NCBI GenBank assembly: GCA_965215185.1
Contig: OZ244034.1
Span: 1,408,001-1,472,000, forward strand
DNA: 64,000 nt
Reading direction: 5' to 3'
Source: Acidimicrobiia bacterium
GTDB lineage: Bacteria; Actinomycetota; Acidimicrobiia; Spongiisociales; ZC4RG35
This document shows, one piece after another, positions 1-64,000 of this stretch (position 1 is its first letter; each line of letters begins with the position of its first letter). The notes under the pieces are model-generated. The model ran no database searches. It was not told the DNA's origin and saw nothing but the letters and a program-made list of their open reading frames with translations. A program made the position numbers and the translations under genes.

Positions 1-482
1 GAAATCACCAGCCCGTCAGCCCGATAGGAGATCATCGGCTCCGAGTCCACCTCCACTTCCAATTCGACCAGCCGCTGGCTGTCGATTTTTTCCACCACCA
101 CATCGTTCACGCCCACATCGGTGAGCCCGTTCAGTTCGGCGATCACCGTCATCCGAGGGATTAACCGATAGGTTCCCTCCTCCAACAGGTCGAGCGTTTC
201 AACCATTAGATGAGGATCAGCAGCCGCCAAGAATCCGATCGTCCCCAGATTGAAGCCCAGCACCGGCCGATCCGCCTCCAGCCCCAGTTTTACCGTTCGC
301 AGCATGGTGCCGTCTCCGCCGGTGGCGATCAACATGTCCAAATGCAGATCAGGAGCGAGATCCTCCCCCTCCTGGCCATCTACCCACACCTGCCAACCAC
401 GACGGAGTGCTTCGGCCACCAGCTGGTCGGTGAAATCCAGAGCCCTTTTTCGCACCCGGTTGGGCACCACTCCGATTCTCAT
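1..482 (-). CDS. nadK: NAD(+) kinase, 3' end runs off window
   Basis: Own translation from ATG at 482: MRIGVVPNR...LIATGGDGTMLR...PVLGFNLGTIGFL (GGDGT motif); overlaps tlyA stop (ATGA), classic synteny. Confidence 0.9.
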   Translation of the reverse strand, partial: MRIGVVPNRVRKRALDFTDQLVAEALRRGWQVWVDGQEGEDLAPDLHLDMLIATGGDGTMLRTVKLGLEADRPVLGFNLGTIGFLAAADPHLMVETLDLLEEGTYRLIPRMTVIAELNGLTDVGVNDVVVEKIDSQRLVELEVEVDSEPMISYRADGLVI

Positions 483-1213
483 TGCTCCTCCCATCCCGAG
501 GCTTGCGCTGCTCCTTTCACCGACCAGATGAAAAACTCCCGGTTTCCCGACTTGGCGCCCCGAAGCGGGGAAGCCACCACTCGCCGGGGACCCAATCCTA
601 CCTGGTGCAGACACTCCCCCACCTTGCGGATCACCTGAGAATGGACCATTGGATCTTTGACCACTCCTCTTTTGCCGACTAGGCGGCGTCCTGCCTCGAA
701 CTGTGGCTTCACGAGAGTCAAACAATCTGCTCCCTCCAAGGCCAAAGCACTCAACCGGTCAGCCACCGTACACAACGAGATGAAGGATAGGTCGGCCACC
801 AGAATATCGAAGAGCCCCACATCCGAAGCCTCCACCTGACGAAAGTTGGTCCGATCCCTCACCTCCACCCGGGGATCCTGGGCGAGCCGCGGATGAAGCT
901 GCCCGTAACCCACATCCACAGCAGTTACCCACCGGGCGCCTCGCTGCAATAGGACATCGGTGAAACCTCCCGTTGAGGCGCCCACATCCATGCACCGCCT
1001 TCCCTCGGGGTCCACCCCCAGCGTCTCCAAAACGTGATCGAGCTTGTCTCCCCCGCGGGAGACAAAGCGAGGGCCGGCAGGGCTGACCACGATGGGGGTA
1101 GCCGTCGCCACCAAAGTGGCGGGCCGCGGGGAGAGTACCCCTTCCACTCGCACCTCGCCCGCAGTGATCAAACGCTGCGCTTCAGTGCGACTTTCCGCTT
1201 GCCCTCTCTCCAC
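479..1213 (-). CDS. tlyA: TlyA family rRNA 2'-O-methyltransferase (true start probably ~1243, RRRLD motif)
   Basis: S4 domain, FVSRGGDKL, DVGASTGGFTD, DLSFISL, LVKPQFE, GNREF motifs. Confidence 0.95.
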   Translation of the reverse strand: MERGQAESRTEAQRLITAGEVRVEGVLSPRPATLVATATPIVVSPAGPRFVSRGGDKLDHVLETLGVDPEGRRCMDVGASTGGFTDVLLQRGARWVTAVDVGYGQLHPRLAQDPRVEVRDRTNFRQVEASDVGLFDILVADLSFISLCTVADRLSALALEGADCLTLVKPQFEAGRRLVGKRGVVKDPMVHSQVIRKVGECLHQVGLGPRRVVASPLRGAKSGNREFFIWSVKGAAQASGWEEQ

Positions 1214-1217
1214 CAGT

Positions 1218-1436
1218 TCATGGTCGAGCCGTCGCCGATTCAGCTTGTCCTCCCCTCCCTCCCTCCAACAACTCCTCCAACAGGTCCGCCAACCGCTCAG
1301 CAGTGCCCAGCGCCTCGACGGGCTCGGCCTCCCTCAGCTCCCCGAGGGCGTGCCGAGCCTCCTCCAGCCGCGCATTGGACTCCGAGGCCCGAGGCGCGCC
1401 GGACGGGACATCCACCGGAAGAGTCTGGTCTTTCAC
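1218..1436 (-). CDS. small helical hypothetical protein
   Basis: Fills the gap between methyltransferase and tlyA on the same strand; amphipathic helices. Confidence 0.45.
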   Translation of the reverse strand: MKDQTLPVDVPSGAPRASESNARLEEARHALGELREAEPVEALGTAERLADLLEELLEGGRGGQAESATARP

Positions 1437-1485
1437 ATCCCTGATTATGGCAATATCTGGTGAGCCATCACCACCCAATAGCGGC

Positions 1486-2322
1486 TCAGGTATCCGAAGA
1501 CCACCAGAGGGTGGCGAACGAACGCGGGCCTTCATCGACATAGAGGCGGTCGTTCCTCTCCACCACATGTTCCTCCAGAAGCGGACGAAGTTCGCCCCGT
1601 CTGGCTCGGGGAACCACCACTCTCTTTCCGTAGTAATCCACAATCTCTTCCCAGGTCAGAAACCACAGGTCGGGAGCACGTTCCCATCGCACCACCCCCA
1701 CCTCGGCGCCCAACTCGCCCACGATGATCTCCACGAGGTGCTCCACCGAGGGACCTTCGGGGCGGTCCAGGTCATGGATGGCCCGATACAGGTAATTCAT
1801 TTTTGTCCAGGGGTGGACGTCGGTCATCTCCACCACCGCTCCCCGGCGGCAGTGGTGGCCCAGGGCCCTGATGAAGGGAGCGATCTTCGGCACGTCGTAC
1901 ACAACATGGCTCGACAACACCACATCGGCCATCGGCGCCTTATCCGCTGCCTCCGGGAAGGCGCCAACCACCACTTCCACATCCAATCCTTCCGAGCGCA
2001 CCTCCTCCAACAGACCGGCGGCCATACCGGGATTCTTTTCCACGGCCGTCACCCGGTGTCCAGCTCGGGCAAAGGGAAGACAACTTCGACCGGTCCCCGC
2101 TCCCACATCGATCAGCGTCCCGTCGGCGCCCAGCATTTCCGATACCACCGAAGTGGTGGGAGTGCTCTCCTGCCGGGAGCGGCTTTCCTGGGTGCGACGC
2201 CTCCACAACTCGGCCGGCCAACCGTAGGGCGACTCCTCCGCCTGCTCCAATAGCCGGTTGGGAATGGCCCAAGCCTCCAACTCCGCTTTCCATCGAGCAG
2301 CCGCAGAGGTGGAAGAAGCCAT
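1486..2322 (-). CDS. class I SAM-dependent methyltransferase
   Basis: LIDVGAGTG motif I, VTAVE, DVVLSSHVVY. Confidence 0.88.
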   Translation of the reverse strand: MASSTSAAARWKAELEAWAIPNRLLEQAEESPYGWPAELWRRRTQESRSRQESTPTTSVVSEMLGADGTLIDVGAGTGRSCLPFARAGHRVTAVEKNPGMAAGLLEEVRSEGLDVEVVVGAFPEAADKAPMADVVLSSHVVYDVPKIAPFIRALGHHCRRGAVVEMTDVHPWTKMNYLYRAIHDLDRPEGPSVEHLVEIIVGELGAEVGVVRWERAPDLWFLTWEEIVDYYGKRVVVPRARRGELRPLLEEHVVERNDRLYVDEGPRSFATLWWSSDT

Positions 2323-2330
2323 ACCAACGC

Positions 2331-3188
2331 CTAGGCGGGACGCTCTCCGCATCCGGTGAACAGATCATCCTCCCGATATGGGCATTCAACTCTGCTGAAT
2401 ATCCGCAGAAAGGTCTCCCTTCCCACTATCTCGGGCAAGAGATCCTCGGGCACCGACATCCACGACCAGTCGGCGGGGACTTGGCTGCGATGGGCTTTCA
2501 GCGCCGCCATTTTGACGGATACCCGTTCGCCGACATCCACCGTGCAGGTGACATCCTCATCGGGAGTTCCGGCATGATGGGCCCGCTCGAATTCTTCCTC
2601 GGTCATATCTCCGCGGGCGAACTGGAGCTTGGCATAGTTGACGATCCTGCTCCTGGGCCACACCGACCAATAGAGTTTGATCGGCTCCCACAACTCCTCA
2701 CCGTCCTCCAGGGGAAAACGCCCCAGATCGGAGGCGCCGAAGAAGGCGGCCGTTCCCACGCGGTGGACATTGATGTGATCGGGGTGGCCGTATCCGCCGA
2801 AGGAATCATAGACGGTCATCACCTCCGGCCGGTAACGGCGAATCAATCTCACCAGCCGGGCAACTGCCTCCATGAAATCGGCCTGCCAGAAGCAATCGGG
2901 ATGGGAATTGGCTTCGGTTCCCATCATCCCCGAGTCGCGGTAGCCCAGGAAAGAATGATGCTCCACCCCCAGGATGGAGAGCGCCTCGGCCAACTCGGCC
3001 GCTCTCACCTCCACCAGCCGAGCGGCAATCTCCTCGGGGTTGCCATAGTTGTGGACCTCCCCCTCGGCGCCGTCGGTAGCGGTCACCACCACCACCTGCT
3101 CTCCCGCCTCTGCATACTTGCTCAGCACACCACCAGTGGACAGCACCTCATCATCAGGATGAGCATGAAACGCCAACAGACCCGACAC
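2331..3188 (-). CDS. PIG-L family deacetylase (MshB/Mca-like)
   Basis: HAHPDDE, LGYRDSGM, GGYGHPDH, AHRSQ motifs. Confidence 0.92.
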   Translation of the reverse strand: MSGLLAFHAHPDDEVLSTGGVLSKYAEAGEQVVVVTATDGAEGEVHNYGNPEEIAARLVEVRAAELAEALSILGVEHHSFLGYRDSGMMGTEANSHPDCFWQADFMEAVARLVRLIRRYRPEVMTVYDSFGGYGHPDHINVHRVGTAAFFGASDLGRFPLEDGEELWEPIKLYWSVWPRSRIVNYAKLQFARGDMTEEEFERAHHAGTPDEDVTCTVDVGERVSVKMAALKAHRSQVPADWSWMSVPEDLLPEIVGRETFLRIFSRVECPYREDDLFTGCGERPA

Positions 3189-3529
3189 GCCAGCCCACAA
3201 TAGCACCGTAGGGAACGCCGAAAACTGCCCCTTTCCGGGGCCGACCAGCGGCCCGGGACCATTCACTGTCCGGGTTAGCCCCGGCGTGCCATCTTCTTAG
3301 AAGCTACCCCGGGCCTTTCAACCGGAGCCGACGTTTGAAACCCTCAGCCATTGAAAGTGCTCGAAAGGCATCGCTTTGTCACACCGGGACGGCAATATGC
3401 TGAAGATGGAAGTCGGACCAACATCATGAGAGAGGTTTATCTCGGCTACAACGCTTCCGCGCCCCCTAATCACCACCTGCTTGGGGAGATGCTCTCAATG
3501 CCGGAGGACAGGTGGGGGCCTTCCTCCGC

Positions 3530-3871
3530 TCAGGTTCTTCTCCCAGTGGCGCCTTCGCCACCACCTCCTCTCACGAGGATGTCACTCCTATCTTCGGGAA
3601 CCATTTGATCTAGTTTGATAGCCGCATCTCTAACAGGGACAGAACACAAATATTTGACCTGTTCCTCCACAGAAAGCCGAAGAAACAACGCATCGAAGGC
3701 CGTGTCCAAGTCGGAAACTTCCCGTTGAGTGGGACGCCGCCCTATCTGGGTGTCGGAGGGATTATGAGCCGCATCCAGCATCTCACCCAGTTTTTCCGTG
3801 GAAAACAAGGGTTCACCAGAGACGGCGCAACGCCTACGCCTATCTAGGTCATTCCTATCGCACTCGCTCAT
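3530..3871 (-). CDS. small hypothetical protein, similar to 55417-55704
   Basis: 113-aa ORF in lower-GC intergenic patch; YL..+...AA.....DR..IL pattern shared with the 55.4-kb ORF. Confidence 0.5.
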   Translation of the reverse strand: MSECDRNDLDRRRRCAVSGEPLFSTEKLGEMLDAAHNPSDTQIGRRPTQREVSDLDTAFDALFLRLSVEEQVKYLCSVPVRDAAIKLDQMVPEDRSDILVRGGGGEGATGRRT

Positions 3872-4204
3872 GTCGCGTCAACATAGCGAGCCCCAAGCAG
3901 CCCCTCCGCCACCCGACGAGCATCACCAACAGTTGGCGCCAGACTCGTCGTTTCCTCAATCACAACCAACAAATGTACCATCAGCCCCCCCCTCCCCGGC
4001 CGCCAAGAACAATTATCGGGGGGGAGAAAATGGATGCATCTCAGGCTGGGATGCATCCGACTGTTCAGGTAGCAGCCTGCGGTTTGTTGTCGGGGCCCGG
4101 ACCCGATGTCGAGACCCGTCCTTCCTCCCCACCATCCCAAGCCAGCCCCTGCCAAAAGGGCATTGGTTCCCCGGGCTTGTAATATCTCTGCCATAGCCGA
4201 CACG

Positions 4205-6283
4205 ATGTACCAGGTTCTTCGATCCGATGGGGCTGTAGCCCTGCCCGAGGTGGCCGCGAGCTACTCGCCCGAGCTTCTTAAACGTCTCTATGCCGAGATG
4301 GTGGCTGGGCGGACGTTGGACCGTCGCATGATCGCCATGCAAAGACAGGGCCGGATGGGAACCTTTGCCCCCATGGAGGGCCAAGAGGCGATATCTGTTG
4401 GATCGGCGCTGGCTCTTCAACCCGAGGATTGGGTTTTCCCCTCCTACCGGGAGCACTCCGCGGTGCTCGCCAAGGGACTACCCCTAAAGACACTTATGGA
4501 GTTCTACCGGGGTCATGGTTACGCCAACTGGGATGTCCGCCGCCTCGGAGTCGGCCTCTACACCATTCCCATCGCAACTCATCTCCCCCACGCCGTGGGA
4601 CGCGCCTACTACGCACAGCTGCGTGGCGACAAAGGCGTAACCGCCGTCTACTTCGGTGATGGCGCCACCTCGGCTTCCGACTTCCATTCCGGCATGAACT
4701 TCGCCGGGGTGTGGAATCTGCCGGTGGTCTTCATCTGCTCCAATAATCAGTACGCCATCTCTTTGCCCTTCCGCTCCCAGACTGCGGCGGAGACCATCTC
4801 GCAAAAAGCCATTGCTTACGGCTTTCCCGGCGTCCGGGTGGACGGCATGGATGCGCTGGCTGTCCATTCTGCAGTGAGCAAAGCCGCCCAACGGGCCCGA
4901 GACGGTAGGGGCCCCACCCTGATCGAGGCGGTCAGCTATCGGTTCGGTCCCCATGCCACCGCCGACGACCCCCGACGCTACCGGTCCGCTGAAGAAGAAG
5001 CCTCTTGGCGGACGCTGGACCCCCTGATCCGCATGCGCCTTCATCTGGAGAACACCGGCCTGTGGGACAACCGTCTCGAGGAGGAGGCCATCGCCGGGAT
5101 CAAAACGGCCATAGACGAGGTCATGGAGGAACTCGAAGCCCGGCCTCTCCCCTACAGAGGCCGGGCGATAACTCAAGTATACAAGCGCATTCCCGCGGCT
5201 CTGGCCGACCAGTTCCACAATTCCCAAAAGGCGCACGATCGGCCGCTCAGTGACCTCTCAGCGATGATCTGGCCAATCGGAGAAGACTCGCCTCCCGATC
5301 CCGAGCCGTCGGAGCATTGGAACATGGCCCAGGCGATCAACGCCGCTTTGGGCGAGGCGATGGACCGCTATCCCGAGGCGATCATCCTGGGCGAGGACGT
5401 GGGACGTACCGGCGGGGTATTCCGCATCACCGAGGACCTGCAGATCAAATACGGCGCCGAGCGGGTGATCGACACCCCGCTGTCCGAGACGGGAATCGTT
5501 GGCGCCGCCATCGGAATGGCCATCGCTGGCGCTCGGCCCATTGTGGAGATCCAGTTCGACGGCTTCCTTTACAACTGCTTCGAGCAGATCGCCACCCATC
5601 TCTCCCGCATGCGCTACCGCACCCAGGGCGGGCTGGACCTGCCCATGGTGGTGCGTTTCCCCAACGGTGGAGGCATAAACGCGCACGAGTTCCACAACGA
5701 AAGTCCCGAGGCGCTTTTCTGTCACCTCCCCGGGATGGTGGTGGTTTGTCCCTCCACGCCCACCGACGCCAAGGGTCTGTTGGCGGCGGCCATCGACTCT
5801 CCGGACCCGGTGATCTTCGCCGAGCCCAAGGTGCTCTACCGGGCGGGCCGGGAATCGGTCCCCAGCAGTTATTACACCATACCCCTCGGCCGGGCCGCCA
5901 CCCGGCGAGTGGGCACCGACGTGACGGTCGTCACCTACGGTGGGATGGTCCCGGTGGCGCTTCGAGCCGCCGCCCAGATGGAGGCCGAGGCTTCGGTGGA
6001 GGTGATCGATCTTCGCACCCTCTACCCGTGGGACAGAGATGCAGTGCTCTCTTCGGTGAGCCGCACCGGACGTTTGGTGATTGTGCAGGAGCCGCCCCAC
6101 ACCGCCGGGATGGCGGCCGAGATCTCCGCCACGGTGGCCGAGGAGGCCATTTACGACCTGGCCGCGCCGGTGGTGAGGGTCACCGGCTTCGATGCGCCGC
6201 TTCCGCCCTTCGCATTCGAGTCCTACGGGGTGTTGGCCGTGCCCGATGTGACCGCCGGCATTATGCGGGCCCTGGCTGACTGA
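4205..6283 (+). CDS. 2-oxoacid dehydrogenase E1, fused alpha+beta subunits
   Basis: RQGR..GQEA, TPP motif YFGDGATS..NNQYAIS, then GEDVG..GGVFR, DTPLSE, EPK beta-domain motifs in one ORF. Confidence 0.93.
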   Translation: MYQVLRSDGAVALPEVAASYSPELLKRLYAEMVAGRTLDRRMIAMQRQGRMGTFAPMEGQEAISVGSALALQPEDWVFPSYREHSAVLAKGLPLKTLMEFYRGHGYANWDVRRLGVGLYTIPIATHLPHAVGRAYYAQLRGDKGVTAVYFGDGATSASDFHSGMNFAGVWNLPVVFICSNNQYAISLPFRSQTAAETISQKAIAYGFPGVRVDGMDALAVHSAVSKAAQRARDGRGPTLIEAVSYRFGPHATADDPRRYRSAEEEASWRTLDPLIRMRLHLENTGLWDNRLEEEAIAGIKTAIDEVMEELEARPLPYRGRAITQVYKRIPAALADQFHNSQKAHDRPLSDLSAMIWPIGEDSPPDPEPSEHWNMAQAINAALGEAMDRYPEAIILGEDVGRTGGVFRITEDLQIKYGAERVIDTPLSETGIVGAAIGMAIAGARPIVEIQFDGFLYNCFEQIATHLSRMRYRTQGGLDLPMVVRFPNGGGINAHEFHNESPEALFCHLPGMVVVCPSTPTDAKGLLAAAIDSPDPVIFAEPKVLYRAGRESVPSSYYTIPLGRAATRRVGTDVTVVTYGGMVPVALRAAAQMEAEASVEVIDLRTLYPWDRDAVLSSVSRTGRLVIVQEPPHTAGMAAEISATVAEEAIYDLAAPVVRVTGFDAPLPPFAFESYGVLAVPDVTAGIMRALAD

Positions 6284-6834
6284 TGGGTGAATCCCCGGTC
6301 GTCACGGTGTTCGGCGCCTCGGCTCTCAAGCCCGACCAGCCCGGCTGGGAAGCAGCCCGCCGACTGGGACAGATATTGGCGGAAGCGGGTGCCCGAGTCG
6401 CAACCGGAGGTTATGGAGGCACCATGGAGGCGGTGTCGGAGGGAGCGGCCGCAGGCGGAGCAGAGGTGATCGGAGTGACTGCTCCTCACTTGTTCTCCCA
6501 CCGGGCAGGCCCAAACCGCTTCGTCCGCACCGAGATCCCTGCTCACGACATTTACGAGCGCGACCGATATCTGTTGGAACTGGCCTCGGCCACTATTACT
6601 CTTCCCGGCAGCATTGGCACCATCGTCGAATTCGCCGAAGCCTGGAGGGGAGCATCTCTGTCTCCACCAGCACAACGCAAGCCGCATGTGGCGGTGGGAG
6701 AGAGATTCATGAGATTGGCGGAGTTGATGGTTGCGCAGTTTGGCGCCGATCCGAAAGTGATGATCTGCGTGTCCACCGTCGAGGAGGCCGCTCGAATCGT
6801 GCTGGAACGCCTGGGCTTGGAGCATCCGTCATGA
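6283..6834 (+). CDS. LOG family protein
   Basis: VFGAS, TGGYGGTMEA, LPGSIGT motifs. Confidence 0.88.
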   Translation: MGESPVVTVFGASALKPDQPGWEAARRLGQILAEAGARVATGGYGGTMEAVSEGAAAGGAEVIGVTAPHLFSHRAGPNRFVRTEIPAHDIYERDRYLLELASATITLPGSIGTIVEFAEAWRGASLSPPAQRKPHVAVGERFMRLAELMVAQFGADPKVMICVSTVEEAARIVLERLGLEHPS

Positions 6835-7706
6835 ACGGCACGATCCGAGCGGCGGGCGGAGTGGTGTTCCGATTCTCCCCCCAGGGGGAGCCCGAGGTGT
6901 TGGTGGTGCACCGTCCCCGCTACGACGACTGGTCGCTGCCCAAGGGGAAAAGCGACCCTGGAGAGAACTGGCAGACCACGGCCATTCGGGAGGTGTGGGA
7001 GGAGACCAGCTACCGGTGCCGGGTGATCGCTCGACTCGGACGGCACGAATACATGTACGGGGACATGTGGAAACAGGTCGATTACTACGCCATGACGTCC
7101 TGGTCACACACGGGCTTTCAACCCGGATCGGAAGTGGACGCCATCCGATGGATTTCCCTCTCAGAAGTCGGACTGCTCACCTACACCCACGACCGTCGGC
7201 TTGTGAAAGACACCGACTACCAGATCTTGGGATCGGCCAAGACCCTATTCGTGGTTCGCCACGCGGCCGCGGGAAGTCGACAGCGCTGGACCGACCCCGA
7301 CTACATCCGGCCTCTCACCAAGAAGGGCTGGCGGCAAGCGCACGCCTTGGCCGATCGCCTGGCTCCCGAAGGGATAGAACGGCTGCTGTCGAGCCCCTAT
7401 GTGCGGTGCATGCAGACCCTCGAGCCGCTGGGAGAGAAGTTGGGAATCCCTGTCGAGGCGCATCCGGCGCTGGCCGAGGGGGGAGGCGGGCACGCCACCT
7501 TACAACTTCTCGATGAACTCTCGAACTGCAACGCTGCGCTCTCCAGCCACGGAGATGTAATCCCCTCCACCATCTTCGCGCTGGCCGACGCCGGAACGGA
7601 ACTGTCAGACCCTATCTACTTCTGTAAGAAGGGATCGATTTGGGCGGTGAACATCATCGCAGGGGAGGCGACGTCCGCCCACTACGAGCCTCCGCCGAAG
7701 GTGTAG
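6831..7706 (+). CDS. NUDIX hydrolase fused to histidine phosphatase (MutT1-like)
   Basis: HRPRYDDWSLPKGK...AIREVWEET Nudix box; VRHA and SSPYVRC phosphatase motifs. Confidence 0.9.
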   Translation: MNGTIRAAGGVVFRFSPQGEPEVLVVHRPRYDDWSLPKGKSDPGENWQTTAIREVWEETSYRCRVIARLGRHEYMYGDMWKQVDYYAMTSWSHTGFQPGSEVDAIRWISLSEVGLLTYTHDRRLVKDTDYQILGSAKTLFVVRHAAAGSRQRWTDPDYIRPLTKKGWRQAHALADRLAPEGIERLLSSPYVRCMQTLEPLGEKLGIPVEAHPALAEGGGGHATLQLLDELSNCNAALSSHGDVIPSTIFALADAGTELSDPIYFCKKGSIWAVNIIAGEATSAHYEPPPKV

Positions 7707-7778
7707 GCCAGCCCGGCAGCCCGGACGGGCCCTCCAACCCGGATCAGCGCCCCCTCGGGCGCCGCTTGGCAGGGTCGG

Positions 7779-7784
7779 TATAAT
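7779..7784 (+). promoter_or_regulatory. putative -10 element (TATAAT) for GntR gene
   Basis: Perfect TATAAT 15 nt upstream of ATG 7799 in GC-rich DNA. Confidence 0.5.
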
Positions 7785-7798
7785 CTGGCGAGCGCTCT

Positions 7799-8476
7799 AT
7801 GGCATCCGGACAGACCACACTTCGAAGAACCTCACTCGGCCTGCAGATATCCCAGGAGTTGCGTCGGCAAATCCTGTTCGGACACCTCAATCCCGGCACT
7901 CCCCTCACCCAGCAGGACTTGTGCGAGCGGTTCGGGACCAGCCGCATGCCGGTCAGAGACGCCATCAACATGCTGGTGATGGACGGCTTGGCCACTCGCC
8001 CCAACAATCGAGACGCGGTGGTGGCCGACATCACTTTGGAGGACATTCTCGATGCGTTCGAAGTGAACGCCCATCTTCACGCCTTGGCGGCGGTGCGAGC
8101 CACAACCAGGGGGACACCCGATGAACGCAACCGGCTGCAGAACATCCATGACGAGATGGGCAAAGCGGTCAAGAACGGCGACTTGCCCAAGAGCGCGGAG
8201 TTGAATGGTCGCTTTCATCGCCAACTCAACCGCATGTCGCACTCCAACCCGATCATTACCGCTCTCAAACGGGTAACCGCTTTCGTTCCCGACGACTTCG
8301 TGAAAGAAGCACCGGACTACGCCTTCCGGGGCTACCAGGAACACGAGTCAATCATGAGCGCCTTCCTGGCCGGCGAGAAAGAACAGCTCTATCAGATGAT
8401 CACTCACCATGTGATGTCAGTGGCCGATCATCTCGTCGAATTGCTCTCCAACCATAGGCGGGAACCCGTCTCCTAG
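7799..8476 (+). CDS. GntR family regulator (FCD domain)
   Basis: L.PG..L.Q.DLCERFGTSRMPVRDA HTH; FH and EH FCD motifs. Confidence 0.92.
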   Translation: MASGQTTLRRTSLGLQISQELRRQILFGHLNPGTPLTQQDLCERFGTSRMPVRDAINMLVMDGLATRPNNRDAVVADITLEDILDAFEVNAHLHALAAVRATTRGTPDERNRLQNIHDEMGKAVKNGDLPKSAELNGRFHRQLNRMSHSNPIITALKRVTAFVPDDFVKEAPDYAFRGYQEHESIMSAFLAGEKEQLYQMITHHVMSVADHLVELLSNHRREPVS

Positions 8477-8520
8477 CCCGCACCTGAGGCGATTTCAAAT
8501 AGAGTCGCCATCCGGCAAGA

Positions 8521-9273
8521 ATGCCAATCATGTCATCAAACCAACACGGCGAGCCCGCCGTTCGGATGGTTGACGGCGTCAAGATCTACGGAGAGGGAGA
8601 AACCGCCGTCAGGGCACTTAGGGGGGTTTCGCTTCGGATCGAACGGGGCCAGTTCACCGCCATCATGGGCCCTTCCGGATCGGGCAAGTCAACTCTTTTG
8701 CACACATTGGCCGGATTGGACACCCTGGAGGGCGGCGAGGTGTTCATCGACGGGACCGCGCTCTCCACCCTCAAGGATCGTGATCTGACGCTTCTCCGGC
8801 GAGAGAAGGTGGGCTTTGTGTTCCAAACCTTCAACTTGATTCCCACTCTTGACGCCGAGGAGAACATTCTGCTGCCGCTCTCTATCGCCCGACAGGACGT
8901 GGAGCGGGACTGGTTCGACCAGATTGTGCAGACGCTGGGCCTTGACGACCGCCTCACCCACCTTCCTAGCCAACTGTCCGGTGGACAGCAGCAACGGGTG
9001 GCCGTGGCCCGGGCGCTGATCTCGCGTCCCATCATCGTTTGCGCCGATGAGCCCACCGGCAACCTCGACTCTCGGGCCTCTGACGAACTGTTGGGCTTTA
9101 TCAGAGAGGCGGTGGATGAGATCGGACAGACGGTGGTGATGGTCACCCATGATCCCACCGTCGCCGCCTACGCCGACCAGGTGGTCTTCCTCGAAGACGG
9201 AAAGATCACGGACCAAATGGCTGATCCCAACGCCGAAGCTATCTTCGACTATCTGAAGTCTCAGGGCGACTAG
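8521..9273 (+). CDS. ABC transporter ATP-binding protein (LolD/MacB type)
   Basis: GPSGSGKST, LSGGQQQRVAVARAL, DEPTGNLD. Confidence 0.96.
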   Translation: MPIMSSNQHGEPAVRMVDGVKIYGEGETAVRALRGVSLRIERGQFTAIMGPSGSGKSTLLHTLAGLDTLEGGEVFIDGTALSTLKDRDLTLLRREKVGFVFQTFNLIPTLDAEENILLPLSIARQDVERDWFDQIVQTLGLDDRLTHLPSQLSGGQQQRVAVARALISRPIIVCADEPTGNLDSRASDELLGFIREAVDEIGQTVVMVTHDPTVAAYADQVVFLEDGKITDQMADPNAEAIFDYLKSQGD

Positions 9274-11817
9274 ATGCTCCGCGCTGCGGTCAAAGCGATG
9301 TGGGGGCACAAGCTGCGGCTGACCCTCACCGCTTTATCAATCGTGCTGGGGGTGGCGTTCGTGGTGGGCAGTTTTGTGTTCACCGACACCATCCAAGACG
9401 GTTTCGACAAACTGTTCGGGGACGCCTACGCCGGCGTGGACGTACAGGTCGAGGCCGAGGTCTCCGATTTCGCCCAGCAGGGAGAAAATGTCCCCTCCTT
9501 TGACGAAGCAGTATTGGATCAAATCGCTTCTGTCCCCGGAGTGCAAGTGGCGGTGCCGTCGGTGAGAGGTTTCGCGCAACTGCTGGACTCCGAAGGCGAT
9601 CTTCTGGGCATCACCGGGCCCCCCAAATTCGCCTTCTCGTGGGTGGACTCCCCCACTGTTAACAGATTGACCATCCTGGAAGGCGATGGCCGACCGCCCG
9701 AGGGGCCGGGTGAGGTGGTGGTGGATCTCCAAACCGCAGAGGCTTTTGACATAGCCCTCGGCCAGGAGGTGGACGTGGCGTTCGAGGACGGCAAGGGCCG
9801 CTTTCAGGTGGTAGGTCTGGCCACTTCGGTGAGCCAGACCGACTTTGGCTCCAGTTCGCTCCTGCTATTCGAGCACCGAGAGACCCAACGCCTGTTGGGC
9901 TTGGAGGGGAACCTCACCGCCATCGTCGTCCAAGCCGAACAGGGTGTTTCCCCCGAGGCGCTGTTGGAGAGAATCGAGGCGGCACTTCCCGAGGGCTTGA
10001 CGGCGGCCACCGGTGAACAACTCGAGCAATCGGTAACGGAAGAACTGGAGACCGGTCTGGGGTTTTTCAACACCGCCCTCTTGGTGTTCGCGGCGGTGGC
10101 CGTACTGGTGGGCGCCTTCATCATCCAGAACACCTTCCGGATCATCGTCGCCCATCGGCTTCGGGAACTGGCGCTATTGCGGGCGATCGGGGCCACCTCC
10201 CGTCAGATAGTGCGGATGGTGGTTACCGAGGCGGCGTTGGTCGGGGTGATGGCGTCAGCATTGGGGGTGGGCGCCGGGGTGTTGCTGGCCTATGGCATGA
10301 GGGAAGCGCTGGGGCTGGTGGGATTCTCCTTCCCCCGCGGCGACCTGATGGTCCAATCACGCACCATCGTGCTGGGAATGGTGGTGGGGGTGGTGATCAC
10401 GGTGGCTTCGGCGCTGCTACCCGCCATTAAGGCCTCTTCCGTACCGCCAGTGGCCGCTCTACGAGCCGGCACCGGCCACACCAAACGCGCTTCGCTTCGC
10501 AACCGGGCCATCATCGGATCGTCGGTCACCGGACTGGGCATTGCCGGGCTGGTGGTGGGGCTGGTGTGGCTAGGAATTACCTACGTGGGCGCAGGCGCTC
10601 TGCTTCTGTTCCTGGGGGTGGCCATTCTGGCTCCGCTGGTGGCCCGCCCGGCAGGATCATTCTTGGGATGGCCCCTCCCCCGTCTGTTCGGTCTGCCCGG
10701 ACTGTTGGCCAAAGAAAACACCCGTCGTCAACCTCGCCGCACCGCCGCCACCGCCTCGGCGTTGATGATCGGAATCGCCCTGGTCTCTTTCGTGGCGGTG
10801 CTGTCCAGTTCCATTAGCGCCTCGGTGAAACAATCGCTGCTTGAGGCCTTCGCCGCCGATCTGACCATAACTTCGCTCAACTTCAACACCGGGGTGAGTT
10901 CCGAATTTATAGATGACATTTCCCAATTGGACGACCTGGCTGCCGTCTCACCGGTGAGAGTGAGCCAAGTGAGGATCACCACCGCCGACGAGTCACAGGA
11001 GGAGGTGACCACCATCGCCGCTATCGATCCCGCCACCGTTGAGCAGGTGTGGGCAACGGGCGCCGAACCGGGAATCGAAGCGGTGGTGGAAGGAATGATC
11101 GTGGAGACCAACCAGATGGAAGACCGCGGGTGGGCAGTGGGCGACACCCTCACCCTGGAATTTCCCACCGACGAGAGCACCGACCTGCAGATCACCGGGA
11201 CCCTGGCCTCGGAGGCGTTCGGGGGGATCCTCATCTCCGAAGAGCGATTCGTCAAGTATTACCCGGACACCGCACCCACCCTGGTGCTGGTGGCGGTCGG
11301 CGAAGGAATCGTACTGGAAGAAGCACAGCAACGGGTACAGGATCTGGCGGCCGACTATCCGCTGGTGCAGATCCAGACCAAGAGCGAATTCGCCGCCGAC
11401 TTCGAAAACCAGATCAACCAGTTGGTGGCGGTATTCAACGGGCTTCTGGCACTGGCCATCGTCATCGCCATCTTGGGTATCACCAACACCCTGGCGCTAT
11501 CCATCACCGAACGGATCCGAGAGATCGGGTTGTTGCGGGCGGTGGGGATGGTCCGCCGCCAGGTGCGCCGCATGGTCCGATGGGAAGCGGTGATCGTGGC
11601 GGTGTTCGGCGCCGTCCTGGGGGTGCTGCTGGGCGTCGTCCTAGGATGGGCAGTGCGACTCGCCCTCGCCGACGACGGTCTGGAAGTGTTCAGCCTTCCC
11701 ACAACCCAACTGCTCATCTACGTGGCTCTGGCCGGTGTAGCCGGAGTGCTAGCCGCCATCCTCCCCGCCCGGTCGGCCAGCCGCATCAAGATCTTGGACG
11801 CCATCGCCTACGAATAG
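9274..11817 (+). CDS. FtsX-like ABC permease with two permease repeats
   Basis: Two R.RE..LLRA.G motifs, about 10 TM segments, adjacent to the ATPase. Confidence 0.93.
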   Translation: MLRAAVKAMWGHKLRLTLTALSIVLGVAFVVGSFVFTDTIQDGFDKLFGDAYAGVDVQVEAEVSDFAQQGENVPSFDEAVLDQIASVPGVQVAVPSVRGFAQLLDSEGDLLGITGPPKFAFSWVDSPTVNRLTILEGDGRPPEGPGEVVVDLQTAEAFDIALGQEVDVAFEDGKGRFQVVGLATSVSQTDFGSSSLLLFEHRETQRLLGLEGNLTAIVVQAEQGVSPEALLERIEAALPEGLTAATGEQLEQSVTEELETGLGFFNTALLVFAAVAVLVGAFIIQNTFRIIVAHRLRELALLRAIGATSRQIVRMVVTEAALVGVMASALGVGAGVLLAYGMREALGLVGFSFPRGDLMVQSRTIVLGMVVGVVITVASALLPAIKASSVPPVAALRAGTGHTKRASLRNRAIIGSSVTGLGIAGLVVGLVWLGITYVGAGALLLFLGVAILAPLVARPAGSFLGWPLPRLFGLPGLLAKENTRRQPRRTAATASALMIGIALVSFVAVLSSSISASVKQSLLEAFAADLTITSLNFNTGVSSEFIDDISQLDDLAAVSPVRVSQVRITTADESQEEVTTIAAIDPATVEQVWATGAEPGIEAVVEGMIVETNQMEDRGWAVGDTLTLEFPTDESTDLQITGTLASEAFGGILISEERFVKYYPDTAPTLVLVAVGEGIVLEEAQQRVQDLAADYPLVQIQTKSEFAADFENQINQLVAVFNGLLALAIVIAILGITNTLALSITERIREIGLLRAVGMVRRQVRRMVRWEAVIVAVFGAVLGVLLGVVLGWAVRLALADDGLEVFSLPTTQLLIYVALAGVAGVLAAILPARSASRIKILDAIAYE

Positions 11818-11945
11818 GCAGCCTCAAACATACCTCCAGCGGCGGATATACCTTGGCGAGGAGTCGGCACGGGTTGGCGCCGTTGCGTTTCTCCGTGAGT
11901 CGCGCTAGCCCCGCCTTTGCCCACTGGCGGCCTATAGTGCACGAA

Positions 11946-12941
11946 ATGGAACAAATGCTTTTACGCCAACCACTGCCGCAACTCGACCTCGCCCTCACCC
12001 CCACCCCGCTTCATGAGTTCCCCCGATTGAGGGAAGCGTGGGGTGGTCCCCATATCTGGGTGAAGCGCGACGACCTGACCGGCTTCGGCCTGTCCGGCAA
12101 CAAGGTCCGAAAATTGGAGTTTCACCTGGCGGCGGCTCGCGAGGCGGGCACCGACACGGTGATCACATGCGGGGCGTTCCAGTCGAACCATTGCCGGGCT
12201 ACAGCACTGGCTTGCGCCCGGCTCGGTTTCGATGTGCGGTTGGTGCTTCGCACCCCCGACGGAAAGAAACCGACCACGACGGTGGCCAATCTGATCATCA
12301 ACATGCTGGCCGGGGCCACTATCCGTTACATATCACAGGAAGAGTGGAAGGACCGGGATGCCATCATGGCCGATGAAGCGGCCAAGTTGGCCGCCGAGGG
12401 CCGCACGGCGTTTGTGATTCCCCAGGGGGCGTCCGACAGGCTGGGGATGTGGGGGATGTCGCTGGGCTTTCAGGAGTTGGTAGAGCAGATTCCCCGAGAG
12501 ATCGGCGCCGAGGTCGCTGAGGTGTGGCACACCGGCTCTTCGGGAGGCACTACCTCCGGCTTCGGCTGGGCGGCGGACCGGACCGGTTTCCAGACCCCGC
12601 TGGTAGCTCTCTGCATATCGGAGCCGGCCGACTCCTTAGAGGCGCGTGTGCAGCAAATTTGGAAATCCGGGGTCGAAGCCTTCGGAGGGGAGATGCCGTC
12701 ACCACGCCTCGAGTACATAGACCGCTACCTGAGCGGTGGATATGCCATGGCCAGCGACGAACAGCTTGAGGTACAGGCCGAGGCCACCCGGCTCACCGGT
12801 TTGCTGTTCGACTCTACGTACACCGGAAAGGCGATCTATGGCTTGCGGAAGGAGATCGCCGCGGGCCGATTCGAAGACGACGACCATCTTGTCTTCTGGC
12901 ACACCGGAGGAGGATTCGGCGCCTTGGTCGACCTGGGTTAG
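11946..12941 (+). CDS. D-cysteine desulfhydrase / ACC deaminase family PLP enzyme
   Basis: KRDDLTG..GNKVRKLEF, QSNHCR, YTGKA, FWHTGG. Confidence 0.92.
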   Translation: MEQMLLRQPLPQLDLALTPTPLHEFPRLREAWGGPHIWVKRDDLTGFGLSGNKVRKLEFHLAAAREAGTDTVITCGAFQSNHCRATALACARLGFDVRLVLRTPDGKKPTTTVANLIINMLAGATIRYISQEEWKDRDAIMADEAAKLAAEGRTAFVIPQGASDRLGMWGMSLGFQELVEQIPREIGAEVAEVWHTGSSGGTTSGFGWAADRTGFQTPLVALCISEPADSLEARVQQIWKSGVEAFGGEMPSPRLEYIDRYLSGGYAMASDEQLEVQAEATRLTGLLFDSTYTGKAIYGLRKEIAAGRFEDDDHLVFWHTGGGFGALVDLG

Positions 12942-13003
12942 TGGAACAAAACCAGGGAATTCCCGGTGCCCAGAGGTGCACCGTTGCCTGCCTCATCATG
13001 GGG

Positions 13004-13554
13004 TCAAGTCTCTTTGAGCATCTCGGCGTAACAAGCGGACCGCTCGGTCGGTGTCCATAGCGAGCAGTCGGCACACTTGGCGCCGTTGCTGACCTCGGTC
13101 TGGTAATAGAGGCAGCAGGCCTTGCGCCCCCACACCCATCGCAGATCCTCGCCGATCCGGACGACCCGACCCGACCGGCGTAGACCGCCGCGCGCGGTGG
13201 CGAAGAAACCCTCGACAAGGCGGCTGATCCGTTCGGCATCGTCTGAGAGCGGCCCAACGAAGGCGCCGAAGGATGCGGCACACGACGACCCGACATTTCC
13301 CCACAGCAACGCCTCACCGATGAGCATCGACCGGTGAACGGCATCGACGAACGAAGCCAGGTGCTCATCGATCAGCACACGATGGAGCACGGCCAAGTCA
13401 CCGTCGGCCTCCACCAACTCCGCGCTGTCCAGTCGGACGGCGTTGAGGCGATGCTGGTCCAAAGCGATCGCCGTGGTCTCCGGGCGGACCGAAAGCACAT
13501 CGCCCGATAGCACAAACGACCCGATAGCAACCGAAGCGATCCGATAGACGTACC
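13004..13554 (-). pseudogene. FhuF-like (2Fe-2S) ferric reductase, 3' part separated by insertion
   Basis: LLWGNV and C-terminal RKACCLYYQ...CADC motif; joins in frame to 15286-15493. Confidence 0.85.
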
Positions 13555-13627
13555 GTTCCTTTTTGGATAGATGATTGTTCCTATCCCGGCGTCCCGAACG
13601 ATCTTGAACGCCTGTGCAACTCACTAA

Positions 13628-15202
13628 TCAGGGTTCCGTCCCGACGGTCGTAACACCCACAGAATGTGAGCGCTCGCGCCGGTCGTTGTCTGATGTGTGC
13701 GCCATGCCAGTTGCATTAGCGGTCTGCTGGACAGTTGCTTTCCCGTACCGATCCTCCGGTAGGCAAGGGCTCTGACTGCTTTTGCGCTTCTCGCTATATC
13801 CCTGGCTTCTTCTGCCGATCACCACTGCGGCCGCCTGGTGGCGGTCGCCGCGTTGTCGGCGAGATCTGTCTAAAGGCTTCTTCCAGTATCTGGCTCCCCA
13901 GATACTGGTGTAGGCCGGATCCACCGCTATCACGGTCATACCGTTGCGGTAGGCCGCAGAGGCAATGGTGTGGACGAACTTGGCGGTGGGTAAACCGCAC
14001 ACCTTGCGGCGGGTGGTCTTGCCTGCCTTGCCTCTGCGTCCTCTTTGTCTGGTGCGAATGTCGGTGAAGTTGAGTTTCTCGATAGCTATTACCGTCACAC
14101 CCTGGCGTTGTGCCCACTTGACGAGTTGGCTCACCGTTTCCCTAAGCGCACCGAGACGGTGCGCCGAAGAACCCCTCTCAGGGATGTTCTTTCTGATAGG
14201 CCTGCCTACCGGGTTACCGTGAACATCCAAAATCCGTGCGTCCACATGTCCCGAGTTGAGATCTATCGCCAGACACCTGCCTAACTTAGCGGCCTCTTTG
14301 ACTCCGCGTTTCTCCTTGGGTGGCTGAGACCACGACGCGGTGATGTACCAGCGCTCTCTATCCGCATCAAAGCGGATGGAGTATCCGACCGCCCGGTCTG
14401 CGCTGGCCTGCGCTTCCCACTCGCCAGCGAGGTGATGCCACTGCACCGGATTGGAAAGCCAGTAGGTAGGTGTCCTGCCCGGCGTGTTGGACAGATAAGC
14501 AAGGGGCGAAGGTAGGCGGATAGTCACGGTGTATTCATCGTTGCCGTGAGGGGCCACCCTGATGGTCTCGTTACCGAACGCCTTACCCGCCTCGCCGTCT
14601 GCGGAGATGAACATCCGCTTGGTGTCCCAGTGGTAGCGCCACTCCTCCAAGGTGAGTCCTGCTTCTTTCAGGTTGTGGCGATTGAAAGCCAGGCGGTTGC
14701 CGCCCAAGACTATGGAGAGACGGCCCTCCGCCAGGCGCTGTTCGGTGTCGGACAACCTGGCAGCGAGCTTCTGGCGGCGGCGCTGCTTCTGGTAACGCTC
14801 GGAACGAGTCGCGTATCCTCGCTTCTTCTTCTTTCCCTTGCCGACCGGCAAAGCGAGGCGGCGATCCAACTCGGCCAACTCCTTACGATCCCGATACTCC
14901 AAGTCTTCCAGGTTGAGTAGTTCTCTTTCCCACATGTCATCGGTAGTGCGGGTAATGGCACCCGCCCAGCGGGAAGAACAATGTGGAGTCAGGGAGCGTT
15001 TGCGATTGGCGCGCCCCAGGTGCTTGTCACCCGCTCCGAGGCGACACCGGGTTGCCAGGTCGGAACGCAACAGACCACCCAGGTGGTCACCTATCTCTCG
15101 CAACACTGTCTCGTCGGAGTCCGATGGGAACAGACGAGTTCTGGCGCTCACCGCCCGCGGGGGCCCTACCACAAAAGGATCGATCAGAGCACGCCTGGTC
15201 AC
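13628..15202 (-). CDS. tnpB: TnpB-related RuvC nuclease, 524 aa, without Zn-ribbon
   Basis: RuvC-I LAIDLN, RuvC-II IAIEKLNF, VDPAYTS, RuvC-III DRHQAAA; N-terminal SSRWAGAITR typical of actinobacterial large TnpB-like proteins. Confidence 0.88.
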   Translation of the reverse strand: MTRRALIDPFVVGPPRAVSARTRLFPSDSDETVLREIGDHLGGLLRSDLATRCRLGAGDKHLGRANRKRSLTPHCSSRWAGAITRTTDDMWERELLNLEDLEYRDRKELAELDRRLALPVGKGKKKKRGYATRSERYQKQRRRQKLAARLSDTEQRLAEGRLSIVLGGNRLAFNRHNLKEAGLTLEEWRYHWDTKRMFISADGEAGKAFGNETIRVAPHGNDEYTVTIRLPSPLAYLSNTPGRTPTYWLSNPVQWHHLAGEWEAQASADRAVGYSIRFDADRERWYITASWSQPPKEKRGVKEAAKLGRCLAIDLNSGHVDARILDVHGNPVGRPIRKNIPERGSSAHRLGALRETVSQLVKWAQRQGVTVIAIEKLNFTDIRTRQRGRRGKAGKTTRRKVCGLPTAKFVHTIASAAYRNGMTVIAVDPAYTSIWGARYWKKPLDRSRRQRGDRHQAAAVVIGRRSQGYSEKRKSSQSPCLPEDRYGKATVQQTANATGMAHTSDNDRRERSHSVGVTTVGTEP

Positions 15203-15255
15203 AACGACACTCGCATCATGGTCTGCTGCAAAAAGGTTCCGCAGCCATCAACAAC

Positions 15256-15283
15256 AGTCTACTGAAACGGGAACAGTTGGCAA
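15256..15283 (-). promoter_or_regulatory. putative element-borne promoter TTGCCA-N16-TAGACT
   Basis: -35 starts at the first bases of the element end and points into tnpB. Confidence 0.55.
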
Positions 15284-15285
15284 CC

Positions 15286-15493
15286 CCTGGACAAAAAGCG
15301 ACATTGCCACCATGTCGTCGTCGGTGCCCCAGCCTGCGGCAGTTGACCGCCCGACTTCCAGCAGCCGCGGCGGGTGGGCGACCAGATCGTCGCAAGGCAA
15401 CCACTGCAGACCTTCGCTTGCGTCCACCGTGATCTGCAGGTAATCGATGGTCGACAACAGCTCTTCCACGACCTTCCGCCCCCGGTCTTCCAT
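15286..15493 (-). pseudogene. FhuF-like gene, 5' part
   Basis: MEDRGRK...MVAMSLFVQG with GAAGGAG RBS; continues in frame at 13554 (rebuilt protein 252 aa). Confidence 0.8.
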
Positions 15494-15571
15494 GTCGCTC
15501 CCTTCAGTACTGCTGTGGACGCCTTGGCCATCCCGAAGATACAGGTTGGAAACGGAACCTTGTTTTTACTT

Positions 15572-15595
15572 GTAATCGAACATATGTTCGATTAC
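15572..15595. promoter_or_regulatory. LexA (SOS) box inside a perfect 24-bp palindrome
   Basis: GTAATCGAACATATGTTCGATTAC contains TCGAAC-N4-GTTCGA, 45 bp upstream of imuB. Confidence 0.93.
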
Positions 15596-15639
15596 TCTAT
15601 ACGGATTCCCAAGCGGGGGAAGAAACCGAAGGAGGTGCA

Positions 15640-17085
15640 ATGCGGATTGCCTGTCTGCTCGTCTCTCATCTGAGAGCCAAGTCTGAGATGCGCCGCGACG
15701 CGCATCTGAAAAACCAACCGGCAGTGATCATCGATCAGACCGGACCCATCCCCCGGGTGGTAGATCACACTCCCCAAGCCTTTCAGGTGAACGCTGGAAT
15801 GCCATTGGAGCAGGCCATATCCCGCCATGAGAACACCCTCGTCCTAGAGGCGGACGAGCCCTATTACCAGAAAGTGTTTGACGATGTGCTCAAGTCCCTG
15901 GCGGACGTGAGCCAACGTGTGGAGGGTCTGGAACTTGGCACGGCTTATGTGCGCCTTGACGGTTCGAGAGCTCTGTACGGCGGCGAGGACCGTTTGGTGT
16001 ACACCCTCTTGGGAGTCATCCCTCACGATTTGGAACCGGCGGTGGGAGTGGGTGACGCCAAATTCCCCGCCTTCGTAGCAGCGCGGACCGGAAAGGCGCT
16101 GGAAGTGACCTGGGTCCCTTCCAATACCACTCGCTTCCTCTCCTCCCATTCCATCGACCTTCTTCCCCTCTCGGCGGAGATCAAAACAAGCCTGCGCCTG
16201 TTTGGCCTGCACACCATGGGAGAAGTCGCCAAGCTGCCCAAAGGGCTCCTCACCGATCAGTTCGGCTGGGAAGGATGGCAAGCGTGGTCTCTCTGCAACG
16301 GAGTAGACGAGCGTCCCCTGATTCCCATGGAAGCGACAGCGACCATCGTCGAACATACCTCTTTTCCTGACCATGCGGCCTCTTTGGAACTCTTTTTGGT
16401 AACAGTGGACATCCTTTTGAAGAAGGCCTTTCACCGGCCGGGCATGTTGGGAAGACAGGCAACCGGCGTGACCTTGGAATGCACTGCGGAGGGCGCCCCG
16501 TCATGGAAACAGTCGTTCCATTTCAAGCGGGGTATCCACAGGTGGGAGGAAGCCTTTTCGATCATCAGAAACCAACTGAAGATGAACCCTCCCCGGATCC
16601 CCATCGAAGAGATCCGATTGACCCTGACCAATCTCAGCGGAGCGTCAGGCGTGCAGTTGGGGCTCTGGGCGGATCCCAAGAAAATCAAGTGGCGACGGAT
16701 CAGGGAAGTGGAGAAACAACTTCAGGCCCGAATGCGAGGAGACCACATCCTGCACCGGGTGGTACAGGTGGCTCCCTGGCATCCGGCGCCGGAGATGCGG
16801 GCCTTCCAGGTTCCGATTGATCGATCGGGAAGTTACCCCATCAAACCCGTCGTGACGCCCACCCGGGTACCCGTCCAGGAAGGCGCTCATCACCAACCGA
16901 CGGCCGTGCTATTGGGAGACCGATGGCATCAAGTGAACCGAGTGGCCGATCTTTGGACGTTCGACCTGTGGTGGTTGCCGAAACCGATCACCCGCACCTA
17001 TTACCGGCTGAGCGGAGATGACGGGCGGCAGATCACCCTTTTCTATGACCAGAGAGGGAACCACTGGTACAGGCAGAGTGGATAA
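15640..17085 (+). CDS. imuB: ImuB-like Y-family polymerase homolog with C-terminal DUF6504-like domain
   Basis: GMPL.QA, G+GDAKF.A, L..FGL.T.G Y-family pattern without catalytic DE; C-terminal W...WW....R.YY; SOS box upstream, dnaE2 downstream. Confidence 0.85.
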   Translation: MRIACLLVSHLRAKSEMRRDAHLKNQPAVIIDQTGPIPRVVDHTPQAFQVNAGMPLEQAISRHENTLVLEADEPYYQKVFDDVLKSLADVSQRVEGLELGTAYVRLDGSRALYGGEDRLVYTLLGVIPHDLEPAVGVGDAKFPAFVAARTGKALEVTWVPSNTTRFLSSHSIDLLPLSAEIKTSLRLFGLHTMGEVAKLPKGLLTDQFGWEGWQAWSLCNGVDERPLIPMEATATIVEHTSFPDHAASLELFLVTVDILLKKAFHRPGMLGRQATGVTLECTAEGAPSWKQSFHFKRGIHRWEEAFSIIRNQLKMNPPRIPIEEIRLTLTNLSGASGVQLGLWADPKKIKWRRIREVEKQLQARMRGDHILHRVVQVAPWHPAPEMRAFQVPIDRSGSYPIKPVVTPTRVPVQEGAHHQPTAVLLGDRWHQVNRVADLWTFDLWWLPKPITRTYYRLSGDDGRQITLFYDQRGNHWYRQSG

Positions 17086-17098
17086 ACAGGAGGGATGT

Positions 17099-20000
17099 GT
17101 GTCTTCGAGCTATGTGGAACTTCACGCAAAAAGCTTCTACTCCTTCGGGATAGGGGCATCGCACGTCCACGAACTCCTCGCCCGAGCCAAGCAGTGCGGC
17201 TACTCAGCCATGGCTCTGACCGACACCAACCTGTGCGGCGCTTTGGAGTTCGCCCGCCTGGCCAACAGCTTGGGCATACAACCCATAACCGGCGGAGAGT
17301 TGACCCTGGAAGACGACACGCGATTGACCCTTTTGGCCCGCACCCGAAAAGGGTATGCCAATCTCTCTCGGCTGTTCACCCTGGCCAATAGCACCGACCG
17401 CCAGAACCCCCGGCTCGATCCCAAGCATCTGCCGACGTACTCGCAGGGACTGATCCTTCTCACCGGAGGGCGCCAAAGCCGCCTCTCTCAACTGACTCTG
17501 TCCGGCCGGTTTCAGCAGGCCCGGGAGCTTCTCCATGGCTATCGGGAGTGGTTCGGCTCAGACCGGGTGTATGTGGAGCTTCAACAGAACCTCTTGCAAG
17601 GTGACACCCGGCGCAACCGGGAACTGTCATCTCTGGCGCACACCATGGGCGTGCCGTTGGTGGCCACCAACGATGTCCACTACCACTCGCCGAAGCGATA
17701 CCGGCTGCAGAACGCGCTGGTGGCCGCCCAACACAACATCACCATGGACGAGGCTCTGCAATTCATCAGACCCAACCCTCACCTCTCTCTGAAGTCTCCA
17801 CAACAGATGAAGCGGCTGTTCCGCCTTTACCCCGAGGCGGTCTCCAACACTGCGACAATCGCCGATCAATGTTCTTTCGATCTCAGTACCGATCTTGGAT
17901 ACAACCTCCCCGAACCGCAAGTGCCGGAAGGGCATACTCCCGACAGCTACCTTCGCGAGCTCTGTCACCAAGCCGCTATCCGGCGCTACGGAGCCATGTC
18001 TCCACCCATCGCAGAACGCTTGGCAGAAGAGTTCCGACTGATACAAATACACCGTCTGGCCGGCTTCCTACTGCTGTATCGGCAGATCGCGCAGATCGCG
18101 CAGAAGATCATGGAAGAAGAGGGTTTGGTGCGTCCTGGCACGCCGCTGGAAAAGCAGCCGCCGGGAAGAGGGCGAGGCTCATCGGTGGCCCTTTTGGTGG
18201 GATATCTGATCGGCATCAGTCATGTTGATCCTCTGAAGTGGAACCTCACTCTGGAACGGTTCATCTCAGAGGACACGAGCCTGCTTCCCGACATCGACCT
18301 CGACTTTCCCCGCCATCTCAGAGACAAGCTCATCGAGCGGATCCATCAGCACTTCGGCGCCGAATACGCAGTACTCACCGGCGCCATCTCCACCTACACG
18401 GTGAAAGGGATCATTCAGGATCTGGGCAAAGCGTTCGGACTGCCCAACCAGGACCTGAGACTTCTATCCAAACAGATCCACTCCCATGACGCGGCGGACC
18501 TCAAAGGAGAGATGTTGGAACTGCCCGCTTTCCGGGACCGGGTGGACGCTTACGGGTGGAAGAACCTGATCGAGATTGCCCCCCAACTGATGGGGGCGCC
18601 CAAACACCTCAGCCAACACGTGGGAGGCATGATTCTCAGCAGCACCCCCATACCGGAGATGGTTCCCATTCGAAAAGGCGCCATCGAAGGGCGTTTCATC
18701 ATGGATTGGAACAAGGACAATGTCGCCGACGCCAACTTCGCCAAGATCGACCTCCTCTCTCTGCCGGCGCTCGACCAACTTCACGAGGCTTTCGATCTGA
18801 TCGAGGAAAGGGAGGGCACAAGACCCGATCTGAGCCGCCTCGACCCCGAAGATCCCCAGGTTTACGGGATGATCACCGAAGGCCGATCCAAAGGGGTCTT
18901 TTTGCTCCAGTCGCCCGCCCAGTTGAAGATGGGACGCCGCCTTCGGCCCAAGAACCTCCTCGATCTTGCCTATCAGGTGGCGCTGATTCGTCCGGGGGTC
19001 GGCGTGCAGGGAAGCGCGGTCTCGCTGTTCGTGGACAGATACCGCCACGGCGCATCCTGGGAGTATGACCATCCCTTGGAAAAACGGGCTCTGGAGCGTG
19101 GATGTGGGGTCATCGTATGGCAGGAGCAAGTGGTCCAGCTCATCATGGATGTGGCGGGAATGACCGCCGCTCAGGCCGATGAGATACGAAGATCCTTCGC
19201 TCGCTCCAACAACCAGCACCTGATCGCCATGCACTGGAAAGAATTCCTGAAAGGCGCCCAGCGCCAGGGTGTTTCCAAGCAAACCGCGCGGAAGATCTTT
19301 TCCAAGATCAACGGTCACTACATGTTCCCAGAATCCCACTCGCATGCCTTTGCCATCACTGCCTACCAGGTGGCTTGGCTCAAGCGCTACCACCCTTTGG
19401 AATTCTTCACGACTCTCATCAACAACCAGCCCATGGGCTTCTACCCGCTGGAAACCCTCAAACAAGACGCCAAAAGCTTCGGCGTGCCGTTTCTGCATCC
19501 ATGCATCAACCGAAGCGGCGTCAAATGCGTTCCCGAAGACGGCGCTGTGCGGCTAGGTCTGGGCATCGTCAAAGATGTGGGAAACCGGTCCGCAGAAGCA
19601 ATCGTTGAAGAGCGCGAACGCAACGGTCCCTATTCGGGCGCTGGAGACCTGGTACAACGCACCGGCCTGAAACCTCAGGCCGTGATCTCTTTGGTGATGG
19701 CGGGAGCTGTAGACGGTATGGTGCCCAACCGCCGGGCCGCTATCTGGGACGCGGGGCTTTCTATCCGCCCCTCTCGCAACGGACAGAGGGTCATGGACAC
19801 GACCAGAGGAATCAAAAAACCCGATCTAGCCGATTTCACCGACTACCAGAAAATGGCGAGCGCTTATGAGGTGATGGCCATCTTTCCGGGAGGCCACCTC
19901 ATGGAATATCTGCGGGAAAGCCTCGGCTCAGACGTGCTGACCACCGCCGAGGTGGAGAACTGCGCCGAAGAGGAAGATGTCCTGGTGGCGGGCTGGCCCA

Positions 20001-20245
20001 TCGCCCGACAACACCCCCGCGGAATAGACGGCACGGTGTTCGTGACCATTGAGGACGAGACCGCAGACGTGCAACTGATCATCTGGCCGGATGTCTTCAC
20101 TCGTTACAAAAAGCAACTCAAGAGCCAGGTGATCCTGGCGCGGGGTGTGATCTCCCGATGGGACGGCACCACCTCCATCATCGTTTCATCTTTGGAAGCA
20201 GTCGACATCCCAGTGTCGATGCCCGCCGCCCACGACTGGCGTTAG
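17099..20245 (+). CDS. dnaE2: error-prone DNA polymerase III alpha (DnaE2/ImuC)
   Basis: YVELHAKS PHP start, GRGSS, PDIDLD, SQHVGG, FPESH, C-terminal AHDW (SRDF-like) tail. Confidence 0.93.
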   Translation: MSSSYVELHAKSFYSFGIGASHVHELLARAKQCGYSAMALTDTNLCGALEFARLANSLGIQPITGGELTLEDDTRLTLLARTRKGYANLSRLFTLANSTDRQNPRLDPKHLPTYSQGLILLTGGRQSRLSQLTLSGRFQQARELLHGYREWFGSDRVYVELQQNLLQGDTRRNRELSSLAHTMGVPLVATNDVHYHSPKRYRLQNALVAAQHNITMDEALQFIRPNPHLSLKSPQQMKRLFRLYPEAVSNTATIADQCSFDLSTDLGYNLPEPQVPEGHTPDSYLRELCHQAAIRRYGAMSPPIAERLAEEFRLIQIHRLAGFLLLYRQIAQIAQKIMEEEGLVRPGTPLEKQPPGRGRGSSVALLVGYLIGISHVDPLKWNLTLERFISEDTSLLPDIDLDFPRHLRDKLIERIHQHFGAEYAVLTGAISTYTVKGIIQDLGKAFGLPNQDLRLLSKQIHSHDAADLKGEMLELPAFRDRVDAYGWKNLIEIAPQLMGAPKHLSQHVGGMILSSTPIPEMVPIRKGAIEGRFIMDWNKDNVADANFAKIDLLSLPALDQLHEAFDLIEEREGTRPDLSRLDPEDPQVYGMITEGRSKGVFLLQSPAQLKMGRRLRPKNLLDLAYQVALIRPGVGVQGSAVSLFVDRYRHGASWEYDHPLEKRALERGCGVIVWQEQVVQLIMDVAGMTAAQADEIRRSFARSNNQHLIAMHWKEFLKGAQRQGVSKQTARKIFSKINGHYMFPESHSHAFAITAYQVAWLKRYHPLEFFTTLINNQPMGFYPLETLKQDAKSFGVPFLHPCINRSGVKCVPEDGAVRLGLGIVKDVGNRSAEAIVEERERNGPYSGAGDLVQRTGLKPQAVISLVMAGAVDGMVPNRRAAIWDAGLSIRPSRNGQRVMDTTRGIKKPDLADFTDYQKMASAYEVMAIFPGGHLMEYLRESLGSDVLTTAEVENCAEEEDVLVAGWPIARQHPRGIDGTVFVTIEDETADVQLIIWPDVFTRYKKQLKSQVILARGVISRWDGTTSIIVSSLEAVDIPVSMPAAHDWR

Positions 20246-20463
20246 GGGAGATCCGGAACCCAGATCAACCTCCCACCCCACCGACCGAGCAGCTTCGACA
20301 GCTTCTACGGCTTCTTGATTCGACCCATGACTCCTGACCTCGCTGCCGGCTTCGACCGAGTGACGGGCCGTTCCCCACCTGCCAGCCGCGGGATTATGTT
20401 CCTAGCACCCTTCGATCCCCTGATCAGAATCAGGAATAAGGGATCCCCTCCCAGGTTCCCTTT

Positions 20464-21657
20464 TTAGGAGTCGTCGGCGGGAAGCACCACGTTGAGCACC
20501 ACTCCCACCACCGCAGCCAAGGCCAGGCCGGAGATGGCGATTCCACCAACCTGAAGGTTCTCAAGACCCGAGGTCCCCAGTCCCAGCACCAGAATCACCG
20601 CCACCACGATCAGATTGCGGCTCTTGGACATCTGCACCTGGCTTTCCACCAAAGTACGAAGGCCCACCGCGGCGATCATGCCGAACAAGATGATGGAGAG
20701 TCCACCCAACACGGCCAGGGGTATCGATTGCAAGATGGCCGCCACCTTGGGGATAATCCCCATAAGAATGGCCACCACCGCCCCTATGCGCAGGACAGCC
20801 GGGTCATAGACCTTGGTAACCGCCAGGACACCAGTGTTCTCCGAATAGGTGGTGTTAGCGGGGCCACCGACCAGCCCGGCAATAAAGGTGGCGACTCCGT
20901 CACCCAAGAGCGTCCGGTCCAAGCCCGGATCCTCGAAGAAATCCTTCTCCACCACTCGGCCGTTGGTGATTATGTCCCCAACGTGCTCGATCATCGTGAC
21001 GAATGCCACCGGTGCGATCAGGATGATGGCACCCCACTCGAAGCTGGCAAAGGTAAATTCCGGCAGGCCAATCCAGGCTGCGTCAGCCACTGCGTCGAAG
21101 GCCACCTGCCCAAAGATGGCGGCTACCACATAGCCGACCACCGCGCCGGTGAGAATCGGCAGCATCTTCCACAGGCCCTTGAGGAAAATGGCCGCGAAAA
21201 CGGTTACCAGCAGCGTGAGAATAGCCATCCACCAGTTGGAATTGGACATGTCGATGGCCACCGGCGCCAGGGTGATTCCGATGATCACGATTATCGGACC
21301 GGCCACCACCGGGGGAACCAATTTCTTGATTTTGTCCGATCCGATGAACCGGACGACGAGCGAGATGATCCCGTAGACCACACCAGCAGCGGCGATGCCT
21401 CCCACGGTTGCCGACATGGAAAATCCCTCGGTGTTGAGACTGGCGACTATCGGTGGGATGAAAGCGAATGAGGAACCCAGAAACACGGGGACCATCATCT
21501 TGGTCAGGAAATGGAAGATCAGAGTTCCCACACCAGCGGCCAGCAGAGCTACCGATGCATCCAATCCGGTCAGCAGAGGCACCAGCACCGTGGCACCAAA
21601 CATGGCGACGGTGTGTTGAACCCCCAATACGACCTTGCGTTGAGTATTAAGTTCCAT
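20464..21657 (-). CDS. uraA: NCS2 uracil/xanthine permease (UraA-like)
   Basis: QH..AMFGATVLVP, LGSSFAFI, TTYSENTGV signature. Confidence 0.92.
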   Translation of the reverse strand: MELNTQRKVVLGVQHTVAMFGATVLVPLLTGLDASVALLAAGVGTLIFHFLTKMMVPVFLGSSFAFIPPIVASLNTEGFSMSATVGGIAAAGVVYGIISLVVRFIGSDKIKKLVPPVVAGPIIVIIGITLAPVAIDMSNSNWWMAILTLLVTVFAAIFLKGLWKMLPILTGAVVGYVVAAIFGQVAFDAVADAAWIGLPEFTFASFEWGAIILIAPVAFVTMIEHVGDIITNGRVVEKDFFEDPGLDRTLLGDGVATFIAGLVGGPANTTYSENTGVLAVTKVYDPAVLRIGAVVAILMGIIPKVAAILQSIPLAVLGGLSIILFGMIAAVGLRTLVESQVQMSKSRNLIVVAVILVLGLGTSGLENLQVGGIAISGLALAAVVGVVLNVVLPADDS

Positions 21658-21783
21658 ACTTTCTCCTCTCTATGGAACCGTGGAGATCTATTCCCTGACT
21701 CCCCCGTACTCTGCAAGGACAGGAGGGTCAATGCAGCGAAACACCTCCTATGACAAGTTACTCTCATGGTAGGCTGTTTTGCG

Positions 21784-23025
21784 ATGAGGCCCCGGCATAT
21801 CCGCCTAACTTCTCACATCGACAGTCACGGTCCCCAACCCCCATCCATCCATTGGGGAGCTGCCACGGCCGCCGCCAGAGGCCCCATCATCGCCACGCTC
21901 AGCAATCCTGAACATCGCAACGTGGTGGGAACCCACAGCGGCTCCTATGCCATCTACCGGGCGGTCTCCATAGCCCAGGGAAAGCTTGACCGCGACTACC
22001 GCGCCGATCTGACCGACACCTCACCCACCTACCGGATCGGACCACACCCTGCTTGGACAGAACCCGACAGGATCGTCTCTCTGGACCCATGGGGAGCAAT
22101 GACCGCAGAGTCCTTTCCGGATCTGTTGGCCGAGGGTTACGACATCCGCCCCACCATTGCCGTCACCTCGGCTCATATCTTCATACCCGAGTTGAAGGAC
22201 GCCATCGAAAAGGGCCGAATCGTCCCTGATGGTTCTCTGTGCCTGTCCGATGGCTCATGTCGGGTTACCAAGGCGGCCATCGAACCGGTTTGGCATTTGC
22301 CCAGCCTGGCGGACAGGCTTGAAGTTGCAGAACGCGATCTGCGGCGGATCCTGTTCGAAGAGACAGGGGGAATGTTCCCGGAGTTGGTCACCCGTTCGGA
22401 CCTGGAAGTGTTCCTGCCCCCCATCGGGGGACAGACCATCTACATATTCGGCGACCCGGAGGGCCTGTCCGATCCCGATCGGACCCTGGCGGCCCGCGTC
22501 CATGACGAATGCAACGGTTCGGATGTGTTCGGATCGGACATCTGCACCTGCCGACCCTATCTGGTGCATGGGATCGAGGTGTGCATCCAAACCGCTTCCC
22601 AAGGAGGGGTGGGACTCATTGTCTATAACCGAAAGGAGGGCCGGGCGCTGGGAGAGGTCACCAAATTCCTGGTCTACAACGCTCGCAAGCGCCAGGAGGG
22701 CGGCGACCGCGCCGATGCCTACTTCGAACGCACCGAATGTGTGGCGGGGGTGCAGGATGCCCGCCATCAGGTACTGATGCCGGACTCCTTGCACTGGCTG
22801 GGCATCACCAGGATCGACAAGTTCGTGTCCATGTCCGATGACAAGTACGGGGCCATTACCGGCTCAGGCATAGAAATCGGCGAACGGCTCTCCATCCCTC
22901 CGGAACTGGTGCCGGCCGATGCCTGGGTGGAGATGGACGCCAAGGTGGCGGCCGGATACTTCAGTGAAGGCGCTGTTCCCGACCGCAGCGAGCTGACCAA
23001 ATCCAAGGGACGCCCTCTTAGTTGA
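21784..23025 (+). CDS. GTP cyclohydrolase II-like protein, URC1/urg1 type
   Basis: N-terminal RGP+IAT..RNV+GTHSGSY domain plus RVHDECNGSDVFGSDICTCRPYL, KEGRALGEV. Confidence 0.9.
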   Translation: MRPRHIRLTSHIDSHGPQPPSIHWGAATAAARGPIIATLSNPEHRNVVGTHSGSYAIYRAVSIAQGKLDRDYRADLTDTSPTYRIGPHPAWTEPDRIVSLDPWGAMTAESFPDLLAEGYDIRPTIAVTSAHIFIPELKDAIEKGRIVPDGSLCLSDGSCRVTKAAIEPVWHLPSLADRLEVAERDLRRILFEETGGMFPELVTRSDLEVFLPPIGGQTIYIFGDPEGLSDPDRTLAARVHDECNGSDVFGSDICTCRPYLVHGIEVCIQTASQGGVGLIVYNRKEGRALGEVTKFLVYNARKRQEGGDRADAYFERTECVAGVQDARHQVLMPDSLHWLGITRIDKFVSMSDDKYGAITGSGIEIGERLSIPPELVPADAWVEMDAKVAAGYFSEGAVPDRSELTKSKGRPLS

Positions 23026-24188
23026 CCCTTTCCGAACTGGCCCGACTCCGTCATCCGGACACCATCCGGCGTCAATCCGAGCGGATACTCGCCCTCGCTG
23101 AGCAGAACAAGCTCAAAGGGTGGGAGATCGACCTGGATAAGCTCCCGAGCCTGGGCCGCCTGGTGGGTGAGGTGACCTGGGCCCGCTACCCGGATTTGGC
23201 CGTGCCAATTCACGGCCGCCGCCTTCATTTCACGGTGGGCGATATCAACCTTTGGCAAACACGCCCCCGCCCCGTTGACCGGGATCGAGCGGGTAGATCC
23301 GACGTGGAACTCATCGTGATCTCGGTGCTGCTCGATGGGGGCAGCGGGACTCGGTGGCGATACACCGACCCGCAGATCAAGCAGGAGTTGAGCCGCTCGG
23401 AAGGACTGGCGGCAGCCAGTTTTAGAGCCTGGGAGCGGGGGGTGTTCTCCGACCACAGTCTTCCCCGAGCCGACTCCCAGTCGCTTTCCAACCTCACCAC
23501 CGGGGAATTGGCCGCAGCCTTTCAGGTAGGAGAGAGCAACCCCCTGGTGGGGATAGAAGACCGGGCCGCACTATTGCGATCCCTGGGAACGGTTTCGTCC
23601 GGCTGGCCGGACCATCGGGTCGGAGGTCTCTACGATCTGCTCGCCGACCGCGCCTCCGCCGACGGACGCCTGTCCGCGGTGGTGCTCTTGGAGATTCTGT
23701 TGAAGGAGTTGTCCCCTCTATGGCCCGACTCCCCAATGGCGGATGGCGAATACCTGGGGGATGTCTGGCCTTATCCACCCCTGGGACTAGTGCCCTTTCA
23801 CAAGCTCACCCAGTGGCTGGCGTATTCGCTGATAGAACCTTTAGGAACGGCGGGAATCACGGTCACCGAAGTAGAACGATTGACTCCTCTGGCGGAATAC
23901 CGAAACGGAGGCCTGCTGATCGACGGCGGTGTCCTGAAGCCCGTGGTACAGGGATGGCACACCACCCGCCATCCGGTCGCCTCTCCCCTGGTGGTGGAAT
24001 GGCGGGCCCTGACCGTGGCCCTGATCAGCCGTCTGGCCGAGGCGGTGCGGGGGTCACTGGGCGCAGACCTATCCATGGCCCAGATCCTAGAAGGCGGAAC
24101 CTGGGCGGCAGGAAGAAAGCTAGCGGCGGACACCCGGCCCGATGGCGGCCCGCCCATACAGGTGATCAGCAACGGGACTATCTTCTGA
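23022..24188 (+). CDS. URC4/urg3 family protein (DUF1688)
   Basis: SVLLDGG, RSEGLA, PFHKLTQWLAYSL, EYRNGGL, VEWRALTV, LEGGTW. Confidence 0.9.
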   Translation: MTLSELARLRHPDTIRRQSERILALAEQNKLKGWEIDLDKLPSLGRLVGEVTWARYPDLAVPIHGRRLHFTVGDINLWQTRPRPVDRDRAGRSDVELIVISVLLDGGSGTRWRYTDPQIKQELSRSEGLAAASFRAWERGVFSDHSLPRADSQSLSNLTTGELAAAFQVGESNPLVGIEDRAALLRSLGTVSSGWPDHRVGGLYDLLADRASADGRLSAVVLLEILLKELSPLWPDSPMADGEYLGDVWPYPPLGLVPFHKLTQWLAYSLIEPLGTAGITVTEVERLTPLAEYRNGGLLIDGGVLKPVVQGWHTTRHPVASPLVVEWRALTVALISRLAEAVRGSLGADLSMAQILEGGTWAAGRKLAADTRPDGGPPIQVISNGTIF

Positions 24189-24190
24189 TC

Positions 24191-24838
24191 ATGGCGCCCA
24201 CATTGTCGCATCCCCGGCTCCACGTCATCGATCATCCCCTGGTTCAGCACAAGCTGACCCTGATGCGAAAGCGTGAAACCAGTACCAGCTCCTTCCGCAG
24301 GCTGGCTTCGGAGATCTCCGGGCTCTTGGCCTACGAGGTAACTCGCCACCATCCTCTGACGCCCACGCGTATCAATACTCCTATGGGGCCCATGACCGCG
24401 CCCCTCCTGGATGGCAAAAAACTGGTGGTGGTCTCCATCCTCCGAGCAGGCATCGCCATCGCCGACGGCATCTCAGACGCAATCCCCTCGGCGCGGCTGG
24501 GTCACATCGGCCTGTACCGGGACCGGAAGACCGAAATGACCGTGGAGTACTACTTCAAGACGCCCCGGAATATGTCGGATCGCACCGCGCTGGTAGTGGA
24601 TCCCATGTTGGCCACTGGTAACTCGGCGGAGGCGGCCATCGCCCGGGTCAAAAGCACCGAACCCAAAGAGTTGATCTTCGTCTGTCTGATCGCCGCTCCG
24701 CAAGGAGTGGATTATCTGAACAAGTATCACCCCGACGTCCCTATTTACTGCGCGGCGGTAGACGAAGGACTAGACCCCTCCGGGTACATAATCCCCGGCT
24801 TCGGTGATGCGGGCGATCGGATCTTCGGCACCAAATAG
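24191..24838 (+). CDS. upp: uracil phosphoribosyltransferase
   Basis: HPLVQHKLT, ILRAG, VDPMLATGNS, YIIPG.GDAGDRIFGTK. Confidence 0.96.
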   Translation: MAPTLSHPRLHVIDHPLVQHKLTLMRKRETSTSSFRRLASEISGLLAYEVTRHHPLTPTRINTPMGPMTAPLLDGKKLVVVSILRAGIAIADGISDAIPSARLGHIGLYRDRKTEMTVEYYFKTPRNMSDRTALVVDPMLATGNSAEAAIARVKSTEPKELIFVCLIAAPQGVDYLNKYHPDVPIYCAAVDEGLDPSGYIIPGFGDAGDRIFGTK

Positions 24839-25104
24839 AAGCCCGGTCCCAAGCTCGTCGGCTTTTTCGAAGGCAGAAAACCAAGGTCACTCCGCCCCAC
24901 CGACTCTTCTACAAAAACCACCCAGCCTGGTCACCCAACGGCACAAAAATCGGTTAAGCGGCATTTCAACCTGGGAATAGCCAACACCGTTGTCCCTCCG
25001 CTTCCCTGGATGATCTGAAGTATCATCAACGCCAATCCGGTCCTGGGTCTTCGGAGACCAGCGGAGATCCAGTGGCGGGATAGCGAGTAAGCGGCGTTAA
25101 AGGA

Positions 25105-26286
25105 ATGGACATGCTTGGTGTAGAACCTGTGGTAGTGGTTGGAGCGGCTCGAACCGCCATAGGAACCTATGGAGGCTCGCTGAGCGGCATTGATGCATAC
25201 AAGCTTGGCGCCATCACCATCAAAGAGTCGTTGAATCGGGCCGGTGTGGAGCCCGAAGAGGTCGATGAAGTGGTCATGGGCCAGATCGGCCAGGTGGGCC
25301 CCGACGCCTACAACGCACGGCGTTGCGCGCTCGAGGCGGGTCTTCCCACATCCACCACCGCCATGAACGTCAACCGACTTTGCTCGTCCGGTCTTCAAGC
25401 GATTATCACCGGCGCCCAGCAGGTCATGCTGGGGTCGGCCGACATCGTAGTCGCCGGGGGCGACGAGAATATGAGCAGCCAGCCGTTCCTGGACTACCAG
25501 GCCCGTGACGGCTGGAAGCTAGGCCCTCGGAAGGTCATCGACGGCACTATGTCACTGGTCACCGATCCCTTCGGCGGGTATCCAATGGGCGTAACGGCAG
25601 AGCGGGTGGCCGAACGCTACGACGTCAGCCGCGAAGAACAAGACCGGTTCGCCGCCGAGAGCCAGCGCCGCGCCGCCATCGCCATCAAGAACGGTCTTTT
25701 CGAGCAGGACATCGTCGGAGTGGACCGACCCAAGGACAACCCGTTCCTCGTCGACGAACATCCCAGACCAAACACCACCGTGGAAACCCTTGCCCGCCTG
25801 CGCCCAGTGTTCGCCAAAGGCGGCTCGGTAACGGCTGGTAACTCCTCGGGAATCAACGACGGCGCTGCCTCGGTGGTCCTGATGAGCGAGAAAACGGCCG
25901 AAGCCCGGGGCGCCGAACCCCTCCTTCGCCTGGTAGCCTGGGCGGTCAGCGGCATCGACCCGGAGGTGATGGGCTACGCCCCCGCTCTCGCCATCCCTGC
26001 AGTGCTTGATAAGGTCGGCCTGACCCTCGACGACATCGACCTGATCGAACTCAACGAGGCGTTCGCAGCCCAGGCGGTAGCCGTGATCCGGGACGCCGGC
26101 CTCGACCCCGAGAAGACCAACGTTGATGGCGGAGCCATCGCCCTGGGACATCCAGTCGGCGCCACAGGAACGATCCTGACCATCAAACTGATACGAGCAC
26201 TCGAGCGGACAGAAGGCCGGCGCGGCATCGTAACAATGTGCATCGGAGGTGGCCAAGGCATGGCAGCCATCTTCGAGCGCCCCTAA
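25105..26286 (+). CDS. acetyl-CoA C-acyltransferase (thiolase)
   Basis: NRLCSSG, NEAFA, GHPVGATG, CIGGGQG. Confidence 0.96.
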   Translation: MDMLGVEPVVVVGAARTAIGTYGGSLSGIDAYKLGAITIKESLNRAGVEPEEVDEVVMGQIGQVGPDAYNARRCALEAGLPTSTTAMNVNRLCSSGLQAIITGAQQVMLGSADIVVAGGDENMSSQPFLDYQARDGWKLGPRKVIDGTMSLVTDPFGGYPMGVTAERVAERYDVSREEQDRFAAESQRRAAIAIKNGLFEQDIVGVDRPKDNPFLVDEHPRPNTTVETLARLRPVFAKGGSVTAGNSSGINDGAASVVLMSEKTAEARGAEPLLRLVAWAVSGIDPEVMGYAPALAIPAVLDKVGLTLDDIDLIELNEAFAAQAVAVIRDAGLDPEKTNVDGGAIALGHPVGATGTILTIKLIRALERTEGRRGIVTMCIGGGQGMAAIFERP

Positions 26287-26396
26287 CCGGATCCGCCAGT
26301 GCGATCAAGGGCGACATAGCTGATCCCAGGACATGCTCGCCGGCCAGGCTGATTGAGCTAACCCGGACCCTCAACAGCGTGTTTCAGACCAGATGC

Positions 26397-27113
26397 CTAC
26401 CAGTGTCTGGTTCGCTTCCACGGCACCATGAACTCTTGACCATCCTTGGCTACAGCCACAGTGAGGACGGGCATGTCCGGGTGCCGCCACTTACCTATAT
26501 CAGGTGTGTTACCTTTGCGCCTGTTGCAGTAGGAATGAGCGGCTTGGAGATTGTCCAGTCTGTGGAGAAGACTCCTATAACGAGTGCCGGTAACAGCTTT
26601 GCCACCTTTGCGGACATCAAAAACCGCAAACACCTTGGGGACAATGTGCTCTATATGAGCGCCCTTGATTTTCATTTCTCCGCCACAAAATCCGCAACGG
26701 CCGTCGTCGCGGGTGTATATGTAGCGAAGCGCCTTGCGGCGATGATCAGAGTCCCAGCGTCCTTTGCCGTCGGGCTCATCTAACTCCAAGTACCAACGTT
26801 CCACCTTGTCCACAGCTTTGGCCACCTTGACTGCTGCTGCGAAAATCTTGCCGCGCTTTTTTCGATACTCACCTTCAGTGTGGTGATCCTCCAGCCGTGG
26901 TGGTTCAGAATCCGACCGATCCTGATCACTACTCAGCGGCTCGCTGGGCGGAGGATCAAATATCGTGCCTCGGCACTTTGGGTAATCCGGGCATCCCCAA
27001 AACCGCTTTCCCTGGTTTTGACCTCGGCGAGCTGTCCGGGGAACCCTGCCGGAACCGCAACGGGGGCAGTCCGGGGATGCCCCAAGGGGATAAGCCCATG
27101 AACTATCCGGCAT
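26397..27113 (-). CDS. topoisomerase-type C4 Zn-ribbon fused to HNH endonuclease
   Basis: CPRCG..FWGCPDYPKC; RDDGRCGFCG..HIEHIVP..NLQAAHSYCNRRKG. Confidence 0.85.
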   Translation of the reverse strand: MPDSSWAYPLGASPDCPRCGSGRVPRTARRGQNQGKRFWGCPDYPKCRGTIFDPPPSEPLSSDQDRSDSEPPRLEDHHTEGEYRKKRGKIFAAAVKVAKAVDKVERWYLELDEPDGKGRWDSDHRRKALRYIYTRDDGRCGFCGGEMKIKGAHIEHIVPKVFAVFDVRKGGKAVTGTRYRSLLHRLDNLQAAHSYCNRRKGNTPDIGKWRHPDMPVLTVAVAKDGQEFMVPWKRTRHW

Positions 27114-27153
27114 CCGTCTCCTTCCCTAAACGTTGCCTTGCTTTCGTTTCCCT

Positions 27154-27345
27154 TTACGTGACGCCCAGTAACTCCCGATACCGGGCGCCGGACAGGGGAG
27201 TGCGGCCGAGGTTTTCGGCTATGGCTATGACGGCTTTCAGTTGCTCCAGGTTGGAGGCGATCAGGTCGTCGCGGTGGGGGTAGCGCCAGACGGTGTCTTC
27301 CATTCCGAGGCGGACGTGGAGACCCATGAGCATGGCCAGGGTCAC
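27154..27345 (-). pseudogene. 3' remnant of 3-keto-5-aminohexanoate cleavage (BKACE) family gene
   Basis: GLHVRLGMED..ASN....LGR C-terminal signature; upstream coding part absent. Confidence 0.7.
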
Positions 27346-27399
27346 TAGTTGTCACCCTTGGTTAATAGTTGCATTGGGATCGGCTTCCCCGCATCAGTG

Positions 27400-27455
27400 T
27401 GAGGTTGTCCCGGTTTGGTGGACACCATCACGTCCACGAAAACGGGGCAACTCCA
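27400..27455. mobile_element. 56-bp IS3-like mini element (two terminal IRs only)
   Basis: TG...CA ends, 24-bp imperfect IRs (19/24 match), flanked by 3-bp direct repeat GTG. Confidence 0.75.
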
Positions 27456-27758
27456 GTGTGCCCAACGGTAAAACGCTTTGTATACCACAACACAATGCCA
27501 AATCCACTCCTCTGACCTGCTGTCCCAACTCGCACAGGTCCTGGTGGGCAAGGCTGATCCGTTTTCCCTCTTCGCGCGGGCCCGCCGCCAGACCTGCCGC
27601 CGCTGGTGCTCTACGATCTAGGTCTCGCTCCAGCTGTTCGCCTCGCCGCCGAAGAACCCCTCTCGGATAGCCAGATCGCCATCGCAGCCAACGCATGCTC
27701 GCGAGCGATCTCCAACCGTTGACTTCGAAAGCTGCGAGGACCCGCAGTGTTAAGGAAG

Positions 27759-29567
27759 TCACCCGGGGGCACTTGAGGGGACACCAGCCAATACAGAGGC
27801 CGGGGTAGCAATCCGTCCAGCGCCGCCTTCGGGGTAGCGCTCGGGTGTGATGATCCCGTTCAGGGCATCTCGGATGTAGGCCACCATCGACTGCTGAGCT
27901 GTTGTTCCCAGCCTGGTGTGTCCTCCACTGCCGAACAGATACTGGTCCCCTCCGTTGGCCAAGAAATCCACGGTGGCGACGGTTACGTGAGAAGCTCCAT
28001 CCACTACCTCTCCACTGCGCACCAGAACGGCGCCACTGTCCAATTCAATCAACAGCACCCGCTCCCCCGGAGTCACCACGGCATTGTCCTCGATAACCTG
28101 GGCAACGGCATCCGGATCGTAGACAAATCTCAACCCTGCAACCTGAGCAAAGCGGCCTGCTGAATCTTCCACTTGCGACACCGCGTTCTCCAGGAGCACC
28201 TTCAGTTGTGCAGGTGAGACATCTTCCACAACAGTCAGGATGTCGTTGAAGGGAACGATGTCGAACGTATCAAGTTCGGTCACCGGACCGGGTGGAAACA
28301 CCGAGTCGTTGCGGATGCCCCCTCCGCTAACGAAACCCACATCCGGTAGGGGAGAACCGAATCCCGATGCCAAGCTGCGGGCATTCCAAAGCACGGCGTC
28401 GGCCACGAGATCACCCAGATTGGTCTCCATGGTGCGCACACCCGGAGATCTCCGTCCATCCAGGGGGTCGGCGTTTATCCCAACCGCAGTAGCAGCCAGC
28501 TTGTCCAGAGCGGCGATCACCGGCTCTGTCACCTGGGCTTGGACTTGAGGGTCGAGCGCCACCGCATCCGGATGGCCATCGCCGGCCACCCGCACCAAGC
28601 CGCTGCCATCCCCAACTGCGGTGACATTCCCGTCGGAGTCGAGGTTCAGAACAAGCCGTCCCAAGTAGGTGTAGTCGCCGGGAGTGGTCACCACCACCAC
28701 CGGACTGCCATCCGCCAGGGTGGCGGTGATCGGATAGGCGTTGTAGGGATCTCCGTCTCCGGGCAGCAGCAAGGTTGTTTCATCGGCCAGCAGGGCGTTG
28801 CTGCCGCCAGCCACTATCGCATCCACACCCGTGAGCTCCCTGGCCAACTCGATCTCATTGTCGAGAGACTGCAGATGAGTGGAGAGAATGATGATGTCAA
28901 TCCCTTCGCTGGTGAGTCGATCGATCTCAGCCTGCAACACCTCGGTGACCATGGTGTTGACCGTCACGTTGCGAAGACTGGAGATAAAGGGCAGATCGGG
29001 AGTGGTGGCGCCGACTATTCCGATGCGGCGTCCCTCTTTGGTCACTACCACAGAGGGAGCGATCAGACCCCGGTCGACCAAAGCTTGCAGGGCCGGTTCG
29101 CCGGACATGTCAAGATTGGCGCTGATGAAAGGAGCGTTTCCGACCTCCTCGACAAGCCGAGCCACCAGGTCGGGCCCCAGATCGAACTCGTGGTTGCCGA
29201 TGGTCAGGGCGTCGTAGCCGATCAGGTTAAGGGCTATGGCGTCATAGAACGGAGCGTCCTCTGTAAGGCTGGCCGACAACTCCGGGCCGCTTAGGACGTT
29301 GTCTCCGGATGAGAGGGTGATAACCGCCGCGCCTTGCTCGAGTGCCTCCGACCGCAACTGATGCACCAGGCTGGCGAAGCGAGCCACTCCCCCGAAATTG
29401 GGGAGATCTCCTGATGCCTGGACGAGCTGTGATTCCCCATCGTTGTGGTGGAGAATCACCAGCCTGAGATCTCCCTCGCTCCGCTGCCATGTCAAGAAAG
29501 CGGCGACCAGCACGGCGACGATCAGTGGAATCAAACTCCAGCGGAGCGGTCGACCGCTATTACTCAT
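27759..29567 (-). CDS. secreted 5'-nucleotidase / UDP-sugar hydrolase
   Basis: N-terminal TM/signal, ILHHND, SSGD, GNHEFD, GGIR, FLANGGD. Confidence 0.92.
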   Translation of the reverse strand: MSNSGRPLRWSLIPLIVAVLVAAFLTWQRSEGDLRLVILHHNDGESQLVQASGDLPNFGGVARFASLVHQLRSEALEQGAAVITLSSGDNVLSGPELSASLTEDAPFYDAIALNLIGYDALTIGNHEFDLGPDLVARLVEEVGNAPFISANLDMSGEPALQALVDRGLIAPSVVVTKEGRRIGIVGATTPDLPFISSLRNVTVNTMVTEVLQAEIDRLTSEGIDIIILSTHLQSLDNEIELARELTGVDAIVAGGSNALLADETTLLLPGDGDPYNAYPITATLADGSPVVVVTTPGDYTYLGRLVLNLDSDGNVTAVGDGSGLVRVAGDGHPDAVALDPQVQAQVTEPVIAALDKLAATAVGINADPLDGRRSPGVRTMETNLGDLVADAVLWNARSLASGFGSPLPDVGFVSGGGIRNDSVFPPGPVTELDTFDIVPFNDILTVVEDVSPAQLKVLLENAVSQVEDSAGRFAQVAGLRFVYDPDAVAQVIEDNAVVTPGERVLLIELDSGAVLVRSGEVVDGASHVTVATVDFLANGGDQYLFGSGGHTRLGTTAQQSMVAYIRDALNGIITPERYPEGGAGRIATPASVLAGVPSSAPG

Positions 29568-29622
29568 CCATACTCCCTCCTGGCAATGCGATGCGCTCAA
29601 CACCTACATAGGCGGAGTGAAC

Positions 29623-30129
29623 TTAGCCGTAAGGGTTGGCGTAAGGGCTTTCGATCTCGAACGGTCTTCCCTCTTCCCCGAACTGGATTAACTCGATCGA
29701 GATGTCGTCGGGGTCACGCAGATAACAAGTGAGAGCTCCCTCATACCTGCCCCAGGCGCAGCGGACCGGCTCCGGCGAGCGGAACTCAGCCCGCCCTCTC
29801 AAGCGTTCGTAGTCCCGATAGATATCTTCGGTCTCCAAACAGATGTGCGTGTTGCCAGCGTTGTAGGTCGCCATGTCCACTCGGCCAGGGGGCGGATTGT
29901 GGTATTGAAGCATCTCCAGCACCGTTCCACCGGGAAGTGTCCAGAACGCGCCCGACATATCGCAATTGGGGTATCCCAGGATGTCGCCCACATAGTCCTC
30001 GATTTCAGCCGCAATCCAGGTGCCCTGCATGAACGGCTCCGAGTCCAGAAAATAGCTCCACCAGGGAACCGATACCTCAAGATCCGTCACGGTGATCCCG
30101 ATGTGGTCAACCGACTTGAAACCCATCAT
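29623..30129 (-). CDS. VOC (glyoxalase) family protein
   Basis: DHIGITV.DL, LEMLQY, HIC, YLRDPD..IELIQ. Confidence 0.88.
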   Translation of the reverse strand: MMGFKSVDHIGITVTDLEVSVPWWSYFLDSEPFMQGTWIAAEIEDYVGDILGYPNCDMSGAFWTLPGGTVLEMLQYHNPPPGRVDMATYNAGNTHICLETEDIYRDYERLRGRAEFRSPEPVRCAWGRYEGALTCYLRDPDDISIELIQFGEEGRPFEIESPYANPYG

Positions 30130-30435
30130 TTACCTCCGGGGCGACCCCGTCCACCACCCACTGCAGTGACGGCTTCCACCTTCGTTGTCAACACAGGGCA
30201 TGCTAGCGATGACCCTACTTGCTCGCCGGTCTGCCCTGCGGTCCTCAACTGATCTAACAGTCAGACTGATTCCGCCAGGTCCGTCGCCTGTTAAACCGAG
30301 CGCGTTCTCCTACACCAGGTGACGGCAGAAGGCTAGCCTTCAACAATGCACGAAACTTTCGCCGGCAGCGACACACCTGGGTTACGTGTCACCAACCTCT
30401 ACCAGGCCTAAGCAGAGAACAGGATTGTTCGACGA

Positions 30436-31455
30436 GTGAACCCCACTACCAAGGGGACACTTTGGGCGGTGAGCGCGGTCATCATCGGCTCTTGGCTACC
30501 CCTGTTTTACCTCTTCACCCATGTCAGCGACGACCCCTTCGTGTGGCGCTCCTGGCTATTCGCCTTCCAGGCGGCGGCGTTAGCCCCGGCGTTCGTCCTG
30601 ATTCCGACCGCCAACAAACACTGGAGAGAGAAAGCCCGCAAGCTGCTGTTCTACTGGGGAGACAGCGGAGAACCCGTTCGCATCCGAAATCCGATCGAGG
30701 TGGTTCGAACTCCAGCGTTCTGGATGGTGATCTCCTTTGCTCTCGACCTGACTTTTTGGGTCTGGGCGGCGACTCTGATCGACCCGTTGGTAGTGACCAT
30801 CATCTTCCAACTGGTGGTGATTGGAATAGTGTGGATGGCCGCCAGGCTGGGCAAAAAGCTATCCACTGGACGGCAGACCTCCCCGCACCTCATAGGTCGG
30901 AAACACTGGATGCTGATGACCCTCTCCTTCCTGGGCGCCGCCCTGGTCATCTGGGCAGAGACCGGCACGGTCAGAACCCTCAACTGGCTGGGCATCGCCT
31001 TAGCGTTCGGAAGCGCCGCTACCGCCGTCGGAAGTCTGTGGGGAACCATTTCCACCGGACGCCTCATGGGATGGCCCGGCAACAACCCGCACGATCTGGT
31101 CTGGAACTCCACCTTCTCGGCTGTGGCCGGACGGATTCTCGCCCTCCCCCTAACTCTGACGGGAAGCGTCTTGTTTTTCCCGCCGTCTGACAACAGTTTC
31201 GACCTCACGTGGACGACGGTGGGTTTCCTGAGCCTGATAGGAGCGTTCAACGCCGCCGGGGCGCTCAGCCTCCGATACTCCCTGTATGTGACCTCCAGTT
31301 TGAGCGTCCAGCGGATCATGTTCTTCTCCCCGGTCCTCCAGATGCTTTGGATATGGACTTTCGCCGAAGTTTCCATCACCAACCCCCCAGTTCTTCTGAT
31401 CGGCGCCGGGATCGTGCTCCTCTCCAATTTGGGATCGCAGACCAAAACCATTTGA
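30436..31455 (+). CDS. EamA/DMT-like membrane protein, tandem copy 1
   Basis: About 10 TM helices in two repeats; 339 aa paralog of copies 2 and 3. Confidence 0.75.
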   Translation: MNPTTKGTLWAVSAVIIGSWLPLFYLFTHVSDDPFVWRSWLFAFQAAALAPAFVLIPTANKHWREKARKLLFYWGDSGEPVRIRNPIEVVRTPAFWMVISFALDLTFWVWAATLIDPLVVTIIFQLVVIGIVWMAARLGKKLSTGRQTSPHLIGRKHWMLMTLSFLGAALVIWAETGTVRTLNWLGIALAFGSAATAVGSLWGTISTGRLMGWPGNNPHDLVWNSTFSAVAGRILALPLTLTGSVLFFPPSDNSFDLTWTTVGFLSLIGAFNAAGALSLRYSLYVTSSLSVQRIMFFSPVLQMLWIWTFAEVSITNPPVLLIGAGIVLLSNLGSQTKTI

Positions 31456-31751
31456 CCCAGGCCCAGATATGGCAAATGGAAGTGGCCTATACCGATTGAT
31501 GGACCGGGTTGACGGAGCGCAGTGAATCACCGCTCTTCCCCTATGACCGGACACTCTCTTCGCTCCCTTCTGATCTGACAGTCAGGCTGATCTTCGTTCG
31601 ACCCACCACCTCCCACATCGGGCATACTCCCAAGCCGGCCGACACCGGAAAGCTAACCTCCGAGAATGGACGAATCCTCGCCAGCCGCAACCCACCGGGG
31701 TCATTTGTCCCCATCCCCCACCAGACCTAAGAGAACAGGATCGTTCGACCG

Positions 31752-32771
31752 GTGAACCCAACCACCAAGGGGACACTGTGGGCCGTCAACGCGGTCGTCA
31801 CCGGCTCTTGGCTACCCCTGTTGTACCTCTTCACCCATATCAGCGACGACCCCTTCGTGTGGCGCTCCTGGTCATTCGCATTCCAGGTGATGGCGTTGGC
31901 CCCGTTGTTCCTCCTGGTTCCAACCGCCAACAAACAGTGGAGAGAGAAGGCCCGCAAGCTGCTGTTCTACTGGGGAGACAGCGGAGAACCCGTTCGCATC
32001 CGAAACCCGATAGAGGTGGTGCGCACCCCGGCGTTCTGGATGGTTATCTCTTATGCTCTCGACCTGGCGTTTTGGGTTTGGGCGGCGACTCTGATCGATC
32101 CGCTGGTCGTGACCATCATCTTCCAACTCTTGCTGATTGGAATGGTGTGGTTGGCGGCCAGACTAGGCCGGAGGATATCGGCTGGAGACCGAACCTCCCC
32201 GCACGTCATAGGGCGCAAGCACTGGATGCTGATGACCCTCTCCTTCCTGGGCGCCGCCCTGGTCATCTGGGCGGAGACCGGCGAGGTCAAGACACTGAAT
32301 TGGCTGGGTATAGGCGTAGCCCTCGCCGGGGTTGCAACCGCCACCGGAAGTCTGTGGGGAACCGTCTCCACCGGACGCATCATGGGGTGGCCCGGCAGCA
32401 ACGCCCACGACCTGGTGTGGAACGCCACTTTCTCGGCGGTGGCCGGGCGGATCCTGGCCCTCCCTCTGACCCTGTTAGGAAGCGTCCTGTTTTTCCCGCC
32501 ATCTGACAACAACTTCGATCTCACCTGGACCACGGTGGGTCTCCTAAGCCTGATGGGAGCGCTTAACGCGTCGGGAGCGCTCAGTCACCGATATTCCCTG
32601 TATGTGACCTCTAGTTTGAGCGTCCAGCGGATCATGTTTTTCTCTCCGGTCCTTCAAATGCTCTGGATATGGATGTTCGCCGATATCTCCATCGCCAACC
32701 CCCAAGCCCTACTAGTCGGCGCCGGGATCGTGCTCCTCTCCAATTTTGGATGGCAGAGCAAACGTATATGA
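31752..32771 (+). CDS. EamA/DMT-like membrane protein, tandem copy 2
   Basis: 339 aa, colinear with copy 1. Confidence 0.75.
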   Translation: MNPTTKGTLWAVNAVVTGSWLPLLYLFTHISDDPFVWRSWSFAFQVMALAPLFLLVPTANKQWREKARKLLFYWGDSGEPVRIRNPIEVVRTPAFWMVISYALDLAFWVWAATLIDPLVVTIIFQLLLIGMVWLAARLGRRISAGDRTSPHVIGRKHWMLMTLSFLGAALVIWAETGEVKTLNWLGIGVALAGVATATGSLWGTVSTGRIMGWPGSNAHDLVWNATFSAVAGRILALPLTLLGSVLFFPPSDNNFDLTWTTVGLLSLMGALNASGALSHRYSLYVTSSLSVQRIMFFSPVLQMLWIWMFADISIANPQALLVGAGIVLLSNFGWQSKRI

Positions 32772-33037
32772 CCCCGAATCCAGACACGAACTAAAGTTGC
32801 ACCCCGAATCGAGGTCCACCACCGATGTAGGGGCTCTACGGAGCATGGGTAGCGCAAGCGAATCACCTCCCTTTGGATCTAACCATCGGCGGACCCGACC
32901 CTCCCACACCGGCGCGCACTTACCGCACCAAGGGACCCCGAAAAGCTAACCTCAAAAACACAGAGGCGCGCTGGCGGCTGCCTAACGCGGTTGTGTCGCC
33001 AGCCCTAACCAGAGCAGGGACCAGGACAGTTCGATCA

Positions 33038-34057
33038 GTGAACCCAAACACCAGGGGGACATTGTGGGCTGTGAGCGCGGTTGTCTCCCTCTCCTGGCTA
33101 CCCCTGTTCTATCTCTATACCCACGTCAGCGACGATCCCTTTGTGTGGCGCTCTTGGTCGTTCGTCTTCCAGGCGGCCGGGTTGGTTCCGGTGCTCTTCG
33201 TGGTTCCGACCCAGAACAAGAACTGGAGAAAGAAGGCTGGCAAGCTGCTGTTCTACTGGGGAGACAGCGGAGAACCGGTTCGCGTGAGAAACCTGATGGA
33301 GGTGGCGCGAACCCCGGCGTTCTGGATGGCGATCGGCTTCGCTCTCGACCTGGCCTTCTGGGTTTGGGCTGCTACCCTGATCGACCCGCTGGTGGTGACC
33401 ATCATCTTCCAATTGGCGTTTGTCGGAATAGTGTGGATGGCGGCCAGGTTGGGCAGGAAGATATCGGCTGGAGACCGCACCTCCCCGCATGTCATAAGCA
33501 GGAAGCACTGGACCCTGATGGCCTTCTCCTTCCTGGGCGCCGCACTGGTCATCTGGTCGGAGACCGGCGAGGTCATAACCCTGAACTGGCTGGGAATAGC
33601 CGTGGCCTTTGCTGGCACCGCCACTGGCGTCTGGAGTCTGTGGGGAACCATCTCCCTCGGACGCCTGATGGGGTGGCCCGGGGATGACCCGAACGATCTG
33701 GTTTGGAACTCCACTTTTGCGGCGGTGGCCGCGAGGGTTCTTGCCCTGCCCCTGACATTGGTGGGAAGCGTCCTGTTCTTCCCACCAACCGAAAACCGCT
33801 TCGACTTCACCTGGACAACGTTCGGTTTCCTGATCCTGATAGGAGTTTTCAACATGTCGGGATCGCTCAGCTACCGATACTCCATGTATGTGACCTCCAG
33901 TTTGAGCGTCCAACGGATCATGTTCTTCACCCCCATCCTCCAGATGCTTTGGATATGGATCTTCGCCGATGTTTCCATCGCCCACCCCCAAGCCCTAATG
34001 ATCGGCGCTGGGATCGTACTCCTCTCCAATCTGGGTGCGCAGAGCAAATCCGCGTGA
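33038..34057 (+). CDS. EamA/DMT-like membrane protein, tandem copy 3
   Basis: 339 aa from GTG 33038, colinear with copies 1 and 2. Confidence 0.75.
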   Translation: MNPNTRGTLWAVSAVVSLSWLPLFYLYTHVSDDPFVWRSWSFVFQAAGLVPVLFVVPTQNKNWRKKAGKLLFYWGDSGEPVRVRNLMEVARTPAFWMAIGFALDLAFWVWAATLIDPLVVTIIFQLAFVGIVWMAARLGRKISAGDRTSPHVISRKHWTLMAFSFLGAALVIWSETGEVITLNWLGIAVAFAGTATGVWSLWGTISLGRLMGWPGDDPNDLVWNSTFAAVAARVLALPLTLVGSVLFFPPTENRFDFTWTTFGFLILIGVFNMSGSLSYRYSMYVTSSLSVQRIMFFTPILQMLWIWIFADVSIAHPQALMIGAGIVLLSNLGAQSKSA

Positions 34058-34154
34058 CCCGGCCTTCTACAACCTGATCGCACCGCTACCTATTTAACAG
34101 AGCGCGGCGTGGGCAAGGTCCCTTGTTGAGCCCTGGTTGTATCGTTCTGAGGCG

Positions 34155-35678
34155 ATGCCTGAGCTAATAACCGATCTCTTGGACCGCTCAGCCCGGCTCT
34201 ATCCCGACCGGTGCGCAGTGCGGATCGTGGGAGGGCCTTCCCTCACCTACGGGCAGTTGGCCCAACGGGTGGATAACGTGGCCGGTGTCCTGGTCCGAAT
34301 GGGGGTGGGGAGGGGCGACCGGGTAGCGGTGATGGCTCCCGCCGGACTGGCCTTTTTTGACGCTTATCTGGGAGCGGCCCGGCTGGGCGCCGCGGCGGTT
34401 CCCTTCTCCACCCGCCTGGCCCCAGCCGAAATCGCCCGACAATTGGCCGACGCCGATCCTCAAGTTGCCATCGTGGGAGCCGAATATGGCGAGAAGATGG
34501 CGCAGGTCTGCGGTGATGGCATGAATCTGATCGAACACGACGGCCCCGAATACCGGCGCATGCTTTCTTCGTCTGACCCAGCTCCCATCTCCGCTCGCTC
34601 CGAGAACACCGCCCTCATCATCTACACCAGCGGCACCACCGGCGATCCCAAGGGAGTGTGCCTATCTCACGCCGCTCTCACTTTCAACGCCCACGTAACT
34701 GCTGTGTCTCAAGAACTCCTCCCCTCCGATGTCTACCTCTCCGCTACTCCCCTCTACCATGCCTCGGCCGGTTTGCGGGTGACCACCATGTTGGTGGACG
34801 GGCAAACCCATGTGGTGCTTCCCTCCTTCGATCCAGATACCACCATGTCGGCAGTATCCGATTATGGGATCACCACCACCATCATGGTGTCCACCCAGTT
34901 GCAAAGGATGCTGGATTCACCCAAATTCGATCCTGACCGCTTCCGCTCCATGCGGCTTCTGTTGTACGGCGCTGCCTCCACCCGCTCGAACCTGGTGCAG
35001 AGGATGATGTCGGTCCTCCCATGTGGCCTGTACCACGGGTACGGGCTGACCGAAGCCACCGCGGTGTGCTCGGCCCTGGGACCGGAGGACCATCAACAGA
35101 TAGTGAAGGGGGACTCTGGACGACTGTCCTGCGGCCGTCCCATCGAGGGGGTGGACATCGACATAAGAACTCCCGAAGGCAAACAGACTGAACCCCAAGA
35201 GGTGGGGGAATTGCTGGTGCGCACTCCCAAACTGATGTCCGGCTACTGGAGACAGCCCGAGGCCACCGCCCAAGCAATCCGCAACGGTTGGCTTCACACA
35301 GGAGATCTCGGATACCGGGACGAGCAAGGGTTCCTGTACTTGTCCGGACGCATCAAAGAGTTGATCATCAGCGGAGGCGTGAACATCCATCCGCCGCAAA
35401 TAGAGGACACCCTCTCCCATCACCCCCGGGTGGCGGAGGTGGCGGTGATCGGTCTCCCTGATCACCTGTGGGGCGAGGCGGTGACGGCAGTGGTCGTTCC
35501 CCGCCCCGGTCCTGCCCCGACCCTTGAGAATCTCGCCGACTGGGTGGGCGCCCGGCTCGCCTCCCATATGAAACCCAAGCAACTGATACTCACCGACCGG
35601 CTGCCACGGGGCCCAACCGGTAAGGTGCAAAAGCATTTGCTGGTCGAGATACACACCGACAGAGAGGACGGCCAATGA
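34155..35678 (+). CDS. acyl-CoA synthetase (AMP-binding, class I adenylate-forming)
   Basis: YTSGTTGDPKG, GYGLTE, GWLHTGDLG, GKV. Confidence 0.94.
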   Translation: MPELITDLLDRSARLYPDRCAVRIVGGPSLTYGQLAQRVDNVAGVLVRMGVGRGDRVAVMAPAGLAFFDAYLGAARLGAAAVPFSTRLAPAEIARQLADADPQVAIVGAEYGEKMAQVCGDGMNLIEHDGPEYRRMLSSSDPAPISARSENTALIIYTSGTTGDPKGVCLSHAALTFNAHVTAVSQELLPSDVYLSATPLYHASAGLRVTTMLVDGQTHVVLPSFDPDTTMSAVSDYGITTTIMVSTQLQRMLDSPKFDPDRFRSMRLLLYGAASTRSNLVQRMMSVLPCGLYHGYGLTEATAVCSALGPEDHQQIVKGDSGRLSCGRPIEGVDIDIRTPEGKQTEPQEVGELLVRTPKLMSGYWRQPEATAQAIRNGWLHTGDLGYRDEQGFLYLSGRIKELIISGGVNIHPPQIEDTLSHHPRVAEVAVIGLPDHLWGEAVTAVVVPRPGPAPTLENLADWVGARLASHMKPKQLILTDRLPRGPTGKVQKHLLVEIHTDREDGQ

Positions 35679-36778
35679 TCGCTAGAGCCCTCCACGAACA
35701 ACCGACTCCCGCTCTGGTCATAGACACGGCGGTGATGGAACGGAACATCGCCGAAATGGCGCAACGGATGAAAGACCTGGGAGTGGCGCTTCGGCCCCAT
35801 TGGAAGACTTCCAAGATGGTGGAAGTCGCCCGCCTACAGAGCCAGGCAGGATGTGTGGGTTTCACATGCGCCACCCCGGCCGAGGTGGAGTGTCTCCTCG
35901 ATCATGGATTTACCGACATCACTTGGGCTCATCAACCGGCGGGAGGTCCGAAGGTCGCCTTTGCATTGGAGGCCAACCGGCGGGGGCGGGTGCGGGTGGC
36001 GCTTGACTCTCTCGAGGTGGCTGCACCCCTGGCAAGAGCCGGCACGACGGCAGGAGTCGTGATTCCCTATCTGATTGAGGTGGACACCGGACTGGGGCGG
36101 GCAGGAATCTCCCCTGATCAAGTGGTGAGCATGGCAGGCAGGATGGCTCGATTGGATGGCCTGCAGTTTGAGGGGATTATCACCCACGCAGGACACTTGA
36201 GCGGCTTCGGGGACAACCGGTCAGGCCTGGAAGCTGAGGGCCGAGCGGTGGGAAGGACCATGGTGAGAGTCGCTCAGGCGCTTAGCAATGCCGGTTTTCA
36301 GGTGTCGGTGGTGTCGGTGGGATCCACCCCGGGTTCCACCTCCACTCCCACCGTGCCGGGAGTCACCGAAGCCCGTCCCGGCACCTACGTGTTCAATGAC
36401 GCCAACCAAGTGACGGTGGGAAGCACCACCCTTTCGGGGTGCGCCCTGACGGTGGCTGCCCGGGTGGTGAGCACTCCTCGATCCGGGGAGGCGATTATCG
36501 ATGCAGGGAGCAAGTCAATGAGTTCTGACGGGCCTAGCTCCGGGGTCAGTTTTGGAAGAGTGTTGACCGAGGACGGCGCTTACGCCGATATCAGTTTCCA
36601 CCGAGCCAACGAGGAGCACGGCTTCTTGCAAGGAACCGGCGTGGAGACACTCAAGGTAGGCGATATGGTGCGCATCGTTCCCAACCATGCCTGCGCCACG
36701 GTCAACATGTGGAGCCAGGCGCTGGTGATCGGGGATGACGGAACCCTTGATGAGTGGAGAGTCCGAGCCCGCCGCTGA
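35675..36778 (+). CDS. DSD1/D-threonine aldolase family PLP enzyme
   Basis: TPALVID, RPHWKT, EVDTG.GRAG, EARPGTYVFND, EEHG, PNHAC. Confidence 0.9.
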   Translation: MIARALHEQPTPALVIDTAVMERNIAEMAQRMKDLGVALRPHWKTSKMVEVARLQSQAGCVGFTCATPAEVECLLDHGFTDITWAHQPAGGPKVAFALEANRRGRVRVALDSLEVAAPLARAGTTAGVVIPYLIEVDTGLGRAGISPDQVVSMAGRMARLDGLQFEGIITHAGHLSGFGDNRSGLEAEGRAVGRTMVRVAQALSNAGFQVSVVSVGSTPGSTSTPTVPGVTEARPGTYVFNDANQVTVGSTTLSGCALTVAARVVSTPRSGEAIIDAGSKSMSSDGPSSGVSFGRVLTEDGAYADISFHRANEEHGFLQGTGVETLKVGDMVRIVPNHACATVNMWSQALVIGDDGTLDEWRVRARR

Positions 36779-36799
36779 TCGGGCCGGACAGAAAGCCGC

Positions 36800-37942
36800 T
36801 TATCTCAGCCAGGCCGCCAGGCCTGCGAGCAGACGGTCGATGTCGTCCTGGGTGTTCCACATGTGCACCGAGACCCGCACCGAGTTGCCTCTCACGGAGA
36901 CATAAACCGACCGGGAGGCCAGTTCCGTTACCAGGGACCGGGGATCCGCCCCTTCGGGGAGCCGCAACCCCATCAGGTGAGCGCTTCGAAACTCACTATC
37001 GGGAGCAATCAATCCCAGCGACGCCGACTCGACGGCAAGGCGGTCGGTGAGCAATCGGCTATGAGCTGACAGACGCTCGCTACCCACCCCTGCCACGATC
37101 TCAAGACCCTGGCAGGCGGCCTCGGTCAACCATAGGTTCCAAGACTGGCCAGCATCGTAGCGCCGCGCCCCGGAAGCCAACTCCCAGCGGTACTCGTTCA
37201 CCCTTGAGAAGTCCTCGCTGCCCGCCCGGGCCATCCAATTGGCGTCCAGCGGCCTCCCCTCCCGGTTTTCGGGCGAGGCCCACAGATACGACATTCCCGG
37301 TGGACCCAAAAGCCACTTGTATCCCACAGAAACCAAAAAGTCGGGACGGACACTCTCAACATCGAAAGGCGCCATCCCCAAACTCTGGGAAATGTCCAAC
37401 ACCAGCCCGGCGCCCACCGAGCGGGTCGACTCCCCCAGCCTCTCCAAGTCCAATCGGGTCCCGTCAGTCCAGTGACAGGCCGGAATGGACACCACCGAAA
37501 CCGATTCATCCAGGCGGTCCAGCACCGCAGCAGTCCAGTCGTCGTCAGATGGCCGCTTGACAAAGACCGGCTTAGCCCCCCGCTCCGTCCAGGGATACAC
37601 CATGGCGGGGAACTGTTCCTCCAGCATCAACACCCGGTCGCCGTCTCCCACACACAGCGCCGCCGCGGCGGTGGCAACGCCATAACTGGCGGAGGACACC
37701 AGCGCCACGCCTTCCGCATCTGCTCCCACCAGTGACGAAACCAATTTTCTGATCCGGTTTCCCGGGGCGAAGAAGTCCGAGACCGCCACCTCCCCCAGGG
37801 GTCGGTTGACAGCTGCGTTCACCGCCTGTGCCACCGGCTTGGCCCGGGCGCCCAGGTAAGCGCTATTCAACCATGCCACATCCCCATCGAGATCGAACAA
37901 ATCCCGAATCGGTAGCTCCAAACTCGAATATGGCGAGGTCAT
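36800..37942 (-). CDS. aminotransferase class V PLP enzyme
   Basis: WLNSAY, LDISQSLG, GYKWLLGP, RVSVH..N. Confidence 0.9.
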   Translation of the reverse strand: MTSPYSSLELPIRDLFDLDGDVAWLNSAYLGARAKPVAQAVNAAVNRPLGEVAVSDFFAPGNRIRKLVSSLVGADAEGVALVSSASYGVATAAAALCVGDGDRVLMLEEQFPAMVYPWTERGAKPVFVKRPSDDDWTAAVLDRLDESVSVVSIPACHWTDGTRLDLERLGESTRSVGAGLVLDISQSLGMAPFDVESVRPDFLVSVGYKWLLGPPGMSYLWASPENREGRPLDANWMARAGSEDFSRVNEYRWELASGARRYDAGQSWNLWLTEAACQGLEIVAGVGSERLSAHSRLLTDRLAVESASLGLIAPDSEFRSAHLMGLRLPEGADPRSLVTELASRSVYVSVRGNSVRVSVHMWNTQDDIDRLLAGLAAWLR

Positions 37943-37948
37943 CGAAAC

Positions 37949-38212
37949 CTATAGGTCAGTGGGATAGACCAAGGCAAGATCCGAAAAAGCCACCCCTTGC
38001 GAATTCAGCCGGGAGGAGATCATCCCTGCGAACATTTGTCTGGGAATCAGACAGTCCTCGCAGGCATCGGGGCCGGCCACTATCTCCACCCGCAGGCTTC
38101 CGGCGCTCGACAGGCTCACATCCAAGGTATAACCATCGGCGGCCAACCCAAAGACGAAAGGCCGCAACGCGGAAACCGCCGATTCCACATCAGGATGCAA
38201 CTCTGTGCTCAC
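37949..38212 (-). CDS. small NifU-like CxxC protein
   Basis: LAADGY...GPDACEDCL pattern. Confidence 0.6.
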   Translation of the reverse strand: MSTELHPDVESAVSALRPFVFGLAADGYTLDVSLSSAGSLRVEIVAGPDACEDCLIPRQMFAGMISSRLNSQGVAFSDLALVYPTDL

Positions 38213-38255
38213 AGTCTCCGTAGGGTAGCCTTCGGCTATACCCCGCAAATGGGTA

Positions 38256-39014
38256 GTGTCTTGCCCGGCAAAGAGTTCCCAGTCTCTTGGTCAGCGTCTT
38301 GGCGCTGGCCCCCTCCGGCAAGAGGTCGAATCTTTGGCAAACAAAAACCCTCCCACCCTTCACATACCCACGGTGTTCGTTGAAGGCCTCAGGGTCTTTT
38401 TCGAGCATCAGACAGCCCTTCTGGTCCGGTCCCTTTATCTGTTAGCCGTGCCGTCTGTGGTCCTGGTGGTGTGGCAAGCCAGCGAAGACACCCGCGACAG
38501 CAATCCTCTCTTCTTCTGGGTTTACCTGTTGATATGGTTCGGGAGCTTTGCCGTGGCCGGATATGCGGGCTGGCCGCTCGCCCGCACCGTCCTGGCAGCC
38601 GCTTCACCAGAAGCCGATCCCAGCCTCCACGGTGACGATTGGTGGGTGCGAGACGGATTCGTGCGAGCAACTGCGGTTTTCTCCTTCACTGTGGCGGTGG
38701 GAACGGTTTTCCTGGTGATTCCGGGGCTGATGGTGCTGATGATCTACACGTTTTATCCCTTCTTGATCGTGGAACGCAAGGCCAAAGGCTTTTCGGCGCT
38801 AGCCGCAAGCTCCGAGCTCACCACCGGGAACCGCATGCGACTTCTTGGTTTGGTGCTGATCCTCACGCTGCTTTTTGTCCCCGCCGGGTGGTTGTTCTAT
38901 CTGTGGGGTCCCGGCACGACGGGAATCGTCGCCATGTGGGCGTTGGGCGCTCCGGCACTGTCGGTGGCGGCGGCAACCATGGCATCGGCCTACCGGACGA
39001 TCCTTAACACTTAA
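38256..39014 (+). CDS. integral membrane protein of unknown function
   Basis: 5-6 TM segments; LVIPG...AL..S.ELT.G pattern; start uncertain. Confidence 0.7.
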   Translation: MSCPAKSSQSLGQRLGAGPLRQEVESLANKNPPTLHIPTVFVEGLRVFFEHQTALLVRSLYLLAVPSVVLVVWQASEDTRDSNPLFFWVYLLIWFGSFAVAGYAGWPLARTVLAAASPEADPSLHGDDWWVRDGFVRATAVFSFTVAVGTVFLVIPGLMVLMIYTFYPFLIVERKAKGFSALAASSELTTGNRMRLLGLVLILTLLFVPAGWLFYLWGPGTTGIVAMWALGAPALSVAAATMASAYRTILNT

Positions 39015-39022
39015 ATCAATTC

Positions 39023-39039
39023 AGCGCATTAGTTGCGCT
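39023..39039. promoter_or_regulatory. candidate operator palindrome upstream of the mannitol PTS operon
   Basis: AGCGCA-N5-TGCGCT in an AT-rich intergenic region. Confidence 0.45.
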
Positions 39040-39098
39040 AACCGGAGTCCATCCTCTATGGTTATGAGTGCATGCACCCTTATTTAGAAGGAGGAAAG

Positions 39099-40193
39099 AT
39101 GCTCGCACGTCTACAGAAGTTTGGTGGATTTATGGCGGGTATGGTCATTCCCAACATTGGGGCGTTTATCGCCTGGGGACTGATCACCGCCTTTTTCATT
39201 CCCACCGGATGGACTCCCAATGACACTATTTTGGAGCTCGTAGGTCCCATCATTGTCTTCCTGCTGCCAATCCTTATTGGGTACACAGGCGGCAAGATGG
39301 TTTACGGTCACCGGGGAGGCGTAATGGGATCCCTCGCCACCATGGGAATCATCATCGGAGCCGACTTCGTCTTGGAGAGCGGCGCCACCGGCGACCCACC
39401 CCAGTTCCTGGGCGCGATGGTGGTCGGTCCGGCGGCCGCCTGGCTGATCATGAAACTCGACGAAGCCATGGAAAACAAGATCCCGGTCGGATTCGAGATG
39501 CTGTACAACAACTTCTCGGCTGGCATCCTCGGCGCCATCCTGGCCATCATCGGCCAATGGATTATGGGGCCGATCATGGCTGGTATCGCCAATTTCTTCG
39601 GAAACCTGGTGGACTGGATCACCGACGCCGGAATCCTGCCTCTGGCTGACATACCCATTGAAGTTGGAAAGGTGTTGTTCCTGAACAATGCCATAAACCA
39701 CGGAATCTTGGGCCCATTGGGCGTGGATGAGGCTGCCGAAACCGGTCGCTCCATCTATTTCCTGCTGGAGACTAACCCCGGGCCCGGTCTTGGTTTGCTG
39801 TTGGCCTACTGGTTCGCCGGTAAGGGTCTGGCCAAGCTGTCCGCCCCCGGCGCCATTGTGATTCACTTCTTCGGTGGGATCCATGAGATCTATTTCCCTT
39901 ATATCCTCATGCATCCAATCATGATTCTGTCGGTCTGGGCCGGCGGCATCCTCGCCGACATCATCTTCGTGATATTCGATGCGGGATTAACTGCCACGCC
40001 TTCACCAGGCTCCATCTTCGCCTACCTGGCAGTGATGCCCAAGGGGCAACACTTCCCGGTCTTACTAGGAGTGGTAGCCGCAGCGGCCGCCGCCTTCGTA
40101 GTAGGAACCCTGCTATTGCGGATCTCCCCCGTCAAGGAGCAGGAGGGCATAGAAGACATGATCGGTACTATGCCAGGTGTCGCCACCGGCTAG
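39099..40193 (+). CDS. mtlA: PTS mannitol EIIC
   Basis: PNIGAFIAWG, FLNNAINHG, LETNPGPG, GGIHEIYFPY; AGAAGGAGG RBS. Confidence 0.95.
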   Translation: MLARLQKFGGFMAGMVIPNIGAFIAWGLITAFFIPTGWTPNDTILELVGPIIVFLLPILIGYTGGKMVYGHRGGVMGSLATMGIIIGADFVLESGATGDPPQFLGAMVVGPAAAWLIMKLDEAMENKIPVGFEMLYNNFSAGILGAILAIIGQWIMGPIMAGIANFFGNLVDWITDAGILPLADIPIEVGKVLFLNNAINHGILGPLGVDEAAETGRSIYFLLETNPGPGLGLLLAYWFAGKGLAKLSAPGAIVIHFFGGIHEIYFPYILMHPIMILSVWAGGILADIIFVIFDAGLTATPSPGSIFAYLAVMPKGQHFPVLLGVVAAAAAAFVVGTLLLRISPVKEQEGIEDMIGTMPGVATG

Positions 40194-40214
40194 AACCAAA
40201 CCAACACTCGTATA

Positions 40215-40251
40215 AAGTGGGGAGAGTCTCTTACCGAGACTCTCCCCACTT
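40215..40251 (+). other. perfect 16-bp-stem hairpin between EIIC and EIIB (mRNA stabiliser or attenuator)
   Basis: AAGTGGGGAGAGTCTC-ttacc-GAGACTCTCCCCACTT. Confidence 0.7.
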
Positions 40252-40276
40252 CCTTAACCGAAAGGCCTTCATAGAC

Positions 40277-40600
40277 ATGAGTCCAGTAACAAAACCCGCG
40301 GCGGAGGTCAACTGGATTGTTTTGGCTTGCGAAGCCGGGATGGGTTCCAGCCTCATGGTCACCAACGCCCTCAAGAAGAAAATCAAAAAGGCCAAACTCG
40401 ATATAAAGGTCAGCCATGCCCCGGTGCATGGCATACCGGACGCCGCCGATGTGGTGGTTACTCACACCGGTCTCGCCACCCGTGTCAAGCAGGTCGCCCC
40501 CCAAGCCGCCGTGGTCCCCTTCAGAACCTTCTTGAATGACCCCGCCCTGACCCAGTTGGTGAATGCGCTCTCCACCGGCCAGGATGTTGTAGGGATCTGA
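40277..40600 (+). CDS. PTS mannitol-type EIIB
   Basis: ACEAGMGSS phospho-Cys motif. Confidence 0.92.
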   Translation: MSPVTKPAAEVNWIVLACEAGMGSSLMVTNALKKKIKKAKLDIKVSHAPVHGIPDAADVVVTHTGLATRVKQVAPQAAVVPFRTFLNDPALTQLVNALSTGQDVVGI

Positions 40601-40607
40601 GCAGGTG

Positions 40608-41054
40608 ATGGCAGAGAGGTCAGTCACCTCGGTGGAAGCCATCACCCTGGGCGAGCAGGGGCTAACCCAAAAAGAGGCCATCGATCGAGTATCGGGCATG
40701 CTGTTCGACCTGGGAGCGGTAGAGGCTGGCTACGGAGCGTCAATGATGGCCCGCGAAGAGGTGATCTCCACCTACCTGGGCAACGGGATCGCTCTCCCCC
40801 ACTGCACCTACGAAGACAAAGACCTGATCAAACGCACCGCCCTGGTTCTGGCTCAGTACCCCGCCGGCATCCCTTGGGATGATGAGGACGACATAGCTCA
40901 TCTGGTGTTCGGACTGGCGGCGGTGGGCGAAGAGCATCTGGCGGTGATGTCTCATCTAGCTGAAGTGTTGGACGACGAGGATCTGTGCGATCGGCTGGCG
41001 GTGGCAACCGACGAAAACTATGTCCGGGAGACCCTGGCCGCCCCTCCGGAATGA
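40608..41054 (+). CDS. mtlF: PTS EIIA (Mtl/Fru type)
   Basis: RE..STYLGNGIALPH. Confidence 0.92.
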   Translation: MAERSVTSVEAITLGEQGLTQKEAIDRVSGMLFDLGAVEAGYGASMMAREEVISTYLGNGIALPHCTYEDKDLIKRTALVLAQYPAGIPWDDEDDIAHLVFGLAAVGEEHLAVMSHLAEVLDDEDLCDRLAVATDENYVRETLAAPPE

Positions 41055-42172
41055 CCAGACGGCGGGCGGCGGTATTCGGCGCCGGGAACATTGGACGGGG
41101 GCTGCTGGGGTGGTTGTTCGGCCGGGCAGGATGGGAAGTGGTTTTCGTAGATGTCTCTTCCGACTTGGTGGACCTCATAAACCAGGAGGGCTCCTACCAG
41201 GTATTTGAGGTGGGCACCGAGAGCCGATCAACCCAGTGGATTAGGGGCGTGAGCGCAGTTAACGGCATGTGCCCAGAAGCCGTTTCCGCCACTGCTGCGG
41301 CGGAGGTGGTGTGCACTGCGGTGGGAGCCGGAATACTGGGTCGGGTGGCGCCCACCATCGCCGCCGCTCTTTCTATGAGCACCAGCCAGATTCGCAACGT
41401 GTTGGCCTGCGAAAACGCCGATCCCAACAGCGCCCTGCTGCTGCGGCATGTGGAGGGCCTGATGGGCAAGCGCCCGGCCGGTGTGGGGTTCCCCGAGACG
41501 CTGGTCGACCGAATGGTGCCCGGCTCCACCGCAGCAGGGTTGCAAGTGGAGGTAGAGGCGCGTTTCGATTTCAAAGTGGCCAGAGAGGATTGGGTGGGAG
41601 ACGATCCAGGCGTGGTGGGAGTGGAGTTGGTTGACAGCTTGAGGCTCTTCCGGAAGAGAAAGCTATGGCTGGTGAACGGACTCCATGCCGCCGGAGCCTT
41701 CCTGGGTTGGCATGCGGGGCACGAAACGGTGGCCGAAGCGGTCTCCGATCCCGCTATCCGGCCGCGATTGGAACAAATAGCGGTCACAATGGCGGCGGTG
41801 CTCTTCGCGCAGTTGGAGGATTTGACCCAGGAGGAGTTGGCCGAGTACGGACTGTTCAACCTCCGACGGTTCGAGGACACCGCTTTGGTGGATCCCATCC
41901 GCCGAGTGGCGCGCAATCCCCTCCGCAAACTTGGCCCGACCGAGCGTCTGGTGGGTCCCGCCCGGGAAGCCGCGCGACATGGTCTTGCGGCTGACGCTCT
42001 GTGCGACGCCATTGTGGCCGGGCTCTCCCTCGATGACCAGCGGGTGGACGGGATGCAAGAGTTGCGAGACGCGTTGCGCTCCGGGGGGTGGCAGTCGGTG
42101 GTGGGGCTGGGCGAAGCGGACCACAAACTGCTGGAGATGCTGGAAAAACGTTTGGAGACCACGAAAAGCTGA
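41051..42172 (+). CDS. mtlD: mannitol-1-phosphate 5-dehydrogenase
   Basis: FGAGNIGRG, TAVG, ACEN, VDRMVP, RKLWLVNG.H, RVARNPLRKL. Confidence 0.93.
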   Translation: MTRRRAAVFGAGNIGRGLLGWLFGRAGWEVVFVDVSSDLVDLINQEGSYQVFEVGTESRSTQWIRGVSAVNGMCPEAVSATAAAEVVCTAVGAGILGRVAPTIAAALSMSTSQIRNVLACENADPNSALLLRHVEGLMGKRPAGVGFPETLVDRMVPGSTAAGLQVEVEARFDFKVAREDWVGDDPGVVGVELVDSLRLFRKRKLWLVNGLHAAGAFLGWHAGHETVAEAVSDPAIRPRLEQIAVTMAAVLFAQLEDLTQEELAEYGLFNLRRFEDTALVDPIRRVARNPLRKLGPTERLVGPAREAARHGLAADALCDAIVAGLSLDDQRVDGMQELRDALRSGGWQSVVGLGEADHKLLEMLEKRLETTKS

Positions 42173-42226
42173 GTTTTGGGCTTATATGATCGGGAGCAGC
42201 AAGTAATCCACAACGCAGGTGAAACT

Positions 42227-42526
42227 ATGGCCCGCATGACCCGCGACCAACTCCAACAGGCGATGATCGATAAGTTCTCTGCTGAGCCGGATCCCTCGGG
42301 TCAAGCCGACCTGATCTGCTCCAAGGGTTCTTTGGGCATCGCCGCCGACCACAAGCAGATCAAAAAGACGGTGAAACGCCTAAGACCTCTGATGACCTAT
42401 CGGTTCCTGGTCATTAACCGAGGCGACCTGTTCGCGGCCAGCCCCGCCACCATCGGCACCAAAATCGGCATCCTCGACGCCAACGGATCGCTCCTGAAAG
42501 CAGCCGACCTCCCCCGCAAACGCTAA
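42227..42526 (+). CDS. small hypothetical protein
   Basis: 99 aa ORF, GC3-rich codons, AGGTG RBS. Confidence 0.7.
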   Translation: MARMTRDQLQQAMIDKFSAEPDPSGQADLICSKGSLGIAADHKQIKKTVKRLRPLMTYRFLVINRGDLFAASPATIGTKIGILDANGSLLKAADLPRKR

Positions 42527-42778
42527 GAAGCCACCGATAGCGGAGGGCGGGTCTCAGGTAATACCTGATTGGAGCGTCCGGAGATCCAATCGGGCAGTTT
42601 GCCCCTTTCGGCCTGGACATCGGCGGACTGACCACCTCGATTTTCCAAGTGTGGAGCACCTGGTAGGCATAGCTCACGGTGATCGAGTTATGCGGTGGAC
42701 GGTTTCCAAAGATCTGCTTGAGCTTGCATCAGCCAGCGGAGGAACTCACGCTCCGGCCCCCGGTTAGCATCACCAAGG

Positions 42779-43612
42779 TTGATGAACACTGATACCAGGG
42801 GTGTAGCAGAATCCCTATCCAGACTGGCTGCGAACTCCGACTTGAAAAGGGCTTTGGAAGCGGCTCGCGCGGGAGCCGAGGTAGTGGCTGGCGGACTGGG
42901 GCAGCAGATAGACGTTTCTTACAAGGGCGATGCCGACCCGGTTACCGAGGTCGACCATTGCTCCGAACAGGCAATCCTGGAAGTGTTGGCCCGACACTTC
43001 CCCGATGACCGGGTGGTGCGGGAAGAGGGAGGAGGAGAGCTTCCCGACGGGGGGCGGGTGTGGTTGGTGGATCCTTTAGACGGCACCACCAATTTCGTTC
43101 ACGGGTTCCCCTGGGCGGGGGTGTCGGTAGCTCTTTGGATCGATAATGTCCCCTCGGTGGGGGTGGTGATTGATGTCAATACCGGAGACGAGTACACGGC
43201 GGTGGCCGGAGGAGGCGCCCGACGAAACGGATCGCCCATCGGGGTGAGCGGCACGGCGGATCTGGGAGAAGCGTTGATCGTCACCGGGTTCCCTTACGAC
43301 AGAGCCGAGCGAATCGAAATCTGTGACAGCCGGTTCCGGCGGGTGCTTGCCGCGTCGCAGGGCACCCGGCGGCTGGGGGCGGCGTCGCTCGATATGTGCA
43401 TGGTGGCCTGCGGGAAGCTGGACGGTTACTGGGAAGAAGACCTGTTGCCCTGGGACTTGGGAGCGGGTGTGCTGATAGTCCAGGAGGCCGGCGGGACGGT
43501 CACCAACTTCTCCGGTCAGCCGGTCGATCCTGCCGGGTTATTCGTTGTGGCCAGCAATGGGGCGATCCACGGCCGGTTCTTGGAAACGCTTCGAGGCGAG
43601 TCCATTCCCTGA
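42779..43612 (+). CDS. inositol monophosphatase family protein (SuhB-like)
   Basis: W.VDPLDGTTNF, RRLGAASLD, PWDLGAG. Confidence 0.93.
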   Translation: MMNTDTRGVAESLSRLAANSDLKRALEAARAGAEVVAGGLGQQIDVSYKGDADPVTEVDHCSEQAILEVLARHFPDDRVVREEGGGELPDGGRVWLVDPLDGTTNFVHGFPWAGVSVALWIDNVPSVGVVIDVNTGDEYTAVAGGGARRNGSPIGVSGTADLGEALIVTGFPYDRAERIEICDSRFRRVLAASQGTRRLGAASLDMCMVACGKLDGYWEEDLLPWDLGAGVLIVQEAGGTVTNFSGQPVDPAGLFVVASNGAIHGRFLETLRGESIP

Positions 43613-44901
43613 TGCTTCACCGGCGCCTTCAAGACCTCGAAAACAGCGGCGGCAAGATCCGGGTGGGACTGGTGGGCGCCGGGCAGATGGGAGAGGGGCT
43701 GGCGGTGGTCTTGGAGCAAATGTCCGGCATGGAAGCCAGTGTGGTGGTGGATGCCATGCCGGGCCGGGCAATGGAAGCGTTGCGGTCAGCAGGAGTGCCC
43801 CTTTCCGATGTGGTGGAGACCGACGACCCGGACCGGGCGGTCTCGGCTCTCTCCGACGGGCGGCGGGTGGCCACTTCCAACGTTCGGTTGGCTTGGTGTG
43901 AGCCGATGGATGTCGCGGTGGAGGCGACCGGGATTCCCGAAGTGGGCGCTTGGGTGGCGCGTGGCGCCATCGAAGCCGGAAAACACGTTCTTCAGATGAA
44001 CGTGGAGACCGACGCCACGGTGGGATACGTCCTGCGCCAAATGGCGGAGGAGGCCGGGGTGGTCTACACCCTGACCGGAGGTGACGAGCCGGGGGCGATA
44101 ATGGAGTTGTACGACTTCGTGGCCAGTCTGGGCTTGGAAGTGGTGAGCGCTGGCAAGGGCAAGAACAACCGGCTGGATCGAACGGCCACACCCGAGACGG
44201 TGGCAGAGCTTGCCCGAAAGCGACGTATGAACCCAAAAATGCTCGCCTCGTTCGTGGACGGCACCAAAACCATGGTGGAGATGACCTCACTGGCCAACGG
44301 GATCGGTTTCGTCCCTGACGTGCGGGGCATGCACGGTCCGGAAGTCAGTGTCGAGACCATCGCATCCACCTACATCCCGGTATCCGACGGCGGGGTGCTT
44401 TCCGGGCGGCGCCGGGTGGACTACGGACGGGGAATCGCCCCGGGAGTCTTCGTGGTGTTCACCACCGACCACCCCAAGCTGATCCGCGACCTCGGCTATC
44501 TCTCTATGGGACCGGGGCCCTACTACGCCCTCTACCGTCCCTATCACCTGGCCAACATCGAGACTCCCATCTCCATCGCCCGGGCGGTGCTGTTGGCCGA
44601 GACCACCCTGGCCACCGATCATCCTCCCACCGCAGAAACGGTTGCCTTCGCCAAACGACATCTAGCGGTTGGAGAGACCATCGCTGATCTGGGTGGCTAC
44701 CGTGTTTATGGCATGATCGAAAGGGCAAAGACCGCGGCCGCCGAGCGGTTCTTGCCGGTGGGCCTGGCGCCGGGCGCGGTAGTTGTCTCTGCGGTGAGGG
44801 CCGGTGACCCTCTTACCTACCGTGATGTGGAATTGGACGAATCTTCGAATATCGTTTCACTGCGCCGCCTCCAGGATTCACTCACCGAGGTGCTGTCATG
44901 A
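43612..44901 (+). CDS. NAD(P)-dependent oxidoreductase with C-terminal SAF domain (COG4091-like)
   Basis: GAGQMG, EATG, NVETD, GDEPG, SFVDGTK, RPYHL, SAF-like tail. Confidence 0.88.
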   Translation: MLHRRLQDLENSGGKIRVGLVGAGQMGEGLAVVLEQMSGMEASVVVDAMPGRAMEALRSAGVPLSDVVETDDPDRAVSALSDGRRVATSNVRLAWCEPMDVAVEATGIPEVGAWVARGAIEAGKHVLQMNVETDATVGYVLRQMAEEAGVVYTLTGGDEPGAIMELYDFVASLGLEVVSAGKGKNNRLDRTATPETVAELARKRRMNPKMLASFVDGTKTMVEMTSLANGIGFVPDVRGMHGPEVSVETIASTYIPVSDGGVLSGRRRVDYGRGIAPGVFVVFTTDHPKLIRDLGYLSMGPGPYYALYRPYHLANIETPISIARAVLLAETTLATDHPPTAETVAFAKRHLAVGETIADLGGYRVYGMIERAKTAAAERFLPVGLAPGAVVVSAVRAGDPLTYRDVELDESSNIVSLRRLQDSLTEVLS

Positions 44902-46880
44902 TTGAGCGGACCGGAATCGGGGCTTCGCCGGGAATCGCCATCGGTCCCGTCTATCTGCATTCCCCAAGCGTCCCCGATGTCACTGCCCGCCGGGTGGATA
45001 ACCCCGACGCCGAGGTTGAAAAACTCATCCGCAGCGAGGAGATCGTCCGGGAGAGGCTGATTGGTCTCCAGCAACTGCACGGCGAGGAATCCGAAGAGGC
45101 GGAAGTCATCGGAGCGCACCTTCTCTTGTTGGAAGACCCCGAGTTCACCGGCGAAATGCGCATGCTCATCGAGTCGGACTCGCTGTGCGCCGAAGCGGCC
45201 GCTTTGCGGGTCACCGAGGAGTCGGCGGTCATGCTGGAATCTTTGGAGGACGAATACCTGGCGGCCCGCGCTGCCGATGTCCGCGATGTGGGCACGCAGC
45301 TTCTGAAATCCATTCTGGGGCTTCCCCTGGAGATCTGGGATCATTTGAAGGTCCCCTCCGTGCTGGTGGCGTCGGACTTCTTCCCCTCCGAGACGGCCAC
45401 CATTCCACCGGGGATGGCGCTCGGGCTGTGCACCGAGGAGGGAAGCGCCACCTCTCACATCGCAGTGTTTGCCCGAGGCATGGCGCTGCCCGCGGTGGTA
45501 GGGGTTGACCTGCCGGACCTGGAGCCCGGAGCTTTGGTGGCTTTCGACGGCGACACGGGGGCAGTCTATATCGAGCCTACCCAGGAGGTGATCGACCAGC
45601 TCCTAAGTCAACAGGAAGCGCAGCGGCGGAAAAGGGAGGGTGCGGCTGTGCGCGCTCACGAACCGGCCGTTACCAGGGACGGGACACGGATCGAGGTGGC
45701 CGCCAATATCGGCTCGGACGAAGACACCACCCGGGCAGTGGGGCTGGGCGCCGAGGGGGTGGGGCTGTTCCGCACCGAGTTCTTGTTCCTCGACAGGACC
45801 CGTCCTATCTCTGAGGAGGAGCAGTTCGAGGCCTACCGGTCGGTGCTGTCGGCCTTCGGGGACCAATTGGTGGTGGTGCGTACCCTGGATGTTGGGGGAG
45901 ACAAACAGGTTCCGGGCATCGAGATAGGAGCAGAACTCAACCCTTTCCTGGGTTTGCGGGGGATCCGACTGACCCTGGCCCGCCCCGAGATGATGCACGA
46001 ACAGTTGCGGGCGCTGCTCCGAGCGGGAACCTCTGGACGGCTGGGGATAATGGCGCCCATGGTTTCGGGAAGAGTCGAACTAATGGCTTTTAGAGCAGCC
46101 CTGAAGGAGGCCGAACGGTCATTGGCCGCCGACGGCTTGGAGCACGCCACCGACTATCAGGTGGGGATCATGATCGAGATACCCTCGGCAGCCTTGCTCG
46201 CCTCCCGGCTAGCCGCCCACATCGATTTCTTCTCCATCGGGACCAATGACCTCACCCAGTACACACTGGCGGTTGACCGAACCAACCGGGAAGTCGCCGA
46301 TCTGGCTAATCCTTTCGATCCCGCCGTGCTCCGTCTTATCGCCGAAACCACCTCGGCGGCGGCGTCCCACCAACGCTGGGTAGGGGTTTGCGGGGCCATG
46401 GCCGGCGATCCCCTGGCGGTCCCCGTGCTGATCGGGTTGGGGGTCACCGAGTTGTCGGTAGCCATTCCCTCCGTTCCCATCATCAAGGAAAGGATCCGCT
46501 CCCTGGACATGGACAGTTGTCGAAAAGTGGCGGCCCAATGCCTGGAGGCCGCCGACGCAGCAGAGGTGCGAGAACTGTTGGCCGGGATGTGGGCGACCTC
46601 TCGCCGGGCTCATTTACGGGCGGTGGTCCGGGGACGGGTACATGGCGTTGGGTACCGGTGGGCGGTAGTCACCCAAGCCAGGGATCTAAGGATTTCCGGG
46701 CGTGTCTCCAACCAGGAGGACGGTACCGTGCTGGTGGTGGCCGAAGGCCGCAGAGGGCAGCTGGAAGAGTTTGCCGACTGGCTCTCTCGGGGACCCAGCC
46801 ACGCCGTGGTCACCAGGGTGGAGTTGGAGTGGTCCCAGCCTCGGGGCCATTGGCAGGACTTCGCCATAGACCACCTCTGA
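44898..46880 (+). CDS. ptsI: PTS Enzyme I fused to C-terminal acylphosphatase domain
   Basis: TSH phospho-His, GLFRTEFLF, LNPFLGLRG, GTNDLTQY; last ~90 aa GRVHGVGYR..GRVSN..DGTV..EG..GP. Confidence 0.92.
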   Translation: MIERTGIGASPGIAIGPVYLHSPSVPDVTARRVDNPDAEVEKLIRSEEIVRERLIGLQQLHGEESEEAEVIGAHLLLLEDPEFTGEMRMLIESDSLCAEAAALRVTEESAVMLESLEDEYLAARAADVRDVGTQLLKSILGLPLEIWDHLKVPSVLVASDFFPSETATIPPGMALGLCTEEGSATSHIAVFARGMALPAVVGVDLPDLEPGALVAFDGDTGAVYIEPTQEVIDQLLSQQEAQRRKREGAAVRAHEPAVTRDGTRIEVAANIGSDEDTTRAVGLGAEGVGLFRTEFLFLDRTRPISEEEQFEAYRSVLSAFGDQLVVVRTLDVGGDKQVPGIEIGAELNPFLGLRGIRLTLARPEMMHEQLRALLRAGTSGRLGIMAPMVSGRVELMAFRAALKEAERSLAADGLEHATDYQVGIMIEIPSAALLASRLAAHIDFFSIGTNDLTQYTLAVDRTNREVADLANPFDPAVLRLIAETTSAAASHQRWVGVCGAMAGDPLAVPVLIGLGVTELSVAIPSVPIIKERIRSLDMDSCRKVAAQCLEAADAAEVRELLAGMWATSRRAHLRAVVRGRVHGVGYRWAVVTQARDLRISGRVSNQEDGTVLVVAEGRRGQLEEFADWLSRGPSHAVVTRVELEWSQPRGHWQDFAIDHL

Positions 46881-46931
46881 GGCTCGTGAGGTCCCGATAA
46901 GGGTTGTTGTTTCCTGACGAAAGCAGGGGAC

Positions 46932-48035
46932 TCAATCCGGTGCAATGGGGAGTTTCAACCGTTTGGACATTCGCGGTGTTCGGGTGCCGGTTCTGGTCAG
47001 CAATACATTTGCTGCGGCCACGGTCAGGGCTCCTGCCACCAGGAGATCGAGCCGCGCAACCGTGATTTCGGTAAACATACCCAACCATATGAGGCCCACC
47101 ACCGGCGACACGTAGATGAGGGCATTGATCCCCAGATCGGGTGTTATCAGCACGGCCCTGCGGGAAAGCAACGCCCCGGGGACCAAGCTGACCCCGACAG
47201 CCACCGACCAAGCGACGGACTCCAGTGTGATTCGGCCTCCACCGGCAAACCCGATTAACACGTTGGGAATGACGGAGATCAGTGCCGAAACGGTGTATCC
47301 GAACAACAGACACGCGAACTCCAAACTGTACCTGTCCATGCGGATGTCGGCTTTGCGGGTGATTTCAGTTGCGAGACTGTCACCAAATGGAAAGCCCGCA
47401 CCTACGGTGCAGGCTATGAGAAGGGCTGATATGAGAGCCAGGATCATCCCGAATACCCTGGCGGCCAGTGTCGCCTCGACGGGTTGCAGACCAAGAGTTC
47501 CCACCACCACCGCCGCCATTCCCAGGAATGCCAAGCCCAAACCTGTCCACGAGAGGGCGGTGAATCGCCGGTACCTCTTTCGGTTGGTTCGGTCCCATCT
47601 GGAAAGCCCCAGTACGAAGAAGACGGGCCAGGTATAGTGCAACATCGCCACTGTGGCGGTCTCCACATACTGGGTGGCCCAAGGGAAAAACGCGAACGCG
47701 AACCGTCCCACCACCATCAGCAGCAGCATTCCCAACAGGTCCCATCTGCGAACGCCATCGGTCTTCAACCCCGCGACCCGTCTGAAGAGCACCCTTCGAA
47801 TGGCGGGATCAGCAAAGATCGGCCTGTAAAACAGTAACGAGAAACCTCCCAGACCCAGTGCCGTTCCCATCCACACTCCGGCGTTGTAAAGGAAGGGATG
47901 ATTGTCTGCGAGGGTCAACTCCACAAAGACAGCATTGGTGGAGAAGAACATCACCGCGCCCGCCATCAACGCCAACGCCCGGCGATGGCTACTAGTCACT
48001 GCCGGACTACGGTCTATTGCGGTTCCTTTGCGCAA
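46932..48035 (-). CDS. EamA/DMT family transporter
   Basis: About 10 TM segments, two-repeat architecture. Confidence 0.8.
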   Translation of the reverse strand: MRKGTAIDRSPAVTSSHRRALALMAGAVMFFSTNAVFVELTLADNHPFLYNAGVWMGTALGLGGFSLLFYRPIFADPAIRRVLFRRVAGLKTDGVRRWDLLGMLLLMVVGRFAFAFFPWATQYVETATVAMLHYTWPVFFVLGLSRWDRTNRKRYRRFTALSWTGLGLAFLGMAAVVVGTLGLQPVEATLAARVFGMILALISALLIACTVGAGFPFGDSLATEITRKADIRMDRYSLEFACLLFGYTVSALISVIPNVLIGFAGGGRITLESVAWSVAVGVSLVPGALLSRRAVLITPDLGINALIYVSPVVGLIWLGMFTEITVARLDLLVAGALTVAAANVLLTRTGTRTPRMSKRLKLPIAPD

Positions 48036-48133
48036 ACCCGGTCAGGACTTCTTTCCTTCCAGGGGTTCGGCTTGGAGCACAATGGCGGGGGCAGGTTTCC
48101 TGGGGAGGCGCCGCCACCTTGTGAATTAGCGTC

Positions 48134-48388
48134 TCAACCCTCCACGGAAAGAAGATCGGTAAAATCGGAGATGACTTCGGCAGCGTCGTCGCCATCCACT
48201 TCGACCGAGATGGTGGTTCCCTGAGTGGCGCCAAGTTTGAGTATCCCGAGCATGCTTTTGGCGTTCCCGGTCTTGTCGTTGGCGGTTACTGTGATATTCG
48301 AAGAAGAGGCCTTGGCGCGCTTGACGAATTCGGCCGCGGGCCGGGCATGAAGTCCAGCTGGGTTGGTGATGGTGATCTCTATTTGCAT
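48134..48388 (-). CDS. ptsH: phosphocarrier protein HPr
   Basis: GLHARPA, NAKSML. Confidence 0.96.
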   Translation of the reverse strand: MQIEITITNPAGLHARPAAEFVKRAKASSSNITVTANDKTGNAKSMLGILKLGATQGTTISVEVDGDDAAEVISDFTDLLSVEG

Positions 48389-48411
48389 CTCTTGTTCTCC
48401 AGCTGGGGCGT

Positions 48412-49197
48412 TCAACAAAAGCTTACCGAGACCGATCCCAGCCGGTCGAAGACTGCCCATACCGTATCTGCGGGTTTTACCGCAATTGCGGCGTGAAGAG
48501 CGCCGGTTAGGACGAAACTTCCCGCGGTGAGTTCCTCTCCGTATCGGGCCAACTCGTTGGCAAGCCAGGCCAACGCGGTGAAAGGACTGCCCATGCACGC
48601 CGCTCCCGCTCCGGTTCCGGCCAGGTCACCGTTGTGGTAAATGGCCATCCCGCACCACCGCAGATCAAAGTCGACCGGAACCACCCGGTCGCTCAACACC
48701 GCGGCTCTTGACGAACCCAGATCGGCAACCGTGTCCACCAGCTTGATACGCCAGTCCGCCACCCGGGAGTCGACCACCTCGATGGAGGCCACTGCCCCTT
48801 CCACCGCCCGAGAGGCGGCCAGGGCTGTTACGCCCGGCCCGCGCAACGTCTCTCCCACCATCAGTGTGATCTCCGCCTCGGCCTTGGGGGCGATCGCCGA
48901 GTCGATGTCCACCCGTTCGCCGCTGTTGTGGGCCATGGTCGAGATCACCGGCGCATAGTCGGGCGTGTTCACTCCCAGCAGCTTTTGCATGGGCTCGGAG
49001 GTCAGCCCGAGTTTGTAGCCGATCAACTCTCCCCCAAGCCACGAAATGAGTTTCTCCGCGAACATCTTTTGGATGGCGTGAGCATCCTCCACTTCCAGGG
49101 TGGGGTCCATGTCGCTGAGCGGCTCGATCGGCACTCCACTGCGATATGAGTCGAACAGGATGTCTGCCCATCTATTCAGTACGCGCTTGTTCTTCAT
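48412..49197 (-). CDS. 2-keto-4-pentenoate hydratase family (FAH superfamily)
   Basis: GYKLGLTS, EAEI, EVVDSR, DTVAD, VLTG. Confidence 0.9.
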   Translation of the reverse strand: MKNKRVLNRWADILFDSYRSGVPIEPLSDMDPTLEVEDAHAIQKMFAEKLISWLGGELIGYKLGLTSEPMQKLLGVNTPDYAPVISTMAHNSGERVDIDSAIAPKAEAEITLMVGETLRGPGVTALAASRAVEGAVASIEVVDSRVADWRIKLVDTVADLGSSRAAVLSDRVVPVDFDLRWCGMAIYHNGDLAGTGAGAACMGSPFTALAWLANELARYGEELTAGSFVLTGALHAAIAVKPADTVWAVFDRLGSVSVSFC

Positions 49198-49274
49198 GGC
49201 CTTCACAAAGATAGCCAGCCACCGCATATGTCGAGGCAACCGCCAATCCTTTTCGTCGGGTAGCCTTGGCTGGT

Positions 49275-49886
49275 ATGACCCGTTTGCTGTTGGTCCGTCA
49301 TGCCCCGGTGGCCACCACCGGAAAGGTCCTGTACGGTCGAGAAAGAGGACACCACCTCACCAAAGAAGGAAAGACCGCCACCCGGCAACTTGCCCAACGC
49401 CTGGCGGGAGTCGACCTGCGGGCGGTCTACTGCTCACCCCTGGAAAGAACCATAGAAACCGCCACCCTATTGGGAAAGCCCCATGAACTTGCACCCGTTG
49501 TCGAAGAACAGCTGATCGAAGTGGACTACGGAGAGTGGACGGGACAGGAACTGAAAACCTTGTACAAGCTGCCGGAGTGGAAAACGGTGGTTCATCAACC
49601 CTCCCGGATGCGCTTTCCCGGCGGCGAATCACTGGCAGAAGCCCAATTGCGAGGAACGAGGGCCTGCGAGAAACTGGTCGGTTTGCATCCGGACGGGGCG
49701 ATAGCCGTCATCACTCACGCCGATATCATCCGTTTGGTGTTGGGGTTTTATCTGGGACAACCGCTTGACCTTCTTTCCAGAATCACCGTGTCCCCCACCT
49801 CGGTTTCGGTGTTGAACATCTCCAAAGAGGGGGCGGTGACCGTGGTAGCGGTCAACTCCAACGGAGATCCGGCCACGTGGCAATGA
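49275..49886 (+). CDS. histidine phosphatase (MSMEG_4193-like)
   Basis: LVRHA, SPLER, E.DYGEW.G, FPGGES, H.D.I. Confidence 0.9.
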   Translation: MTRLLLVRHAPVATTGKVLYGRERGHHLTKEGKTATRQLAQRLAGVDLRAVYCSPLERTIETATLLGKPHELAPVVEEQLIEVDYGEWTGQELKTLYKLPEWKTVVHQPSRMRFPGGESLAEAQLRGTRACEKLVGLHPDGAIAVITHADIIRLVLGFYLGQPLDLLSRITVSPTSVSVLNISKEGAVTVVAVNSNGDPATWQ

Positions 49887-50359
49887 ATAACATCGGGCCG
49901 GCAGAGCGGTTCTTGGTAGGCGCCATTGGACCGCCCGGCAAGCGCCGCTTCTATTTCCAGGTAGTGGCCGATGGCCAGCAGCATTCCATGCTGGCCGAAA
50001 AGCAGCAGGTGGAGGCTCTGGCCTCCCAGGGATGGCGCAGCCTGCAGCGTTCCGGGGTGTTGGTGGACAACGGGGCGGTGGAAGCCATCCTGGGCACCGA
50101 TCTGGAAATAGTCGATCCCGCCGGCAGTGAGGACTTTCGGGTGGGAACCATCAACGTCGGGATCCGACCGTCGGGCCTTATGAACCTCTCCTTCGAGTCG
50201 GATCGAGATGACCAGGGACTGATGTTCATGGTGTCACCCGAGCAGTTCCGAGCCATGGTGGTGATCGCTCGCAAGTTGGTCAGAGCCGGACGGCCGATCT
50301 GTCCCTGGTGTCGACTGCCCAAGGACCCCGATGCTCATGAGTGTCCCGCCCGCAACTGA
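49877..50359 (+). CDS. DUF3090 family protein
   Basis: G.PG.R.FYFQ, EKQQV, AGRP.CP.C..P.D..H.CPA.N. Confidence 0.88.
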   Translation: MAMNNIGPAERFLVGAIGPPGKRRFYFQVVADGQQHSMLAEKQQVEALASQGWRSLQRSGVLVDNGAVEAILGTDLEIVDPAGSEDFRVGTINVGIRPSGLMNLSFESDRDDQGLMFMVSPEQFRAMVVIARKLVRAGRPICPWCRLPKDPDAHECPARN

Positions 50360-51050
50360 ACATCAGACCGACCGGCTGGTCATCTCCGATCTGGTGGGCA
50401 GGTTCAGGTCCGCCTCCAACGCCACGTTCCTTGGGCGAGATCCCGACGACGATCTTTGGGTCTACAAACCGACCGCGGGAGTGCGCCAACTATGGGATTT
50501 TCCTGCTCACACCCTGACCAACCGGGAAATCATGGCCTATGAGGTGAGCACCTGGATGGAACTTGACCTGGTTCCCGAAACGGTGGAGGCCGAAGGGCCG
50601 TTGGGGTCAGGAGCAGCTCAGCGCTTTCTGGAACCTGATGTCGACTTTGACATTCGATTGTGGTTCGAAGACCAGATGCATCCTCGGCTATGGCCGGTGG
50701 CGGTGTTCGACCTGGTCGCCAATAACGCCGACCGAAAGCTCGGACACATGCTCAAGGAATCCAAAAGCGGACGCATCTTCGCTATCGATCATGGCCTCAC
50801 CTTTCACACCCAGGACAAATTGCGGACCGTACTATGGGGCTTCGCCGGACATCCGATTCCCGACTCATGCATGGAATCGGTATCCCGGCTGCGGGAAGCG
50901 CTGGTTGGGGAGATGGCGTTGCGGACCGCCGAGCTTCTCACCGAGATGGAAGCGGACGCCCTTCGCCGCCGAACCGAGAACCTTCTGGACGATCCCGTCC
51001 ATCCCCACCCCCCGGTGGACCGCTCCGCCCTGCCCTGGCCCCTTTGGTGA
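50331..51050 (+). CDS. SCO1664 family PI3/PI4-kinase-like protein
   Basis: ASNATF, YKP..G.R.LWDFP, NNADRK.GH, IDHGLTF, KLRTVLWG. Confidence 0.9.
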   Translation: MLMSVPPATEHQTDRLVISDLVGRFRSASNATFLGRDPDDDLWVYKPTAGVRQLWDFPAHTLTNREIMAYEVSTWMELDLVPETVEAEGPLGSGAAQRFLEPDVDFDIRLWFEDQMHPRLWPVAVFDLVANNADRKLGHMLKESKSGRIFAIDHGLTFHTQDKLRTVLWGFAGHPIPDSCMESVSRLREALVGEMALRTAELLTEMEADALRRRTENLLDDPVHPHPPVDRSALPWPLW

Positions 51051-51058
51051 CCTAATGG

Positions 51059-51787
51059 CTATTGGATGGCGGCCAGCGCGGAGAGAACGCCCTGACTCGC
51101 TGCCGGATTCAGATCAGGATCGGTGAGCGCCGCCTCCAAGGAGGGGACTTGGCGCATCAAGGCGTTGGACACCACCGCCGCATCCTCGGTTCGGGTGGCC
51201 CGGGTGATTTCCGCCGTCTCCGACAATCGGTAGGCCAGAACATCCACGAAGGTGGCGATGACATCCACCTTCCATAGCAGATCCTCCCCTTGGGCCACCG
51301 TCAGCTTGAAGGTCCGATCCTCTGGCGCCGAGGAGGGGGCCAGCCCGAAGTCGGCGAACAGCACCCCACCCGCCTGATAACGGCGCTGGGAGACCGACAC
51401 CAGATCCGCCACGGGGTTGGACAGAAACTCCTCGGTAACCTCGGTAAACCCTGCCCAGAAGTTGACTCCCACCCCCACTTCTCCTAGCTGCAGATAGTCC
51501 GAGACGATCTCGATATCGGCTCCCTCCGTCAGGGCCACCAAGGCCATCTGACCCTCCACAGTCATCCTTGCCGCCTCCTCCCATCGGCCAGCGGCCAGGG
51601 CCGACAAGAGAGCAGAGACGGTCTCCTCCGGCTCGGAGTATCCGGCGGGGGGAGGTGGTAGTGAGGTGACAGGGGTAACCGAGTCCGAAACGCCGTCATC
51701 GCCGCATCCGGCCAGCCCCACCCCGGAAACCAACAGGGCCGCGGCCAGAATGCCCATTCTCACCGGTAGTAGGCGCAATCTGCCCAT
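51059..51787 (-). CDS. putative lipoprotein
   Basis: Signal peptide with LAGC lipobox. Confidence 0.75.
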   Translation of the reverse strand: MGRLRLLPVRMGILAAALLVSGVGLAGCGDDGVSDSVTPVTSLPPPPAGYSEPEETVSALLSALAAGRWEEAARMTVEGQMALVALTEGADIEIVSDYLQLGEVGVGVNFWAGFTEVTEEFLSNPVADLVSVSQRRYQAGGVLFADFGLAPSSAPEDRTFKLTVAQGEDLLWKVDVIATFVDVLAYRLSETAEITRATRTEDAAVVSNALMRQVPSLEAALTDPDLNPAASQGVLSALAAIQ

Positions 51788-52308
51788 CAAGACAGCTTCC
51801 CGGTTTGTAGGAAGCGATTGCGCACCTGCGAAGACCCCAAACCTGACCTTCCCAACAAAACCCACAGATAGAGGAGGCCGATCCCTTCGGCCAGCCATCG
51901 CCACGGATCGGACCCAGCCCGGGCTACCGCCCCAGGCCAGAACGGGAGCGTCTCAGCGGGAAACGCCCATCCCCCCAAGGGCCACCACAGCACCGTCGTC
52001 TCCAGCCAGATCCCGTCTGCCACAAGGTGAATCAGCCATCCCACCATCATCACCATGAGATTGCGCCGGGCCCGGCCGTGACGATGGGTGAATAAAAGAA
52101 CCGCCACGCCCACCACCATCGTCACCGCGAGGCTGTGAGCAAAGATCTCGCCCGAGGAGAACGTGGCAGCCCAGATCAGCGTCCCCACCGGCAAATCCAG
52201 CAGGTCGGGCGCCAACGCTCCAGCCAGCAACCATCGCAGATCCGCCTGCGGATCGCGAAACACCCACCGGAACCCGAAAAGAGCAGTAGCCAGATGCCAA
52301 AGGATCAC
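51787..52308 (-). CDS. membrane metal-dependent hydrolase (YdjM-like)
   Basis: PDLLD, HSL, HLVAD, WP motifs. Confidence 0.85.
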   Translation of the reverse strand: MILWHLATALFGFRWVFRDPQADLRWLLAGALAPDLLDLPVGTLIWAATFSSGEIFAHSLAVTMVVGVAVLLFTHRHGRARRNLMVMMVGWLIHLVADGIWLETTVLWWPLGGWAFPAETLPFWPGAVARAGSDPWRWLAEGIGLLYLWVLLGRSGLGSSQVRNRFLQTGKLS

Positions 52309-52757
52309 GAGTCCAGCGCCTGGTTGGCCAGCTGATCGGCCCAGCGGTTCTTCTCCCGGGGTACGTGTTCGACACTCACCTTCGGGAAGTCAGCCAACAA
52401 ATGCAGGGCCCGCTGGTGCAGGGGTCGCAGTAATGCAGACTTGACCCGGTAAACACCCATCAGTTGACGCACCAGCAGCTGCGAATCCGAGCGCAATGCC
52501 AGCCGAGCGGGGCGAAAGTCGGCGGCCATCTCCAATCCCTCCACCACCGCCTGATACTCGGCGACGTTGTTGGTGCTCCGGCCGATAGCGCGGCTCAGTT
52601 CGGCCACCACGTTGTCCGAAGTCGGAGTTCCCCGATACAGGACCGCCCCCACCGCCGCCGGACCCGGGTTGCCGCGGCAGGCTCCGTCCGTGTAGAGGAA
52701 GAAATAGTCGTCCACGAAAAGAGTTAGATCACCAGAATTCTTCGGCAATGCGGGCAC
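52305..52757 (-). CDS. rnhA: ribonuclease HI (true start probably ~52715)
   Basis: YTDGACRGNPG, TNNVAEY, DSQL, HVPRE.N..AD.LAN. Confidence 0.93.
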   Translation of the reverse strand: MPALPKNSGDLTLFVDDYFFLYTDGACRGNPGPAAVGAVLYRGTPTSDNVVAELSRAIGRSTNNVAEYQAVVEGLEMAADFRPARLALRSDSQLLVRQLMGVYRVKSALLRPLHQRALHLLADFPKVSVEHVPREKNRWADQLANQALDS

Positions 52758-53425
52758 CGGGCCGGATCGGTTTCCGCAGCCCCCTGACGCTCTGATTCGG
52801 AAAGCGCCAAATTACAACCACCACAAATGCTTCCCTCCAAGCGACCGGCTGCCACTCCTCCCTTGCTTCGGCGAAGGGATTCGTACATCTCCAGAATCTC
52901 GGAGGGAACCGGGTCGGCGAGTTGGGCTCGATCGGACCGCAGTTTCGCCAATTCGGCGTCGATCTTCCCCCAGATCTTGCGAACCACCTCTCCCAGATCG
53001 CTCTCCAAGGACCGGGCTGTTTCCAATTCGGCCGACAACTCCCCCAGGCGGACCGAGACCTTCTCCCTGCGTTCCATCACATCCAGCGCTTCGGACTCCC
53101 TTTCGGTGATACGTACGCGCAGCGACTGCACTTCCAGCCGACGATTCTCGGTCTCTTTGGAAGTCATACCCCCGCCGAACAGCCGCTTTTCAGATATTTT
53201 CAGCCGCTCCTCCATAATTTGCAACTCACCGTTGGCCTTGTCGAACTGCAGATCGAGTGACCTTGCCTCCCCGAGAATCTCGTCATGCTCAGATTCGACA
53301 GTCTGCCTTCTTTGGTGCAACCGCCGAAATTCCTCCCACTCCGGCAGGGTCACTTTCCTTCGCTCCAGCCGATCGATCTCCAGATCAATGGCCTGCAAGG
53401 CCACCAGGTCGTAGGAGAGATTCAT
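52724..53425 (-). CDS. coiled-coil C4 zinc-ribbon protein (DUF164/CT398-like)
   Basis: LQ..D.EI coiled coil; CGGC...CPHC.RIL. Confidence 0.9.
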   Translation of the reverse strand: MNLSYDLVALQAIDLEIDRLERRKVTLPEWEEFRRLHQRRQTVESEHDEILGEARSLDLQFDKANGELQIMEERLKISEKRLFGGGMTSKETENRRLEVQSLRVRITERESEALDVMERREKVSVRLGELSAELETARSLESDLGEVVRKIWGKIDAELAKLRSDRAQLADPVPSEILEMYESLRRSKGGVAAGRLEGSICGGCNLALSESERQGAAETDPARCPHCRRILVI

Positions 53426-54537
53426 GCCGACAAACTCCCCATCCTGATTATCGGACCCGGACGCAACCCGGTCAAGTCCAAGGTGTCAGGCGCCACCTGC
53501 GCCACCAGTTGCGCCAGCCTCCTCACCCCGGGCCCCTCAGTGGCGGCGTGTCCCGGATCGATCACCTCCACTCCCAGGTGTGCAGCCTGAGCCATCTGAT
53601 GATGAGAAACGTCTCCGGTGACGATAAGGTCAGCGCCCGTGGCCGCGGCGGCCGTCAGAAAAGAACCGCCCGACCCGGGTAGGACCGCCACTTTAGCCAC
53701 TTTCCTATAGCCCATTCGGCCGCAGCGCATGCCCACCACCCCTAATGCTTCGGCCACTCGGTCGGCGAATTCATCCGCCGGGATCGGCTCGCCGAGCATT
53801 CCCACCCGCCCCACCATGGGAAGGTTGGCCGACACCGGGTAGAAATCAAATGCCGGCTCCTCGTAGGGATGGGCAGCCACCAGCGCGGCAGCCAACGCCG
53901 ACTTTCTCGCGGCGGGGGCGATCATCTCCAACCGGACTTCAGGAACCCGGTTGCGCTCTCCAACCTCTCCCAACACCGGAGCCGCACCCTTTTGGGGAAG
54001 AAAGCCTCCCACTCCTTGGCTTCGATAGCTGCACCCGCGGTACCTGCCGATCTGGCCAGCGCCAGCCGACGCCAACGCCTCGGCCACCTGCTCGGTAGAC
54101 CCGTCGGGTACAAAGGTCACCACTTTGACTTGAGGGTAGACATCCATAGGCCCGAAGCCCCTCACCTGCTCCAAGCCCAGGCTGGCAGCCAGAGCATCGG
54201 CCGCGCCACCGGTACAGACATCAAAAGCGGTGTGAGCCACAGCCAAGGCCACTCCCATTCTCACCAGCCGGAAGGCCAGACCCTCCGGCCCTGGCCCGGC
54301 TCGCAGGGAACGCAGCGGTCGGAACAGGAGCGGGTGATAGGTGACCAAAAGGTCCACCGGCTCCTCCTCCAAGACCCCCAGCACCTCGGCGGTTACCTCG
54401 TGGCATACCCCGGCCGTTCTCACCGGCTGTTCGGGATCGCCAAGCGTCAAGCCGCTCACATCCCATTCAGCCGCTTGATCCCAGGGAATTGAGGTGGAGA
54501 GCTCTTCCAGCACCGCAGCAACCGAGCGTTCAGACAT
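53422..54537 (-). CDS. Nif3-like dinuclear metal centre hexameric protein
   Basis: A.EWD..GL, HPLLF, HT.FD, HPYEEPAFD, TGD..HH, H..TE. Confidence 0.93.
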   Translation of the reverse strand: MSERSVAAVLEELSTSIPWDQAAEWDVSGLTLGDPEQPVRTAGVCHEVTAEVLGVLEEEPVDLLVTYHPLLFRPLRSLRAGPGPEGLAFRLVRMGVALAVAHTAFDVCTGGAADALAASLGLEQVRGFGPMDVYPQVKVVTFVPDGSTEQVAEALASAGAGQIGRYRGCSYRSQGVGGFLPQKGAAPVLGEVGERNRVPEVRLEMIAPAARKSALAAALVAAHPYEEPAFDFYPVSANLPMVGRVGMLGEPIPADEFADRVAEALGVVGMRCGRMGYRKVAKVAVLPGSGGSFLTAAAATGADLIVTGDVSHHQMAQAAHLGVEVIDPGHAATEGPGVRRLAQLVAQVAPDTLDLTGLRPGPIIRMGSLSA

Positions 54538-55105
54538 CCGATAAGAAGGGTACCGCGCCCCACCACACTATAAACGGGAAACCTATGACCCGCAATAGGC
54601 GCGGCAAAAGAGAAATGGTGGGCCTCCAGGTACTGCACCGCGAACTTTCGAGCCGGGCATGACGCTGTAGCCACTATGCCTCCCGGGCGCCTCGGGCGGG
54701 GCCGTACTCAAGGAGCACCGAGCAGCCGGCGATGTTGGCCAAGTCGGATTCAAGGTCAAAGCATTGGCCAGCCACGATGTCGCAGTAGGAGTCGAAGAAA
54801 TGGTGGCCAGTTTGCCACCACCCCTGACCTGCGCTATAGCAGGGGGTCTCGGGAGGACACCACAATTTAAGGAGGTAGGACACCACAATTGGAAACCACT
54901 CTAGAACGCGGCCCTAGAGTGGCCGCCGGAGCGAAACTGAAAGCACTCGACCAAGAACCGGGGTTCCCATGTAAACGTGCTTCCCGGCAGCCGTTGCACG
55001 GCAAGCCGACCTACCCGACCCGCTTTTCGACCCAACACCAAGACCCCGGCGGAGCGTTGCAACCACCGGCGGGAACCAGATGACCACTCCTTTTGCTCGC
55101 TTAGC

Positions 55106-55411
55106 TATTTAGGGAACATCCACTCGAAGTGTCGTTCGCCGGACTCTACATGAAATACCCAATCCTCGAACCGATCGAGGAAAACCACCAGTTTCTGGTC
55201 GTAAACCCCGTATCCGGCATGCACAACCACATTGGGCCGATCCTCTGCGTCCAAGCCCGTTCAGACAGTGTCGGGGTGAGTTCAACCGCTTCTGATAGGA
55301 GCATGGTCTCCAATGGATTAACCAGGACTGCATCAATGTCGAATTTGGTAATCCCGTATTTGAGAGTTGATCGAGTTATGTAATCGAGTTATGTAGGGGA
55401 CATCCCTCAAA
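55106..55411 (-). pseudogene. frameshifted small toxin-like (RelE/BrnT-like) ORF
   Basis: ITRSTLKYGITKFDIDAVL.NP start and ..LVVFLD..WVFHV end lie in different frames; 13-bp tandem duplication ATCGAGTTATGTA near the start. Confidence 0.35.
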
Positions 55412-55416
55412 TGTGC

Positions 55417-55704
55417 CTAACGAACAGGAAATAGATAAGTTTCCACGCCTGCCCTTTGGGTGGGATTCAGGAGGCTGAGGATATGGTCGCGGTCCTTGAT
55501 CGGGCGGTTAGCGATTCGGCGAGCCGCTCTTTCTGGACTGAGAGCGTTCAAATAGTATCGCCAGTCGTCATCTGTATAGGCATCGGCCATGGCATCCGCG
55601 ATTCGCCGTGCCTGCTCTATTTCCTCGGGTCCGGCGGACACCCAATTGCTGGGATCGCGGCCCAACTGGCAGATAGCCTCTATCTTCTCTGGTGTCCACC
55701 GCAT
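55417..55704 (-). CDS. small hypothetical protein, similar to 3530-3871
   Basis: 95 aa helical ORF between the direct repeats. Confidence 0.55.
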   Translation of the reverse strand: MRWTPEKIEAICQLGRDPSNWVSAGPEEIEQARRIADAMADAYTDDDWRYYLNALSPERAARRIANRPIKDRDHILSLLNPTQRAGVETYLFPVR

Positions 55705-56907
55705 GTAACCCAAGCATAAAGCTCCCGTAGCGCGCCCTTGAACTAGACGCAAAGCCGTCTTCTTTCCAGACGATGATCGTGGGACCGGAACCTCACGACC
55801 CGCGCTTCGGTTGTCATGGCTCGTCTCCCCGCAACCCCATGGCGAAGTCCTGATTCTGTGAACGGTAAGGACACCACAATTCTGAGAGGGGGGGATGTGA
55901 GAGGGGGGACACCACAATTGGGAAGCACCTATCCACGGTGTCTCGGTTTTGGTTGGTGGGGGTTAGCCGCCACCCCTGACCTGCGCCTTAACAGGGGTTC
56001 TTGGGAGGACACCACAATTGGGGCAGGGAGGACACCACAATTCTGAACCTCGTGAATTCCTCCTCATGCTGGGGGATTTACCTGGCCCTTCGCGAATTCG
56101 TGGGGCGCGAGAACCTTGGATTGTGAAGCTCAGTGGCCCAACTGTGTCGGATGAAGAACCATCGGTTGAGCCTTTGCTCTCGCCCTTGACCATCCAATTA
56201 CGGTGGGCTGGCGCGAAAAAGCTATTTCCCGAAGTCAGAGGATTGCCCCAGAAAGATTTTGGAAGGGATGTCCGCGGTAGTCGTTCCGGCTCCAGCGAAA
56301 GCACCTCGATTCCCTACAGGTACCTGGCGTGGAATACGCGGCACACCTCTCCGGGTTGCCTGAAGTCTTGCCTCAGGCCCACTTCTATTTCTCGCCAAGC
56401 CTCTCCCCTATACCTACCACCAAGCGATAAATCCAGTGTGTTGTTTTGCCCCGTGTCCCGCATCAAGCATATCAGTATACTCAAAATACGGGTACTAGAA
56501 GGTCTTTAGTGTATCATGTACGCGTCAAGCCGCCAAGACCAATGTGCCGATTCGTAGTCTCTGGCTTTGATGAACTCCATCATCGACAGCCCATCCTCGC
56601 CGTAAGCACCCATCTGCCAAGGGATAGTGAGTTGCTCTGATAGGTCAAAACTTTGGTAGCACACGATTATGTCGTCCATAAGTTCTTATATTTGTTCGAA
56701 GTCGTATGCTGGTAAACCCGGTGGGCAGCACACGTTCTCGGGGCCCTCTGTGATCATTTGTTTCACGAGAGCATCCACATCAACACTCGTGGCAGGGCGG
56801 GCGGTCATGGTCATACTCCCCTTCATTGTACTATCGGGATGGGTTGCACGCAACCATTAACCCCCGATGTTTTACCTTGTGGGAAAGCGAACAATAGCAC
56901 CAACCTC

Positions 56908-57502
56908 GGCAAGCTCTAGCGGTGGTTGCTCGTTAGTTGATTGTAGAGGTCCTGGGGGCTGTGCCAGTTGTGTAGTCGTCGTGGCATGAGGTTGAGGTTG
57001 TCTTCGATGATGGAGAGGGGTATTTGGCCGATGTTGAGGTTGGTGCTTTTGGGCAGCCAGCGGCGGAGCATGCCGTTGGTGTGCTCGTTGGTGGCCCGTT
57101 GCCAGGGTGATCGGGGGTCGCAGAAATAGACCGAGAGACCGGTCTGCTGTTCGACAGAGCACCATTGGCTCATTTCTCTTCCTTGGTCCCAGGTGAGCGT
57201 TTTCCGCAGAGGTTTGGGAACGCGGGAGAAGGCGTCGCAGATGGCCTGGGCGGTGTGGGGAGCGCGGTAGCCGTTGGGCAGAGCGGCTAGGAGGGTGTGG
57301 CGGGTGACCCGTTCGGTGAGCGTTACCACCGCCGTGCGGTTGTGGGCGCCGATGATCAAATCGCCTCACCGAGTGACCGGGTTCGAGGCGTTCCTCGATA
57401 TCGGGAGGACGGTCACCGATGGGTCGGATGTCACCGAGTGGGCTGCGTTTTGCCTGTTCACAGCGGCTGCGTGGCTTCCGCCGCCTGCGGCGGCTTGGCC
57501 GT
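56908..57502 (-). mobile_element. IS30 family transposase 3' fragment with right end
   Basis: RP..IE.R..PGH/GDLIIG (frameshifted), TLTWDQGREM, YFCDP.SPWQR.TNE.TNG.LR. Confidence 0.9.
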
Positions 57503-57920
57503 ACGTCTTCTGTGTTCTGGTAGATGGAAGGTAGGGGGGATCGACGTAGATTAGGCAGTCCTGGCCGGAGAAGCGCTTCATGACATCCAATGCCGGTCGG
57601 TTCTCGATTTCAGCGTCTTTCAGACGGTTTGCCAGTTCAGCCAACTCAGACGGAACTCGCTGCCATCGAATCGACATTCCGCGCGCGCTGCTTCGACCCG
57701 CGGTTCTTCCATCCCGTTTTCTTTGCCAGGTCGCTGGCGTGGGCCTGCCAAACCCGAACGACGAACCTGCGGGCATCTTCGAGCGAATCGCCGGTCCCCG
57801 TGTCCGACAAGTCGTATTACTCTCTTGACCAGGGAGTTGTCTCCAACAGCCAGCACAACTCGGCGGTCTGATAGCGCAGAGCACGGAAGAAGTTGACTAC
57901 TTCTCCATTCAAGTCGTTGA
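57503..57920 (-). pseudogene. DNA adenine methyltransferase (Dam/D12 class) internal fragment
   Basis: VNDLNGEVVNFFR, IENRPALDV, IYVDPPY; in-frame stop and frameshift; both ends cut. Confidence 0.85.
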
Positions 57921-58475
57921 CAAGCTCATCCTCAAACTCCTCACCGAAGGAACGGGAGTCAACGCCACCACCCGCATAGTCGGCTGTTCCAAAAACACCG
58001 TCCTCAAACTCCTCGCCGACGCCGGACGCGTCAGCGCCCAATATCAAGACCAAACCCTCCGGAACTTGGAATGCCGCCGCATCCAAGCCGACGAAATCTG
58101 GTCGTTCGTGTACGCCAAGAAAGACACCCAGACAGACAACCCCGAAACTGGTGATATGTGGACATGGGTACCGATCTGCGAAGACAGCAAACTCATACCG
58201 ACCTGGTGGATCAGCGACTGCACCTACAACACTGGCGTTCTGTTCATGGAAGACCTCGCCAGTCGCATGGCTCATCCCATCCAGCTAACCACCGACGGGC
58301 TCGCCGCATACCTCGACGCCGTCCAGGACTCCTTTGGTGACTGGATGGTCGACCACCGAATCCTCAAACGCAAATACCCCACCGCCCAGACCGCTCGCAC
58401 CAGCTACATCGAGCCGCAGAACCTCACCATGCGCATGAACATCCACCGCTACTCGCGGCGCACCAACGCCTTCTC
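57921..58475 (+). mobile_element. IS1 family transposase fragment
   Basis: L.EG..V....R..GCSKNTV HTH, IQADEIWSFV..K, QLTTDG..AY, TSYIE.QNLTMR..RRTNAFS. Confidence 0.85.
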
Positions 58476-58531
58476 CGGCGCCCTCTTGGTGCGGCAGGCC
58501 CCTCACTGCCGCATCTCTGGCGGCGGCCGGC

Positions 58532-59140
58532 GTGAGTTCGGAGCCCCGGGATAGGGCCTTCGTGCGGAGGGAGCGCGACACCGGCATCCTCGAGGCGTGG
58601 GGCACTGTGAGTCCGGAAATCAACCAGATAGCTACGCGATGGAGGCGGAAACTCGCCGGTTTCCACGAGATAGTGGATGCCTTGGGGGTGGATGTCGGTC
58701 CTAACGATGCTCTCCGTTCGCAAGCGGGCATGTTGCTGTCAATGTGTTCGAATGCGGACCTGATGGAGGAATGGCGGGAGAGAAGGGAGAAACTCCGTCC
58801 CGAAGGGGAGGTTCCGGATTGGTACGGGCTCATAGCGGATGTGAATGAACCGGCCTGCATAGTGGCCTCCGTCCTCCTTGCCGGAGAGGCAAAGAGGCTA
58901 CGGTGGGCGGGGGTGACCATGGCGGGGGATCCCTCTCCTGTTGATGCTTCTTTCTCCGCAACCGCATTGCGGTTCGGCACCTTAATAATGATTGTGGCGA
59001 CCTCTATTGTTTTGACTTGGGTTCTGTTCCGAGGCGACCAAGCCACCATCCTCAAAGCCCGGGCGAGCGCCGAAAGCGCGGCGACCTGTTCCATTCTTGA
59101 TGGTATCTGGAACGCAGATAATGACCCGCCATGCAGATAA
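58532..59140 (+). CDS. hypothetical protein, possibly chimeric
   Basis: 202-aa ORF with no recognised motif. Confidence 0.3.
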   Translation: MSSEPRDRAFVRRERDTGILEAWGTVSPEINQIATRWRRKLAGFHEIVDALGVDVGPNDALRSQAGMLLSMCSNADLMEEWRERREKLRPEGEVPDWYGLIADVNEPACIVASVLLAGEAKRLRWAGVTMAGDPSPVDASFSATALRFGTLIMIVATSIVLTWVLFRGDQATILKARASAESAATCSILDGIWNADNDPPCR

Positions 59141-59247
59141 GTTCCTTCAAAAGCTATTGACCCAGACCCCCGATGGGGCCAGGGACTACTCGGTCGACTT
59201 GCCCGCCTCGGGGAAATTGTCTTTGGTCGAGAAGATAGGGCTCCCTT

Positions 59248-60393
59248 ATGATCCGCCTTATGACTGCGACCAATATCACATCGGTTCCCACTGTGGGGGA
59301 TGCCCGAAGGGTGGCCGATGTGTTGCCGGGTAGCGTGTTGCTGTTCGGTAGCGTCGCCAAGAACAAGGCCACTTCCCGGTCGGACATCGACCTTCTGGTC
59401 ATCCTCGACCACATAGACAGAGACGACCAGAGGCAACTGTTGATGTATCTGGATCACCTGGAAAACATGGCCTACGAAGTAGACGAGCGGGCGAACATAG
59501 TGGTGATCGACTGGCCGGAGTGGGAATCCCGCCGGAGGGTGCCTCCCAGGGTGGAACACGCAGCCGACGCACACGGCATTTGGTTATGTAGACATTCTCC
59601 CGGACCTTCTGTAGAATGGGGGAAGATGAAAGACATTCGGCAGGAAACTACGGATACTCTGTGTCACCATTTGAGCAACGTTGAAGCCCACCTTAGCCAT
59701 GCGAACAATCAACTACATCCAAACCATGAGGAACGTTATTGCATTAAGACTCGGGACGAAGATTCGTACTGGGGGCAGGTGCGGTTCCGGCTGTCGGCGC
59801 TAAACCACTTTTGCCATGTGGTGCTTGAAGAGTCCCTGTTAGCGCTATGTTGTCTGACCGGACAGCCTTACCATAAGGATCGCCAACACAAGCTGACGAG
59901 AATCTTTGAGCGGCTTCCCGACGAACTGCAACGTGTCATGTTGAACATGGATCCCCCCTTGGACGAAGAGGCCATGGTGTGGATACAGAAGTGGCGGAAT
60001 GTCAGCACTTACGAGGATGCCTTGCGTCTGTCTACCACTCCCGAGACCACCGAGAAGTTGGGATGGGTCGCCTCTGATGTGGCCTCACTCACCCACCAAA
60101 TGGTAGATGTGGCCATCGGAACAACAATCTACGGCGTCTACACAGCCACCATCGCCGACCTAGTAGTTCGCTTCGTGTATATGGAAGCCAACAATGGAAA
60201 ACCCGCGTTTGTTGTCACAAACCAATTGGAGGGCAGGGTAGCAATTATGGGTCGAATAATAGATCGGATGCGCGTAAGGCTATCCACCAAGGAGTGGCTG
60301 TATCCGGGCGGCGTGCCGCCCCACGGGTGGAAATTACCTCCGGCACACCAACCACCCAATGTGTATCTTCCGTGGGGCGAAACCTGGGACTAG
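59248..60393 (+). CDS. minimal nucleotidyltransferase (MNT) fused to HEPN-like domain
   Basis: LFGSVA.....SDIDLLV; then F.H..LE..L.A....G.....HKL..+ helical HEPN-like pattern. Confidence 0.78.
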   Translation: MIRLMTATNITSVPTVGDARRVADVLPGSVLLFGSVAKNKATSRSDIDLLVILDHIDRDDQRQLLMYLDHLENMAYEVDERANIVVIDWPEWESRRRVPPRVEHAADAHGIWLCRHSPGPSVEWGKMKDIRQETTDTLCHHLSNVEAHLSHANNQLHPNHEERYCIKTRDEDSYWGQVRFRLSALNHFCHVVLEESLLALCCLTGQPYHKDRQHKLTRIFERLPDELQRVMLNMDPPLDEEAMVWIQKWRNVSTYEDALRLSTTPETTEKLGWVASDVASLTHQMVDVAIGTTIYGVYTATIADLVVRFVYMEANNGKPAFVVTNQLEGRVAIMGRIIDRMRVRLSTKEWLYPGGVPPHGWKLPPAHQPPNVYLPWGETWD

Positions 60394-60489
60394 GCGGGAC
60401 ACTGCCGCCCTAAATATCTGACACTCACATCAGAGATGTCTGCGCATGCCGCGTTTGGCGGGAATGCCCCTCCGTACATCCCCTCATAG

Positions 60490-60715
60490 ACACACCCTCC
60501 GTCATATAACAACTAGAGCACACCGCGTCGGGAAACACGAGTTCATGTCCCACCCGACCCCGGGGATTCCACATGAGAAAGCCTCGGGCGCATACGTTGA
60601 TTACAGAGTTGATGTCTCTGCATATGGGTAGTCCACACTGTTCGCACCGGAAGATCCGTGCCGAGAGGGGCATCTTCTGGCGATGCCCGCATCGGGAACA
60701 GTCGGTGGAGTCGCC
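60490..60715 (-). pseudogene. IS200/IS605 TnpB 3' remnant (Zn-ribbon, RuvC-III) with downstream end
   Basis: STDCSRCGHRQKMPLSARIFRCEQCG..CRDINS..N. Confidence 0.8.
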
Positions 60716-61099
60716 CGACCTACCCGGGCAAGTGGTGGAAATGGGGGGAAAGCCGCACACGCGGTACATCACCCCCGGCGCCGAGCCGATCATCGCCACT
60801 GCCCGGGTCGCCGTCCTGTGTCCATGGGAGTCGCCCGTCGAACTGGTCGACTCAGGCTTGTCTGAGGAGGAGATAAACGAGAAGGCTCTGATATCCGGCT
60901 CCCTCGAGCAAGCGGCACTCAGGAGGCAGATGTCCCCCTTTCCCGCCAACAAGTCGGTGACTGAGCATCTGTGGACGATCATGCAGACAGACGCCTCTCC
61001 CCTGTCCTCTTTGCCCTGATGCCCGGCCGTGTACGCTTGGCAACTGCGGGTGCGCTTTGAGACCGACGACGGAGGGTCCACCGAGGAATCGTGGGAGAC

Positions 61100-61300
61100 C
61101 ATCCACAAGCGTCAGAAGATGCCCTTGGAAGTGAGGATGTGCCGGTGCGAGCAGTGTGGGCTGGTCATGTGCAGAGACGTCAACTCTGCCGTCAATGTAC
61201 GCGCCCGGGGCTTTCCTACCCATAAACCTCGGGGTCGGGTGGGTCATGACCTGGTGTATCCCGACGCGGTGCGCTATGCAAACCTCTGTTGTAAGACAGT
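61100..61300 (+). pseudogene. second TnpB 3' remnant, inverted relative to the first
   Basis: RQKMPLEVRMCRCEQCG..CRDVNSAVNV. Confidence 0.8.
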
Positions 61301-61615
61301 GATCGGTTCAGGCCGAACGATGCAGGCAGACACCGCAGAACAGTATCACCTAGATGACTCTGTCAACCTAGGTAGACGCAAACCCCCAGAACACGGCCAG
61401 CGGGGTTATCGCTAAGCGAAGAACGCCGTCTAGGCGTTCGGGATCTATCCATCCCGAACCTCCCAACACCACCGCTGTGAACCATACTCCCCACCAACCC
61501 CCCAGCAATTGCTGATCACCTTCGTCTTGCTGCATCCAAGCGGCATGCTCCCGACGGATGCGGGTCCACTCTTTATGTAAGCCCTTTGGCACCATTCCTG
61601 CTTACCCGTGCTCGA

Positions 61616-62568
61616 TCAGGCCTGGACACCGAAGTTATCCGATCGGGCGGTTACCTCCATTACAGCGTCCTCGCTCGGCCGGGGGTACCGGTCGAGCCTT
61701 CTGCGGTCGTGGTGGCGGCTTTTGGCCTGCAACAGTGCCGTGTTCACTGAGTCCTGAGCTAGATGGGTAAGGCAGGGGTGGCGGAGTTGGTGGAGTGTCC
61801 ATCCGCCAACCTGGCTGCCGGCTTCTGTCTGCGCGGTGGCGCGTTTGAAGATCCGGGCGGCGCGGTGGTAGGTCAGCGGGCCAGCCCCGTGCCAGGGCAG
61901 AGATCTCGCGCCGGGAGGATCGCCTGCGGTTTGCGGTGGGTGACGAATACAGACCCCCGGCGACGCCCGGCCAGGTACCGAGGAAGCAGTCGGTCGGTAC
62001 CAGAGGCCCAATGGATACGTTGACGATGCCCACCCTTGCCGATGATGGTCGCTCCGTTGTGGGACAAGTCCAAGTCCTCAATGTTCAACGCCAGGACTTC
62101 GCTGGCCAGTGCTGCGGTCTCGTACAGCATTCGCCACATAGTTTTCTCCCACAGGTCAATATCTCGCCGGCACCAGAGCGGTGCCAAGGTGTCGAGCGGG
62201 ATCGCTTTGGTCTCGTCGCGCTCGATACGCCCCGGCTCGACCCGTACCATCGGCTCGTCGGTGATCCAGTTGCGTCTCTCGCAGAAAGCCATCAACGACC
62301 TAGCCCTGATGCGATGGGTGTTCCAGGTGGACGGCATGGCCCCTCGGTCGTGTCCCCATCGCCGGAGGAACGCCGCCCCGACCGCTTCCGCCTCGATACG
62401 GTTGATCGGGATCTCCCAGCCCAGCTCGTCACCGAGAGCGTCGAGCGTCTGCTGGTAGCCGCGGCGGCTGTTCGGTCGCAGCTCCTTGGCGGCGAAGAAA
62501 GTCTCAACGGCCGTGCGGATCACCGGCCCGCGACGATAGTCGGCCAAGACTGCAACTGGACTGGTCAT
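61616..62568 (-). pseudogene. tyrosine recombinase (XerC/D-like), frameshifted
   Basis: LYETAAL.SE (catalytic R appears as L), GKGG, LHQLRH, H....RY split over two frames near 61880. Confidence 0.85.
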
Positions 62569-62875
62569 TGGTCAAATCCCCTCTTTAGGTCAGATGTTTC
62601 GCTGGGGTCATGCAGAAAGGCTAAATGCGGAACGCCAGCAAGCAGCGCATTGTCGAACCGGTCTAGGACAGATATTGAGGGAATATCTGACCTATTTGGG
62701 CCGAGCCCAGCCCGGTACGGCTCGGAGCATTCTTGTTGACCGACTCCCGGTCCGGACATTGGGAAATGCAGCAGCCTGATGGGCGGTGCCGTCGGCTGTG
62801 GCTTGGCCCTTGGGGTGCATCCGGGCGTTCGGAGGTGGAAGGTCCATATCCGGCCGAAGCCTCTTACGTGAAGAC

Positions 62876-64000
62876 TCATAAGCCAATATCGAAAGCTGTG
62901 GAGCCGTTGGGTCGCAACTGGGGATGGGCTTCGCTTGGGTCGTCCAACCAAGCTGGCGCGTCCCTGGCCGTGGGGCTTTGTAGCGACAAGTCTCTGTCCA
63001 GCCGTGTGATAAGACCGATGACATCGGGTGTTTCGAACACCCGGTAACGTTCCTTGCCGATAGTCCTGACTTTAAGCACACCCGATTCGGTGAGTTGGTT
63101 CACGGCCTGACCGGTAGCCACCGTCGACCGACGGATCATCATGCCAGCCGAGCGAACGGTGAAGATGGGCCAAGCAGCTAACCCACCCAAGAGCAGGTCT
63201 GCTGCGGACCCCTTGCGAACTGGTCCCGCCCGGGAGCGCAGGTCTGCCTCTAGGGAGGACACGGCTTGCAGATAGTTGTGCGCCTCGTGGCAGGCGTCCT
63301 GGGTAGCCTCCGAGAACAGACCCAGCCATTCCTCCGCGCTGTGGTCGCGAGCTGGGTCGTCGGCCGATCCCACATGTCGCCACGCTCTAAGACCCTCGAA
63401 GTAGGCATCGCGGGAGCGGGCCAGCACGGCGCTGATGGGCGGCACAAACGCCGGAGCAACACCCCTCCTCCGGAGAACGGCGTGGATCAAGGCGCGTCCA
63501 ACCCGGCCGTTACCGTCGGCGAACGGGTGAATTGTCTCAAACTGGGCGTGGGCGACTCCCGCTTGCAGCAGCGGCGGAACATCTGATCGGTTCACAAAGG
63601 CCACAAGATCCTCCAGGAGCGCAGGAACTTCCTCAGGTGGAGGAGGAACAAAAGAAGCACCCACCGGCGTGTAGCTCGAAGCACCGATCCAGTTTTGGAC
63701 ATCCCGAACCCAGCCTCCCAAACCAGGATGCGCAGACGCTGCCATCAGCCGCCGGTGCACCTCCAACAGATCGTCCGATCGTAGCGGCCCCCCACCAGAA
63801 GCCAAACGGATCGCTTCTTCCATCGCTTCGATGTTTGCCAACACCTCCACCGCTCGCCGATCCGACGACCGGCTCCCCTCACGGTGTTCGGCCTCCGCTG
63901 TAAGCAACCGCCGCGGGGCAAGCTCGATCTCCTCTATCCTCGACGACGCCATAGCTTCCACCCGCAGCAGCACATGGGAAAAGGTGTCCAACGGGTGGGG
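62876..64000 (-). CDS. Fic family protein, 5' end runs off window
   Basis: HAQFETIHPFADGNGRVGR canonical Fic motif; SS.IE inhibitory-helix-like motif; C-terminal HTH. Confidence 0.93.
   Translation of the reverse strand, partial: PHPLDTFSHVLLRVEAMASSRIEEIELAPRRLLTAEAEHREGSRSSDRRAVEVLANIEAMEEAIRLASGGGPLRSDDLLEVHRRLMAASAHPGLGGWVRDVQNWIGASSYTPVGASFVPPPPEEVPALLEDLVAFVNRSDVPPLLQAGVAHAQFETIHPFADGNGRVGRALIHAVLRRRGVAPAFVPPISAVLARSRDAYFEGLRAWRHVGSADDPARDHSAEEWLGLFSEATQDACHEAHNYLQAVSSLEADLRSRAGPVRKGSAADLLLGGLAAWPIFTVRSAGMMIRRSTVATGQAVNQLTESGVLKVRTIGKERYRVFETPDVIGLITRLDRDLSLQSPTARDAPAWLDDPSEAHPQLRPNGSTAFDIGL

Follow-up and report, generated by a model that had tools for sequence, protein, structure and literature searches.

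The interrupted host gene and its empty site

The window analysed here is a stretch of 64,000 nt from an Acidimicrobiia bacterium (assembly GCA_965215185.1, contig OZ244034.1, positions 1,408,001-1,472,000). On its minus strand, a 1731-bp element (13552/5-15282/5) splits a fhuF-like gene into a 5' part of 70 codons (15284..15493, delimited by the junctions and by the orthologues) and a 3' part comprising a straddling Tyr codon, 181 codons and the stop (13004..13552). The junctions read TTTGTCCAGGGG / TTGCCAAC and AAGGAACGG / TACGTC. In-silico excision of the 1731 bp gives a host protein of 252 amino acids, encoded by the 70 codons, the Tyr codon and the 181 codons, which reads FVQGYVYR; this is the FhuF-like product proposed in the initial annotation, and both the sequence and the FhuF models bear the proposal out. 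Matches to Pfam FhuF (25.7 bits) and FhuF_C (22.7 bits) come from both gene parts, with the C-terminal Cys-rich motif of FhuF_C in the 3' part; TIGR03951 reaches 37.8 bits, under its cut-off of 63.85.

The uninterrupted allele that the initial annotation expected in relatives was found: the gene is contiguous and in frame in all eight orthologous loci of the same genus (L019-L026), seven of which read LF[V/A]QGY[A/V][F/Y]R across the insertion point. An example of the empty site in an orthologue is GTCCAGGGG^TATGCC. The site is scarless, because removal of the element reproduces the sequence of 8/8 loci and target duplication is absent. The last five bases of the 5' part, AGGGG (15288-15284, minus strand), constitute the target and a TAM-like motif; they include the left GG core (15285-15284, minus strand), defined by the flank consensus of eight left junctions. 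Biologically, the knockout of a siderophore-iron reductase gene by a mobile element in an uncultured Acidimicrobiia bacterium is an ordinary case.

Ends of the element and IS607 character

The left end, which starts TTGCCAACTGTT and was delimited by copy comparison (15203..15283, minus strand), is about 81-83 bp long and is followed by a single ORF of 524 amino acids. It holds two AAC/GAC-TGTT repeats, a short remnant at the tnpA deletion and a promoter-like pair, TTGCCA (15283-15278) and TAGACT (15261-15256), on the minus strand; the pair and a left end of about 80 bp had been described at the outset. TTGCCA-N16-TAGACT is kept in all eight left ends and is the sole promoter-like match in the region (9/12; chance expectation 0.5 +/- 0.7); as one consensus match, whose count alone lies within chance, it was not retained as an above-chance signal.

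Other copies share these boundaries, a point on which the initial annotation had asked for comparison: the eight left ends all begin GGTTG, and each of the eight right ends terminates at AAAAGGAACGG, after which comes T in seven cases and then unrelated flank. GG is present at 8/8 left junctions, at 8/8 right junctions and in the target, the exchange point being resolvable only to within GGT. Across about 50 diverged relatives the right terminus AGGAACGG is invariant and is again followed by unrelated flank; when up to one mismatch is allowed, 58 out of 65 distant loci have the terminus AGGAACGGT. No inverted pair joins the two termini, and the only pair to involve the right one has 76% complementarity, its partner being located 100 nt into the left end.

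These features recall IS607, IS1535 and the Clostridium IStron, with which the family shares a serine transposase recognized by NF033518 (in the autonomous copy described below) and the tnpA-tnpB order, as well as GG at both ends and in the target with neither duplication nor inverted repeats, a preference for (G)GG targets and a right end ...CGG opposite a target ...GGG. IS607, IS1535 and IStron transpose by TnpA alone via a circular double-stranded intermediate (bioRxiv 10.1101/2023.11.20.567912, PMC6188088). The window copy differs from the IS607 family in having lost tnpA, and from the Clostridium IS607 IStron in being devoid of a group I intron and in its wider target motif (A-R-G-GG versus TGGG); moreover, the IStron TnpB has a canonical RuvC site (the D189A mutant is inactive), whereas the window TnpB is of a His type and lacks the zinc finger.

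An autonomous copy and probable mobilization in trans

A second copy on the same chromosome (copy 2, G000:C1:2413785-2416071) is autonomous and 85% identical to the window element. Its transposase, an IS607-family protein of 203 amino acids, scores 164.6 bits against NF033518 (cut-off 110) and matches Pfam Resolvase over residues 68-198 (2.4e-15); its gene is the only tnpA in the genome. The serine-resolvase partner for which the initial annotation suggested a search therefore resides in the same genome. Of 63 distant tnpB loci whose upstream sequence extends for 750 nt or more, 33 show tnpA immediately upstream in the same orientation. By comparison with copy 2, the window element is a non-autonomous derivative of the IS607 family that has lost tnpA by internal deletion. 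A sister species carries a copy with the same deletion, its left end joined directly to tnpB, at a site other than this one (locus L010 of G011). Since the deleted form occupies another site there and an autonomous copy exists, mobilization in trans, already envisaged in the initial annotation, appears well supported. When the genome collection was scanned with the TnpB-like protein, only the G011 copies were returned.

The TnpB-like protein

The ORF (13628..15202, minus strand, GTG start) was assigned to a TnpB-like protein by motifs, fold and relatives. Its RuvC residues are D314 (RuvC-I), E375 (RuvC-II) and, at the RuvC-III position, H455. The RuvC site is D-E-H and not the D, E, D first read from the sequence: D314, E375 and H455 are invariant in an alignment of 39 sequences, whereas the adjacent D453 is variable, and His occupies the RuvC-III position in 73/73 further relatives with scorable motifs. 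H455 was equated with the catalytic Asp position by eye, comparing DRDVNAAxNIRAR with DRHQAAAVVIGRR, and from the published description; the canonical RuvC-III motif used for comparison (DRDXN / NADXN) follows the consensus of six canonical TnpBs from the same genus. The absence of a CxxC ribbon, noticed from the start, is a family trait: no C4 zinc finger (CxxC) lies between RuvC-II and RuvC-III in the window protein or in any of the 73 relatives, and the linker between the two motifs measures 20-23 residues in 71 of them.

An AlphaFold2 model (pLDDT 83.9, pTM 0.73) finds its best Foldseek matches in the PDB among full-length Cas12f structures (E 6e-8 to 3e-6; 8dzj, TM 0.44/0.53), followed by Cas12g, Cas12m, Cas12k and RuvC; the protein, as modelled, is of WED-REC-RuvC architecture with a Cas12f/TnpB-like fold. 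Profile searches gave weaker signals. A weak collinear match to Cas12f spans RuvC-I, RuvC-II and the YTS strand; the curated TnpB cut-offs are missed (NF040570, 35 versus 100 bits; TIGR01766, 30.2 versus 32; residues 353-433 only), as is that of Pfam Cas12f1-like_TNB (16.2 versus 26.3). Profile-profile comparison with canonical TnpBs aligns only the segment from RuvC-II to the YTS strand, with a probability of 84.5%, leaving H455 outside. Between the two full-length copies of the genome, codons 1-458 give a dN/dS of 0.14 with a dS of 0.67, values by which the protein is evidently under purifying selection; its nuclease activity and RNA guidance are putative.

Altae-Tran et al. 2023 (PMC10691335) describe as hallmarks of clade RIIIr-4 the change of the RuvC-III Asp to His and the absence of the C4 zinc finger, and predict the clade to be active. 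The window protein shows both, the assignment being made by these hallmarks, and thus appears to be of an already catalogued type, D-E-H without a zinc finger. The RIIIr-4 members highlighted in that paper are linked to RHH/MazE-like genes or to viruses, neither of which accompanies the window element, whose relatives are linked instead to a serine transposase. The initial annotation had spoken of a poorly studied clade, and indeed, in the literature searched, the name RIIIr-4 is used in two papers only, whose texts report neither DNA cleavage nor any other activity by it; the available text of Nety et al. (PMC10278001) names an active RII-r5 orthologue and none from RIII-r4.

With canonical TnpBs of the ISDra2 type and Cas12f the window protein shares the overall fold according to Foldseek, the alignable RuvC-I, RuvC-II and YTS strand, and a candidate guide RNA encoded at the 3' end of the gene and in the right end. 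Canonical TnpBs, however, have roughly 400 amino acids and a zinc finger, whereas the window protein has 524 and about 20 residues in its place, carries D-E-H and falls below the curated family cut-offs. The nuclease-dead TldR-type derivatives resemble this TnpB relative in their non-canonical RuvC-III region; these proteins, however, are immobilized beside host genes and have lost catalytic residues (PMC10705468, PMC10691335), while D, E and H are invariant in the window family and the gene is carried in a mobile element.

The right end and a candidate omega-RNA

The candidate omega-RNA scaffold (13553..13828, minus strand) is about 276 nt long, with a provisional 5' limit, and was delimited by the block of identity between copies and by RNA contigs. 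It covers the final 67 codons of the ORF as well as the 75 nt downstream. Both hairpins listed in the initial annotation (GGCGT..ACGCC and GGATAG..CTATCC) are present. Stem-loop 1 (13588..13612, minus strand) has a 7-bp stem, GGCGTTC / GGACGCC, and an 11-nt loop, AAGATCGTTCG, nearly invariant across the family. In 50 sequences its stem shows compensatory changes in 7/7 pairs, with 91% of cells paired; double-change cells number 102, versus 28 +/- 4 after shuffling (0/500 reach the observed value) and 12-23 in slid controls. Stem-loop 2, subterminal (GGATAGG / TCTATCC, 13565..13586, minus strand), comes from structure prediction, and a hairpin is predicted at its position in 50/50 relatives despite unrelated sequences. 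Since in this lineage the hairpins lie 3' of the stop codon and are conserved in 8/8 copies, the constraint on them does not act on the protein. A single-stranded 3' tail, AAAAAGGAACGG, identified by copy comparison (13553..13564, minus strand), ends with the right GG core (13554-13553). Its GAACGG is complementary to the loop of stem-loop 1; a pseudoknot between loop and tail, for which 97% of cells are complementary but none covary, is kept as a conjecture. Alternatively, the invariant loop and tail could act at the DNA level, as binding sites for the transposase.

In three RNA libraries of a single study (metatranscriptome runs with 6% of the sampled words), contigs map to 13552-13828 with 95-99% identity; such contigs carry no information on strand, ends or level. 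Outside this interval there is one 41-nt piece, at 13985-14025, and two variant contigs of the same interval in X1 (13731-13828) resemble assembly-graph bubbles. The common end of four contigs at 13828 and the missing cover over the rest of tnpB were not used as evidence, these being contigs of one study; the missing cover is uninformative because diverged upstream sequence would escape placement at 90% likeness. Rfam returned no family over 13300-15500 at E up to 1, the stability of the 276-nt scaffold folded alone is unexceptional (z = -1.3), and JGI metagenome contigs, searched for exact matches to a degenerate 23-nt pattern of the right end, gave 0 hits.

Between the two genome copies, dS falls to 0.066 in the last 66 codons versus 0.67 elsewhere, and the last ~300 nt are near-identical. 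Against the G011 copies the excess in the 3' block is much weaker (identity 0.88-0.93 versus 0.80-0.88), which undermines this synonymous-site collapse as proof of RNA constraint; recent gene conversion would suffice to explain part of the near-identity.

Predicted guide and TAM, and a proposed cycle

Conservation among copies stops right after ...GGAACGG(T), so that a guide would start at UACGUCUAUCGG..., in agreement with the start proposed in the initial annotation. The predicted guide-template region, set by this boundary, is the host sequence TACGTCTATCGGATCGCTTC (13533..13552, minus strand; a length of 20 nt is assumed), and the right flank would act as guide by analogy with known systems (PMC10278001, bioRxiv 10.1101/2023.11.20.567912). 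The left-flank motif of the copies, A-R-G-GG, fits the G-rich TAM, about CAGGG, suggested earlier; the TAMs in PMC10278001, in contrast, are mostly AT-rich. Three bases before the exchange point, G is found in 8/8 close and 23/24 distant left flanks, and C in all right ends. In the tested Clostridium IS607 IStron, discrimination occurs at the same position, between the TAM TGGG and the right end TCGG (bioRxiv 10.1101/2023.11.20.567912); the window element would follow the same -3 G/C logic of self and non-self.

In our judgement, the locus is probably best explained as a non-autonomous IS607 element that carries an RNA-guided TnpB-like nuclease and is mobilized in trans. Entry into the fhuF-like gene took place by conservative exchange at a GG core, without duplication or inverted repeats; the transposase of copy 2 would move the element in trans. 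Transcription through tnpB and the right end into host DNA would yield an RNA that is trimmed to an omega-RNA made of the ~276-nt scaffold and a guide copied from the flank. After excision, which is predicted to leave the donor joint ...CAGGGGTAC..., the RNA-loaded protein would recognize the empty site, with 5'-A-R-G-G-G beside the guide match, and break it; recombination with the sister chromosome would then restore the element. The occupied site would escape, since at the position three bases ahead of the guide the right end carries C in place of the target's G.

Of the apparently intact RNA-guided nuclease in the initial annotation, the intact and selected ORF and its partner stand, while the active site had to be revised to D-E-H. 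The locus offers a full parts list: the gene is intact, both ends are placed to the base, the scaffold with its covarying hairpin, the TAM A-R-G-G-G and the guide are predicted, seven sister species show the natural empty site, and the same genome encodes a cognate serine transposase. If active, the enzyme would widen the choice of compact editors through its predicted G-rich TAM and its zinc-free scaffold.

Alternative explanations

The RuvC-III Asp to His change and the missing zinc finger, which hold family-wide, make a loss or change of activity possible. The protein might be RNA-guided and make no double-strand breaks, only binding or nicking the donor joint, where it could shield the site, recruit the serine transposase back or repress a promoter. 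Regulator TnpB lineages with altered sites do exist (PMC10691335, PMC10705468), and the mention by Nety et al. of active RII-r5 but not RIII-r4 orthologues is in line with this possibility. We nevertheless regard it as rather unlikely: the invariance of D, E and H speaks for the upkeep of a catalytic site and against decay, as PMC10691335 also infers; the gene stays in mobile IS607 units, as the tnpA-linked loci indicate, while nuclease-dead derivatives are immobilized by host genes; and a cutter that avoids its own element would require just such a G/C difference at -3. More speculatively, and in our opinion improbably, a D-E-H TnpB devoid of the zinc finger may be an RNA-guided binder or nickase instead of a double-strand cutter, marking the vacated GGG site and cooperating with the serine transposase to bring the element back or keep it in place with no chromosome break. 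If true, serine-recombinase transposition would include an RNA-guided step, and the invariant RNA loop and tail (a possible pseudoknot) and the DNA motifs of the transposase would be two readings of one sequence.

The right-end hairpins and motifs might instead serve the transposase or transcription, with the TnpB-like protein as a guide-less accessory factor. IS607 transposases bind multiple subterminal motifs (PMC6188088); the terminal GAACGGT, the inverted copy in the loop and the left-end AACTGTT/GACTGTT resemble one repeated motif, and the lack of covariation between loop and tail agrees with such a role. However, IS607 moves as double-stranded DNA (bioRxiv 10.1101/2023.11.20.567912, PMC6188088), so that stem-preserving changes in all seven pairs are unexpected from protein binding to duplex DNA. 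Tested omega-RNAs (PMC10278001) have the same layout, in which the scaffold overlaps the 3' end of tnpB and a subterminal hairpin precedes a sharp conservation boundary by about 12 nt, and the fold is of the RNA-guided Cas12f type; a guide-less role thus seems highly improbable. Least credible of all is a dead relic whose ORF is open by chance and has no function. The window copy is devoid of tnpA, the genome contains several truncated right-end remnants and G011 carries two broken copies, as a relic would suggest; against it stand the low dN/dS over 458 codons at a dS of 0.67 between two full-length copies, the tnpA-less form at different sites in two species and a patchy distribution, with the element in 2 of the 17 genomes of the genus.

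Host gene, junctions and empty site

On the minus strand the host gene reads TTTGTCCAGGGG up to the element, which starts with TTGCCAAC and finishes with AAGGAACGG, after which the host sequence resumes with TACGTCTATCGG. The ORF list shows three frames of interest at this locus: an 81-aa frame (15248-15493) that stops just within the element, the 524-aa TnpB-like ORF (13628-15202, minus strand), and a 206-aa frame (13004-13624, minus strand), which has a GTG start within the right end and continues into host DNA, reading DRSGRRDRNNHLSKKER in frame into the 3' part of fhuF. The two halves of the host gene match the Pfam families FhuF (25.7 bits) and FhuF_C (22.7 bits); against TIGR03951 they reach 37.8 bits, under the cut-off of 63.85.

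With the 3' half alone as query, the fhuF-like gene was matched in 11 of 17 genus genomes. In all eight loci with a long match (L019-L026) the 5' and 3' halves adjoin in frame, a single straddling codon being their sole separation, and thus the 1731-bp deletion that the initial annotation had predicted to restore the host gene recreates a natural empty site, the unbroken allele being the one it had proposed to look for in relatives. The protein at this site is LF[V/A]QGY[A/V][F/Y]R in seven of these loci (DNA, for example, GTCCAGGGG^TATGCC); the eighth, from a relative that is 42% identical, has QAY. Comparison with the orthologous loci revealed no target duplication at the element junctions, and the exchange point can be placed only inside the GGT common to both junctions; the insertion is scarless and of the IS607 type. 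Adjoining the interrupted gene and divergent from it (15640-20245, plus strand) are genes for an IMS protein of the impB/mucB/samB family (481 aa) and a DNA polymerase III alpha-type protein (1075 aa), a pair that looks like a mutagenesis polymerase cassette.

Element copies and transposase partner

The genome, a single contig of 3.12 Mb, contains a second copy at 2413785-2416071, which is 85% identical to the window's element, gap-free, from the tnpB start through the right end. Between its left end and tnpB lies a 203-aa ORF that matches Pfam Resolvase and the NCBIfam model "IS607 family transposase" (164.6 bits, cut-off 110), so that the autonomous partner with a serine resolvase, whose search had been suggested, is present in the same genome. 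This is the only tnpA of the genome; in the window's copy about 30 nt stand where it would be. The sister-species genome G011 carries four copies, two of them intact and two broken, as well as fragments; in one intact copy (L010) the left end is likewise joined to tnpB without tnpA, at a different site. It follows that the transposase-less lineage moved once the deletion had occurred, which implies that a transposase is needed in trans. In some distant relatives (L064, L100, L101, L110, L113, L088, L090 and others) tnpA ends 400-1000 nt ahead of tnpB instead of abutting it, and there may be additional sequence between both genes.

The junctions of the other copies, also proposed for comparison, share the same boundaries. 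All eight right ends terminate in AAAAGGAACGG, followed by T in seven and C in one, beyond which the sequences are unrelated, and all eight left ends start with GGTTG[C/A][C/T]AACTGTT; no inverted repeat links the two termini. The pair TTGCCA-N16-TAGACT is the sole promoter-like match in the region and is kept in 8/8 left ends, its count being not above chance for the region. Decayed fragments lie on the same contig at 1650870-1651102, 2082703-2082833, 505872-505982 and 1643552-1643636; two of them have kept no more than the final ~135 nt of the right end, up to the same AAAAGGAACGG boundary. The fragments represent remnants or, alternatively, stand-alone guide-RNA units.

The TnpB-like protein

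Curated models matched only residues 353-433 of the 524-aa protein, with every score below cut-off. The protein belongs to a large family. Of 8000 candidates from a word-indexed search, 2887 scored at E up to 1e-3; in the best 120 of these, two had a Pfam domain and the few named ones were labelled hypothetical. An exhaustive search gave 2003 representative clusters, and 278 of these had E values up to 1e-30. Alignment of 39 members (30-85% identity to the query) shows D314, E375 and H455 to be invariant and D428 of the VDPAYTS strand almost so. The acidic D-E-D triad of the initial annotation does not hold, since the third invariant residue is H455, while D453 varies. Six canonical TnpBs from the same genus have a consensus that finishes with DRDVNAAxNIRAR; the window's protein has DRHQAAAVVIGRR at this RuvC-III motif, and alignment by eye puts H455 on the second, catalytic Asp. 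The hhalign alignment to canonical TnpBs was not carried past the missing zinc finger, so this placement is made at motif level, together with the published description. Both flanking motifs were present in 73 of 86 further loci: His occupies the RuvC-III position in 73/73, CxxC was found in none of them, and the linker in the zinc finger's place measures 20-23 residues in 71.

Altae-Tran et al. (PMC10691335) define the major TnpB clade RIIIr-4 by two features, a His in place of the RuvC-III Asp and the lack of the C4 zinc finger. The window's protein has both, and by them would belong to this clade; the element is of an already known kind. Our literature search found the name RIIIr-4 only in PMC10691335 and PMC10278001, and nothing beyond these two papers on rearranged or His-type TnpBs.

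Confidence in the AlphaFold2 model is high (pLDDT 83.9, pTM 0.73) and drops to low values only at residues 379-398 and 477-524. In the PDB, the model best matches full-length Cas12f structures (E 6e-8 to 3e-6; 8dzj, TM 0.44/0.53), followed by Cas12g, Cas12m, Cas12k and bacterial RuvC. Comparing the window's copy with copy 2 over codons 1-458 gives a dS of 0.67 and a dN/dS of 0.14; this Cas12f-like D-E-H protein is under selection. In the same genome, six matches exceed the cut-off of the canonical guided_TnpB family and have both the zinc finger and the DRDVN motif (L122, L129; for example 1844435-1845568, 2450373-2451452 and 1952783-1953958 of the window's contig), thus two unrelated TnpB lineages coexist. 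Canonical matches occur in 7 of 41 relatives' genomes, a tally including one unpublished genome (G050) that none of the conclusions depends on.

The right end as a candidate RNA

The TnpB frame of relatives continues through the right-end hairpins (C-terminal ...DRSG...). In the window's lineage the ORF stops 75 nt ahead of the element end and the hairpins are nonetheless kept in 8/8 copies, so it is the nucleic acid that is constrained. The frame of the 206-aa ORF is that of the C-terminal TnpB tail in relatives (e.g. P0014, P0019), so that here the TnpB ORF has been cut by ~25 codons with its nucleotides still conserved.

Distant relatives were collected from 80 metagenome loci and six loci of class-level genomes (proteins 31-46% identical). 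AGGAACGGT, with up to one mismatch, lies near the stop codon in 58 of the 65 loci having at least 150 nt past the stop, and in many ends merely 7-11 nt past it. Fifty right ends were aligned over 137 nt, namely six close copies and 44 of 46 non-redundant distant ones, leaving out L035 (reverse-oriented locus) and L046 (poor motif). The structured right end is conserved and its boundary is sharp, conservation stopping just past GGT. RNAalifold predicts a 7-bp stem (stem-loop 1) with compensatory changes in every pair (in one, GC 15, CG 12, AU 8, UA 6). Its cells are paired in 91%, and 102 are double changes, compared with 28 +/- 4 in shuffles (the observed value reached in 0/500) and 12-23 in slid controls. 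Since IS607 elements transpose as double-stranded DNA (bioRxiv 10.1101/2023.11.20.567912; PMC6188088), the covarying stem points to RNA.

The 11-nt loop of stem-loop 1 (A-R-R-A-C/U-C-G-U-U-C-G) is almost invariant. A second hairpin, unrelated in sequence, is predicted between stem-loop 1 and the tail in 50/50, with at least six terminal nucleotides unpaired past it in 48. The loop is complementary to the tail GAACGG in 97% of cells, with no covariation between the two in the alignment. This complementarity could form a pseudoknot; just as well, loop and tail could each be a copy of one transposase-binding motif, because the left end bears AACTGTT and GACTGTT, and a GAACGGT-type motif may be read in both ways. 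In the right ends of L039-L118, neither the terminal GAACGGT nor its inverted counterpart in the loop (13553-13605 in the window) varies.

Contigs from three RNA libraries of one study cover 13552-13828 at 95-99% identity, and those of X3 and X5 depart from the window's sequence precisely at 13552, a sign of other insertion sites sharing the right boundary. A 54-nt right-end piece (13552-13605: stem-loop 2, tail and part of stem-loop 1) also occurs inside X1 and X3 contigs, one of 1224 nt, with unrelated sequence on either side.

Target motif and proposed mechanism

When positions are numbered backward from where the GG core ends, -3 is G in 8/8 left flanks of the close copies and C in 8/8 right ends. 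At -4 the left flanks have G (6) or A (2) and at -5 A in 7/8; the right ends have A in 8/8 at both. A search of the 86 loci with a 12-nt left-end motif (up to three mismatches) gave 29 matches, 24 of them preceded by GG; of these, all but one (23) carry G at -3, and that one, L117, is a doubtful match. The Clostridium IS607 IStron shares this target G and right-end C: its transposase target and TnpB TAM are both TGGG, its right end finishes in TCGG, and the empty donor joint is told from self by the -3 base (bioRxiv 10.1101/2023.11.20.567912). For IS607, the preferred target is (G)GG (PMC6188088).

We infer a mechanism in which the transposase of the other copy would mobilize the element in trans, and the transcript would yield an omega-RNA of ~276 nt plus a guide copied from the flank; the TnpB-like protein would then read a TAM, A-R-G-G-G, and cleave the empty donor joint, after which recombination would reinstate the element. 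In the main rival explanation, the His-type site would bind or nick DNA instead of cutting. RIIIr-4 is predicted to be active (PMC10691335); Nety et al. (PMC10278001) sampled RIIIr-4 orthologues and, in the available text, report activity only for an RII-r5 member. The -3 arrangement shared with the IStron is the best indirect argument, by analogy, that the protein may still read a guide-adjacent TAM. The value of the element is that of a fully specified test case.

Distribution

The protein occurs in 2 of 61 relatives' genomes, a count that takes in the genome of the window; in the genus, 1 of the 16 other members has it. A sample of 401 genomes of the class contained it in 5. It is also found in 32 plasmid records, mostly from Streptomyces and mycobacteria; among the 12 listed, it is annotated as hypothetical in five, "transposase" in three and "TnpB-related" in two, and carries no annotation in two.
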